Shown: in pieces, positions 1 through 64,000 of the stretch
Layout of the letters: each line of letters starts with the position of its first letter
Position numbering within the stretch: position 1 is the stretch's first letter
Origin: Cirrosporium novae-zelandiae
Lineage: Eukaryota
Reading direction: 5' to 3'
DNA: 64,000 bases
Assembly (NCBI GenBank): GCA_026023565.1
Contig: JAPETS010000001.1
Coordinates: 620,001 to 684,000 of the forward strand
Notes under the pieces: generated by a model
Database searches by the model: none
Told to the model about the DNA's origin: nothing
The model's input: the letters and a program-made list of their open reading frames with translations, nothing else
Translations under genes and position numbers: made by a program

Positions 1-1252
1 ACCAAAGGGAAGGCCTTGATACCTCATCCGGCAGGACGAGTGAAATATGGAGCGTTGGTACAATTCATAAGAATGCTCCTATTCACAACGTGGTTTACGG
101 TAGTTTCCATCAGCATTCAAGCTACTCAGTGGCTTGGATCTTGGCTATACTTCGTTAACAAGGACTATTATTATGCTTACATGTCGTTAACAAAACAATT
201 CTATGGCTTGTTTATCACCTCCATCACGGAATGGTTTAGTCCAACTCTGATTCGAGTGAGCGGGGACAAGAGTATGAGGGGACAGCTTTTCAAGACAAAG
301 GATGGCAGACTCAGAACAGACTTTAATGAAAGGCTGATCATGATCGCGAACCATCAGATTTATACGGACTGGCTATATCTGTGGTGGATTGCTTATGCTA
401 ATAAAATGCATGGTCACATATACATCATTCTTAAAGAATCTCTGAAATGGATTCCCATTCTTGGCTGGGGGATGCAATTTTACAGCTTCATCTTCATGGC
501 TAGAAAATGGAACCACGACAAACCAAGAATACAGCACCGTTTAGGGAAACTGAAGGCTCAACATTCAGGCCCGATGTCCGGATCCCACTCGCTAGACCCC
601 ATGTGGCTCCTTATCTTTCCAGAAGGAACAAATCTTTCTCCAAATACTAGAAAGAAAAGTCAGTCATGGGCTGAGAAACAGGGGCTTGCCGATATGAAAC
701 ATCAACTATTGCCTCGAAGTACTGGCTTACAGTTCTGCTTACAGGAACTCCATGGAACTGTAGACTGGATTTACGATTGCACTATAGCTTATGAAGGCAC
801 ACCGTGAGTTAAAAATGAGTTCTATCAAATCACTACAGATGCTTACCAACCATAGCCAAGGTGGATTTGCTCAAGATTATTTCACATTACGTTCAACTTA
901 TTTTCAAGGCCGTCCACCGAAATCAGTCAACATGTATTGGCGTCGTTTCGCAATTGCCGATATTCCTGTGGATGACCATGATGCCTTTGACCTCTGGCTG
1001 AGAGAACGATGGGTAGAAAAGGATGCGCTTCTTGAACATTATGTTCAAAATGGTCGCTTTCCAGCTGATGAGGGTCATGATTCTGATGGCAAGGCTCTGG
1101 GCTCAAAGTCCAAGGTCATCAAGGGCGCAGGTTATATTGAGACCGAGGTAAAGTTATCGCATTGGTCTGAGACGGGTCAAATATTCGTAGTGCTTGGTGC
1201 ACTGGCGTTGCTCATAAATATCGGGACAAAGGTTTATAACTTTTTGATATGA
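1..1252 (+). CDS. Phospholipid acyltransferase (PlsC/AGPAT family, Cst26/Psi1/LCLAT1-like), 5'-partial; intron 804-855
   Basis: Motifs NHQIYTDW (HxxxxD), ILKESLKWIP, FPEGT and LLPRSTG. GTGAGT...CATAG intron (52 nt) joins ORFs 16..807 and 791..1252 in frame (EGTP|QGGFAQDYFTLR). Frame is open to the window start. Confidence 0.9.
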
Positions 1253-1824
1253 GATTCCATGGCGGGAAATGGTAGATACTAGGGTTTTAGATCCATACCG
1301 AGGCTTCCAACCTCAGATGTAGAGTTCATGATTGTGATCAGGAAAGAAGTCCGGATTATGAGGTACAGCACGCGGGAAAGTGTTAGCACGGGAGCGCAGG
1401 CAGTCTGGCGCAGATTAGGTGTGATTATGGATATTGCCTGGTCAGGCATTTATTATGCATGTGAATCATGCACGTGATATTTCATTGGAAAGTGAACTTT
1501 TGGTCTGTGTGGCTGGGGTTTTCTATTGTGGCTGGTTTATCGTGGCTTGCTTTCGGAAACGCTAAACCTTTTCCCATCACTATAACTTTTGAGTTGGATC
1601 TTCAATGCTTGTTAACATCCCATTCTACCTGAACCATCACCTCTACTTTTACCCACTCCAAACTTCATCTTTCTTTAATATTCGCTTAATACATGTTGCA
1701 TCGATGGCTCTGAATGAATGACTTTGCCGGCAATTTCATCATTCTCTTGACAAAGAATTGACTTACCTGCCGTCGCCTTTCAGATCATACCTTACCTTGG
1801 AGACCTCGAGCTCCAACCTCCACA

Positions 1825-4800
1825 ATGGCCGCAACACAAAACGGCTATCTCAATGGCAATTCGCAATCCCTTACACCAGAAATCACATCCGAAACTCCGC
1901 GATTCTCCGATATACCCTCTGCGATCGACATTCCCGTTGGTGGCACCGACACCGACGAAGCTGTTGAAATCGATCTCGAACAACTTCAAGATGACCCAAC
2001 CGAACTCTGTACAGTTCTCGAAAATGAAGGGGCAGCGAAACATCTATGGTTGCTATTTGCTCTAGCGTACGCGAAGCAGGGAAAGATTGATCATGCAATT
2101 GAAATCATTCAGAAGGGGCTGAGTGCAATGTCCAGAGCGTCGCCAAAGGAAAAGCTTGGTTTGCTTAGCTGTCTTTGCTGGATGTACCTGTGGAAGGCCA
2201 GAGAGGCTCCAAGGATGATACCAGAGGGCCAACTCGTCTCCGAAGCAAGGAATAAAGAATACTATCTACAAGCTGCAACCACCACACTTAACGAAGCCAC
2301 ACGCGCAAATCCCGCGTTCCCTCCTCTTTATCTTGCTCGCGGGGTACTATCCTTGTTACGCGCATCTCTACAACCACCTTCAAAGACGCTCACCCCCGGT
2401 ACTGCCGACGAAAGGATTGAAACTTTGCGACAAGCTCTCAAGTCTTTCAATGATGCTTTGAAGGTATCCGGTGGTAGAAATATGATGGCAGTACTTGGGA
2501 GAGCGAGAACACAGTTTTCTCTAGGAAACTATGCGGATGCCTTGGATGGCTACCAGGAAGTTTTAGCTAAGCTACCACGCTGGACGGATCCTGATCCTCG
2601 TATTGGCATTGGGTGCTGCCTCTGGCAACTTGGGTATAAGGACGAGGCCAAGGTTGCTTGGGAAAGAGCATTAGAAATGGTCAGTAGGACTTATATGAAT
2701 GCCGAGAATGCTGTATACTAACTAGGTTTAGGATCCTAACTCGAAGATTCCTATCATCTTGCTTAGTCTCTTTTATCTCCATGACAGCAACAGACATCCC
2801 CCGAATGACCCAATGTTTGCATCGACATACAAGAAAGCGATGACAGAGTACACACAAAAGGCTTACAAGCTGGATAAAGAACTCCCCCTTACATGTGCTA
2901 CATTTGGTCACTATTTTTTGCCTAGAAAGGCTTTTCCAACCGTCGAGACCCTTGCGCGCAAAGCAATTGAGTACACAGACGTCAATGCCATTGCAAGTGA
3001 TGGGTGGTACCTGCTCGCCCGCAAAGAGCATTATGAAGAGAACTTCTCTCGGGCCGCGGATTACTATAATCGAGCAGAGATGGCTAGAGGCGGGGCCGAG
3101 AAAGGCTATTTCCCTGCTAAATTCGGCATGGCTCAGATGCAAGTGAAGGTTGGGGACAGAGATGGGGCCAAGTATAGACTTGAAAAAATGATCCATCAGC
3201 AAAAGAGTCCGGAAGCAATGAGTTTACTCGGCACACTCTATGCTGAAGAAATATTTGCTGTCAGAACGAGTGGAAGCAAAGAGGATAAATCTACTGAACT
3301 AAAGAAAGCGATCGGTCTGTTGGAAACGGTGCGCATGCAATGGAAAGATCCAAAAAAGCATCTTTCACCTGACGAATCTCTCTTATTATGCCTTGCTCGA
3401 CTCTACGAGATCGACCAACCAGATAAGAGCATGCAATGTCTCCAACAAGTGGAACAGATGCAGCTAGATCAGATTAAGAAAGACATCCATCCAGAGGATT
3501 TAGAAGACGAGTCTACTGCGGAAGCGCTATTGAGGGAAAACCTCCTCCCACAATTACTTAACAACATTGCATGCTTCCAGTACCAGGCCGACAAGAACGA
3601 GATTGCGAGAGATTCTTTCCAAACTGCTCTCAACGCATGCATCAAGCTAGGAGAGAAGGACGAAGCTATGGATACCGATGCACTAGTCACTACAACCAGC
3701 TACAATCTCGCACGAACATATGAAGCAGCTGGGTTACTAGATGAAGCGAAGAAAGTATATGGCGGCTTGCTTGAAAGACATAGCGATTACACCGATGCCA
3801 ATGCAAGACTAACTTATATTGCTCTTCGACAAAGTCCTTCAGATGAAGGTCCCAAGTCACTGGCTAAGCTCTATGAGACTGAGTCGGCAGATCTCGAAGT
3901 GCGTGCCCTCTTTGGTTGGTATCTTAGTCGAGCTAAGAAACGGACACAAAACATTGCCGAAGATCAAGAACAACGGCATTACAAACATACTCTTCAGCAT
4001 TATGACAAGCACGACAGATACTCTTTGACCGGTATGGGAAATCTATATCTTACAACGGCTCGGGAGATGCGACGCGAAAGCGGCGAAGACAAGGAGAAAC
4101 GAAGAAAGACGTATGAACGAGCCGTGGAGTTTCTCGACAAGGCACTTCAGCTTGATTCGAAGAATGCGTATGCTGCTCAGGGTATCGGTATTGCTTTGGC
4201 AGATGATAAAAAGGACTTCCGTACCGCGTTGCAAGTTTTTACCCAAATCCGCGATACTTTAAGGGACTCTAGCGTGAACATTAACCTGGGCCATGTCTAC
4301 ACCGAACTCAAGCAGTGGTCCAGAGCTATCGAGAACGTAAGTGTATCATCTCTCAGCTCGCTAGACACAGCTAATTTGTTATGTCCAGTATGAAGCCGCC
4401 TTGGCCAAAGATCGTGCTGGCGACCCCAATGTCCTCGCCTGCCTTGGGCGTGTTTGGCTTCAACGCGGGAAGTCTGAACAACAAATTGACGCCATGAAAA
4501 ATGCCCTTGAATACTCTAATCGTGCCCTCGAACTTGCTCCTGAAGGCATCCACTTCAAGTTCAACGTTGCCTTTGTCCAAATCCAGCTCGCCCAGCTCAT
4601 TTACACTCTTCCCGAGGCTAAGCGCACTCTCGGTGAAGTTCAAGATGCCGCCAAAGGATTGGAGCAGGCTATTGAGAGCTTCCTTGAAATCGCCCAGAGC
4701 CCCAATCCTCCATACCATAAACACGATCTCGAGCAGAGAGCTAATATGGGTAGAAATACGATGAGGAAGCAGCTAGACCGTGCTATCCAGGCTCAGAAGG

Positions 4801-5693
4801 AATATGAGCAAAAGAACGCAGATAAATTGCAAGCTGCACGCCAGGCCCGGGAAGCAGAGATGCAGAAACGGGAGGAAGCGAGAAAAAGGAAGGAAGAAAA
4901 GGAGTTGGAGCACAAGAAAAAGCTCAAGGAGGAGCGACAAGTAGATCTTGAGAAAGCCCGACAAGTGGCCGAGAAGGTCAGAGAAGAAGAGAAGGCCAAG
5001 GACGAAGCCGAGTGGTCCATGGATGACGAGACGGGCGAAAAGGTCAAGAAGGCCCGAAAGCGAAAAGGAGCTTCTGGTGGCAAACGAAAGAAGAAGGGGG
5101 ATGAATCTGACGTTGAAGGCTCGATTGGTCGGTCAACGAGGGAAAACACCGCACTAGCTACCGATGAAGAAGATTCAAGGCCTGCGCCCAAGAAGAAGAG
5201 AAGACTTGAACGAAAAGTCAAATCTACAGGGAAGCAATACAAGAGCCAAGAAATTATCGTTGATAGCGATGAAGAGGATGAAGATTCCGGGGTGCAACCT
5301 ACGTCACAGGCTAGTCCACAAGCGAATGGGAATGGTCGTGCTCAATCTGCTGCCGGTGACGATGGAGATACCCCAATGCGGGATGTTGAAGACGAAAGAG
5401 GCGAAGATGTAGTTCGCCGCGATAGAAAGAAGAATTATGTATTGGATGATGATGATGATGAAGACGAGGACGAAGACGAAGGATCGGCTCCACCCACAAA
5501 ACCTACGGAAATTGAGGAAGATGGTTCACATTCTAGCAACGACAAAACCAATGGCACTGCTGACAACAGTGACCATGAACTTGATGCCGCCGCAGCAAAG
5601 GATGCCGCAGATGCCGTAATGGATGATGCGCCGTCAACCCCAGCCGCTGATGAGAGCGCTGCTGCAATTGGTGACCAGAACGGCGGTACTTAG
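1825..5693 (+). CDS. CTR9: Paf1 complex TPR subunit Ctr9; introns 2680-2731 and 4337-4388
   Basis: N-terminal IDIPV...EIDLEQL, many TPRs, DPDPRIGIGCC and KNAYAAQGIGIALA motifs, Lys/acidic low-complexity tail. Two 52-nt GT-AG introns with TACTAAC/GCTAAT branch points join three ORFs. Confidence 0.95.
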
Positions 5694-6855
5694 TTTCAAT
5701 CCTTCTCCCGATGTCATTTAATTCCTTGAAGCGTGCAGTTCTTTCCGGACCTCTCACTAGAAGGCAAATATCTCAGAATTGGCATCAGCTTACTTCCTCT
5801 TTCAGCCAACCTCTGGTTTTCCGATGGCGTTTCTTGCTGCATTGTGCAGGAATCTTAAACCTCTTAATGGGAAAAAATTTATGTGCAATGCAGTTACAGC
5901 TGAGCCATACAGAAGAAATTTTTATGCTGTGTTGCGGGATATGCAGGAACGGAATAACATCCTTGCAATATATTCCTTCGTTGGGGGAAAAGAAATGGCG
6001 AAACCCGATGCAGCTGAGATTTTGCCCGGTATAGGTGGAACATATGCACTTACATGCATGTGCCTTGTAGGATCCTCGGAAATTTAGTCCCAAGAACTTC
6101 CGACCATGTGTGTGCGTGGCATTTGTTGGTATCAGATATCAACTTCTACGCATCATGGATATTTTCCTGGGTTCTTCGAGCTGTCTCGGTGGGGCTATTC
6201 TTCTTCCTCTTTTTCCTTTCTTGTTCCAATAAGGTTTTTACTTGATCCATTGATTAATCGTTTTAGGCTGGAAATGGGGGGAAGGGGGGGGAGGGGATAA
6301 ATTTGGAAACCTACACAGGGAGCGAAAGGAGCGAAGGGGGAAGGACTCGATTTTTTTTTCATTACTGCATGCATGCGCAGGGGAGTATTGGGATCAGACA
6401 TCAATTATCAATCATCAATCATCTTCATTATCAATCGGGAGGGATAGATCCAGCAGTTCACAGATCCAACAGATTCTTATTTACCCACTTCTTACAAAAA
6501 AGTTGTTTTAAAAATAAAAAAGCTCCGAACTGGAAGCAATCAATGTGTTATTAGGAACAAAACATGGATAGAAAGATAAAGTTAATAATAAAAAAATGAA
6601 AAAAAAAAAATCTTAGACTAAAGGGTTCTCTTTTTTGGGGGGGGGGGGGTCGTGGCGTGTGGAGTGTGGTCGGTCAATCGCGTTCTATGTATGTATGTAT
6701 GTATCTAAATCCCCTTATGAGCTATGGGAATGAGAATGATGAGAATATGGTTGATGATACATACACGTATGGACGTATAGGATTGATGGATTGATGGATG
6801 GTGTTATGTGTATATACATATATGAGTAAGAGTATATTATTTCTCCATCTCCTTT

Positions 6856-6886
6856 GGACTCTGGACTCTGGACTCTGGACTCTGGA
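6856..6886. repeat. (GGACTCT)x4 tandem repeat in a microsatellite-rich AT-rich spacer (6.2-8.2 kb)
   Basis: Read directly; neighbouring (TATG)n, (GACTA)n, (CATC)n and poly-G/poly-A tracts. Confidence 0.9.
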
Positions 6887-9800
6887 TTGGACTAGACTAG
6901 ACTAGACCTTTATATATTATAGTAAAGATGTTATGATATATCTATGTATATATGGTCACAACTTCAAAAAAAAAAATCTCCTCAAACTAAAACCGAACCC
7001 CCCCTCTCTCTCTCTCTCAATTGAATTGAATTTAGGGCCCAGGGAATTAAAGAATAAGGAACAAGGAAATGAAATGAAATGTTAGTGGGGGGGGGGGGTT
7101 CGTCGTTATAATATTATACATTAATAATAAAATCCGTACGGTGATATATACCTATCTAGAAACTGATGGAATAAAACTTCCCCTTTCCCCCCCCCCTCCC
7201 CTCCCCTACGTCCTTTTTTTTTCTCTCTTCGCTCCCCGCACTTTCTTTCTATTCCTTCCTTCCTTTCCATTAAACCCTAATCATAATCCACAATCATAAT
7301 AACAATTGTAATAATAATGAATCATAAACTACCCCCCTAAATATATATATTAAAATCTTATATAATTACTACTGTCTTTAATCCATTCATCTACATAATA
7401 TTGTACGTTTGGTTATGTCGTAGTAATAGTAATTATAATTATGATTACTAAGCTCCAGCTCCCAGTTCCAGCCAGTTGGAAAAGTACAATAATTACCTAA
7501 TTAGATGATTTAATTAATCCCCAAGCTCGAGTTCGAGTTCGAGTTCTTTCTCTTAGGTATTGAAAATATATACCCATATAACCATGTACACCATAAACAC
7601 ACCACACCATCCACCCATCCATCCATCCATCCATTCATCCATCCATCCGTCCGTCCTTCATAGGAACAACAACTTTTACAAGCCTTTTTACAATAGGGAA
7701 TATTATTATAATACGAAAACATGAAACTAACCAACAAAGTGGATGCTGAAAGTTTCAAGTACGTGGGGAAGTTTTTTTGGGGGGATTGGGAATAATACAA
7801 AATAGGTAGGGGAGGAGGAGGAGAGGAGGAGAGGGCTTGACCCTGGTTGGATTATTGATAAGGGAAGGGGATGTGTGTAGATGGATATAATCTTTATGGA
7901 TGATGGTGGTGGAGGTGGTGCTGCTGCTACTACTACTACTACTCTGGTAGCTAAAAACTCTCCTCTGCCACAAAAGGTTCAGAAAAAAAAGAAGAACGAA
8001 AAGGAAGCTTTTTTGCGTTGGCGGCCTTGGGCCAAGCCAGAGAAAATCAAACAAACCAAACAAGTGCACAAGTACACAAGTACACAAGTACACAAGTACA
8101 CATATACATTAAACAAAACCTTTTGGCTTTTTTTTCTGATGGGAATCTTTTCTCTTACCTCTACTGAAATCTTGAAATTCGAATCCCTTTCTTAAAAAAG
8201 GGATCCCCCTCGTGGTGACGGGCGGACAGGAGGAAGGACAGTGAGTGAGTAGCTCATAACGAATTTAGTTAGTGCCATGCGAGTGATTGGGAGAGTTCTG
8301 ATGGAAAGTTAGGTTTCTTTACCTTAGGTTTTGTGGGATTTTTGACAGCCACTGGTTAATCTTGTTTTTGGGTTGGGGTTGTGAGATCTGCGATTTCTGA
8401 GCTTGTTTGGTTTTTTTGGGAGGAAGGAGGGCGAAGGGAGGGATGACTTTTGTTTGGTTTGTTGGTTTTGGTGATGTGATGTGATGAATTCGATATGTAG
8501 TTGGAGGGGTGGGTTTTGATATTTCCTTCGTTACTGCTGTGTTGCTGCTACTGAGCCGAGGGTCATTGAAGGCAAAATCCCCATTTCAAAAGTCCGGCTT
8601 GTTAGGTTCAAAGTGGCTAAATAAGTAAAACTTGATACTTGCACGTTCTTCAGCCCTTTTTCCCGTACATTTGAATGGAATATTCCATACATGTTTATAT
8701 TTCTTCTTCTAGTTCAATTGAGTTCGAAACAAAACAACGAACAATGGGTTGAAATTTGAGTTAGCCGGGTGACTGGGGTGAGGGGAGACAAGACCTGGAG
8801 ACACCCATGAAGAAAAGAGTACTACAGTAGTAGAACTCTGACAACTATAGTGGTAGACTCTGACACACTGTAGATACACAGGCCTTCTCCTTCATGCGTT
8901 GGACAGGTGGTGGCCTGGGCCTGGTTAACTAATGCCTTCTCTGCGCTACAGAAAGAAATAATCTGCTCAAAGTACCCGATCGAAGGAAATCTAGGGCTTA
9001 AATATCAAATCTCCGGGATCAATGCATGGAATTTCTTAGAGTGTAGCTATGGGCACACAATGACAAGTCCTCTGAAAAGTATTCTTGTTGTTATTTTTGT
9101 CCACCAATCTGGGTGGGTCAAGTAGGTTTATACCTTGTTGGTGTAATCTTACCTCCTTCAAAGCCTGTCAGATTTGATGGGACAACCCTCCCCGACGGTT
9201 TAGTGGTCTTCTCTCAAAGATACTTAGGTAGTGAATTCAAGCCCTCGGAAATATTTGACTGAAGATTGTCTCTTATTGAGCAAAAGGTTGAAATATACTT
9301 CATAGGTGAAAGCTCACGGCATTGTTGACCTCTCCTTCCGGCGTAAGTAGACCCGAGTCCTGCCGAGCCATTTTTGGAACATGGAGTTGATAGGGTTGTG
9401 CCTTGCATCAGTGGCTGAAAGCAACCTCTTGCCGTTTGCAGGTTAGATATCGAATTCAAAGTTGATCGTTTGGATAGCTATCAACCATGAAAGATTAGTT
9501 CTGGAGAAGGGGAGGAAACTATAGTTAGCACCTCCGGAGAGACCAATGGATGGCACAATTAGATCTGGTCACAGTCATGTCAGTTCTGTCGTGAAGCGTT
9601 GGACAATGCCCGATCAATTTCTCATGTGTCATCAACAACGAATGAGCATCATCATTCCGGTGAAGTTGTTTGGTCTTCTTGGATAGATCTTCAGGACCGT
9701 CAGGGGATTCAAAAATAAACTGAACATCTGGCTCGTGCACTTCACCGAGACGAATCTGAACTTGGGTTCCAACATGGAAGGATTTGCAAAGTATCTATAC

Positions 9801-10777
9801 GAAATTCAAAACTTTGAAATACGTGCCCAATCAAGAACTAGATACTGCACGATTCGTTATCGTTATTTGACCGAGTCACATCAACAACAGTCAACATGGT
9901 CCATGGTCCATGGTCCAAAACATGATAGATCAACCCTCGAAATTCAGAATAAATTTTCATCACAGAAGAAAAAAAAAGAAAAAAGAAAAAGATCGGAGAG
10001 CTCCGTTGAAGGATGTGTTTGGATGTTTAGAAACAAGTAACTAAGCATTAGAAAGCATTGATTCGATTAACCGATGGTACCCCAGATAACAACATCTTGG
10101 AAAGGCAGTCCAATGTCCATCAACAAAAACAGCCCAGACTGAAGGTCTGGAACCACAAGAGTCAAGAAACGAATACCAGTCAAGGCAATTTTAAATGGTT
10201 CGAGAAATCTCCATTGTGCGTACGCAATTGCCGATATAGGTTGTTCATACTATTACAAAATATTAATCAAGAAAAATAAGACGGAAGGTTAACGGATATC
10301 TTGAAGGGTTGGTTGGTCGTGGGAATTGATCGTTATTCCCTGCAAACAATATACTGCTCCATCGTTCCAAGATGTTGGACTGTTGGAAGATGGGTTGGCT
10401 TCCAATTGATCTATTTAGCATCTGCGACTGAGATATTTCTCTCCAACCATCAAAATCATCCATGACAGTGGAATTTTAGTGGTCCTTCAGTGTCATGTTT
10501 GTTTCGGGACTTTATCGGGACTAGATGGCCGACTTTTTTCCAGGTTGAAATTTGAATTTAAGAAAATCAACCCATGATCCAAGTCAGCCAAGTAGAGTAG
10601 CATCACCATCGGTAAACCGAGGCTTGTAAAATCTGCATCGTCTCATGTTATCAACACATAGCACACGCCACATGGTGAAACTACAAGGTTATTTGAGCAA
10701 TTGTTTCATCAATGAAACAACATAGATCTAGGAATCTAAAACTATTTCCCATCTTTCTTATTTTCTATTTTCGTTTC

Positions 10778-11110
10778 TGTAGTCCTCTAGTCAGTGGCTG
10801 GAGTCGTCTGTCTTGCCGTGTTCATGACTACAACTAGATTTCTTGAGCGAGAAACCATTTGCTGAAGGAAAGGCATCTTTTTTGCCAGTGGCAGCCATCC
10901 CGCGGCCGCTTATGCACTGTGATGAACCCGCAACAACGGTGATGCCTGCCACTGGTTTTCATCTGGGTTTATCATCCTTCCCTTCCCGCTGCCGCGCGAG
11001 CGGCACATCGGGCATACGCACAATAATGGAGTTGCCAAAATACCCAGGCTTTTATCCATTGCAGCGGAAAGTAAGTTCTGTGGTCACCTTCCCACGAGAT
11101 AACAACTGCA
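10778..11110. ncRNA. Candidate structured non-coding RNA element (class and strand unresolved)
   Basis: Perfect 10-bp stem 10885-10894/10946-10955, purine/pyrimidine stem 10864-10873/10976-10985, hairpin TGCCGC-GCGA-GCGGCA 10990-11005, further stems. GC-rich island with no credible ORF. Confidence 0.4.
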
Positions 11111-12940
11111 GATGAGGCTACCAAATTAATCGACAAACCAGGAGAGATATAGAGATAAACAGCAAGCTTCCTCTTGTAGTATTCGACTCAATCTATCATC
11201 TCCCATATCTCTTAGTTTAGTTCTGGGGAAACATGTCCAAGGGTCTGTCCACCATTAAATCTCTAGATCCTTGCGATTCTTGGTCATGTAACCGTCATAT
11301 CTGATGTAAAGATGCTGTCAAACAGTCAATCCTTGACTTATTGTTCGAGTGTCGGGACTCATGCGCCTTACCGCACGTGCAATAATTCCATGCAGATGTC
11401 CAAGCGATTCCGGAGACGTGGACTCGTGATTGACGAATCTCAATGAATATCTATCTCTAGAAGCCACTGAACCAGATGCAGGAATATACATTCTGTCGTG
11501 CACACTGACTGCTGTGCTCACCGAGAGACGCAGATCCCGGTTTCACATTCCCCTTTGGGGTAATAAAAAAAGAACGAGTCTTAAAGAAAACATGTAATCG
11601 GACAATAACCGGAAACGAGACGTTAAAAAGTTAGAAAAACATTTTTCTTAATGGGTTGAAACTTTGAGAGTAAGAGTCGCGGATAATAATATATCGGTAG
11701 TTTTTAGATCAGTTATGGTGTCTCAAGGTGTTAGATGGGTGGATGATCGACGACAGAGGCGTAGTAACCTTTCTTAAACCATGAGGTGGTGACTGAGACA
11801 TACAGAAGTGGAACGCAAGACTAGATCAGATCAATTGGTAATCCCAAGCCTCGGAATCGGAAATCGGAATTCTCCCCCCCCAGTATCCGGTCCTCCAAGG
11901 TTGATACTTCAAAGCTGCAGGACATACTGACAACAACTTCAGCTTATGAGACATGAGACGTTGGTGGCCACATGTTGGATACAGTTGCTGAAAATATAAG
12001 TCTATCAAGCTTTGTCAGTGTGCTGTGAAACTCTGAGCGATAATATGCTTCTTTTTAGATAATAGCGAGGTTTAGAGGAAGCGTGGATCAGGCTGTCTCA
12101 AGTTCATGGGGAGACCCCTTCAAAGAAAAGATGCTATGACCTCCATCACGATAACGAGAAGCGGGATCGACAACGACCATTAGTAAATGAAATGTGTTTG
12201 TTTCTTGAATGGGAGACAAGAAACGGTCAGTTGAATCCTATCAGTTTTTAGTTGATCCTATTCGAAGAAATTCATCCTTGATCAACTAGAGATTCCGAGC
12301 TATAGGTTGGGAAGTTTGACGAGTGAAGCCTCTCACAAGGTCTTTCTTTTCCACAAGAATCAGATATTGAATCTTGAGCATCTCTGATTGTGAATGGTGA
12401 TACAAATAACGAGAAGCTGGGGGGGGGGGGTTGTTCAAGGCAGGTTATATTGATTATAGATATTGATTTCAAGGTCACAAATGCAACCCAATCTGGAATT
12501 TGAGATTTGGCAGATTGGCAATATTGACATGCAGGGGGGGGGTTACGTATTCGTCATCTTCTGACATTTCTGGCTCACGGGGAGAACGAGCCATGGATAG
12601 TCATGGATAAGTCAAAAGTTTTTTTTTTTTTTATTTTTTTTTTTTTACATGTTTAGAGCTCTTGCCTAGATTGAGTAATTTGTGGGAAAGGTAGGAAATG
12701 GGAAATGTGGGAAATGTGGGATGATGACTAGTGGGATTTGGTTCTACTCGAGTACTAACTCTCGCGAACGTCTGGATTCCTGGTTGATAGGCAGGAACAA
12801 CATTACTCGAAGGCACAATAGGCATTCGGCGACGGTTTACTTTTGAAGTTAGGGGACCAGGGGGGGATTAACCCAAGTATAACAGGGATCATGGGCTTGA
12901 GAGGAAATTTGCAGGGGTCCAGCCACCAATGTCAGTTAAT

Positions 12941-12985
12941 GGAAGATGTGGAAGATGTGGAAGATGTGGAAGATGTGGAAGATGT
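12941..12985. repeat. (GGAAGATGT)x5 minisatellite
   Basis: Read directly. Confidence 0.95.
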
Positions 12986-13983
12986 ACAAGAAATGTAATT
13001 TGAAGAATTTGAGCTTCAATTTTACCAAACCAGTCAATATCCCAACATCCACATCCTAATATCCCAATGCCTAATATCCAATATTCAAATTCCCAGATTC
13101 TTAACGTCCAATCTTGCTTTTTCTCTACTTCCTTTTTACTCCCCCCCCCCCTACCTCTTACCAATCCTACTTCTATTTTTTCTCTCTTTCTCGTGGACTT
13201 GCATTACGGTGTGACCAAAATGATATTGTTGCCTCATTGAGGTTGTCGATCGAGCATCTACCTCTGCAACACCATGGCTTGAGAAAGTTGCAGGCATATC
13301 CCCAGCCCTTCAAGCCTCACAAAGGTCACCAAGTTCAGGTACCACCAAAAAAGTGTTTTAGACCATCTCTAGAGTAGTTAATTAGGTAGGTAGTCATTAT
13401 CCTAAACAATCTGGTACACGAATTCCTCATTTTATCCTGCTTTAGTTGCTTAGCTTACAATACTTGACAGGCCAGAGTAACTCGAATAGTATAGACAAGC
13501 CTCATCAAAAAAATTAAAGAATGAAAGAAAGAGAAAAAAAAAAATCTCATCTTAGGTTCCGATTGGCTTTCTTTTTCATTTTGATAACCCTATTCTCATG
13601 AATTCCCCTTGGCACAGTTCACGGGGTCTCTGATAAAAACTCCCTTCGTCTTCATCTTTCAATAGGGGGGTATCCATGTCATCCATGTCATCCATGTTAT
13701 CCATGTCATTCCATGTCAAGTTCAAGTCAATGACGGGTTCAACTGCCATAAAAGCCAAATCAACTAAACCAATTCTAGAACAAAGCCAAATTTACACAGG
13801 GTTACTAAGGTTTACTAACGTTACTAGCCTTTATTAGCGTTAATTAGCTTTAATTAGCTGATCTAGCTCCCCTAAGCTCCCCCCCCCCCCCACCACCACC
13901 ACCACCACCCCTAGTTTAGTCCCTAAAAGATGCCCACCATACGCCCACCTGCCCTAACGAAATTGCGCTATTCATGGCACCAA

Positions 13984-14050
13984 AACTTGGGTCTAACTTG
14001 GGTCTAACTTGGGTCTAACTTGGGTCTAACTTGAGGTCTAACCTGGGTCT
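13984..14050. repeat. (AACTTGGGTCT) 11-bp tandem repeat, 4 perfect + 2 variant units
   Basis: Read directly. Confidence 0.95.
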
Positions 14051-15228
14051 TCCTTGTGGTCGGGATGGGAAATATCACTCTGCCTCGCATATGCTGTTGC
14101 ACCCGAGTAGACCTGGTCTGGAGTAAACAGGCACTCCAGGCACTCCAGGTACGCTGGAAGCACAGGACACACCCAAGCTACAATGGCCCTTTTGCTCTTA
14201 TTATTATTATTATTTTTATTATTATTATTACTACTACTACTATTATGCTTGGGGGGTAAAATAGCCAGATAGCCAGCTCGAGTCCTTCTCTTACTTTTTG
14301 ACTAATTCAACTCCTTGATGATAATAATATTAAGGCATTCACAGTCCCCCCGCCGGAACGTTTTGTTTGCATCCGTCTTGGGTTCTTCAATTGGAACCGT
14401 TTGGTGCTATTTATCATCGTGTCAAAAGTCCCAACCTTAAGTCCTGCCAATTTCAACGCTCCCTCACTTACCCTACTGCCTCCTACTATCCTGTCGTCTG
14501 CCCTACTGCATTTACATTTACCCTCCACCATTCCCTCGAGAACCATCATTATATCTCACAACCTTTTGAAATAGCACGCTGGACGTTGCAATTGGATTCC
14601 TATACGCCCATTCAGTACAAACAATCAATCCATTGTCTCCCCCCCCCCCCCAAACAATACCTGGACACACACCCTCATTGCTATCCGTACCAGATAATTA
14701 ATTTCTAACCTTAAAATATACGCTATAGAGTCCTTGGTGAGTCTCATATTTCTAGTCAGATCTATTGAAAAAAGAAATTTTCTTCATGGACAAGTTCAGT
14801 AGTACTAAAAAATCATGCTCTTGTCAATAATCACCATCCGATAAATTTTTGTGCTCCACTCGCATTGTTTATTACCGGTCACTAATGTACTATAGGGCTC
14901 TTGCAGTGCATCTGTTATCTCACCGGACGCGCGTGACCCCTACATGTTCCTTCAACGACATATTCACGACCTATCAACTACTTAGATCTCTATTGCAAAA
15001 TATTTAATTGATACATACCGAAAAGCATTCATTGAAGTTGGGTCATTTAACCGAGTCAACTATACCAAAAAAAAAAAAGATAATATTGTCAACTGTACAT
15101 GTTTTGCAATTGTGGCTGATATCAACATCCCTTTATAAATGCACCAAGGCGTCCCGTATTCCATTCTTACATAGACGGGATTGTGACTGAGGACCTGCTA
15201 CGGCAGTGTAAATACCCTTGCAAGAGAG

Positions 15229-17762
15229 ATGCCACGTCTGCAACGGGGGCGGGGACTTGCCGATACTGAAAGAAGATCATCAGTGTCGAACAAGCTTTCG
15301 AGGAGTAACACTATCACGTCCACTACATCGTCTTCACGTCAATTTTCTATTTCCTCTGCTGTTTCCAACTTCCGAAGACCTTCTCACGATGAAAACATGT
15401 CCGCGGATTCACTACCAATAACGACCGAGAAGCGGGAAAATGTGGCCAAATCGATAATAACTCGTGGAAGTCGTATGCTAAAACGCCAGAATAGCAAGTT
15501 CAATCTTTTAACCGCAGATGATTCTGAAAGCTGGGAAAGCTTCAGGAAAGAACATGACGTGACAGAACTATCTCAACGTACCCATAGTCGATCTCGATCC
15601 GCACAAAGTGGTAAGAATATACATCTCAATTGCGGATTCTGGGTGTTAATTATATGATAGATGTCAGTCTGAAAAGAAAGATATCAGAGCCCTTCAACTT
15701 TGTCCATCTGACGCATACGCATCGAGATCACTTTTCCCGACTGGAGGCCGTTTCCCAGAATGAATTGGTGACAGAATTTTCAGCAATAAGAGCTTCACAA
15801 GCTCCACGATGTGAACTCAAGGGCATTAGCGCTGAGAACCTTCATTTTGAAGGATTTTCTACCATGTCGCAGGAATCCATTACCAGTCCTACTGTTGACT
15901 TCGAGTCATCTAGTCGTCGTCCGAGGAGCAACTCCTCCAGTCCCAAAAGTCCACGCACCGTTCCAACTCACCTCGAAACTTCACCCCCAACTAGTCCCCG
16001 CGCCCTGCAAAGATATCGCGCCGTGGAGAATTTCTCTCATCCTAACCGTAACAAGCTAAAGTCTGCTCCTACTATCGTTCCCCCTCCAAGAACTTCATCT
16101 AGGATTGCAACTATCTCTCCGCAACAGCAAATATTTCCGGATGACGAATCGCCCGTATTACCCTCCTTCGATCACCCCCCCAGCATTGATAGTCGGATTC
16201 ACGGCCACCGCTCCAATAATGTCTCTGTACAATCACCACCATTATCAACGGGTTCTCAGGACGATAGTCCTGGTTATTTCCACATTGCACATGCCGTGAC
16301 TACTCCCGACGACAGTGCTTATCTGCTCCACCCTTCGCCCTTCTCCGGGTCGGGCACTGAATTAGCAGACGTTCCTGAAGAGGACGAAAGCGCCAGTGGA
16401 CAGAGAAGTGCTGCGCGGGCCTCTCTAGGACGACGTCCTTCGGCCGTGAGGCCTACACACACCCTTCGACACGCATCTTCTTTCCCTAGTAATTCCATGG
16501 CAAATCCTAGATCTGACGCGCGATTCTCCTTGCAAAACATGTCCTTCCTAGCCGATTCGGTACCTAAACGCGTCTCTAGAAGAGTTCTTGCACCCGCCTT
16601 TGAGGATGAGGAAATCCCCGTTGTTAATACATCGAAACAAAAGAGAATGTCAATCAGGTTGAAATCTATCGATGGCTCTTGGGAAGATGTTATCGATTAC
16701 TCGTATGAACATGCAGCAGAAGCGGATTGTGATTTCGAATGGGACAGAAAGTCATCCGATGGATCTAGAAATTTCTCTGAGCATAACATTCCTGATAATC
16801 TAGCAGTCCCCAACATATCTGTCAAGTATGATGATCAGGATAGTGTTGATCCATTAGCCAAATTTTATTCTGGGCCTCTGACGCAATCTCGGATACAGCG
16901 TATGCGCATGGCTATGCCCGAATTGGAGCCGGGCTCAGCTCTTACGATATCAACCAACAGTCTGGATCTGATAACTCCAAGACAATCCTATAATTCTCAG
17001 CCGGCAAGCAAACTTCATCCATCCAAGAGCTGTGATACACTATCCTACAGCCCATCGCTCCTTATCCCACAAGATTATGCGAATGCCATGTCGCAAGATG
17101 CTATTTATGAAGAGCTACTTGAAGGTGATCACGACGACCATCAATATCAGCTTCTGAATCCCGCCATCGACATGGGTAATTCCCGGTACGACTCGCCACG
17201 CAGTAGTCGATCTGCTCTGAGTAAGCATAATTCTCAAGAAAGTGCTATTCTTTCGCGAGCTGCCGCGATTGTTCGTCATCACAGATCTACTAGCTCTGGT
17301 GGAAGCCTACGAGACCATCATCGTTCAATGAGCTCCGGTGGAAGTGTTCCGGATCTTGTACGCAGCAGTCAAAACAGCGAACAATTTGGGGTTGACTACA
17401 GGCATGTAGGAGACCGTACTTCTTCTAATTTCGATTCACCTCCCGTATCTCCAAGAAGTGGTGCTCCCTTGGAATCCCGGAGGAGGAGCATTGCCAAGGA
17501 TCTTGTAACCGAATCCATGTTGCGAACAGCCTCGAGCTTTGGTAGCATAAATGAGGATGTTTCTGAAGGTCACGAAGAAGAGCCAGTCTCCCCATCACAA
17601 CCTTCTTCGCCCACAAGAGCCGCTCGACCATCGAGTGGAAAACGGATGCGCTCCACCAGCTCTGTTAGTCTTGGGAAGCATCGGCGCTCCTCAACCAACA
17701 GGGTATCATATTCTCTCTTCCCCGTCGCGAACGCGGGGCCTACCTCACCGAAGGCAATATAG
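15229..17762 (+). CDS. CRIB/PBD-motif Ser/Pro-rich protein (putative Cdc42/Rac effector); intron 15611-15660; start codon uncertain
   Basis: CRIB-like KISEPFNFVHLTHT and WEDVIDYSYEHAAEADCDFEW block. GTAAGA...ATAG intron joins ORFs 15229..15657 and 15630..17762. Confidence 0.75.
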
Positions 17763-20700
17763 GATTTCACATTATATTTCCTGGAATTGATGTTGGATTC
17801 CCTTCTTCCCTCTGTTTCTATGCGTGGCCTGGTATGTGGGTGGGAACAGGCTTGGATTTTCTTCTCGGGGAGGAAATAAGGGGATATTTATAAGGGCTTG
17901 TACGATTTATGTCTCTCATTCTGGAAATGTTTCGGGGAGAAAGGCTGTGATAAATACGGCAAAAGTTTTGGGTGGCTTGGTGTCGACTTAATGTTCTCCT
18001 GTTGAACGGGTGATTGGATATTGTGACCAGGCTTTTTGATTTGAGCGAGGTGCACCTGGGTGGGGACTGATCTTAAGTTGACATATAGTGAACTATTCGC
18101 CTTGTGCAAATCTGCACAGCGATAAAGATATCTAGTACGCTGTTAAGCAGACAGCAATCAATCAAACTGTTTTTTAAATACATACCTTTAATTCACGTGC
18201 AATGCTACGACCCTAGCGAAGTGTTAGCTGCAGGTAAGATGAGGCATGTCATTGTACATGCCTGGCACCGTATCATGGTGCTATGCGAGGATGCCCAGTG
18301 GTCCTTGGCAAACACATGCCAAATATGTAAAATCTACAAGTCCGTCAGTAACAAATAATTGGTATTGATCCAGGTGACATTCCACAACGGCATTGGCTGT
18401 TAGTCGATGTACTCTGAGGTCGAATAACTTGGTCTTTGGTTTTCCTCAATTTCTGATGTTTTTCCCTACACCCATACCCACACCCACACCATCTCCTGGT
18501 ATCCACCACCTCCACAAGGCTCATCTCTCTAATCTTATCGATGATGAAACTTTGCCCACAATCCTCTCCACCACAATTCCCTGTTCTCCACCAGCAATTC
18601 CCCAATTCTCCATGTTTGGCTCGGACCCATTCCATTTGCGGGTGACTGAACCTCCCTTCACCAGAGAGCCTCCAGCCTGGTCGGAAATGGCCCAAAATCT
18701 GACCTGCGTGGCCCCTACTACTCCAAATGCATCCATCCTGTTTTGAAATCTGCTCCGAAGAAAGCCTGCCGATCATCTTGTTTCAAGAAGGAAGAACATC
18801 CGGGGGAGGTTTCCCCCTTTACCTGGTGCGCGAATATTTTCTTTTTTGTAAGAGGGCAGGTTGGTTCGGTTTTGCTGGGGACCTTCCCCCTTTCCCCGCA
18901 ATCTCCCACACAGACAAGGCGAGAGGGGATCGAGGAAAAAAGTGTGGGTGAGCTGAACTGAGCTAGCTACTCGACATTCATGAGCCACAAGACATCAAAT
19001 GATGCCTAGGCAATGAAGGCCATTTCTCTCCATGGGAAAATAAAAATATTCCAGAAGAGAAAGCAAGGATGGAGCAACAGACAATAAAAAGAGGTGATTT
19101 TGCCTTTTACTGCTAAAGAGTAGAGTTAAGAGTTAAGAGCTTCATGAGACCGAAGGGAGATGCATGCTAGGAATATATAAAGTTCATTGCTTTGGCCAGC
19201 ACACCGATTCACTACGAAACCGTGCATCGTTATCTTCTCCCGGCCAACCATCGGCCTTTGTATATATTAACAATATCTAGTATCGGAGACCGGCGTCTTC
19301 ACATTTAGTAATGTCTTCATGTTGCAATATTTACTGATTTCTTGGCCAAGGTAACAGTTTTAGGGAATATCTCAGACGGCTCTCATCGCAACCCACCCTC
19401 CATCGCACAACCTTCCAGCAGACTTCCAAACTCTCCTTCCCTCTTCTGAGACAATGTAAACAGGTGGGTTCAAATTCGGTGCTTACAATTGCCCGTTTCG
19501 GGACTAGAATACCAGAACACAAAGTTTTAGCATCTCCAGCAGCACAGATTTCGATAAGCAAAACATTACTCAGCCGCGTGTACGGATTGGTTCTCTGTTC
19601 CTCTAATGCGACGGCTTCAACGAATCCATGAATAAATTCATTAATGACGAAGTTAGATTAAGCTGTCAGCCTCTCAGGCAGGGCAAACAAGGCGATTGCG
19701 CTGCATGGCGTGCCCCCAAATGGGCATGCAGAATCCACAGTTGTCTGTGTTTTGTTGCAGCCGCGGCGGATCCAGATGTGGAGCGTTGGAAAACTCTAAA
19801 AGCTCTGAAGAGGGTTTGAGGAGGCTTGAAGAGGCGTGAAAGGCTTGAGAAAGTTGAAAGGTTTATGAAGCCAAGACCATGGATTATCCACCCTGTGGTC
19901 GAATCTTGTGGGTTTCCGTCATACCGTCAAGCGCTCCCGTTTGAACTATCCCAGTTGACTCAATTGTTTCTGCAAGTTATTCCCGTCTTAGGAGGTATGA
20001 GAGAGAGAGAGGGCGGTGTGCCAAGGTGTGCCCTGATGTGTGATGTGCCTTGATGTGCCCTGAGTTGTGCCCTATCTGTGTTGGGTTATCTGTCGTCATA
20101 ACCCTAGAAATCATGTGATTTAGTTAGTCCTAGGGCAAGGTGTGAGTGGGGGGGGGTGTTGTTCGGAATAAGCTCGGCCACATGTAGGAGTGGGTTTTTT
20201 GACTACAAGATGACGAAGGGGGATAATGATTACAGCATACCATACACAATAGTACATATTTATTAATTATTGTTGTCCAGTAGCACTGTTGAACTATTGG
20301 ACTTGTTGGACTTGGACAATTGAATTTGACAGTGGAGAAAAGCTTTAACAATAGGACGGCCAGGTTTAGCGGCACGTACTATGTCGTAAAGTTTGTAAAG
20401 TTTGTAAAGTTTGTCACTTGTTTGACAAACCTAAGGTTGTTCAGGAAAAGTGTGGGAGAGAATTGCTCGGGTGGGATCTCACCGAGGCCGAAAAGAGATG
20501 ATCTGGTTGGTTCGGTTAAAGGAGAGTGGGAAAGGACTAAGTGAGGCTAACCCCACAACGGGGCTGTTTGGCTTGGAGCTTTGTGGGTTCGTGATATCAG
20601 TGGGAATATCTTGAACCCTGTCGATCATCTGCTTACCCTACAGTACAGTTATCGTCAACCTTCAAGTTTTTGAATCAACTCTCTCTACTTTACTTTTCCC

Positions 20701-21637
20701 TCCCAGCCTCTCATAGCTCTTGATTGCTATCTGTTACCTTTTCTACTAGCTAGTCCCTATCTGCTGTAATGTGGGTGGAACCTTTGACTTGCTGGTATGT
20801 TTCATATTCAACTTATCTACGAGTACCAAGGAATCCGAGAGGGGTGGTTTTGATGTAATGATGAAGGGAAAAACTGGAGAAAACAAGGACACCATGTTAC
20901 CCTCATATGCTGCACGAATGCAGCCTCTTTTTTTTTCTTTTTTTTGAAACAATATTGGGGTCCTATCACCGAGGCTGAAAATGGTGAGATTTAGAGATAT
21001 TCAGGGTTCCGAGTACCAGACATGGTAGAGTAAACGGTTGTCGGGTAAGCTTGTCAAGGATTTGTGTCGGCTATTAAGAAGAAAAAAATTCTTTTCCCCA
21101 ATTGTCAATTCCCAAGGGGTTGAGAGGTCAGAAAAGGTTGTAAATGCCGTAAAAGGTCCAAATCCTTGAACATCCTTGAACATCCCTTCATTCTTACTTC
21201 AATTTCATTCGTTTAAACGAATTTTCAACGGACTGGGACGGGTCAATTGATAGATATCAAAGGAGAATTTAGGGGAATTGATCATCGGTCCAGTGGAAAT
21301 ATGATTGGGACCACCATGACGTCCCAAATCCAACCAGCCTTTCTGGTTCCACAGCTGACAAGGTCTGAACCAAGACATCTTCTCAATATATATATCCCTT
21401 CAATTCCCCCCGCCTTTGAATCTTTTCTTTTTTTCCACCACACTTGTGATACCCTACACTCCCCCGTCTTCCCTGGAGTTGTGTTTGTTTCTTTTTTCCC
21501 TTGCGAATCGCTATCGGTCGAGTCGCTTTCCTCTTCTTTTTGGAATAGCGCTGCTGTGTCTGCGCTTTTCATCCAGGCCTGGTGTTATACACAATACAAA
21601 CAGACCGCATTGCACCTGAGTACACATCGTCGACATC

Positions 21638-23498
21638 ATGGCTCCTCCCAAGTTTGGAGGCCTGAGTGGCCGTCCACTGTCGCTGGCTGTATCGACAGTC
21701 GCAACAACTGGGTTCTTGCTCTTTGGATATGACCGTAAGCGAACCTAAGCTCGTATATTCGTGGAGGTGAATGTGCTAACAATCTGACTGTAGAGGGTGT
21801 CATGTCTGGAATCATTACGGATAAAGATTTCAACAATGTTTTCACTGCTACCAAAAATAACTCCACAATGCAAGGAACGGTAACTGCTATTTATGAAATC
21901 GGTGTGTATAGTTCTGCTCTTTACGCCATTTAGTACTAACAATAATCACAGGTTGCTTGTTTGGTGCCCTCTTTATCTTCGGAGTCGGGGACTGGCTAGG
22001 TCGACGCAAGGCTATGATTCTCGGTGGCATTATCATGATTCTCGGTGTTATTATTCAGGTCACTGCATATCCAGGTCACGTCCCTCTCGCACAATTTATC
22101 GTCGGACGGGTTGTTACTGGAGTTGGCAATGGAATCAACACATCAACAATCCCAACATATCAAGCTGAATGTTCCCATACCACAAACCGAGGTCTTTTGA
22201 TCTGTATTGAGGGTGGTGTCATTGCTTTCGGGACCCTGATTGCTTACTGGATTGACTTTGGTGCAAGTTACGGAAGCCCTGATCTTGTATGGCGATTCCC
22301 AATCGCCTTCCAGTGCATCTTCGGACTCGTGGTCTGCATTGGTGGTGCCTTTCTTCCAGAAAGTCCTCGCTGGCTCTTATCGCGCAACAGGCACGAAGAC
22401 GGAAAGAGAGTGATTGCAGCTCTCGGCGGCTGGGAGGTCACCGACGAGGAAACGAAGCTACAAGAACGCATCATCCTCGACTCTATCGCTGCATCCACCA
22501 CCCTTTCCCCATCCAAGCAAGGCGAGAGGGCTGGTCAAACCCCTCTTTCGGCCCTGTTCACCAACGGTAAAACCCAGCACTTCCGTCGCATGATGCTTGG
22601 TGCTTCGTCGCAATTCATGCAGCAAATTGGCGGTTGCAACGCCGTCATCTACTATTTCCCCATCCTCTTTGAAGACTCCATCACGCCCGGAAACCGCACC
22701 CTGGCCCTCATCCTCGGCGGTGTGAACATGATTGTCTACTCCATCTTCGCTACGGCCTCCTGGTTCCTGATCGAGCGTGTCGGCCGCCGCAAGCTCTTTC
22801 TCTACGGCACCGTGGGCCAAATGACCTCGATGATCATCGTTTTTGGATGTCTCATCCCAGGAGGCCCCCAGAACGCCAAGGGCGCGGCTGTCGGCTTATT
22901 CACCTACATTGCGTCCTTTGGCGCGACATGGCTCCCCCTTCCCTGGCTCTACCCCGCAGAAATCAACCCGATCCGCACCCGCGCAAAAGCCAACGCCGTA
23001 TCCACGTGCTCGAACTGGCTCTTCAACTTTTTAATTGTTATGATCACCCCCATCATGATCACCAACATCAAATGGGGAACCTACCTCTTCTTTGCCGTCG
23101 TCAACGCCTGCTTCCTCCCTGTCATCTACCTCTGGTACCCAGAAACGGCGGGCCGCTCCCTCGAGGAAATCGACATCATCTTCGCCAAGGGCAAAGTCGA
23201 CAACATATCATATGTGCAAGCCGCAAGGGATCTGCCGTTCCTCACGGACGAGGAGATCGATGAGAAGGCTAGGGAATACGGACTCCTGGAGGGCGAAGAT
23301 GAAGCCGGCGAGGAGTTTAGAGCGGATCGACGCGAGAGCTTCAACGCAAGACGGAGCCGGAGCTTGTCCCGAAGAGGCAATAGCCGGGTTGGCGCTAGGA
23401 GCCAGAAGAGGCGAGTCAGCCTGGACGAGAAGGCGGCTGTGGAACAGCAGTCGAGGGGAGACAGCAGCAGTGAAACCGATGTCGAGAAGCAGGCTTAA
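21638..23498 (+). CDS. MFS sugar porter, Stl1-like (glycerol/sugar:H+ symporter); introns 21735-21793, 21902-21951
   Basis: FLLFGYD|QGVMSG, GDWLGRRK, PTYQAEC, WRFPIAFQ, LPESPRWL, QQIGGCN, PWLYPAEI and PETAGRSLEEID sugar-porter motifs; canonical introns restore the frame. Confidence 0.92.
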
Positions 23499-23948
23499 AG
23501 AAACGTCCTGCTTTCCTTTTTCCTTTTTTTTTTTTGATGTCGTCGTTGTCGTTGTTCGAAGAAACGTGATACCCCCCACCAGTTTTTTATTTTCTTTCCC
23601 TACCCATTCAGAGAACTGGGAAAACTTTTTGGGGGCAAAGGGAAGGGAAATAAAGAAAAGCTTTGCTTTGATCGGCATCGCCATGGCCCGTGAGGATTTT
23701 GAGAGAATTGCATTGCATTAATATTGCTATGTGTGTATGTGAAATCCATATTTACTTACACACACACACACATTGCCACATAGGACAATGGGGCATGAAA
23801 TAAAAAAGAGGAAGAAATGAAATATGAAATTTTTTTTGATGATAATGATAATTGTATTTTCTTTCCCCATCTGATTTGAATACATTTTTAGAATAGAGAG
23901 AGAGAAAAAGATTTAATAGAAGATTTTTTGTTTCTTGTGTACACAGTG

Positions 23949-23979
<31 letters not shown>

Positions 23980-24399
23980 CTTTTCCTAAGGAGCCTTTGT
24001 TTTACTTGCCTTTAGATATATACCTACAGTGCCTACCTACCCAACCTACATTATACATACCTATACACGTACACACCCCTTTTATTAATCCAAAATCCAA
24101 ATAATCTAATAAATTTCAGCTTTTTTTATGGTGAGGAATTTTTTTTTTTAGTTGGTAGATAGGTAGATAGTTAGAGTTTTAATAAGATATAGAGAGAGGA
24201 AGAGAGGGAAGGGCCAAAAAAGAAAAGAAAAGAAAAGGGGTATAATTTATTTTGGGTGGTTGGTTGGGATTAAAAAAACGAACAGCTAGCTATACAGCTA
24301 TACAACTATCGTATGTAATATATAATTATGTACATAAATTTATATCTAAGTAAGTAACCAACTAAGTAATTTTGGTTAAGTAAGCTGCCTTTTCATTTT

Positions 24400-25647
24400 T
24401 CAATCGCTATCGTCGTCGTCACTTCCGTATGCCACCAGAGGACCCCCTCCGACGGACGGTTTCGCTATCATGGCTGCTGGACGCCCGGCAGTGGTTTCGG
24501 AGTGGGATTTTAAGGCCAAGAGGGTGGAGGTGGGGAAGAAAGTTGTGGTTGGTTGTTGTTGTTGGTTTTGTTGGCTCGTGGTGGTGGTGGATGCAGGTCC
24601 AGCTTCCAGCAAGCGAGTCTCTTCTGGAGCTTCTAGCTGCTGTTGCTGTTGTTGTGCCTGTACCTGGTGTCTAGCAAAGTAAACCTCATCTGGCGCCTCG
24701 TAGCCATTGAGCCCAAAGCTCCCTTCGATCCTCTTCCTCTTCACAGCCTCAGGATCGCGCCCCTCGATCTCAGCAACGAACTCGGCCGGCAGTGCTCTCC
24801 TGATAGCCTCAGCGGCCTGCTCCTCGATGCGCGAGGCCTCCCTCTTCTGCGCCTGCGGGTTCGGATCCACCGTGGCCCACCGCACGTTGAGGATCTCGTT
24901 GTGGTCCAGAGACTGATGCGCCATGGCCTCCTTTGCGAACTGCGAGTTTGCTTCGTTGGAGTACGTCACGAACGCGACACCCCGGGCTGTGAGGACTCGG
25001 ATTCTTTCTACCTCGCCCCATTCGGCGAAGTGGCGGGCGACGATTTCTTCGATGTCGTCGGTGACGTGGATGCGGCCGACGTAGAGAGTGCGGTTTTGTC
25101 GCATGAAGCTCCCCACGCCGCCCATGTCGTCGCGGTAGTCGCTATGCTTGTCTCGTCCGAAACAGTCTACGTTTGGGTTGAAGAGGTCGTGGATTGTGGG
25201 TAGGCGGTGTAAGTATTCGCATTCTTGACCCCGCGGGCAGATTCCTCGCGCGAAGAAGAGGCAGAAGTAGGAGCCCGTGATGCTGTCAGCGCGTGTGTAG
25301 CCCGTGTCTTTAGAGATGGAGCAGCGGTTCGGGGCATGCGTTTTGGAGAGGTATTTGTCCTCGCGGTCGCCTCCTGACCATTTATTGTACCAGATGTTGA
25401 ATATTGTTCCTGTCTGAGGTGGAGGTTCGCTTTTGATTGTGGATGGGTCGACCTGCGGTCTGGCTGGCCGTTTCTTGCGACGGATTATCTTCTTGGTTTT
25501 TTTGACGGGCGCTGCAACTTCGGTGGATGTTTGAGGTTCTGCAGTTGGAGAATCTGAGTCAGGTCGTGTAAGGGCGACTGAGTCTTCGACTGGTTCTGTG
25601 GAGGAGGATGGCATGGCGGCGGGTATGGACATCTCCACGTCGGCCAT
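24400..25647 (-). CDS. CWC2: Pre-mRNA splicing factor Cwc2 (Torus/CCCH zinc finger + RRM)
   Basis: PPPQTGTIFNIWYNKWSGG, FCLFFARGICPRGQECEYLH, DYRDDMGGVGSF and RRM TLYVGRI...EAMAHQSL. First ATG at 25647. Confidence 0.95.
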   Translation of the reverse strand: MADVEMSIPAAMPSSSTEPVEDSVALTRPDSDSPTAEPQTSTEVAAPVKKTKKIIRRKKRPARPQVDPSTIKSEPPPQTGTIFNIWYNKWSGGDREDKYLSKTHAPNRCSISKDTGYTRADSITGSYFCLFFARGICPRGQECEYLHRLPTIHDLFNPNVDCFGRDKHSDYRDDMGGVGSFMRQNRTLYVGRIHVTDDIEEIVARHFAEWGEVERIRVLTARGVAFVTYSNEANSQFAKEAMAHQSLDHNEILNVRWATVDPNPQAQKREASRIEEQAAEAIRRALPAEFVAEIEGRDPEAVKRKRIEGSFGLNGYEAPDEVYFARHQVQAQQQQQQLEAPEETRLLEAGPASTTTTSQQNQQQQPTTTFFPTSTLLALKSHSETTAGRPAAMIAKPSVGGGPLVAYGSDDDDSD

Positions 25648-26068
25648 GTTGGGAGTGAGACTGCTCGTTGGCAGGAGGATGGATAGTGCTGGTATGTTCA
25701 AATTCAACCGGGAGTCAAGTTGTAGCTTAGAAAATTGTATCGAGAGAGTGAAAAATTCAGGGCTGTCACGAAAATATAAATGTTCTGGTGGAGAGCTGTG
25801 ATTGTTGTGGTTTATGGTTAGTATTTCATAGGTAGCTAAGCATTTGAAGTTGAAAATAATTAAGCAACAGAACTAGACTAAGCCTTATGTGGCGCTAAAT
25901 CGGGTAGTCGATAAATTATCCCCGGCTGCAAATCAAATCCCCGCTTCCACTTTCTTTTATCAAAAGTCTTTTCGCTTCTCCATGTCCTGGTTTGAAGTCC
26001 TGTCGGATCAAGTAGTTTTTAAATCTTCTATTATAATCAAGACCTCTTAGAGAGATAAATTCATCAAG

Positions 26069-27590
26069 ATGGTGAACATTACAGATAAGATCAAGGAGTA
26101 TGTATGCTGGATCATTGTTACAGCATCATTTGTTAACAATTGAGTAGGATAGAGGAGGAGATGAAGAGGACGCAAAGTATATTCTCTATTGAAATTGAAA
26201 TTACATGGATGGCGCTGATGCGTTCTAGAAAACAAGGCTACTGGTGGGCGTACACTAGAATTTATATGGATCAATATTAATTACGGCCTTTAGAATATCA
26301 CCTTGGCCTTCTAAAAGGGTAATATAGTTGCTTCCAAACCTTTTATTTTATTTAAATCCAGTTCTAATACTTGTACAGAAAACTCGCAAGATTGAGAGCT
26401 CAGCTTCTTGAGCCTGCCCCTGGGGCTGGTTCAGGTGGAGGTTCAGGCTTTGATGTCAGCAAAAGTGGTGATGCCAGAATCGCCCTTGTGGGCTTCCCTT
26501 CGGTGGGCAAGTCGACGTTTCTATCCAAGATTACCAAAACCAAAAGTGAAGTTGCAGCCTACTCTTTCACTACTCTGACTGCTATCCCTGGTGTCCTGGA
26601 GTATGCCGGTGCCGAAATTCAGGTCTTGGATTTGCCAGGTATCATTGAGGGAGCCGCAGAGGGAAAGGGGAGAGGAAGACAGGTCATTTCTGCTGCAAAG
26701 GTAGCGTATTGCCTTGCTTAGAATATTATCCATGCTGTTGCTGATAAGGATTAGACAAGTGACATGATTTTGATGGTTCTTGATGCTACGAAAAGAGCAG
26801 AGCAACGGGCGCTGCTTGAAGCTGAACTAGAATCTGTCGGGATCAGACTGAATAGAGAACCGCCGTAAGTATTTCTGAAGTTGCACTATTCATGGCCAAT
26901 GCTAATCAAATTAGGAATATATATCTAAAGCCAAAGAAAGCAGGAGGTATGAAAATTACTTTTCAGGCAACCCCAAAGTATTTAGATGAAAAAATGCTTT
27001 ATAATATCTTGCGTGACTACAAGATATTGAATTGCGAGGTACTCGTTCGAGATGAAAATGGTTTGCCATATGCGTCATCTTCCAGATATAGTCTTACTGA
27101 TTCTGCTTAGCAACTGTGGATGATTTCATCGACATCATCATGAAGGATCACCGCAAATATATCAAGTGTCTTTATGTCTACAACAAAATTGATGGTGTAA
27201 GCTTGGATTTTCTTGATCAGCTAGCGAGGGAACCCAATACAGCCGTCATGAGCTGCGAGCTAGACCTTGGTATCCAAGACGTGGTTGAGAAATGCTGGGA
27301 GATGCTCCAGCTTATGCGAGTATATACCAAGAGGTGAGTCTTGTTGGTAGAATAGTGATGATTCCGCTAATACTTTGAATAGAAAAGGGTACGACCCCGA
27401 CTTTAGCGATGCATTGATTGTACGTAACAAATCAACAATAGAGGATGTTTGCGATCAGGTACATCGAACCCTAAAGGAGACATTCAAGTATGGATTAGTA
27501 TGGGGAGCAAGCGCTAGACATATACCACAGCGTGTAGGGTTGAGCCATGTTGTTGCGGATGAGGATGTTGTCTCCATTATAGCTAAATAG
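26069..27590 (+). CDS. RBG2: DRG-family GTPase Rbg2/DRG2; 9 exons (introns 26098-26147, 26177-26228, 26244-26293, 26319-26378, 26701-26754, 26865-26914, 27061-27110, 27334-27382)
   Basis: Spliced N-terminus [49 protein letters not shown]-loop, [14 protein letters not shown] and C-terminal TGS domain. Confidence 0.93.
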
Positions 27591-27824
27591 TAAACTAGCC
27601 TCCCCGCAGCTTAAGCTAGCAGTTCGTTATCGCCTTAGGGTAGACGCTTTGATAGAGAAATAAAACATCCAATACCTTGATTTTACTCTCTTCATAATTA
27701 TTCTTTTAGTCTTTTACCATGCTTGAATTAATGTTAATTGATTGAATAAAAAACCTATTGGAGATAATTATATATTTTTATTTATTTATTTGCTACCTAG
27801 ATATATTCTCTCCTTTAAGCATAT

Positions 27825-27844
27825 AGAAGCTTCGCGAAGCTTCC
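27825..27844. promoter_or_regulatory. Perfect 4-unit heat shock element (nGAAnnTTCnnGAAnnTTCn) upstream of SIS1
   Basis: aGAAgcTTCgcGAAgcTTCc about 480 bp upstream of the SIS1 ATG; SIS1 is an established Hsf1 target in fungi. Confidence 0.85.
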
Positions 27845-28323
27845 ACCGGATGATCCCTGCCGCATCATGCGTCACTGCCACTGAATGCCAACTTGGCCAA
27901 CGGCAGTGGGGCTCAATCCCTCTGTTTCCTGGCTTTTCCATTCCTTGCCCTTCGAGAATCATGAAAGCCGTCTCCAATTAGTCTACTTGAACTCCCTATC
28001 TAAGCTCCTTCAAAGAAGGAGTCCACCACCTTCAATTTACTTTTCAACTTTCTTCAAGTCCAGAAGACAATAAGCACGCTGTTCATTCAGCTTCATATTC
28101 AACCTACAATATTTTGAATACCGCCACACAAGTTTCAACTACCTTACTTACAGCCGTTACCAGAAATCATCCCACAATCTTTCCAATTCCTTTCCACGAA
28201 TAAACCTACGGATCGCACTGCATCACACACTTTGAGTCGATCCTACAATCCCTTCCGAATATAATTTCCTCCGTCATTCTATCACGACATCACGCCACTC
28301 TTTAGATCACGCATTCTTCCAAC

Positions 28324-29581
28324 ATGGTCGCCGAGACAAAGCTCTATGATTCTTTGAGTATAAAGCCGGGCGCAACCCAGGAAGAGATTAAGAAAGCATA
28401 CAGGTATGATACTTGTAAATATTTCCATTTGTTTTAATTTTGTCGCAGCCTGGTTCTGATAACAATGTAGAAAAGCCGCCCTGAAATGGCATCCGGACAA
28501 GAACAAAGATAATCCAAATGCCTCTGAGAAATTCAAAGGTAAAGCAATATCACATTCTTTTTTATATACAATTTCTAACTCTTTGTAGAGGTGTCTCAAG
28601 CATACGAAATCTTGTCCGACCCAGAGAAACGGAAGATATACGATCAATATGGCCTTGAATTCCTTCTCCGCGGTGGCACAGAACCTCCCCCAGGTGCAGG
28701 AAGCCCTGGTGGCATGCCGGAAGGATTCCAGGGAATGCCCGGCGGCTTTGAACAATCATTTGGAGGGATGCCTGGAGGAGGTACAAGAACGTTCCGCTTC
28801 TCAACCAATGGTGGCGGTGGTGCTGGATTCGGTTTCAGCAACCCCGAGGAAATCTTTTCCCAATTCTTCAAGTCTGGTGGTGCTGGTATGGAAGATGATA
28901 ATGATGTTTTTTCGGGCATGGGAGGCAATAGTGGTAGAGGATTCCGACCATCTGGTGGTAGAAGTTCACGGCAACGAGCACCCACCCCAGAAGTCACTAC
29001 CGTCGAAAGGCCACTTCCACTTTCTCTAGAGGATCTGTATAAGGGTGTGCACAAAAAGATGAAGATCAAGAGAAAGACGTTTGACGAAAGAACCGGCAAG
29101 AGAACAGTCCAGGATAAAATCTTAGACTTTGACATTAAACCAGGCCTGAAGAAGGGAAGCAAAATAAAGTTTAAGGGTGTAGGGGACGAAGTAGAGGGCG
29201 GAACACAGGATCTGCACTTTATCGTCAGCGAGGTAGGTGACGAACAATTCTATAATTTTAAAAATACTTCACTAACAACATTTACAGAAAGACCATCCAA
29301 CTTTCAAACGGAGCGACAACGATTTAACAGCTATTATCGAGCTTGATCTCAAGGAAGCCCTTACAGGCTGGAAACGCATGATAACAACAATTGACGGTAA
29401 AACAATAGCTGTTTCTGGTGCTGGACCTACTCAACCAGGACATGTTGAAAAATATCCTGGGCTGGGAATGCCCAACAGCAAGAAACCATCTGAACGGGGA
29501 GATCTTCTGGTGGAAATCAAGGTCAAATTCCCTGTGAGTTTGAGTCTTGCACAGAAAAACAAGATTAAGGAAATACTATAA
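28324..29581 (+). CDS. SIS1: Type II Hsp40/DnaJ co-chaperone Sis1/Psi1; introns 28404-28470, 28539-28588, 29233-29287
   Basis: MVAETKLYD, J-domain KWHPDKN, G/F- and G/M-rich linker, DnaJ_C (SLEDLYKG...IKPGLKKGSKIKF...GLGMP); no zinc finger. Confidence 0.92.
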
Positions 29582-29998
29582 GGATAGGAGATAGGTTGGT
29601 GATTTCTTTTTTTTGTATGTTTTGGGATGGCGTCATGGGATGAGTAGACGACGAGCATTACGAAAGTGGATGGATACCATGATTATAACTTTCATAACGA
29701 AGTAATACAAAATATTCTAGGGCACAAAAAATCAACTGCCTATTTTTTCGGAAATATAATGGATATCTACAATTCATGCATGGTATCATTTCAAACAATA
29801 GTCTAGCATTTAGTTTGTAGCTTTTTTACGACCCGCCTGACGACCCGAGGATTCTGTAAAGCTTTTACTTTAACATTTTATTTGATATCAAATAGCCCAG
29901 ATATTATCTCAAATCGAGATAAACAGCTATTATCGACGCTATTGTACATTTTCCCCGGTTGGAGGAGAGTTTTGAAGTCATCTTCACTAAAAGCAATT

Positions 29999-31642
29999 AT
30001 GAGACAACGCATTACATTTATACATGATTCGGATGCCGATTTCAGCACCAAACAACTTCAGACTTTCCATGGGGGATTGAAAGTCGACAAAGTGAAAGCT
30101 TCCCGTGAAGATCGACTTACATTTGGCTTCCAGGAACTTCCCCAAGAGGTTTGAATTCTGGCGTAAAGGGTAAGGCCAATCACCAGCTAATGGGTAATTG
30201 ATAGCTTTGGACCGTTTTGAAGCAATGCCACGAAATCCATATTAGATGGATATCAACCGATCCATATCACTCTACCTCTCCATTTGTTTCCCGACTTTCC
30301 CCAGGTCTTCATATTCTCTTTACACCGCAGCAGGGCCATTCCAATGAACTGCTATGCCCGCTATTGAAAAAGGTCTTTGGAGACCATTTGAAATGTTCAA
30401 ATCCAGAGGTATGCGTTTACTCTTTTACTCAACATCCCATCTAACGATACTACAGAGCAGCTTTATCGCTCTTCCAATTCTTTCAGAACGATTTGCACAT
30501 TCAGCTGCAACCCAATATTACCAATTGGCACCTTCCCTTGAGGAACTTATAACGTATATCCAACAAAAGATATGCCCCTTATCTGATGAAGAATGCTCCA
30601 CGAGGGCAGACGCACTTCGATCAGTATCTTACCTCGATATCGATTACGATGCTATATCACATGCGTTGACTTTAACCGGTCACTGGGCAAATTCTCCTGA
30701 GAAAGGATGGACTGAAAAATTCCGGAAGGTGGAAGGGTCAGACAGCATTGAGGTTGGTGTACTTACAAACGAGAAATCGATTGATCCGGAAGACATAAAG
30801 TTGGGAGGATGGTTGACCGTGGCAGGAGAGACAGACCCCAGTGGGTTTTTATCACAGATAAAGGTGAATATATGACTGACATGTTTCTAGCTTCTACTTT
30901 GTTCTCTTTCCCATCGCGCCACCACCCCTACTCTGGCGCTTCCTTTGCTGTTTCTTTCCAAACACCCACAGGCCTTCACCCCACCCTTGAAATAACGCTC
31001 CCATCTTCACTAGCATATCCAGGTGAAAAATGTGCCCTTCTTTCATATATCACCTTGCCTTCATACATTTTCGCCGACAAGTATCAGTTCTCAGATGAGC
31101 TATTCTTAGCCTCGAAGAAACTTATGGGTCTCCGGATGATTGCTGGCGAGACAGACCTCGAAGCGCCAGACTGGATGATTGAAAAATGGGGTTCTAGTCT
31201 GCTGGTTGAACTTGCTCTGCCAGAAACCAACGAACCCGAAGCAACGGGCAACTGGACCGCAGAAATACCTCTTCATTTCCGATATCTTTCTCCCGATTCC
31301 GGTGGAACGTCTCACGTCGACTTTCCATGGCCAACAGTCTTCTGGGCCTGTGTGGCAGAGGAAGGGAGTAAAATGCCGGTGAATCCCTTTGACCGGGTCA
31401 ATCTAGGATTCGATGGGCTCTTTGGACCCAAGACGATGTTCTATCACATAGAACCGAATCCAGATCCAGCCACCAACAGTACTTTAATCGAGAAACTCCA
31501 AATCCCGGTTCTGGACTCTGATCGAACGGGGCTGGTTGAAATGGGAACAGTCGCCGTTATTGCCATGGGGTTCCTATGGATCTGCTGGAAGCTGCTCAAA
31601 CCTGTGAAACCACGGAGTATTCCCAAGGAAAAGTTGCAATAA
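29999..31642 (+). CDS. PBN1: GPI mannosyltransferase I subunit Pbn1/PIG-X; introns 30149-30204, 30409-30455, 30841-30890
   Basis: MRQRITF start, TLFSFPSRHH, PTGLHPTL, FADKYQ, GETDLEAPDW, PLHFRY, NPFDRVNLGFDGLFG and a C-terminal TM helix. Confidence 0.9.
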
Positions 31643-32997
31643 TTAGGACCTGATGAGGAAACTTATACCCATATACAAAGAGTGCATGATAAAGGTCGCA
31701 CTAGCAAAGGCGCGCCAACAAAACATGTGAAATAGCCTATATCTACAGCAGCTACTAGAACTATTTTTATTACTTGGTAATAGTATTTATTTCAACTTTT
31801 GGCTGTCCGCGACTTTTTTTTTTTACATAGCTGCTCTCTCTCTCTCTCTCTCTCTCCATAATGGCTCAATCCCCATCTCAACTCTTTTTCCCCAGAAATT
31901 CGAGTTCAAAGCAACTACTTATTTTATGACATTACGCCGAGAATATCACGACTAGGGAGAATGAATATCTTGTACTCTTGTAGTTGCTCACACATAACTA
32001 ATTACCATGAACATGAAAATACTCTACTCACATCTCAATCTTTTACACAACATGGCATTCCACTATCCCACCTCAATCCTAATCTCAATCCCAACCCCAA
32101 TCCTCTTTTTTTTTTTTTTTTAAAAAAAAATTAAAATAAAATTCTATATAAAAGCCCTTGAAAGCCTTCGTAATAACTACATAGCTCACCCATCTATACC
32201 CCCTCCCCATCTTTACTTTACCTCGTCTCCTTAATACCCACATACATACATACATACATACAATACAGAAATTTAGATGGAAAAATATGTCAAGGTTAAT
32301 ATACCACATACCACATACCACATACCCAGCTACTAGCTACTAGCTACTGACGGGATACAGACGAGACGAGACAAGACAAGGACCCCCCGCCCCCCTTTCT
32401 TTCTTTCCTTCCACCTTTCCTAACCTCCCTCCATCTCCATCTCCCTTCACTCTTCTAGGAGAAAAAAACGCCCGCCCATCCATCTATATCTCATCTCTAT
32501 TATAGCATTAAATTCACTCTCACTACCTTAGCCCTAGACTCTTTTTTTTATGTTTTTCATGCTTTCTAGGCAGGAGGATGGGGGGGGGGGGGGCGCTGGT
32601 TAGGAGGTGTGTAGTTTGTAGTGTATAGTGTATAGTGTATAGTGTATAGTGTATGTGTATGTGTATGTGTGTAGTGTGGAGGAGATGTGGAGGAAGTGTG
32701 GAGATGGGGGTGGAAATGGAGGAGGAAGAAGGGGGGGGGTTAGGATAAGAGTTGGTTGGTATCTAGTAGCCATAGCCATAGCCATCCACATCTCTCCCTT
32801 CCCTCTCCCCCTCTCTCTATATAAATAGGATAACATACTATGAGTACCTAGGAATAAATGGTACAATACTTAAAATATTTAAATATTAAAAAAGTAAAAA
32901 AAAAAAAAAAAGGAAGAGTAAACTTCTTTCCTCTTTCCGTTATATATAGCATGCATATACCAGATATACATGAGATATTTCTTTTTTGTCCCCATTC

Positions 32998-33585
32998 AAT
33001 GCCATTCACGCACGTATAGCTAATTATAGCTCCTTCTTCGATGGAGTTAATTACCTAAGGTAGTTTAGTATATGTTTCTTTTTTTCCTTTCCTGTTCTTT
33101 TGCTATTAAAAAAGGTCTTGAGCAGATACCTAGGTAAGTAGGAAGTACAATTTCCACACATAGGGTAATATCTTTCTCCCTTTTTATTCCCCTTCTTTAA
33201 AAGATAAGACCTTCCTTAAAACGTTCTTTGCAAGTAAAGTAGTAATAGAATGCCATTCACGTATGCCTATAGCCCCCCCCTTCTGTTGGAATTAATTACC
33301 TAGGTAGTTTAGTATGTGTATGTATATGCACGCATATTTTTTTCCCATTCCTGTTCCTTTCCCTTTCTTGATGTAAGTACCTAGAGGTAAGTAAAGTAGA
33401 AGTAGTAGTAGTAGTAAAATGCCACTCACGTATAGCCATAGCCTCTCTGTTGGAATTAATTAGTTTAGTATGTGTGTGTATATATCTTTTTTCCCCATTC
33501 CCGTTCCTCTTGAAAAGTTCTTAAGTAAGTAGTAAAATGCCATTCACGCATGGTAATCCTTTCTTCCCTTTTCCTTTATTTCATC
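32998..33585. repeat. Degenerate tandem array of 4 units each starting AATGCCA(T/C)TCACG
   Basis: Unit starts at 32998, 33249, 33418 and 33536; shared internal blocks TGGA(A/G)TTAATTA, TAGTTTAGTAT and TTCC(T/C)GTTC. Confidence 0.8.
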
Positions 33586-33789
33586 TTCATCGTCCCTCCT
33601 TTCTCACCACAACTCCAAATAAATACTTTACTTGACTTATAAACATATTAGTTTCCTCCTACCTAGCCACCCATGCATCCATTCATCCCCTCATTCCTCC
33701 ATCCATTCATAAACAAAAACACCAACAAACAAAAAAGCAACAGGGGATATTTCAAAAGCAAAAACAAAAAAAACATCATCATTTGCACA

Positions 33790-35208
33790 TTAAACAGGAC
33801 CCTGAGATTCGGCATTTGGATCCAGCTGGGGTAGACTTGGAGAAGGCCTTGGGGTTCCGGTGTCCGGGCGAGAAGTGGTTTGGCTTTCGGTGCCACCGAT
33901 GATAGCGACGTGGGGGTCGGGGATTTGGATATCGAGCTGGGGGGGGGTATTGTTAGTTTGGATGTGTGGTTCCATGCAGAGGATTGGGGCGGCCTGTCGA
34001 TAATATAATAGATAATTGCTCAAGGAAACACTTACTGTCAAATACCCTGTTCTCCTTAGTGGAATTACCCTGACCTCGCCTCCTCTTCCAACCCCTCGGT
34101 TCCATTCATCAATCCACTCCTCCAGATCCCTTAATCTCCGTTTCACACCTGTAATCCCAAAGTCCTCCCAGATCCAGCCCGTCAGCATCCCTAGAATAGC
34201 ATCGACCCAATTCCACCATCCCCAGGGATCATACGCTTTCAGGAGTTCTCGGTTTAATTTCCCTATCAGACGACGGAATTCGGTTTCGGGGAGCCAGGGT
34301 TCGAGGATTTCGGGATAGAGGTTGGAGAATGTGGGTGCGAGGTCACCGGCAACCATCCAGTCGCGACGAATTCGGATTATGCGCGTGGATGCATATTCGG
34401 GAGAGTTGAGAGGGACGTGAACGTTTGGGTGTGGGAAGCATGGATGCGAGGGTCCCCATTCGGGATCTGACTCGGAGCCGGGGAGGGGTGGTGGATTCGA
34501 TGTGAGGGTCGAGGTGGTGGTGGCGGTGTGCGGAAGCTGTGAGCGTATGGAACGGGTGGAGGGTTTATGTCCAAGTTCCGGGTCGCGTTTGGGATCAAGG
34601 TATGAAGATGCCGAGATGGGGACCGGAGGATCAGTAGAGTTCGGTCCGGACTTTGCAAACTCTCCCATCTCGAGATTTTCAATTGTAAGGATCGGTGCAA
34701 TATTTGTAGATGCTGTCCAGCTTGTGCGATTGCGAGGAAGGGCGATGCTGGTGCGGCCAGAGGGAACAGAAGAGTCTGGTAGACTACGTTCAACAACAAG
34801 ACTGCTCGGGCTAGGACCACGGCTCTGTCGTTGTTCTGGGAGAGTCAAGAGTGGAATGTCTCGTGGTTCACTATGAATCTGTCGTGAAGAGGAAGGAAAC
34901 CCAATTGGTTGGGCGGTAGCTTCGGGGCGAGGAATATAATCAATTGGATTCCACGGTTGGAAAGGTGTGTTACGACGAGTTGAAGGCCGTGAATTATTAG
35001 AAAAGGGACTACTTCGCAGCGACCGGCGCGCTGGTTCCTGTCGAGGGGTCGTAAGAGGTCGTGGCAGAGTCTGTGGAGATTCTTGTGGTGGTTCTCGTGG
35101 GCGATGAGCGGTAACGGATGTATCGATGGTTAAGTTTCGTACTGGAGCTTTCTCAGCCGCGCGCGATGATATGTGGATTGTTGGTGGTTGATGGGACGAG
35201 GAAGCCGT
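33790..35208 (-). CDS. ERF4: Ras palmitoyltransferase subunit Erf4/Golgin-A7 family; intron 33937-34035. First in-frame ATG at 34668; frame open to 35217 (probable non-AUG start, e.g. ACG at 35208)
   Basis: WGPSHPCFPHPNVHVP, TRIIRIRRDW, DLAPTFSNLYPEIL, GMLTGWIWED and IPLRRTGYLT|LDIQIPDP motifs; GTAAGT...ACTAAC...CAG intron. Confidence 0.88.
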   Translation of the reverse strand, partial: TASSSHQPPTIHISSRAAEKAPVRNLTIDTSVTAHRPREPPQESPQTLPRPLTTPRQEPARRSLRSSPFSNNSRPSTRRNTPFQPWNPIDYIPRPEATAQPIGFPSSSRQIHSEPRDIPLLTLPEQRQSRGPSPSSLVVERSLPDSSVPSGRTSIALPRNRTSWTASTNIAPILTIENLEMGEFAKSGPNSTDPPVPISASSYLDPKRDPELGHKPSTRSIRSQLPHTATTTSTLTSNPPPLPGSESDPEWGPSHPCFPHPNVHVPLNSPEYASTRIIRIRRDWMVAGDLAPTFSNLYPEILEPWLPETEFRRLIGKLNRELLKAYDPWGWWNWVDAILGMLTGWIWEDFGITGVKRRLRDLEEWIDEWNRGVGRGGEVRVIPLRRTGYLTVSVSLSNYLLYYRQAAPILCMEPHIQTNNTPPQLDIQIPDPHVAIIGGTESQTTSRPDTGTPRPSPSLPQLDPNAESQGPV

Positions 35209-35644
35209 GACCGAGGTTCAGGCCGTAGCCTTGGAATCCTTGGCGGATGTGTTGTGGTGGAAAGGGAAAAAGTTATTGTTGATTTTGTTTTCGAGAGTGT
35301 CGAGTGTGTCGAGTTGGTGGTAATGAGGCTGTCGAATAATAATTCTTGAACTTTTAGATTCGCTTTGGAGTGAAAGCGAAAACGAAAGTGAAAGCGACTT
35401 CGGTAAAGGGGCCTGACGACGATGATGATGCAGGGACTCGCACTAGAGATGGACGATGCCGAGAGAAAGACGACGGACGATACTGAAGAGGACAACGACA
35501 ATGGCATCTTCAACTCGACCAACCAACTCCACAACAACTCCACAGCTCAACAATTCGACTTCATAAAGAAGCACAACAGCTGCTGTCAGGTCGGAGAGTT
35601 ATCTAGGTATCTAATATGTTAGTATGGGCCTTGGATATTTTTTT

Positions 35645-35681
<37 letters not shown>

Positions 35682-36507
35682 TTACGGCTTTTGGAACTAG
35701 AGATTCCTTGGCTTTTGATCAGTGGACAAGTAGTCAAGTTAAGTAAAAAGAAAAAAAAGAAAAAAGAAAAAAAAAAAGGTCTTTTCTTTTGAGAAAAGAG
35801 CAGAAAAATAAATGTGCCCAGATGACATCTGCACATATTAATTATTACTTTCCTGTCAACCCTTTTTTTTTTTTTTAAAAAAAAACCCCCCTTGGTACCT
35901 AGGTCATTTTGTCAATCAATCTGGTCTGGGTGGTGTTAAAGATTAAAGCAACAGTATCCCATGGAATGGATCCATCAATCATGATGTTCGGGCCTTTTCC
36001 AAAGGAGCCAAGAAGTGATAATGTTGGATCATGATGCCACTCAAAGTCCGCGGGATTCAGAAGTAAATGAGGCGGGTCTCCAGATCACCTTATCATTGGG
36101 TCAAATAGTGAAGCAAGTGCCACAGAAATATCTGTCCTCGTAATCCAGCATCATCCGAGTGGTCTACTTTGTTCTTCAATCTCATGCTAATAAAACCCCC
36201 TGGTTCCTAACAATTGAACGGACTTGTGGTTGTGCAAAGGAGATTATTGACTTTATTATTTCTCTCTGTAACTACTGTGGTACTTTCTTTGTTCGCCTAA
36301 GACGGAAGCAGGAACCAGACATCATCTAATTGACCGAGAGAAAGAAAGCAATGAAAAAGAAATAAAGGAAATCAAATTAAAAAACATGAAAAAATCATTA
36401 AAAAAAATAAAAAGGTAAAAATTGTTAAGGTTTGGGGAGGTATATCGCTTGGCTCGTTGAACCATGGAGGGCAATTGGGCAGCCCTACATGTTTCGGGTT
36501 GGGGAAA

Positions 36508-36540
<33 letters not shown>

Positions 36541-36903
36541 GGAGCCAATTTCCAACGGGTTTGTCGGTGGTGACGGGGATGACGGTGTCATCGGTGTTAC
36601 TAGTGTCAAATGCTAATTCCCACTTCGCTCCCTTGTATACTTCTTCTGGAATATTCTAGTCTCACACTAATCCCACACTAACTGCACTAGTTGCACACTA
36701 GTATCCTCCAAGCCCCTTCAAGTCTCCCCTTCAAGTTCCCCCTCAGGACAACGGTCAACTTGCACAATACTTTATTCCTTTTTACACTTTGACTTCTAAA
36801 ACAGTTGCGAGAAAAAAATCCTAAAATCCTAAAAAAGAATAAAGGGGGTTCTATTCTTTGACTTTTGCGAGAGACATTCACTATCTTTAAAATCACCTAA
36901 ACT

Positions 36904-36960
36904 AATTCCAATAATTCCAATAATTCCAATAATTCCAATAATTCCAATAATTCCCAATAA
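36904..36960. repeat. (AATTCCAAT)n 9-bp tandem repeat, ~6 units
   Basis: Read directly. Confidence 0.9.
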
Positions 36961-37165
36961 TTAAGAAGCAACAGTAACTAACTCGTAGGGCTACCTCGCT
37001 AGGCTTCTCCCTTCTCCTGTCAATCTCCATGCCCAACGAGCTGGAGGGGCTTTGTACCACCCACACCCACCCCCTCTTCCCCACACTTGCTTTTTTTTTT
37101 TTTTTTTTTAGTAAACACAGATAAATATTTCGTGCTTTGTCACAGTCTACCGTCTTTTCCGACAT

Positions 37166-37672
37166 TTACTGCTTACTAGTTATGCCTGTCTGAGCTGGTA
37201 GAGAATAGAATCCCCAACCGGTCTGGGATGATTCAGTCTCAGTCATACTGGTAGTACTCTCGGTACTGGTAAGCGTAGGACAGTTTGACTTTGTCTCCGT
37301 CGCCGTCACCGTCAAGCACTCAGAAGCAGCACAGTCTAAAGACTGATAGCATCCCGTCAACTCCTCGGTATAAGTGGTAGGACAATTCGGGTTTGGGCAG
37401 GGGAAAGTTGTCGTCATTGTCGTGAAACACGAGGCACACCCAGTTAGTGAGATACACGCGGTATCAACCAGAATACTTGTCGCTGTGAAGCAGGGGCTAG
37501 TCGACAAAGTATCCTGACTATCCTGAGCATTTGGTCTAGCTTGAACGGATCCAATAATACTAGCGGGAGAAGGCATTAGTTTTCCATCTATGAAAAAGAG
37601 ACGGGCACTCAACCAGACCCGAAGTATGCGACAACGATGCCAGTGATAATGACATCGGCCTGGTGGAGACAT
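37166..37672 (-). CDS. Small Cys/Thr-rich, probably secreted protein; probable intron ending at 37560; 5' end possibly frameshifted
   Basis: 10 Cys in a Thr/Ser-rich region with CxTxT and CPT motifs; VQA-RP signal-cleavage-like site just after an ACTAAT...CTAG acceptor. Confidence 0.55.
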   Translation of the reverse strand: MSPPGRCHYHWHRCRILRVWLSARLFFIDGKLMPSPASIIGSVQARPNAQDSQDTLSTSPCFTATSILVDTACISLTGCASCFTTMTTTFPCPNPNCPTTYTEELTGCYQSLDCAASECLTVTATETKSNCPTLTSTESTTSMTETESSQTGWGFYSLPAQTGITSKQ

Positions 37673-38653
37673 TTTGAATGGGATGTTCAAATGTGAACTG
37701 AATGGAGGTAAAGATGATAATGAAGAAGATGCTAATGGCTATGAGAGTATCGATTCTTGCCTACATATATATTCATCGGACTTGCACCGGAAACTAAAAA
37801 TTATGCAATGTAAGGCAGATGAATGGAATATATGTGAAAAGGAGATATTCCAAATTCCATCAGATTAGCTTTTCTCGGCGACGAAGAAATATTGTATAGA
37901 TTCGGATCCGCCGAGGTTGAGGAGTTCAATACCGCGCTTCTTATCTAGACTTTTGCATCTATACTCCATGGTCCCAGAGCTCCTACGATTAAACGTACTC
38001 TTCATGTCTCGGACCATCGTTTGCAGTTTCCAAAAACCCGAGTAATATTTTCCATTACAAACACCGCTCCCATCAAACCCTAAAATCCTATCCTAAACTG
38101 CAGAGATCCTAGATAAATTATGGGGGAAAAGCCATTAAATAAACCTCGACTCGGCCAAAGTCGTATCATACAAGCCTGATGCATCGGCATCGTCATTTTG
38201 TTCTCCTGGAAATGGAAAGTTACACCAATATACATGAGTATATCGGCGAAAGGCTTTGGACACTGCGTATATAAAACGGGTTGGGAGGATAAATTGAACA
38301 TAATCAAGAAATCTAAAATAAACACACACTTCGCTTCATGAGAAGATAAGACATGTGAACATGATGGCCGTGACTGTATACACAAAGCATGTCACCAGCC
38401 ACATACATAAAAATAAAAGGCATTTCATGGTAAGAATAGTAATTTTTAAGATAGGTCATGATATGACACGAAACAAAGAGCGTGTCAGATATTTCATAAA
38501 ATCACATCACATCGATAGAATAGGGAGCACAAAATCGGAAAAATCACAAACTATGTGCAGTGCCATTCCGTAAGTCTGGCAGGTATATGGATGAGGATAC
38601 CCGTGGAAGAAATTCGGCATCGGTTCAAGTTGTTAGGCGAAATTTCATGAAAA

Positions 38654-41149
38654 TTAAGATGTTCCACCAGCCATGGTAACAGGTAAAACGATCTAGAAAT
38701 TTTATTAGCGATAACCTATATTTCAGGACAACAAGAAAAGGTTCCAATGCTAAGAACTTACCACAACTACGATAATACCGATCCCCAACACCGACATTAT
38801 CCTGTTAAGATTCCGCCACCACCGTGCGTTGCGATGCCGAGCTGTTTGGTGTGCTTGTATTTGAGGATAATCTGGAGCCTTTTCAAGATCAACTTCGCTG
38901 TTGTCTATGGCAGGTTCTTTGCCACGTAACGACGGGAGGGGAGGAAGAGGGAGAAAAGCGGCAATCCACCAGACTATTTGTAGGTCAGTCTATATTCCAA
39001 ATGGGTTTCAAGTTTCCTCAACATGTCTTACCTGGGGGGAAGACAAATCCTAACACAAAAAACCACACTTGCATATTGCGCAAGCTGAAAATTGCCTGCT
39101 CAGCATCTTCGTCAATCGATGGAGGCTTCCAGTAACTCAGCCTGTGACCATCCAGTTTGTCATGTGCAAGTCTTGGAGTCCATACGCGCGAAGTCGTTCT
39201 TCGGTGTGTTCCTCGCACTTCAGCAACAACTTCCGAGGGCGTTGGCTGAGCAGGTTGAGGCATCTCCGAACGTTGAATCGTTCCCTCGGAAGCTGATAGC
39301 GACTCCACAGGCAATATCGTCATAGAGTCCGGACGTTCAACAGTGGGCTCCGAAGTAGACACCGTCGAAGGAGAGACGGGTTTGCGGTGATGGGGACGAA
39401 GTCGAGGAATGAAGATGCTGAGGGGGAAATGGCTTGATGCTGGAGAACTATCTTGCTGCGATGAGCTGTTTGAACTCATAGGTCCAGATGGAGTGGTGGC
39501 CGAAGACAGAGGAGAATGGTAGGCTGGACTATCGCCGGCACGACTTTGGCCCCGACTTTGACCTCGACTCTGTCCACGACTTGGAAGTCTACCACTACTA
39601 CCTGCAAGAGATGTCATGGAAGGAGAGAAAATATCGCGGACGCCAACAGAATAGTATAATCTGCATAGGCGGTTAGTCTCGAAATAACCGGGGTATCACA
39701 TTGTACGTATTGTCCAATTCTTACATACCTCACCCATTCTGGAAGACTACTGGCTAATAAGCTTCCAGTCCGCGACCCAGGTCGGGATGATGTTTCTGAT
39801 GGGATATCGCTATCTGTATGACTACGGCGATGTGGTGTATAAGAGCGTACGCTAGTTTGATAACGAATCCCCCGTTGGTTGAGGTTGGCTAGTTCCCGCA
39901 CTTCATCATCTTCCTCCCCCTGTTCATTTGTTTCTTGTACCATCCGTATTTTCGACGCCGGTTTCCTCCCTCTACTAAAGAAACCCAAGAAATGGTTCGG
40001 TTCTGGGCTTGACGAACTGGAGGATACTTCAACCGCCATGGATGCGCCTGCCAGGGACGTCCGCTTGCTCCGATCCCCATCTGTAGCTTGTTCGGCAGAC
40101 CATTCCGATGGAACAGTTGACAGGTGTGAGCTCCATCTCTGATTGGAGGACTCGGCGTCCTCACTCATTCGCTGATTTCTTTTTGAGATTTCAATGTTTG
40201 TCTCGGCCCATGAAGGGGTATTAGATGGCCGTCTTGTCGTGATATACTGGAGAGAAGATTGGCTTGTGCTTGCACTTTGAGTTTGCGCCTGGGATGGATA
40301 GGCAGAAGCAGTGAGTTTTCTATTGCTGGAGGCGATGGAAGTTGTCGAAGGGTTGACCAGGGAATTAAGGAGCTTGTCGATTTCAAAACTGACGGGAGCT
40401 GATGCTGATCGATGCGATCTCTGCGATCTCGAGGATTCCGGCCTCGGGCTCGGGGGAAAGGATATTATATTAGATGGACTTGGGCTATCCGGTACAGAGT
40501 GTTGCTTTACAGTGTTGTCGGAGGAAGATGGTATAGATAGAGATGAAGATGAAGGGGAATAAATTTCATAGTTTTGAGGGGAGCTTGGGAGGGTAGGTGA
40601 ATTATCGGCGTTATCAGAACTTGGTTCTCCGCGTTGCACAGCAGCAGGACGTTCTGATAGGTAGGTAAGCTCTTCTGTTGAGCAACTAGATGGCGATCCT
40701 TGATCTTTAATGAAGACGTTACTACGCTCTGTAGATGGGCTGGCCGTTGTTCGAGTATGGTCCGACTTGGCTGGCGAGAATAGAGGCTGTGGAACCAAAG
40801 AGGATGACGAATCAAAGTCTCTAACAGTTTGGCTGATTGGGCTTCCTCTTCCTTTGGCTTTTTCATTTCTACTGGAGGATTGCGGGCGTTGGTAGGGTTT
40901 TTCCTTTGTCTTCAAATCTGAAACTTTATCATCCGGATCCTCAAACACCAACCCTTGCCCTTGGCTTGGCGCAAAGATATGCTCAGGTCTAGTCGGGAAA
41001 GGGGTACTAGTATATATCTGTGCATCGGGCTGGTCAATCAGGCGGAGGGTTGAATGAGTAGCGGGATAAGTGGCTTCATTCGTTTCCGAGGCAGAACGTT
41101 CATGAAGAGGTCGTCTCTTGGGAGAGCGGGAATGCTGGGGGGAAGGCAT
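38654..41149 (-). CDS. Conserved fungal Ser-rich protein with C-terminal membrane segments; introns 39661-39728, 38974-39031, 38693-38761
   Basis: RRPLHERS start, LPEWVR|LYY, QVWFFVLGFVFPP|VWWIAAFLPLP and NARWWRNLNRIM+TM. Three canonical introns give one continuous frame ending TAA at 38654. Confidence 0.82.
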
Positions 41150-42060
41150 TGTGTCGAGTCAATAGGCGCATTAATATCGTATTGCGAAAATCGTTCGAAT
41201 TGGATTGCCGTAAGAGGAATAGGATCATTAAATCGTTTTTATTATTTCGCTGGCGTAAAAGTATTGTTCGCTGGTGAATTGTCTTGAACGATTGACAAGA
41301 AATATATATGTACTGTAGTTGGAAGGACTGTGCAATTGGCGATGCCAAAAGAGTGTTTCGCTATGTAGCAATTAAAGCGGGTTTGGAATATGGCAGAATG
41401 AATGACTGAGGAAATAAGAGGGATGAGGAGGAAAAGAAGAATAAAAGTGAAGAAAGCGACGATGGTTCGGAGGAAGAATAAAGTTGGAAGAATTGAATTG
41501 GATGATGGGGATGACGGATAATGGACCGATGGTATCTTCGCCTCACAAAAAGAGCTGTGCGGTTCAGGGGAGCCGAGGGCTATTTCACACCGCTTTTGGG
41601 GGGAAAGACTTGCTATTGGATGGGTATTAGGTATGGCACTGTTGAATGCGCAGCACTTTTCTCACTTGAACTAATTATAATAAATAAATAAATAAAAAAT
41701 AGGAGATGATGGATATTATGAAGGTCAAGATAATTATGACATGGAACTTTTAGGAATTCAATTTGAATGCGCTTAAATTCAGAATATAAAGTTGGTACCG
41801 TTGGGGGGAGGGATATTTAGCAGAAAACCTGAGACGCGTCTGAGAATATGGCCAAAAGTCGAGATTGACGCGACCATTTTGATTCTTTGAAAGCCACCGG
41901 GTTCAAGAGCGTCTCCACAGTAGTTGAAAAGGCAGTATTTTAGGTTACAAGTTAGCTCGGGGATGTTGAAGCGGTTGAAAAGATTATCCAATAATATTAT
42001 AACAAATTCGAATGGATCCATGGCCAGTGCTCATCAAAAAGTAGATCAAGCCATACCGGA

Positions 42061-42206
42061 ACTACTCGAGTACCCAAGTTCAAGGGAGGTCCTAGGACCA
42101 ACAAGCCCCCGACAAGCCCCCGACAAGCCCCCGACAAGCCCTCGACAAGCCCCCAACAAGCCTAACAGTCAAACCCTCCAGGGGAGAAGCTTGGTACTCG
42201 AGTAGT
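42061..42206. mobile_element. MITE-like element: terminal inverted repeats around an internal 11-bp tandem repeat
   Basis: Left ACTACTCGAGTACC(C)AAG, right CTTGGTACTCGAGTAGT (14 bp perfect, 17 bp with one indel); interior (CCCCCGACAAG)~5. Confidence 0.5.
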
Positions 42207-42447
42207 CATTGTTCTTAGCCTTTTTCTTTCAACTCACTAACTGGTCTCTTACTTCCTTCAAAGGATCAATTGTTTAAACTACTTCATCTTTTAATCCCCA
42301 GATCCTTGTTTGACATTTATTTCTTGATCATCTTCTTTGTTTTAGCTTGGTGGATATTACAATTGATGGTACCTTGGTCTATACATAGTGCTGGCGTTTC
42401 CGAGGCAATCTGCATAAACATCTGCAGCATTTTGTATGTGAAACAAC

Positions 42448-43937
42448 ATGGCTCCAACCAGTCAGTTGTTCAATCGTATCAAAAATCTCTACTCCAAAGA
42501 TGCAGGTTAGTTGCGAATCATTCACTGACAGCTCACTACATTTGCTACACTTGTTCCTATTTCCTTTCCTGTCTCGTTCCTGTCTCGTTCCTGTCTCGTT
42601 CCTGTTCCAATTCTCCACTCTCCATATACCCCACAACATCAATTATCACTGTCACGAGAATTATCAACTAACTCATTATGAATTTAACAGATGATCTTCC
42701 TGTCATAAATATATCAACTGCCGTCATCTTATCGGTAGGCCTTTCTATCATTTAAGTATCTTAATAGCCATCTCAAAGTTACTTGGTTGAACTCGTCGTT
42801 GGTACCCAATTGCAAGTAACTCGACTGAACTATTCTAATTTCCTATGTAAATATTGTATTTGCATGTACTTTCAACTATGTTTACCTAGATGACGGTTAG
42901 AAGGGAACTGACTAAGAGACTAATATTAAATCTGGACACTGTTGACATTGGCTGATTAAACCAAAATCAAGGTTGTCTACACCCTCCTCTATGTTATCCC
43001 CTTATATTTCTCCCCAGCCACAAGACCATCACCATCACTAAGCCGCGATGCACCTTCTGTCATTCGCGCTCGAATCCGCGCAGTTACTTTCTCTTGTGTC
43101 GTCTGCGCCCTAACCTCATTCTACGCTATTATGTCATGGAACAAATCAAATGCTCGGGAGGCTTTACGGCTCCTCGGATTATGGCCAATCGCGCCAGTAG
43201 CTGTTGCCAAGATTTTATGTCTAACAGCAATCCTATTTACTGGCCCTCTTTTCGAACGAGGGGTGGTAGAAGGTGGGTGGAAAGATTGGATTAGAGGAGC
43301 TAGGGTTGCCGAGACATTGAGAAGTTGGATGGGATGGCGGAACTTCGTAGCGGTATTTCCCATCTTTTTTTTTTTTTTGCCTTGATGAGACCATCTAATA
43401 TCCCTCCAGGGCCCCATCACCGAAGAGCTCGTCTTCCGCTCCACCTTGATTTCCCTTCATCTACTAGCCAAGGTTTCTCCTGCACATATTGTCCTCTACA
43501 CTCCCCTTTACTTTGGGATTGCACACATACATCACTTCTACGAATTCACTCTTACCCATCCGCACACACCATTACTCCCCGCCCTCCTACGTTCCCTCTT
43601 TCAGTTCTCATACACCACAATCTTTGGCTGGTATGCTTCTTTCATATATTTGAGGACCGGGAGCCTATATGCCTGCATTGTTGCGCACAGTTTTTGTAAC
43701 TGGTGTGGATTTCCGAGGCTGTGGGGGAAAGTAGAGGTGGAAGCTGGAGTGCCTATTGGACCACCAGATTTAACAGGAAAGAAAGAAGATGAGGCTCTAA
43801 ACGTCCAGGTTTCAGATGGCAGATTAAGCATCTGGTGGACGGTTGCATATTACACTTTTCTATTTGCAGGAGCCATTGGGTTTAAGAAAGAGTTCTGGCT
43901 ACTTACGATGTCAAAGAGTGCATTAGCTATCTTTTGA
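42448..43937 (+). CDS. RCE1: CAAX prenyl protease 2 (Rce1); introns 42506-42690, 42735-42971, 43353-43409
   Basis: SRDAPSVIRARIRAV, WRNFVA|GPITEELVFR, FGIAHIHH, FQFSYTTIFG and HSFCNWCGFP Rce1/Abi motifs; upstream exons MAPTSQLFNRIKNLYSKDA|DDLPVINISTAVILS. Confidence 0.92.
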
Positions 43938-44835
43938 CTGGAGATAGTTGAAAACGTTGCTTAATATGGAGTTAAAGGGTCGTGTTTCTCTGTGTCCGGC
44001 GGGATATCAGGAGATGGCTAACACCAGCAATTCATTTATGGCTTAGAAATGTCATCAGCTGGCATATGAGGCTATAATCTTAATGGTAGGAGGAAACAAT
44101 TTTAATACTATTAATCAGACTATTTAGTTATTCAAACGCTTCGAACTCTTGCAAACATGCATCGAGGAACTGATGCTAGATTTACCTAAATTGACCCGTC
44201 CACAGAGCTCTTCCATTCAGGGATTTTCCTCTCCAATGTGCTCTGCACACAAACATTATAAAACCTATAACCTACACAGTTTTGTATACCTAACCACCCA
44301 CAAGCTAGGACCTGAAATGCACCTTTCGAAAGACAGGCTTTTAGCTTTTCTAGTAGGGTGCTGTCATGGTGCTCAGCTAAATTCTAAACTCCGAGACTAA
44401 AGGGGTATGAACACTAACTAATCCATCTCTCATAACTAATATTCATTAAATAAATTTACTATACGCTTATCCTATCCCAACCCTGATCACTTCTCCGTCA
44501 CCAATCACCCCCATAATAACAATACCCAAAATCATCAAAAATACTAAATACTCATCAACAAACATAACCCCCCCATCTAAAAAACAATCTCTTAACTTTT
44601 AACAGCAAAGGAACAACCAACCAAGCGATACATATCAGAAATATAGGTTGCGTACATGTACATACTTAGGGTCTACCCACCCAGTTCGAGCTCCCCAATC
44701 AATCAGCGCCAACCTTTTGAAAAGAGAATAATTCGGCAAGGGGGGTTTTAAATATCTCCTAGGAAAGAAGAAGAGCAGCATGCATGCATGGATATATTTA
44801 TTTATTTATTTACTTTACTTGAAGCTTCATCATTT

Positions 44836-44954
<119 letters not shown>

Positions 44955-46050
44955 AAGCCCACTATTTATTCGCATTGTCAATCCCACATATCTAGATGTA
45001 CAAATATCCTCGACTTCAGCGCTTCAGACCCCAAAAAACCAAAAAAAAACTATAGTCTATTCATAGAAAGAAGAAGTACAACAAACAAACCACTCCTTTC
45101 ATTTTTATAATAATAAGTCCCATCCCCCCCCCCGTACACACCTGGCATCCCTGCTCCTCCATCCCCTTCCTTCATAATCTCAAGATCCGAAATATCCCCC
45201 TCCCCTCCTCTCATCCCCTCAACCAAAACCCAATAAATCCAGAAAATAGCTTCATAATTATATCTATAGAAAGTAGCTTAGAAAAGAAAAGAAAAATGAG
45301 GTTATATATATATATCCGATATCCGATTCTCGAATCAGGGGACCTGAACACCTAACCATCCATTTTATGAAAACAACTCACTTCGCCCCCTACCTACCTA
45401 CCTACCTACCCATCCCTATCCCTATCAGCAGAGATAATTAGGTAAAGACCCAGGGATCAAAATTTAGTACATATTTTATAAACACTCCACTTACTTGCTT
45501 TTATGTGGTGGTATCGAATGCTTGCTTGCTTACTTTCCTGATTAATAACGCGCTTTTCCATACACACACATACACACAAAGGGATAGGAAAATATCAGGT
45601 AGAGAGGGAGAGAGAGATTCGGTAAAAAGGGTGGAGAACTGGAATAAACCATAGTGGTTAAGTAGCAGTAGCAGAATCGAAATAAAGCATGTATAGAAGA
45701 AGATGCAATTTTTTTTTGGTCGATCTTTGCTTGATGTATCTGGTATGAGATTAGAAAATGGGGTTGAATATTGAGTTCGTCGTCAGTTATAGTGTATGTA
45801 CGTCTATCTATATTCAAAACAAATACCTTGCATGTTCCGATAAGTTATAGTCTGACCCATTTGGCTTTGGTCCCTCAGTTAAGTGGCCTTAATTGCTTAC
45901 TGCGCGAGAGAAGGAAATTTTCGAATTGGCTTTCTCGAAAGCATTGTACTATATTGCCATTCAAAAGCATTTTCCTATAATGCTTTGTTGTTCAGAAACT
46001 AAATGAGGCTGGTTATAAGCCTCGTATCTGTAAAACCTTTCTCGATCATA

Positions 46051-46914
46051 TTATTTACATATCCAATCTGCTGTAGCATCATCCGCAATAGCTGCATGAT
46101 ACTCGTTATCATCGAACCATTTTTTCGCGTCATATGTAATCGCATAATTCGAGTAGAATTTATTCAAGGTGCAATTGAGGTATACAGTACAAAACGATGA
46201 TCAGTTTGGACCATGGCATATATCATGATGATTATCCATCGACGACGGGGGGGACTGACTTACCACTTAAAGACATGGGACCCGATGGTTGAAGTGAAAA
46301 TCGAGATGAGTACTCGCGGAAAAGAATAAGGGAACTAGGTATAGGAGTTCCTTACAAAATATATTAGCTTTTATATATGACAAGACTCGGGTATCTCCTG
46401 CGTCCTAACCTTTTGGAACACAAAGAATAAAAGGGTCTGTAGAAGGGTCTGTAGAAGGGTCTGTAGAAGGGTGACCGTTTTCAAGGTCTTCAGTATACTG
46501 GTCGAAAGATGTAAGTGCCAATTCTTGCATATTAAAAGTGTTCGGCATAAACATGGCTCCATTTGAAACTGTTTGAAGACGCATTTTAATTAATAAAAAA
46601 ATCTGAAAGAGATTGATTAAGAAGAGTGTGTGGGAGGGCAACGAACATGGAATATCTTTCGACACTCTAGGATAAATCAATCCATCTTCTTTTGACACCA
46701 GCAAACCATCATTGAAACAATCGCCGTCACCTTCCATCTGAAAAGCAAAGAGTCCAGAAGAAAGACGTTGGCGTTGGAATCGAAATAACGTTGCCGGAAA
46801 CTTGCTATGGACCGAGATAATTGAGAAGCTTTGTTGAGTTGCTTTGAGGCTGTTGCTGATTGTACGAAGGCCACCACGAGACCAAACGAATGGGCGACAA
46901 ATGCTCTTGAACAT
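46051..46914 (-). CDS. Tse2-like ADP-ribosyltransferase toxin-domain protein (~214 aa if fully spliced), possibly pseudogene; introns 46569-46646, 46351-46409, 46182-46263 (last ends TAT, not AG)
   Basis: Spliced product has FPATLFRFQ...DGLIYP...SNGAMFMPNTFNMQEL...KGTPIPSSLILFRE...FSLQP...MSL.DLN..LNKFY. I recognise this from memory as the fungal ADPRTs_Tse2 family pattern. Good context (ACAATG) at 46914. Confidence 0.65.
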
Positions 46915-49061
46915 TGTGTAAATTTCGATGATGTCGACTCTTTGTGTGGGAGAGATAGTAGTACTATGGTAAAGTGAAAAGTTTTGATTGCACTGAGTAC
47001 TATGCAATGCCTACCCAACACAACACAAGCCTTAAAATAAACCTATTAACCAATTATTATTAGGTAGATAACTTTGTGTACTTATGTATATGTACAGTAT
47101 ATGTACTATATGTTGTGTACGCGTAATAGTCTAACAAATAATAAGATGCGATACTCTACCTAGGTATTTATTATAACTCACGACTTACTTGAAAGACACA
47201 CATGGTATATATACATATATATCAACTACTAAGTCATTATTATCCATCCACCACATTATTATAACTCCCCCCCTCTCCCCCTTCTCACCCACACGCATTC
47301 ATGATACAGTACAGACGCCTCAAACATGTCCTGTCTCCTGTAGGAAACCCCACCCCACCTCCAGTTACGGACGGGGTACTTGTACACTTATTGTGGTTTT
47401 GTGGTTGTTATATTAGATTAAGATATGATAAGATAACCACCCCTCCTTTTCCCCAACATAACATTCCTAAGCCCCCACCATCCATCCATCTCACCCATGA
47501 GAATCCTTTTCAAAAACCCTATTTCATTTATTTTTATAATCATCTCGTATCATCGTCGTCCTATTATAGCAGCAGCCAAAAAAAAAAATTCGGGTAAGTA
47601 AGTTTGTTTATAACGAAGGTATCGTATTCATATTTTTTTATTGGTTAGCTAGGTACTGTACCTGGATACCTGAGATCTGTTATACCAATGTTACTATTAC
47701 TTCCTTCTTATACAGAAATACAATAGAAAAAATAATAATAATTAAACTTTATATATATATATACACTTATACCTTATGCTATTTGTTATCTGCTATGCTA
47801 TCTGTCTATCGTAGGAAAGAGGAGAAGAGAACGACGATGACGCTTAAGGTACTGTATTGTACTATTGATCGAGGGTGGTTATTCTTCCAACTCCAACTCC
47901 CAACTTTCCAACTCTCAATTCCATCACATGCGCATAATATGTAATAATAATAAGTATAGATCTATAATTTATACTTGTACTTATACATGGATAAGTACCA
48001 AGTACATCACCCGCCATTTCTATTATTGTTATTTGCCATTGTTATCCCGTTCCGTTCCGTTCGTTCCGCTGCATACGTTTACGTTTTACTTTCCCTTCTC
48101 CCTCTCTCTCAATCGCTTTTCCTTTCCTTTGCTTTGCTTTGCTTTTTTTATACTAAATACAGTACAGTAGCTATGCATAGCACAACAACATAACATAACA
48201 TAACATTAAATGCCTCAAGAATTACAATAAGATATACATCAAGCTCAAAAAAAAGCCCCCCATTATTTTTATATTTAATATCAATAGTGAATAAGCGTTA
48301 GAAATATCTAGACATAGTACTTTAACTACCTAGGTAAGTAAGACATGGTTCCAGTCCAAAACCCTTACTTAACTGTAGGTCATACTGTAAAGGCCCCCCC
48401 CCCCCACCACCCCCTCGATAATCTCCCGCGTCTCCGAAATGTGGGGTAGGGTAAGGTAGGATAGGGTACTCACGTAGTACTTGTATGACATAGAGTATGA
48501 TATAATATCTCATCGCGTTAAAAATTACTATTTGTTGCATAGGGAATCTCTACTTTACGGGACATAGAGTATAGGAATAGAATATAATTGATACTGCAGT
48601 AATCATAATACCCTCTAGACATCGTCACCTTTACATTCCCCATAGTAATCAGTCATGACATCAAACCAAGAGTTTTGCATTGGATTTTCAAAGTCTAAGT
48701 ATAGATGTAGGATTATACACCCCTAACGTCCATATCTATCAAAATGGTATCTACCGTGGGGATACGTGTAATGGTCACACTGAACTGCGCCATAACCATG
48801 CTTGTCCAAGCCCAAGGATCAAGAAAAAAACACCAAACAATCATTCCCGTCGAGCGAACGACTGAAATCTCTTAGAAACGCCTTCTTCCCTGATGAATGC
48901 ACCAATGCAGTTCAATCAATCAACCCACATATGCGCTCGCCCACTGGTTCTCCCATTAAATGCTTACTCAAACAGAATCGAATAAAATGGGTTACATCGG
49001 CCGTCACAATCGTCGTCAAAGCTAAAAATGAAAGAGGGTATCAACAAAACGACAGTGTAGT

Positions 49062-50567
49062 TCACGAAAAGATCAACGCAGCACCTGCGCCTAATGCAAC
49101 AACGATGGCCATGAAACTGCCCATAATTTGACCACTTACAGCACCACTCTCGCTGGAGCTGCTGATGATGCTGGTAATGGTCGCGTCGACGCTTCCACCA
49201 GAAGCAGTTGCCGTGACAGCATTTGCAACGGTTGAAGCGCCTGGAACGCTATCCTTGGTTATTTCCTTGACATTATTGGTCGTGCTGTTGAAATTTGTCT
49301 GTGCAAGCGAGATCTCATCGTTCTCAATATCATAAACTACATATGCAGACCGGAGGAAGGTATCGCCTAGGACAGCCGTAGAAGAGCCAGCTGGAGCTAT
49401 CCCAAATAAACAGGCATCCTCACCACTATCAAAGGTGAGTCGTTCTCCAGAGATAGAGGTGCCGGCGTCAAGCACAAGTTCATTCATCGCAACGGATATA
49501 GTAGGCTCCGTGAAGGTGAAGTCGATCGTCGCATTGTTCTCTGCTAGGCTGCAGAGCACGTAAGCAGCGCCTACGGAGGACGAGTATTCAGCGGAGACGG
49601 CATCAAAAATTTCCTCGGTAATAGCATCAGGGAGATATGTCAGAGAGGTGCCAGAGTCAAGGAGGACGTTGATGGCAGCATCAGATGTCAGATTTTGGGT
49701 GGTACCATTTGAACTTAGGGTGATCCCGGTGAGCGTTATGAGGAACTCGATGTACTGGTTGCTTTCCTTGTTTATAGGAAGGGTCGCGAGTTCACCGTGG
49801 TATTTTCCGGTATTAACTCCACCAAAAAGAATTGAACCCTGGCTGGCATCAAGGTCATTGAGCCATAGGCTGTAGGCATTGGAATTGATTAGGCCTTTGT
49901 TGACCATAAGTTGAGGAAGGTTTGCATAAGCATCTTTCCCATTGGTGTTCACTTGGACTTCGAGAGCTGGATACCCAACACCGAGCACACCCTCTGCAAC
50001 TCATTGTTAGTATTGTCTCGTTGCCCTTTTCATTACTTAAAGTCAAGTGAGCATACCTGATGAAGTAGATGTATAACCGACACCAAATTGTGCGCCGGTG
50101 AGTGCTTGTCCACCAATACGTACAGTATCTTTTACATAATCTCCCGCGGCCCCAGAACCATCAACATAACTGATGTTGAAATCACTGGAAACAAAATCAT
50201 AAGTCGACGAATCATTTGCGCTATATGTCCCTGAGCTTGAACATGGATTCGTTCTCGATTCACATAGGGTTGAGTTGGCGGCATTTGTCCATAGATCGCT
50301 ACTTCCCGTATCGATATGCAACCTCAAGCTTTGCGCCGGTGTGCCAATAGTGATGTTTGCATAATACAAAGTCTCTTCATTGTCCAATGTCTCTGAAATG
50401 GTATCCCTCTTGCGTCGACGTTGATCTCTGGCGAGGGGATTGCTGATAGGTTTTCTCTCTATATCCAGACCAACCACGGCGGGATTATCCCGCTGTCTTA
50501 GGTGTATTGCTTGTGAGCTGGCAACAAGCACAGCTCCGGTCGCCAATATTAATAACCTATTCTTCAT
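49062..50567 (-). CDS. Yapsin/OpsB-type aspartic endopeptidase (A1), probably GPI-anchored; intron 49994-50056
   Basis: Signal peptide MKNRLLILATGAVLVASSQA, RRRKR propeptide site, catalytic DTGSSDLW and LDSGTSLTY, LGDTFLRSAY, Ser/Thr-rich region and hydrophobic C-terminus. Confidence 0.93.
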
Positions 50568-52629
50568 CGTCTTTGTTGAATATGTATAAGGGTGAGAGTA
50601 TGTATGTATGTTCAAAGAGAGAATTTTCCGTAAGAATGAGTGTTGATTTAAGTTGAGGGTATCAAGGATGTTCTTATGATGTGGATCACCACCCAAGTAT
50701 TCGTCAACAGATATAAAAAAGCTCTTAAAGAATGACCGACCAGCGGTGGGGGATGACGCGGACTAGGTTGGCTACGGCTATAGGTCAAGGCGAAGTCGAA
50801 AGCTGCAGTTCAGTTGGGCATAAAAATTTCACTATTTCACTGTGTCATCATACAGTTGTGGCTGAGTATCAGGATTGTATGGAGACCCCAAGGCGCTATG
50901 CCATGGACAAGTAGGGCTGTGGAAGTTAATAAATGAAGGTTAGAAGAAGGTCAGATATAATATTCTTCAAGTCTCGTGTGCGTGTTGCATGCGTAGGTTT
51001 TGGTAGGATGTATGTACTTGGTATTGTATGCAGATAAGATTGTCTAATTGTCAGGGAAGAGATGTGCTTGGACAAGCCAAAGGAAGAGAAGAAAGAAATA
51101 GTGAATTACGCTATACATGGTCGAGAGAGAGAGCTGAGGGCAGTCATGATGTACACATAGAGATACACAAAGGGGAAGCTCCATGCGATGGCGCGTCTGT
51201 TGATGGTTGATGGAGCTGAGAAAGGGAAAGTGTGTATGGTGTACAGTATTGGTTGGAGAGCGGGTAACCTGAACTTGAACCAGGTAACCAGATTGCGCAC
51301 GCTATCTGACTTAGTAGCTGATCCTTGGAATGGCGATAATTTGACAGATGGGACTTATGCAGTTTGAATGAGAATCTATTCATGACAGATTGGCAAATCA
51401 AAGGTGAAGATATTTAGCATATCCAGCATATCCAGCATATCCAGCATATCTCGCACATATCAGTCGCATTTGGTGAGGATCAGCTGGAGGGGTATCGAGG
51501 CATAATTTCACAATTTCACAACGGCCAAGAGGAGGCTTACGCGGCCACAGTCCAAAAAGCGTCGTAATGCCACCAACAATGCCACCAAAACTGTGGATTA
51601 ACAATTGAAAACTAAGCAAATTCCCAAATTCCGCAAATTCTTACAAAAATCTACTTGGTACCCATAGTTTGAGATTATGATTATGCCATCAGAACTTGCA
51701 GTCATGTCATCCTCCAGCACAACAGGAAAAGCAGAAATAGAGTAGGGTAAGCAGAAGGCATTCCTAAACGTAGGCAGTGTCGGTTTCACAAAAGGTCAAT
51801 GCCTTTAAGGGTCCTAAATATGGTCGTCTCAGCCTCAACAGAGCCTCAAAATCATCGACGCAAATATGATACACAGGACACCCGGCCACTACCTGGGTAT
51901 ATAATAAGATTCGAGAAAGGATGTTGGTGCATATATGCGATAGCCGCCTCAAAGATGATTCTTCACCCAACGCCATTAATTACTTTTTTCCTGCCATTGT
52001 CTGAAACCACCAGCAGAATGAATGAATGCTTAGCCAAGATTTATTTTCGGCTTCCTGCAGAAGTTTGCTGAATTGACAAACTACCAATGATGCATCAATC
52101 TACACATTCTTTTCCTTAATGGGGTGGTAACAAAAATCACTGCCCCCGTCCCCTACAAATTTACACTCGTGTCGGGTGCCACAGTGTGGGTACATTCCCA
52201 TAGGTCTATCACTAATACAAATAACAAATATGCGCTGCAGTCGTATCGACAATGAATTAGACAGCTACTTAAGAATCCGGCTTCGGGGAATCGGGGAATT
52301 AATAATTAGTTGCTCTGCTAAATTCCGTATCATGGACATGTGCTGTATTGATGGTGGTGTGGTTGGAGGATATACACCAGTAGCCCTCATGGGCCTCTCG
52401 CAAGGGTGCTGTAAAGAGAAATGATAGAAAGCATGTGCCTTATGAAATTAGCATCGTGGTCCGTCATAATTCATCATTTTTGTTGCTTCTCGCATGTCCT
52501 TCGCCTTTCCCAGATCTGGACAGCACGTGCCATATTATTCATTTTCAACCCAAAGGATTCGGCCCTTTAATGGCTTTCGCCTTCTTATTTGGCCGCAAAA
52601 CACCATTTGGATTCATTTCGTCAATTCAT

Positions 52630-53789
52630 CTACTTTCCCATCCCTCCTAGCCAGCCCTTCCCACCCACCCGTTCGCAGCATACCACGGCCAGCACCACAC
52701 ACACCATCTCTTCAATAGATCTACCAACACCACCCCACTCAGAATCTTTTCCAAAGAGGTGCAGTGCTCCCAATTTAGATCCATCGCTGTCGTTTTCCCA
52801 CAACCCGATAATCCGCTTGGAATCATCTTTATCCATGAACTTAAGGTTTCCATTGTGAAGCGTGGATGACGCAATGTTCGGATGCTGGGATTGGAAAAGG
52901 CGGACGGCAGACTTGGTGCCTCTGAGTACTACGGATAGACGACGACGACCTGCGTAAGGGGAAGTGGGGGATCTTTCAGGACTGGTAGACGGAGTAGAGT
53001 GGAGTGATGATGTCCGCTCGGGTGACGCCGATGAGAACTGTGAATCTGCAGTTGTTGGCCTTGATGCCTCCTCTTTCTCCTGCACAGTGCTATCAAATAT
53101 ATATTCCCGCCATAACCCGTGCCGAGTGATCTTGCATGTTTCCTTTCCAGGAAATTCAACTAGCATATCCAGTCCAGAGATTGATAAAATATCGCTGGGC
53201 TTGTACTTGATATCTGCGACCAGTTCACCAGTTTCATCTTTATCATGTTTTGGAACCGAGGCACCTCGGAATATCTTGAAGTTAGATGGAACAGCTGGGG
53301 GGTGTAGAAGGGATAGGTGTGTTGTGTGAAATGCTAAAGGAGATTCGGAGGTATATTCTGAGTCTGTGTTTGAGCATATCGAGGGCGCTCCTTTTCCACT
53401 TTGTGCCACTGGATGGTCGGATTCAGCCGGGATAATCCGAACACATATTTGGCCAAAGAGGGAGAAGTGGTGGTCCTGAGAATACACATTGTGAGCATGT
53501 ATCCATTTGAATGACAGTCGGTTGAGAGTATAAACTGTCCACAGCCATTCTATAGGCCACCATCTAGGGTAACTATTGATAGGCTCGAGATATGCACATC
53601 ATTGTCGTGTTTTGCGTGTTTGCGAGTGGCTCACTTAACGGTGATGGATCACTGCTATATAAAATACATTAGGAATGAAATACATACAACTTTGAGGAAC
53701 TGGAGAGAGTGGATTGGCTTCGAGGAGGCTAGATGGACGCCATCGGCTCCATGAGCAGCCATCTGATTTATCAAGGGTTTTGGTTCCAT
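52630..53789 (-). CDS. Hypothetical protein; probable intron 53476-53687
   Basis: Long protein-like ORF lacking its own ATG, preceded by GCTCAC...CTCAG. ATG 53789 exon (MEPKPL...LQFLKV) with GTATGT donor joins in phase 0 to DHHFSLFGQICVRII. Confidence 0.65.
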
Positions 53790-54780
53790 GGTATCGACGA
53801 TGCTAATTCCGATATAGTTCCTAGGAGAACAAGGTGGTTATAAAAGTTAAGTGAGCAGGTTCAGATAGAAATGAAAGGAATAATAGCACACGAATGATGG
53901 CTAGGTGGTAGAGGAAAGATTGAAGTATAACAACAAAGGGATGGAGGGGCGTTTTGAGACTGTGTTACGGGATGATGATGATGGCTTATTGATGGATTTG
54001 TCTTGTCACACCACAGAATTGGTCAGGATTCATTTACTTTGTTTCTTGTAAACGTGAAAGAAATATGGGTGGGTAGCAGATAACTTCGATTCGTCCCGAG
54101 GGTCCCTCTCTCTTTCTCTCCCTCTCTCGGAGACCTCCATCTAAAGCAGCAGGATGCCAGTTTGCTACAGTAGTTATCGGAGATTTATAAAGCCGAAGTT
54201 TAAATCCGTAGCTACAGGTTGGTCGCCGCTTTGAAGAACAAATAGAGAGGAATTGAGGGGTATTCTGCAAGGGCAAACTGGGAGTGGAACCAAAACACAT
54301 GAAAGACAGGATTCGACTGAAAAAGATTACCAGGTTACACAGTAATTACAACAAGACATAAGCAACATATCACATGGGAGCTCCAGAGAGCTCCAGCCAA
54401 CGCCCATTTTACTCAGCATTTTCCCCACAGTCAACCATGCCAACTACTAGATATAGACTTGATGTATTCCACCTTCTCCATTTGCGGAATAATTTTGGGT
54501 CAAATGAGCCGATAAACTATCATTGAGTACCTAGGTAAATTATTAGTTGCTATATTACTCTGCACGTGCATTTTATAGATTCTGCACAGTTCACTGAAAG
54601 AACAATGGATAATACCCAGCTCCGGTGCCCCCGCAATCCTTAATTTGGTATATATAGTAACCCTCTACCTAACCTTACTCCAACCAAATGCTCTGCCTGT
54701 AGTCTAATAATGATCCATCCTATCACCATCATCATAAACTCCATATAGATTATGCAACAGTTGATAAAATTTCCCATACT

Positions 54781-57452
54781 TCACTTCCCATGCTGATATA
54801 ATCCCGTCGGTAGAGTTTGGGCTAAATTGATGCTCTCCTGTCGCACTCGTGCCGCTTCTTCTCGTTTCGCCTGTAACTCTAGTTTATCTGCGAGTAATCC
54901 ATCCGCAACGCTAATCCATAGTTTATCTCCCGCCCTCTTTGCTAGAAATTGGCCTGCTCTTGCACTTTTTTCTGCTTGCTCTCCCATCACTCCTCTGAAG
55001 TAATGCCAGCTGACCAGGTTCAAAGTGACTGCAAGGATCTGATTGTTTGCTGCTGCTCGCGCTGCATCCAATGCATATTGTATATGTTTCTTTGTATGAG
55101 TTAAGAGATCACCGGGATGCGATGTACCTTGAACCACATGGTACGCTGCTTGTATGTTCTTGTTCGGATGTCTTTCGCAAAGCGGCTCCAGGCGAGTAAG
55201 TAGATTATCAAGGAACGCAGGATCGGCCTGGGCAGAGGAACGGAGAATGAGGAGAGTATTCAATGTGGCAAGGATGGAAATATCTCGATAATAAGAGGAC
55301 CGGGATGAGGCTATGTTTGATCCATTGAGGGAAAGTGAAGGGTTCTGAAAGATGGAGAGAGCAAGAGAAAGCTCGCCAGTGCCTTGGCCAATTACTCCTT
55401 TGAGATATAAGGCAAGCCTTTTAAGGTGATCCGGAATCTCTTCTCCCAGTTCGCTTTCCATGGCATTGAACTCTTGGAGATTTAACGAGGCCGCCTCCCA
55501 GTCACTCCTTGCGCAGCGGCAGAACGCTAAATGAACAAGCATGAGACAATACATGGTCTTCATCCAGCGGATCCTTGAAACTGCAGAAGATAAGCATTCG
55601 GAGATTCCAATAGGCTCAGATTTATGGAGTTGGTCTAGGCATGTTAGCTTCGTGAAGAAACGAAGGACACATTCAAGAACAAACCTTTGATCACCGTGAT
55701 TCCTTCGTGCAAACACTTCTCCGATTTTTGGCCATTCTCAGCATTGCGATTGCTCATAATAATAGCGCTGAGCAAAAATCCAAGGACCTGAAGTTCTTTC
55801 CCTCCTAGCCAACTGAATGTCAAAATTTCATAACCTTTCCCATCTCTTCTAACGACACTTTCAGGAACACCAGGGAGTTGCATTCCCATACTGTTACCAA
55901 TAGATATCTCAAATGAACCATTTTTGGCCCATTTTTCATCTTGCTTAGAAACTTCCATGAGCTCTTGCATGGATCTCAGTTTCGGCGCTATTTGCTGTAG
56001 GTTGTTAGCTGTCTGAAGGCTGCATGCTAGATCAATAACAAGTATCAAGGCATTTAATTGCGGAATGTTTTGGATTTTTTGATTCAGCTGGTATTTCTGA
56101 GCAACAGCAATCGCTCTCTGAGCTTGTTCAATTGAGTCTCCACTCTGTGAATGTAGGTGGATAAGTGCTTCCAGAGCAGCATTTATGGAAGACATCGCAT
56201 GGTGACCATGTAGCGGTGCCTCAGACGCAATCACTTTTGTACTATTAAGAGCGCCATGTATGTCTGGAGGGTTGGCTTGGAGAGAAAGTCCTATGCGTAA
56301 AAGTCGGAAGACATAAATCCAGGAAGTATGCTGATATGCCTCAGCATTTGATAAAATATTATCCAGTCGTTTTATAGCTGCCCTCAAGTTGGTCTTTGAC
56401 ATTACTCGCACCAGCAAATGTTGCATACTGTATTTCACGTCATATAAATGATTCCTTTCGCATAGCGTAATCCCTTTGCTTAAAGAAGTTTCTGTTTCCA
56501 TATCGTTTTCTGTTTCTTCATATAGTATCTCAGCATATCGTAGCCGGAGCCGAGCCTCCCTTTTTGGATGGAGTTTCCAGCGCCTAAGAACGGATTCAAT
56601 GCATCCAAGCCCAGTTGCCACAAGTTTACAGTATTTCCCCATCTCAGCGGCATCTCTCGCAAGGGCTATACGGGAGCTTTCACCATGCGCCGCATTGAAA
56701 CAGTCATCTGCGAACCTAAGCAATAGAAGCTGGTAATCTATCGGAGAAGTTGTATTCTGTGTTATCTCTGGTATGGCCACACTTGTCCCGTCATGCATTC
56801 CTATTTGAGAGCCATTTGGTATTGTTGGTGTTATGTTTTGTAGGCTATTTCGTCGGTCATCAGGCTCCTTTTTTATTTCCGAGTGTGTTTCATTTCGCAT
56901 TTCATGTTGCAGTCCACTTTGTGTCTTATTTGGTACAGTATTCTGAGCCAGGGTAGGTGTGGTTCGCATGGATGGAGAACTTTTATGCTTGAAAACTGGC
57001 CTAGGTACCCCCTTGTGTTTGATTGCTGGTGAAGGCGCCCTCTCATGTTTGGTCACAGGTGCATGCGGTCTTGCATATTTGATTGGTGAGCCTGGAGCAG
57101 GTACGGGAGTTCTTTGAAATTGGGGAGAAGCGTGCATAGGTGGCATTTGAGATTGTGAAGAAATAAAAACTTGGGGGTTTATCGTGTGATGTGGAGGAGT
57201 TTGATAGAGTTGTTGAGGAACAACATTTGGGGATCCATATTGGTGTTGATTTGCCTGGTAGGATAATCCATTGAAATATTGTACGTTTTGTAAATTTTGG
57301 TACCCAACTGGAGGAATTATCACTTGAGGATAGAACGATTGCTGTTGTTGCTGCTGCTGTTGCTGTTGTTGTTGCTGCTGCTGCTGCTGGTAATTACCCT
57401 GCTGATTCCCAGGGTAGCCATGATTGGGCTGTTGAGTATGTTGATACTCCAT
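54781..57452 (-). CDS. SCC4: Cohesin loading factor Scc4/MAU2 (Ssl3) with Q/P-rich N-terminal extension; intron 55635-55684
   Basis: DYQLLLL, YCKLVATGLGCIE, EARLRLRYAEILYEETEN..ETSLSKGI...DVKYSMQHLL and GEQAEKSARAG blocks typical of the fungal cohesin-load family; intron GTTTGT...GCTAAC...CTAG joins two ORFs. Confidence 0.85.
57340..57389 (-). repeat. CAG/CAA repeat encoding ~17 Gln in Scc4
   Basis: TGC/TGT tract on the + strand; polyQ in the translation. Confidence 0.9.
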
Positions 57453-57834
57453 AATCGGCCATTATTATATTTTCTCTTTCAAAGACTAGAGTGCATATCT
57501 TAGCGACGTAGTCACAACTAAGTGCATACCAGGTATCATAGTGTGGGGAGAAGGATCAACTATCATTTTTTCATGAACAGGTGCTTTGTTTGCACAAGGT
57601 AATGTCATCTGGAAGTATCAGAAGTCAATCTGCCTCTCGTCTCACCGCCTTACAATTTAGGATAGGTGAGTGGCAGATGGAAAGGGTCATGCCTCCCTGG
57701 TGGTTTATTTGTGCCCCAACGTCATGTAGCAGCCCGCTAATTTCTCAACCCTCAGTGTTCTTTTTGTATCATAATTATTATTCTCTCCATTTGTGTATTC
57801 TTATAATGATATTATTCTTTAACTTTCTAGAAAT

Positions 57835-59905
57835 ATGCTTCCATACATCAACATCCGTAAGTTATTTTTAAGGCACTTTCTCTATGAAATTTGGAAACTG
57901 ACTTGAGTTTTTTAGCATTCGCATACGCAGCAGGGTTGACGGGTGCTTCTGTAGATGAGCGTAAGAATTCCAGAGCTGCTATTTCACCTATGATATCCCT
58001 CTATTTCGTTCTGGCTAATATTTAATAGTTAAACTGATCGCATCATTCCTTCTATCTTACCCTCTTGCTGGTATTCTCAAAAGAATTCCTGATACGAAAC
58101 CATACCAGAAAAATATCTTTATAGTGGGGTATGTCGAACACTCGTTATATGGAATGGGCCATTAGTATCTACAAAATACACGCGGGAATGGGCGACGGGT
58201 ACAGATATTCAAACGATCTTCGGAACTGAATAATACTGAAATCTATATGAACTATGTATTATCTAGCTCTGAAAGTTGTGCGAGCGGACTATGTACAATG
58301 CCTTATTCTAAGAAATGGTGATGTGTGGATACCAATGGCCTATTGCTAGAAATGTTCTTAGAAAGGATTCAATGAGCTAACCTCAACCTCAGAGTATCCC
58401 TCTTTTACCTCATTGGACTCTTCGACTTATGGGCTGGTATTCGAACGCTCTTCATTAGCTCCGCGGGGGCATACTGCATCGCAAAATACATTGATGGTTC
58501 CTTAATGCCATGGATCGCATTCGTATTTCTCATGGGCCACATGTCTATAAATCATATAGATCGCCAATTTACAAACGACCCAAGCGCCATCGACATCAGT
58601 GGTGCCCAAATGGTCCTCATAATGAAGCTCACTGCATTCTGTTGGAATGTGCATGACGGCCGCTTGAAGCCAGCAGAAATGACGACTTTTCAGAAAGAAA
58701 GAGCAATATATGAGCTGCCGAGTCTTCTTGACTATGCTGGCTATGTATTATTCTTCCCTTCGCTTTTTGCCGGCCCAGCTTTCGATTTCATCGAGTACCG
58801 TAATTGGATCGATACAACCATGTTTGTTCTTCCTCCAGGTACTGACCCCGCTCGTGCGCCCAGAACTCGCAAGAAGCGCAAGATTCCACGTAGTGGAACG
58901 CCAGCGACCCTCAAAGCAATCACAGGCCTCTTCTGGATACTTCTTTTCCTGAACTTTTCTAGTTGGTACACCCCCCAACTCTTACTAGGTGATGATTATA
59001 TGAAATATGGTTTTTTGAGACGTGTCTGGCTTCTTCATATGGTTGGATTCTCCACCCGCCTAAAATACTACGGCGTCTGGTATCTGACCGAAGGGGCCTG
59101 CATCCTATCCGGTCTGGGGTACAATGGCATCGATCCTAAGACTGGTCGCGTGTTATGGAACCGTCTCCAGAATGTCAACCCTATTGCTATAGAAACAGCC
59201 CAAAATGCCCACGCTTATCTGGGAAATTGGAATATGAACACGAATCACTGGCTGCGGTATTACATGTACCTACGTGTAACACCTAAAGGCAGAAAACCTG
59301 GGTTCCGGGCCTCCATGGCAACGTTTGTTACTAGCGCATTCTGGCATGGATTTTATCCAGGGTATTATATGACGTTTATGCTCGCCTCCTTTATTCAAAC
59401 CGGGTCGAAAAATTTTCGCCGTTATATCCGCCCCTTCTTCCTCAATCCCACGACAGGCGCAGGCACGCCAAAGAAGCGCTATTATGACATAATCACCTTC
59501 TTCGTCACACAAGCAGCATTTTCCTTCACCGTGGCGCCGTTCATCCTTCTCTCCTTCTCCGGCTCCTTACTGGTCTGGGCACGCGTGTATTTCTATACTA
59601 TCATTGGCGTCATTGCAGCCATTATTTTCTTCTCTGGCCCCTTGGGCATGAAGCATCGGCTAACCAAGGAATTAGAGAAGAGGACCAAGAGAAAGGTTGC
59701 AGCAGGAGAACTCAAGAGGACAGCGAGTACGGATGATTTTGGGAATTTGGGCGTACCGAATGACTTGGAAAGAGATGTTGATGAGGCTATGGCAGAGTTA
59801 AAACAGGAGATTGAACTGAGGAGACGGAGGGGGAGCGTTGTACAGATGCCCACTGGTCAGGACCTAAAGCGAGCCGTAGAGGATAAACTTGGGCGGAAAT
59901 TTTAA
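57835..59905 (+). CDS. ALE1: MBOAT lysophospholipid acyltransferase Ale1; introns 57857-57915, 57961-58028, 58129-58392
   Basis: MLPYINI|PF...SVDE|LKLIASFLLSYPLA, GAQMVLIMKL, FPSLFAGP, WNMNTNHWLR and SAFWHGFYPGYY (catalytic His). Confidence 0.94.
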
Positions 59906-60716
59906 AGTACGCAGATTCAAAAGTGGGGAATTAAGACAACCTGGGATCTTAAGAGATGAAAGTTTATGAGTACATGAACTATCAAGATAGAAGAATTTTA
60001 CTGTTGCCATGGAGGATTGTGTGTTTGGATAGATGGGATGGATGATGGCGTTGAAGGGAGTGGATGCCGAACCCAATAGCAATGAATAGTAGGCGAACTC
60101 ATGTCATAATTTGGCTTGGCTTGGTGGAGACAGACACTTCTCCCTTGGCGTAGGGAATTTTGGTTATAGTTCTGTATAGTTTATATATATTAAACGACAG
60201 GTAACGGTTCCCCAGGTTTAGAGGGTGGGTGGGACCAGCAGCTGCGGGTAAGAAGTTCCGGATTCTTCAAGGATGTTCAGGTTCAGGATAATACCAAGTC
60301 CCAAGTACCTACTGCAGGGGTGTTGGAGTAAAGAGCTCAGGGGTATCCAAGACTAATGCAGCGGCTTTCGTTGCTTCGATTTCTTTGGTTCTTTTGGTTT
60401 TGTGGTTGCTTTGGCTGCTTTTCTGGAGTCGCACCTCGCCAATTCCCTAATTCGTCACCATAATCCAATAACCTGACAGAGTTTTGGTTCTGTTTATGAT
60501 AGTAAACTAATGTACACATCACATCTGTCCATTGTTCCTTCTTGTCTCCATGGATTCATTTCTATCTTCTCATCATCTCAACACTTGTCTGGATGGATCA
60601 TGAGAATCCAACGAATCCAACAGCAATACGTCTATTGTATGCTGAGTGTTAGCAGCAGTCTGACGTATTCCCTCACTTTGACTCTATTCTAGCTACTTAA
60701 TCAGATCCAGTCTCAC

Positions 60717-62234
60717 ATGTCATTCCTTGATGCCAACATGGCAGCCGACCGTGCAACTTCCAGCTTTTCTACCACTTTCACTACAGCACATGTCAATGGT
60801 GCAATATCTCCTTCCTCTGCCTCAGGTCCGTCGCAAATGCGATACCGAGCCCCCCGCCGCTCCAGTACTATCGCCGATCTATCGCGCCCCTCTATTCCTC
60901 GTCGCGGCTCCATCCTTTCCGACGGCTTCAGCGAAACCCGTCAATCCATGCGATCTTCCACTGACAACCTTTTCCTTCCTAGGGTCGATAGTCCTGGGTT
61001 AGCAATGCAAGAAGAAAGCTCGCCATGGCATTCCATACCACTTGCCCTAGCCTTGCTGCCCGCCCTCGCAGGTGTATTCTTTAAAAATGGGAACGCGGTT
61101 GTGACGGATATAACCTTGCTCCTCCTAGCTACAATTCTGCTTAATTGGTCGGTACGGTTGCCATGGAACTGGTACTTTTCAGCTCAGTCAGTCAGGGTTG
61201 ATCTTCCGGAAGAGTTGATCCCAGATAACATAATAACAGAAGAAAGTGATGGTGGTAATGATAATGATGATGAAAATGAGGAAAAAACAAATGGAAATGC
61301 CACCAAAGATTCAAGTCCTCTCCCCAAAGCCCAGTTCACTCCAACTCGCAACACTACTACCATGGAGCTCGAACTTCACATCTATGAGCTTATTGCCCTC
61401 CTAACCTGCTTCCTTGGCCCACTCTTAGGAGCTTACGTCCTCCACACAATCCGCTCTCAGCTCTCCCGCCCCTCCGAGGGCCTCATTTCTAACTACAACC
61501 TCACAATATTTCTCCTAGCCTCCGAAATTCGTCCTCTAATGCATCTCATAAAGATGGTGCAAGCACGAACACTTTATTTACAAAGAATTATACATGCCAA
61601 TCCATTCGATGAAGCAGATTCAAAGGCGAAGATGGCAGATTTAGGGAGAAGGGTGGAGGAGTTAGAAATGCATGCTGCAAAGATGGCTGAATTAGCTTCT
61701 ATTTCTGCATCTCCTACCAACCCCTCCCCCACCTCATACAACATTCAAACCAACCCTAAGCTCCTCACATCTATAATTGCATCCGTTCGCACAGCTCTCC
61801 AGCCTGACATTGACACGGTCAACCGCGCTATGCGCCGTCTTGATAAACGTGGAACTCTCCAAGCCATTCAAACAGAATCGCGGCTTCGGGAAATTGAAAC
61901 TAAGATGCAGGACGCAATTACATTAGCGGCAGCAGCAGAGAGAACGCACCAGAATAACGGCTTTGCGATGATCGTGCTTAACTGGATATGTGCCGCTATT
62001 GTATTGCCGGTACGTGGAGTGCAATGGGTGTTGGGACTTCCTAAGCGGTTTCTCGCCCCTGTGCTGTGGTATATTCAAAGGAGCATTGGCCTAAGGATAC
62101 GGAAGGAGGTCAGGACGGCTACGGTGAACGGGGCTGAGAAGCAGAAAGAAAGAGAAAGAGACAGGATCAAATCCGACCGAGAAAAGATGAGAGGCTCGGA
62201 GCGAAGAGAAAGGGTGGGTAAAAAGGCCTTTTAG
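60717..62234 (+). CDS. Conserved fungal membrane protein with coiled-coil C-terminal half (function unknown)
   Basis: 505-aa intronless ORF: WHSIPLALALLPALAGVFFKNG, LNWSVRLPWNWY and IRSQLSRPSEGLISNYNLTIF blocks, TM segments, coiled coil. Confidence 0.85.
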   Translation: MSFLDANMAADRATSSFSTTFTTAHVNGAISPSSASGPSQMRYRAPRRSSTIADLSRPSIPRRGSILSDGFSETRQSMRSSTDNLFLPRVDSPGLAMQEESSPWHSIPLALALLPALAGVFFKNGNAVVTDITLLLLATILLNWSVRLPWNWYFSAQSVRVDLPEELIPDNIITEESDGGNDNDDENEEKTNGNATKDSSPLPKAQFTPTRNTTTMELELHIYELIALLTCFLGPLLGAYVLHTIRSQLSRPSEGLISNYNLTIFLLASEIRPLMHLIKMVQARTLYLQRIIHANPFDEADSKAKMADLGRRVEELEMHAAKMAELASISASPTNPSPTSYNIQTNPKLLTSIIASVRTALQPDIDTVNRAMRRLDKRGTLQAIQTESRLREIETKMQDAITLAAAAERTHQNNGFAMIVLNWICAAIVLPVRGVQWVLGLPKRFLAPVLWYIQRSIGLRIRKEVRTATVNGAEKQKERERDRIKSDREKMRGSERRERVGKKAF

Positions 62235-64000
62235 ATTATGGTAATTATGGAATGGATGGAGTTCCCGACTATGGTTGAATGAATTTGATACCCAGCATAC
62301 GAAAAAGGGGAATGGCGATAACAAAAAAAAAACGGCGTATGTTAAGAACCCTGCTCGTTTTAGCTTGGTGCTAGGTGTTATTTGATTTTGGTGCAACGAG
62401 TTATGTAGCATAAGATGAAATCCGTTAATGGAAAACATTATTATTGCGTTTTTAAAGAAAAAGGGATATATTCTTCTTCTTTATGAATCTACTAGAGAAA
62501 TAACGAAATAGTAAAAAGCTGTGAGTAAAAAAAGGTACAGTACCTATCAACCGAACAGATATCTATCTACAGTAATTTTTGCGCTTTCCCCGTTCCCCGT
62601 TTTAATTAATTAGCAGGTGAGCCCATCCCATGCCATCTATACCCACCCTGATCCTCGCACAACCACGCGATAGTAATTAATTAAATTAATTAGATGAATT
62701 TTCAGGAACAAGCCGAACTCGCTTTATCTACTAGCTTCCAACACCACCCCCATTTTTGTTTTGTTGCTTAGTAGGTGTGTGTGTGCACCGTTGTTTTACG
62801 TTTACTGTAAATATTGTAGTGGGGTATTTTAAGTAGTAAATATAATATAATACTGTAGGTGATCAATGCGTTTGGGGTTGGGGTTTGGGGGGTTGGAACA
62901 GTAAGGATGATCCTAGTGATTAGACTATCTATCCTAATGAACCCCGGATTTGCCCAAGTTCTTTCCATCCAGTTTTCTTCATCAAGATCTTAACTTCCAT
63001 CTACTTCTTAGCATAAAAAACCCCCCTGAAATTTCGCATTCAAGCAATACGGGCTTTGAGAAGAAGAATAAGTGTTTAACCATCATAAGGGATAGCATAG
63101 TCCGTGTAAGCCACGAGAGGAAATACATTCAAACTATAAGCAAGTCTTTGGTATGAAGGAGGTGGTGCTAAGATTGATATCTGGAGAGAGGGGATGAATA
63201 GATGGATGGGTCATTTGCTTCTATGATAAGGGGATTGGCTCTGGATGTGTATTTGAGTGATTTCTTAAGCAAGGTCTTTGAAATAGGGATGGCTTATGGT
63301 GAGGGGTTAGGTTGTGAGGGTGGCGTAAAATATGTTGAGGGCCCATCCCTTGATCTCTGCTAAGAAGAATTGGGGCACAAGGTGCTTCCTTTGAATATCT
63401 TCCATCCAGAGTAAAGCTGCCCGATAATTTCTTCAATAAGCCTCTACCAATGCATTGGTAGACACAAACTTATCCTTCTCTATATTGGAAAGAACCATCT
63501 CGGAGATGTAAAAGGGCTTCCACTTACGTACTTTGAGCGGTTCTGTAATAATGTAACTAACAAATCTGGTGCTTCGGGCCGCCTTAGAAAGTCAAGTGTT
63601 GCACACTATCTCAGGCCTTTCTGCCTGGATAGGTAGTCCTTCTGGCCAGTTGGTATGATTAACAAAAAAGCCTGTCTATTAACGAAATTTTTTAGTACCG
63701 AGCTCCTCAGGCATCTAAGCCGGCGACTTATAAGCCTGAAGGGCAGCATTATTCCTTGTTTTATGTTTTGACTTCCAGAACTTCAGTCCACTATGTTGTT
63801 GTCGCAAAGAGAGGTCTGGGAAGTTCGGTAGAACAACTCAAACTCAGATAAGATCTGTGCCATCTTCTTCGTATGTGAAGATGGGACCGGGATTGGTGTA
63901 GGGTTGCACAGAAATGGTTGAGATGATCAATAGATTGGTCTAAAGTGAGCATAGCCCTAAATTTCTGAACTTACTTAGAGACACCTTCAATGTGCAGAGA

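What the first reader, a model, noticed from the sequence alone, without database searches (positions are those of the whole stretch)
34668..35507. ERF4 appears to have a ~180-aa N-terminal extension started at a non-AUG codon
Seen: on the minus strand the ERF4 frame is stop-free from 35217 (after TGA at 35220-35218) to the first in-frame ATG at 34668. It encodes protein-like sequence (...FQPWNPIDY...DIPLLTLPEQRQSR...). I found no ATG in any frame between 35504 and 34669 (~835 nt), where about 13 are expected at 1/64 per position. A near-cognate ACG in good context (gtcACGgct, 35208) sits at the start of the open frame. The nearest upstream ATG (35507) opens an out-of-frame ORF that overlaps the extension and stops at 35130. 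Knowledge: AUG-free leaders with in-frame extensions mark near-cognate initiation plus leaky scanning. Inference: long (~439 aa) and short (~259 aa) isoforms of the Ras palmitoyltransferase subunit, perhaps controlled by the overlapping uORF.
Basis: partly seen in the sequence, partly recalled or inferred. Interest (0 to 1): 0.75.

Follow-up and report, generated by a model that had tools for sequence, protein, structure and literature searches.

The report
ERF4 extension starting at conserved ACG
This fungal ERF4 gene (a subunit of the enzyme that adds a lipid anchor to Ras) carries a 180-residue front extension that has no ATG and most likely starts at an ACG codon conserved in many related fungi, under a conserved overlapping upstream reading frame, which public gene models get wrong.

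Summary
On the minus strand there is no ATG in any frame between 35507 and 34668. That 839-nt gap is the longest in the window. The ERF4 frame is open from 35217.

I compared 80 fungal ERF4 loci from metagenomes, which fall into 44 clusters including the window.
- 38 clusters carry the same extension, and only 1 of them (L006) has an in-frame ATG ahead of the start candidate.
- The extension evolves like coding sequence: differences per site at codon positions 1/2/3 are 0.165/0.141/0.409.
- Its 5' limit is a T-A-S motif whose Thr codon is ACG in 37 clusters and GTG in 1. Position -3 is A or G in 35 and +4 is G in 35.
- ATGs between this codon and the first in-frame ATG number 25, against 160 expected.
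- That ATG is homologous to the only start in 6 clusters that lack the extension.
- An ATG-started upstream ORF, always in the same frame, runs across the ACG in 34 of 37 evaluable clusters. In the window it is 35507-35130.

The deposited model instead uses ATG 35507 and a 302-nt intron that removes conserved codons. No RNA data were available. This is a new example of a known kind of start.

The parts
35206..35208 (-). ACG, the proposed start codon of the long ERF4 isoform (context gtcACGgct)
   Evidence: It is the first near-cognate codon after the in-frame TGA. The homologous codon is ACG in 37 of 38 clusters and GTG in 1, with a purine at -3 in 35 and G at +4 in 35.
35218..35220 (-). In-frame TGA that closes the ERF4 frame three codons upstream of the ACG
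   Evidence: There is no AG dinucleotide between 35217 and 35154, read, so no splice acceptor could bring in an upstream exon without deleting conserved codons.
34671..35205 (-). ATG-free N-terminal extension, codons 2-180 of the long isoform. It is predicted disordered and carries short conserved motifs (SSRAAEK, WNPIDYIPRP, PLLTLPEQRQSR, LVVERS, GRTSIALP).
   Evidence: Aligns with homologues. Coding-type substitution pattern in relatives. pLDDT is below 55 with no secondary structure.
34666..34668 (-). First in-frame ATG (gagATGg), the proposed start of the 259-aa short isoform
   Evidence: It is homologous to the only start in 6 clusters that lack the extension. Contexts are tabulated.
34036..34665 (-). 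Remainder of ERF4 exon 1, including the Erf4 domain
   Evidence: Pfam PF10256, E = 6.2e-39, 133 bits against a cut-off of 29.3. Weak match to yeast Erf4 chain 8hfc_B.
33937..34035 (-). 99-nt intron (GTAAGT...CAG)
   Evidence: The deposited protein P0001 and all homologues join ...RRTGYLT to LDIQIPDP.
33790..33936 (-). ERF4 exon 2 (48 codons plus TAA)
35130..35507 (-). Overlapping upstream ORF (uORF2). It has 125 codons, starts at ATG 35507 (aagATGc), lies 299 nt upstream of the ACG (299 mod 3 = 2), and ends 76 nt past the ACG.
   Evidence: An equivalent ORF in the same relative frame crosses the start candidate in 34 of 37 evaluable clusters.
35547..35564 (-). Short upstream ORF (uORF1, 5 codons, MKSNC)
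   Evidence: A uORF of 16 codons or fewer starts within 120 nt upstream of uORF2 in 24 of 34 clusters. I made no chance control for this count; ATGs are not rare here (about one per 52 nt in the window), so chance could account for it.
35142..35443 (-). 302-nt intron assumed by the deposited gene model (GTGCGA...CCAG); probably not real
   Evidence: Derived by comparing P0001 with the sequence. It would delete the 23 codons TASSSHQPPTIHISSRAAEKAPV, which are conserved in other lineages.

Best explanation
The ERF4 mRNA of this fungus gives two proteins from one reading frame. (Its closest database match is a model named Cirrosporium novae-zelandiae, class Xylobotryomycetes.)

Some scanning ribosomes start at ACG 35208, which sits in a good context, and make a 439-aa form. 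Its first 180 residues are a disordered extension carrying short conserved motifs. Ribosomes that pass the ACG meet no ATG in any frame for 540 nt. They then start at ATG 34668 and make the 259-aa core protein, which corresponds to the whole protein in lineages without the extension.

An upstream ORF that starts at ATG 35507 runs across the ACG and stops 76 nt beyond it. Ribosomes translating it cannot start at the ACG. How often its ATG is used or skipped therefore sets how many ribosomes can reach the ACG.

Shown here by comparison: the extension is coding, it lacks an ATG, the ACG and its context are conserved, ATGs are depleted, and the overlapping uORF is conserved.

Inferred only: actual initiation at the ACG, the existence of both isoforms, the position of the transcript start upstream of 35507, and any regulation.
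For: 1. Observation. The ATG-free gap of 839 nt is the longest in the window, with 4.9 ATGs expected and P(0) = 0.003.

2. Homologues conserve the frame right up to the ACG. The window reads TSV-T-ASSSHQPPTIHISSRAAEKAPVRN and P0087/L007 read PATTASSHPPLPLLSPRAAEKRPRRN.

3. Sample. The metagenome scan kept the best 80 of 125 loci that encode a relative. With the window that makes 81 sequences. Of these, 12 run off a contig end and 69 have an upstream stop, forming 44 clusters. 38 clusters have 200 or more open codons upstream of the domain. In 37 of the 38 there is no in-frame ATG between the upstream stop and the start candidate; the exception is L006.

4. Codon identity at the limit of conservation. 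It is ACG in 37 clusters and GTG in L038, while ACG makes up 24% of Thr codons in these regions. An in-frame purine(-3)-ACN-GC occurs as ACG in 32 clusters, against ACC 9, ACT 4 and ACA 4. Position -3 is A in 27, G in 8 and C in 3; +4 is G in 35.

5. Upstream stop. The in-frame stop lies 6 codons or fewer upstream of the ACG in 6 cluster representatives: the window, L003, L037, L073, L060 and L043.

6. Substitutions in 26 pairs of related loci, per site at codon positions 1/2/3:
- extension beyond the uORF stop: 0.165/0.141/0.409
- downstream coding sequence: 0.158/0.114/0.479
- upstream of the ACG: 0.39-0.50 at all positions

7. Residue identity anchored on the codon. It is 0.95/0.76/0.33 in the main frame, 0.95/0.47/0.17 in the uORF frame, and 0.125 for the 10 residues upstream.

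8. ATGs between the codon and the first in-frame ATG total 25 against 160 expected.
- In the extension, by frame: 0/24/1 observed against 54/53/53 expected.
- In the downstream coding sequence, by frame: 111/178/45 observed against about 116 each.

9. Six clusters lack the extension and start with an ATG at the homologous place, four in gccATG and two in acgATGg or ataATGg.

10. An overlapping uORF in the same relative frame is present in 34 of 37 evaluable clusters, ending 49-103 nt past the ACG in 27 of the 34. The nearest upstream ATG is in that frame in 31 of 37.

11. A re-assembly of a DNA run shows no base or indel difference over 33700-35634 (the run is possibly the source of the window).
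Against: - There is no direct evidence of translation or of the transcript. No RNA run holds the locus.
- I assigned the homologous start site in each cluster by eye from peptide motifs. Three clusters (L004, L024, L051) have more than one candidate ACG. Choosing sites by the T-A motif partly builds in the +4 and +5 conservation.
- The third base of the ACG is the second base of an Arg codon (CGG) in the uORF frame, so dual coding could also fix it.
- In the overlap zone the substitution pattern is ambiguous (0.263/0.125/0.308). In the clusters that carry LSPRAxEK, the uORF-frame reading YHRxRLK looks about as conserved as that main-frame motif.
- The window has G, not A, at -3.
- The extension alone finds only the organism's own protein in a large protein search. 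Its conservation therefore rests on short motifs.
- The clusters are related by descent, so the counts are not independent events.
Confidence: 0.7

Rival explanations
1. The deposited gene model is right. Translation starts at ATG 35507, and a 302-nt intron (35443-35142) moves the uORF frame into the ERF4 frame, giving 438 aa.
For: The best database hit, P0001 (438 aa), has exactly this structure. GT and AG ends are present. The model explains why the uORF frame is open and starts with ATG.
Against: - The intron would remove 23 codons conserved in other lineages, including SSRAAEK.
- The 21-residue first exon matches no homologue.
- In other lineages the main-frame motifs are contiguous in the genome across the uORF stop, for example LSPRAAEKRP..DVDLEA in L007, L017 and L020, which leaves no room for an intron.
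- The N-termini of deposited homologues all differ upstream of the T-A-S motif. 23 of the 120 listed homologues begin without Met, and 10 of those are flagged partial.
- From recall, 302 nt is long for a Pezizomycotina intron and GTGCGA is a weak donor.
Confidence: 0.1
2. Translation starts at ATG 35507, and a programmed -1 ribosomal frameshift in the overlap fuses the uORF product to ERF4.
For: There are two overlapping open frames, the second has no ATG, and the frame relation is constant in 34 of 37 clusters. This is the classical signature of frameshifting.
Against: - An X_XXY_YYZ heptamer placed for this shift occurs in only 3 of 34 clusters, at different places, and not in the window.
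- The 90 nt after the ACG show no unusual RNA stability in 20 loci, with z from -1.35 to +2.12.
- The region upstream of the ACG is poorly conserved and varies from 62 to 416 nt in length.
- Frameshifting does not explain the ACG and -3/+4 conservation.
Confidence: 0.05
3. The extension is translated from a different or additional near-cognate codon, for example ATC 35178 or ATA 35172, rather than from the ACG.
For: Several in-frame near-cognate codons follow the ACG. The cpc-1 precedent uses several such codons (PMC5487733, passages read).
Against: These codons are not conserved. The T-A-S residues upstream of them are conserved, and only the ACG has the conserved context.
Confidence: 0.08
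4. The region is only a long ATG-free 5' leader, and ATG 34668 is the sole start.
For: ATG depletion is usual in leaders. Six clusters manage with the short protein alone.
Against: The third-position excess of substitutions over 4107 aligned codons equals that of true coding sequence. Motifs such as WNPxNxxPR and PLLTLPEQRRSR are conserved across classes, and the frame stays open in 38 clusters.
Confidence: 0.05

Closest known systems
N-terminal extensions of cpc-1 (the GCN4 homologue) in Pezizomycotina, started at near-cognate codons (Ivanov et al. 2017, mBio, PMC5487733; passages read)
   Same: - The leader has an in-frame extension of about 180 residues with no stop and no ATG.
- An ACG in near-optimal context (A at -3, G at +4) is conserved across Pezizomycotina.
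- A long uORF overlaps the extension in one fixed frame.
- A short uORF lies upstream of it.
   Different: - The gene is different.
- In cpc-1 the near-cognate codons lie upstream of uORF2. Here the uORF starts upstream of the ACG and runs across it.
- cpc-1 initiation was shown in vitro and in vivo. Here nothing is shown experimentally.
Yeast ALA1 (ACG) and GRS1 (UUG), whose non-AUG starts add a mitochondrial presequence (recalled; not checked in any call)
   Same: One gene gives two isoforms: a weak non-AUG start upstream and an AUG downstream reached by leaky scanning.
   Different: Those extensions are short targeting peptides. This one is 180 residues, predicted disordered, with conserved linear motifs and no known function.
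Erf4 / GOLGA7, the accessory subunit of the Erf2 / ZDHHC9 Ras palmitoyltransferase (Pfam PF10256; solved yeast Erf2-Erf4 complex 8hfc)
   Same: The C-terminal 115 residues of exon 1 match the family model at 133 bits and match 8hfc_B weakly.
   Different: The solved yeast chain aligns only to residues 256-388 of the long form, so it has no counterpart of the extension.

Membership tests
ERF4/GOLGA7 family (PF10256) | Match to the family model above its curated cut-off | tested here: met
   133 bits against a cut-off of 29.3, E = 6.2e-39, profile positions 1-114 of 116.
ERF4/GOLGA7 family (PF10256) | Partnership with an Erf2-type DHHC palmitoyltransferase | not tested
   No Erf2 gene was sought, and no complex was predicted.
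Conserved non-AUG-initiated N-terminal extension | In-frame open region upstream of the first AUG with no in-frame AUG | tested here: met
   In the window the frame is open from 35217 to 34668 without an ATG. The same holds in 37 of 38 clusters.
Conserved non-AUG-initiated N-terminal extension | The extension evolves under protein-coding constraint | tested here: met
   Per-site differences at codon positions 1/2/3 are 0.165/0.141/0.409 over 4107 aligned codons in 26 pairs, against 0.158/0.114/0.479 in the downstream coding sequence.
Conserved non-AUG-initiated N-terminal extension | Conserved near-cognate codon in a good context at the 5' limit of conservation | tested here: met
   ACG in 37 of 38 clusters and GTG in 1. 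Position -3 is a purine in 35 of 38 and +4 is G in 35 of 38. Residue identity drops from 0.95 at the codon to 0.125 upstream. Sites were assigned by eye.
Conserved non-AUG-initiated N-terminal extension | Direct evidence of initiation at that codon (footprints, toeprint, peptide or reporter) | not testable with these tools
   No RNA run was listed for the locus, and no ribosome profiling data are at hand.
Leaky-scanning two-isoform gene | No AUG in any frame between the weak start and the downstream AUG | tested here: met
   The window has 0 in 540 nt against 4.0 expected. The 38 clusters together have 25 against 160 expected.
Leaky-scanning two-isoform gene | The downstream AUG is a genuine start | tested here: met
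   Six clusters without the extension start at the homologous Met. Position -3 is a purine in 29 of 38 long clusters.
GCN4/cpc-1-type control by a short uORF followed by a long uORF | A short uORF followed by a longer inhibitory uORF, conserved | tested here: inconclusive
   The window has a 5-codon uORF (35564-35547) followed by the 125-codon uORF. A short uORF lies within 120 nt upstream in 24 of 34 clusters. I made no chance control, and with ATGs about one per 52 nt in the window chance could account for this count.
Programmed -1 ribosomal frameshift | Slippery X_XXY_YYZ heptamer in the overlap, with a downstream structure | tested here: not met
   A heptamer occurs in 3 of 34 clusters and not in the window. 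Folding z-scores range from -1.35 to +2.12 in 20 loci.

The most novel reading that the evidence does not exclude
The overlapping uORF and the ACG form a translational switch conserved across several classes of Pezizomycotina. Changes in start-codon stringency, or in eIF2 availability under stress, would shift ribosomes among the uORF ATG, the ACG and the downstream ATG. That would set the ratio of long to short Erf4 and so tune Ras palmitoylation. A stronger version holds that the uORF is itself under selection: its frame, its end point 49-103 nt past the ACG, and the YHRxRLK reading are all conserved. In that version, ribosomes pausing or terminating in the uORF queue scanning subunits over the ACG and promote its use.
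Probability: 0.2. Interest if true: 0.8.

Novelty: new member of a known kind. Interest (0 to 1): 0.6.

Why it matters
Non-AUG starts that are conserved over hundreds of millions of years are few, and each is a handle on how start-codon choice is regulated. This would add a second Pezizomycotina-wide case beside cpc-1. It has a different geometry, with the uORF spanning the near-cognate codon, and it lies in a gene that controls Ras membrane targeting, which matters for hyphal growth.

It also explains a systematic annotation problem. Deposited ERF4 models in these fungi have unrelated N-termini, invented introns or "partial" flags (23 of the 120 listed homologues lack a starting Met), because gene finders insist on an ATG.

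I found no paper linking ERF4 to non-AUG initiation. The searches were read as listings only, apart from PMC5487733, where I read passages. The library does not cover most subscription journals.

Tried and rejected
- Whole-genome search of the window's own assembly: no genome is held.
- Earlier findings of this scan: none, by place or by words.
- Protein search with the extension alone (residues 1-182): only the organism's own model passed E <= 0.001. The extension cannot be traced by sequence search on its own.
- Sequencing runs: no RNA holder was listed. One DNA run holds the stretch and may be its source. Its contig is identical over 33700-35634 and gives no cover beyond about 35640.
- A hairpin downstream of the ACG that could aid non-AUG initiation: the 90 nt after the codon in 20 loci fold no better than shuffles.
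- Slippery heptamers for a -1 frameshift: 3 of 34 clusters, so rejected.
- Structure prediction of the long form with a 29-row alignment: only residues of about 305-390 are confident, and the extension has no predicted structure. No fold search was made.
- My first ORF-tracing script, which was anchored on tblastn hits, read through stops in 4 sequences (the window, L003, L010, L021). I replaced it with motif anchoring.
- Alignment A1 used 28 homologues picked because they showed the motif, so I do not use its invariant T4 as a frequency.
Full report
**The observation**

The gene lies on the minus strand. ATGs lie at 35507 and 34668 with none between them in any frame. The 839-nt gap is the longest of 2472 ATG-to-ATG gaps on both strands of the window; the next longest is 514 and the mean is 52. 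Dinucleotide-preserving shuffles of the 834 intervening bases give 4.9 ATGs on average, and zero in 0.3% of 2000 shuffles.

The ERF4 frame is open from 35217, just after TGA at 35220-35218, down to a GTAAGT intron at 34035-33937. It resumes at 33936 and ends with a stop at 33792-33790. Residues 280-394 of that frame match Pfam Erf4 at E = 6.2e-39. ACG 35208 (gtcACGg) is the first near-cognate codon of the open frame. ATG 35507 opens a 125-codon ORF in another frame that ends at 35132-35130. Lengths of 439 and 259 aa follow for the two proposed forms.

A re-assembled contig of one public DNA run matches 33700-35634 without any difference. The stop and the frames are therefore not slips of one assembler. 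The run may be the source of the window, so it is not independent.

**The deposited model**

The best protein hit, P0001 (438 aa), is named by its source as a hypothetical protein of a Cirrosporium novae-zelandiae metagenome-assembled genome, class Xylobotryomycetes. It begins MPLSLSSSVSSVVFLSASSIS, continues with I, and then RNLTIDT. Laid on the sequence, this is ATG 35507 followed by 21 codons, a 302-nt intron from GTGCGA at 35443 to CAG at 35142, and then the ERF4 frame. The model thus obtains an ATG by deleting the 23 codons TASSSHQPPTIHISSRAAEKAPV.

**What homologues show at protein level**

Of 1156 proteins with E <= 0.001, the best 120 were listed. Their N-termini are unrelated to one another upstream of a short motif, x-T-A-S/H, about 60-130 residues before a conserved WNPxNxxPR motif. 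Examples are PATTASSHPPLPLLSPRAAEKRPRRN in P0087 and SASTTASYAFHRPRNLSSRPAEEG in P0003. The window reads TSVTASSSHQPPTIHISSRAAEKAPVRN, with the T encoded by ACG 35208.

23 of the 120 do not begin with Met. Ten of these are NCBI records flagged partial. An alignment of the window with 28 homologues falls apart upstream of the T and holds downstream. I picked those homologues because they show the motif, so the alignment is not a frequency estimate.

**DNA of relatives**

A scan of metagenome contigs gave 125 loci encoding a relative, of which the best 80 were kept. I anchored each on HPC[FY]PH or R[IV][RK]RDW and walked upstream to the first in-frame stop.
- All 81 sequences (80 loci plus the window) had an anchor.
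- 12 ran off a contig end and 69 had an upstream stop.
- These formed 44 clusters, defined as sharing more than half of their 5-residue words.
- 38 clusters have 200 or more open codons upstream of the anchor.
- In these 38 the first in-frame ATG lies 149-346 codons into the open frame, except in L006, which has one far upstream.

**The codon at the limit of conservation**

- Listing every in-frame ACG without any context filter showed that the T of the motif is ACG in locus after locus: acaACGgcg, aagACGgcg, aaaACGgcg, accACGgct.
- With a strict filter (purine at -3, ACN, then GC), ACG occurs in 32 of 38 clusters, against ACC in 9, ACT in 4 and ACA in 4.
- ACG is 24% of the 695 Thr codons in the same regions.
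- The clusters that fail the strict filter at the motif still have ACG there. L055, L057 and L077 read CCA ACG GC. L008, L013 and L034 read ACG ACG ACT. L012 reads ACC ACG GAG and L035 reads ACC ACG GAT.
- L038 has GTC GTG GCG, another near-cognate codon.
- With sites assigned by eye, the codon is therefore ACG in 37 clusters and GTG in 1.
- Position -3 is A in 27, G in 8 and C in 3; +4 is G in 35. By column, the most conserved positions are -3, the codon itself, +4 and +5.
- Residue identity over 703 pairs, anchored on the codon, is 0.95/0.76/0.33 for the first three residues in the main frame. It is 0.95/0.47/0.17 in the uORF frame and 0.125 on average for the ten residues upstream.
- The in-frame stop lies 6 codons or fewer upstream of the ACG in the window, L003, L037, L073, L060 and L043. 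An upstream in-frame start is therefore excluded in those.
- In the window there is no AG between 35217 and 35154. Any splice-in must delete conserved codons.

**Is the extension translated?**

In 26 pairs of clusters that are 70-98.5% identical, I counted differences per site at codon positions 1/2/3.
- Between the uORF stop and the first ATG: 0.165/0.141/0.409 over 4107 aligned codons.
- In the downstream coding sequence: 0.158/0.114/0.479.
- Upstream of the ACG: 0.39-0.50 at all positions.

The extension is therefore under protein-coding constraint in the ERF4 frame, and constraint stops at the ACG. In the short overlap with the uORF the pattern is 0.263/0.125/0.308, which fits neither frame alone.

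**ATG depletion**

Between the start candidate and the first in-frame ATG, the 38 clusters hold 25 ATGs against 160 expected. By frame that is 0/24/1 observed against 54/53/53 expected. The downstream coding sequence has 111/178/45 against about 116 each. The in-frame zero is true by definition. The out-of-frame depletion is not.

The first in-frame ATG has a purine at -3 in 29 of 38 clusters. Six clusters lack the extension altogether. They start with an ATG at the homologous place, just before the conserved DP.RD.ELG stretch, four of the six in a gccATG context. This supports ATG 34668 as a true start and the short protein as functional on its own.

**The upstream ORF**

- The nearest ATG upstream of the start candidate is in the same relative frame (distance mod 3 = 2) in 31 of 37 clusters.
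- An ATG-started ORF in that frame crosses the candidate in 34 of 37 evaluable clusters. The exceptions are L031, L056 and L071. L055 has too little upstream sequence to judge.
- Its ATG lies 62-416 nt upstream, and it ends 49-103 nt downstream in 27 of the 34.
- The window's ORF at 35507-35130 (299 nt upstream, 76 nt downstream) is a typical member.
- The contexts of these ATGs are mixed, and many have T or C at -3. That would allow some ribosomes to pass.
- The peptides are not conserved upstream of the ACG. Within the overlap they mirror the main frame: YHRxRLK is the shifted reading of LSPRAxEK.
- A short uORF precedes the long one within 120 nt in 24 of 34 clusters. In the window it is MKSNC at 35564-35547. 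I made no chance control for this count; with ATGs about one per 52 nt in the window, chance could account for it.

**Rivals**

- The spliced model of the deposit deletes conserved codons, has a first exon without homologues, and has no counterpart where main-frame motifs run contiguously across the uORF stop.
- A -1 frameshift would fit the constant frame relation. However, a suitable slippery heptamer occurs in only 3 of 34 clusters and not in the window. The RNA after the ACG folds no better than shuffles in 20 loci.
- An untranslated leader is excluded by the codon-position pattern.
- Other near-cognate codons downstream, such as ATC 35178 and ATA 35172, could contribute but are not conserved.

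**The extension itself**

AlphaFold2 with 29 aligned rows gives confident structure only for about residues 305-390. It predicts no secondary structure in the first 270 residues. The only solved relative, yeast Erf4 (8hfc_B), aligns to residues 256-388. The extension is best described as a disordered region with short conserved motifs: WNPxNxxPR, PLLTLPEQRRSR, SLxVERS and GRTSIGLP. What it does is unknown. Basic Ser-rich motifs suggest regulation by phosphorylation, which is inference only.

**Comparison with what is known**

The closest case is cpc-1 of Pezizomycotina. There a roughly 180-residue in-frame extension without stops starts at conserved near-cognate codons, including an ACG with A at -3 and G at +4, and overlaps a uORF in a fixed frame (PMC5487733, passages read). 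In cpc-1 the near-cognate codons lie upstream of the long uORF. In ERF4 the uORF begins upstream of the ACG and spans it.

Searches for ERF4 together with non-AUG initiation, and for related terms, returned nothing relevant (listings only). The library lacks most subscription journals.

**Verdict**

It is a new member of a known kind. It is conserved across several classes of filamentous ascomycetes and is systematically mis-modelled in public records. It remains to be shown by experiment.

Noticed in passing
window 35547-35564 (-); loci: A 5-codon uORF (MKSNC) lies 57 nt upstream of the long uORF. A uORF of 16 codons or fewer starts within 120 nt upstream of the long uORF in 24 of 34 clusters. 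MYY is shared by L036, L037, L042 and L073. A uORF starting 8-14 nt upstream of the long uORF's ATG (ending just before or a few nt past it) occurs in L008, L009, L024, L032, L034, L038, L051, L057 and L077. The layout recalls GCN4 and cpc-1. I made no chance control, so the count may be no more than chance gives.
   Followed up: partly
window 35130-35208 (-); L007, L012, L017, L020, L035, L036, L037: In the overlap, the uORF-frame reading YHRxRLK is about as conserved as the main-frame LSPRAxEK. Several main-frame third positions never vary, and the substitution pattern there is 0.263/0.125/0.308. Dual coding, or a functional uORF peptide, is possible.
   Followed up: partly
L038:2635-2637: In one cluster the conserved ACG is replaced by GTG (GTC GTG GCG), which is another near-cognate start codon, with G at -3 and +4.
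   Followed up: partly
L044, L054/L058, L063/L070, L064, L065/L066/L068, L075: Six clusters of ERF4 loci have no extension. They start with an ATG (four in gccATG, the others acgATGg and ataATGg) at the place homologous to window ATG 34668. The lineages are not named, so I did not determine whether the extension was gained or lost.
   Followed up: partly
L006:1991-2460: One cluster has an in-frame ATG 145 codons upstream of the conserved ACG with the frame open throughout. It might make an even longer AUG-started form.
   Followed up: no
proteins P0001-P0120: Public ERF4 models of these fungi disagree on the N-terminus. 23 of 120 begin without Met, 10 of them flagged partial. Some, such as P0035 and P0051, read part of the uORF frame (YHRGRLKK) before switching to the ERF4 frame.
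   Followed up: partly
window about 35640-35900 and 36829-36960 (-): Upstream of the leader lie long T and A runs and a TTA microsatellite (about 35650-35680). Further up is a hexamer repeat that reads GIIGIIGII in one frame. They look like low-complexity intergenic or promoter sequence.
   Followed up: no
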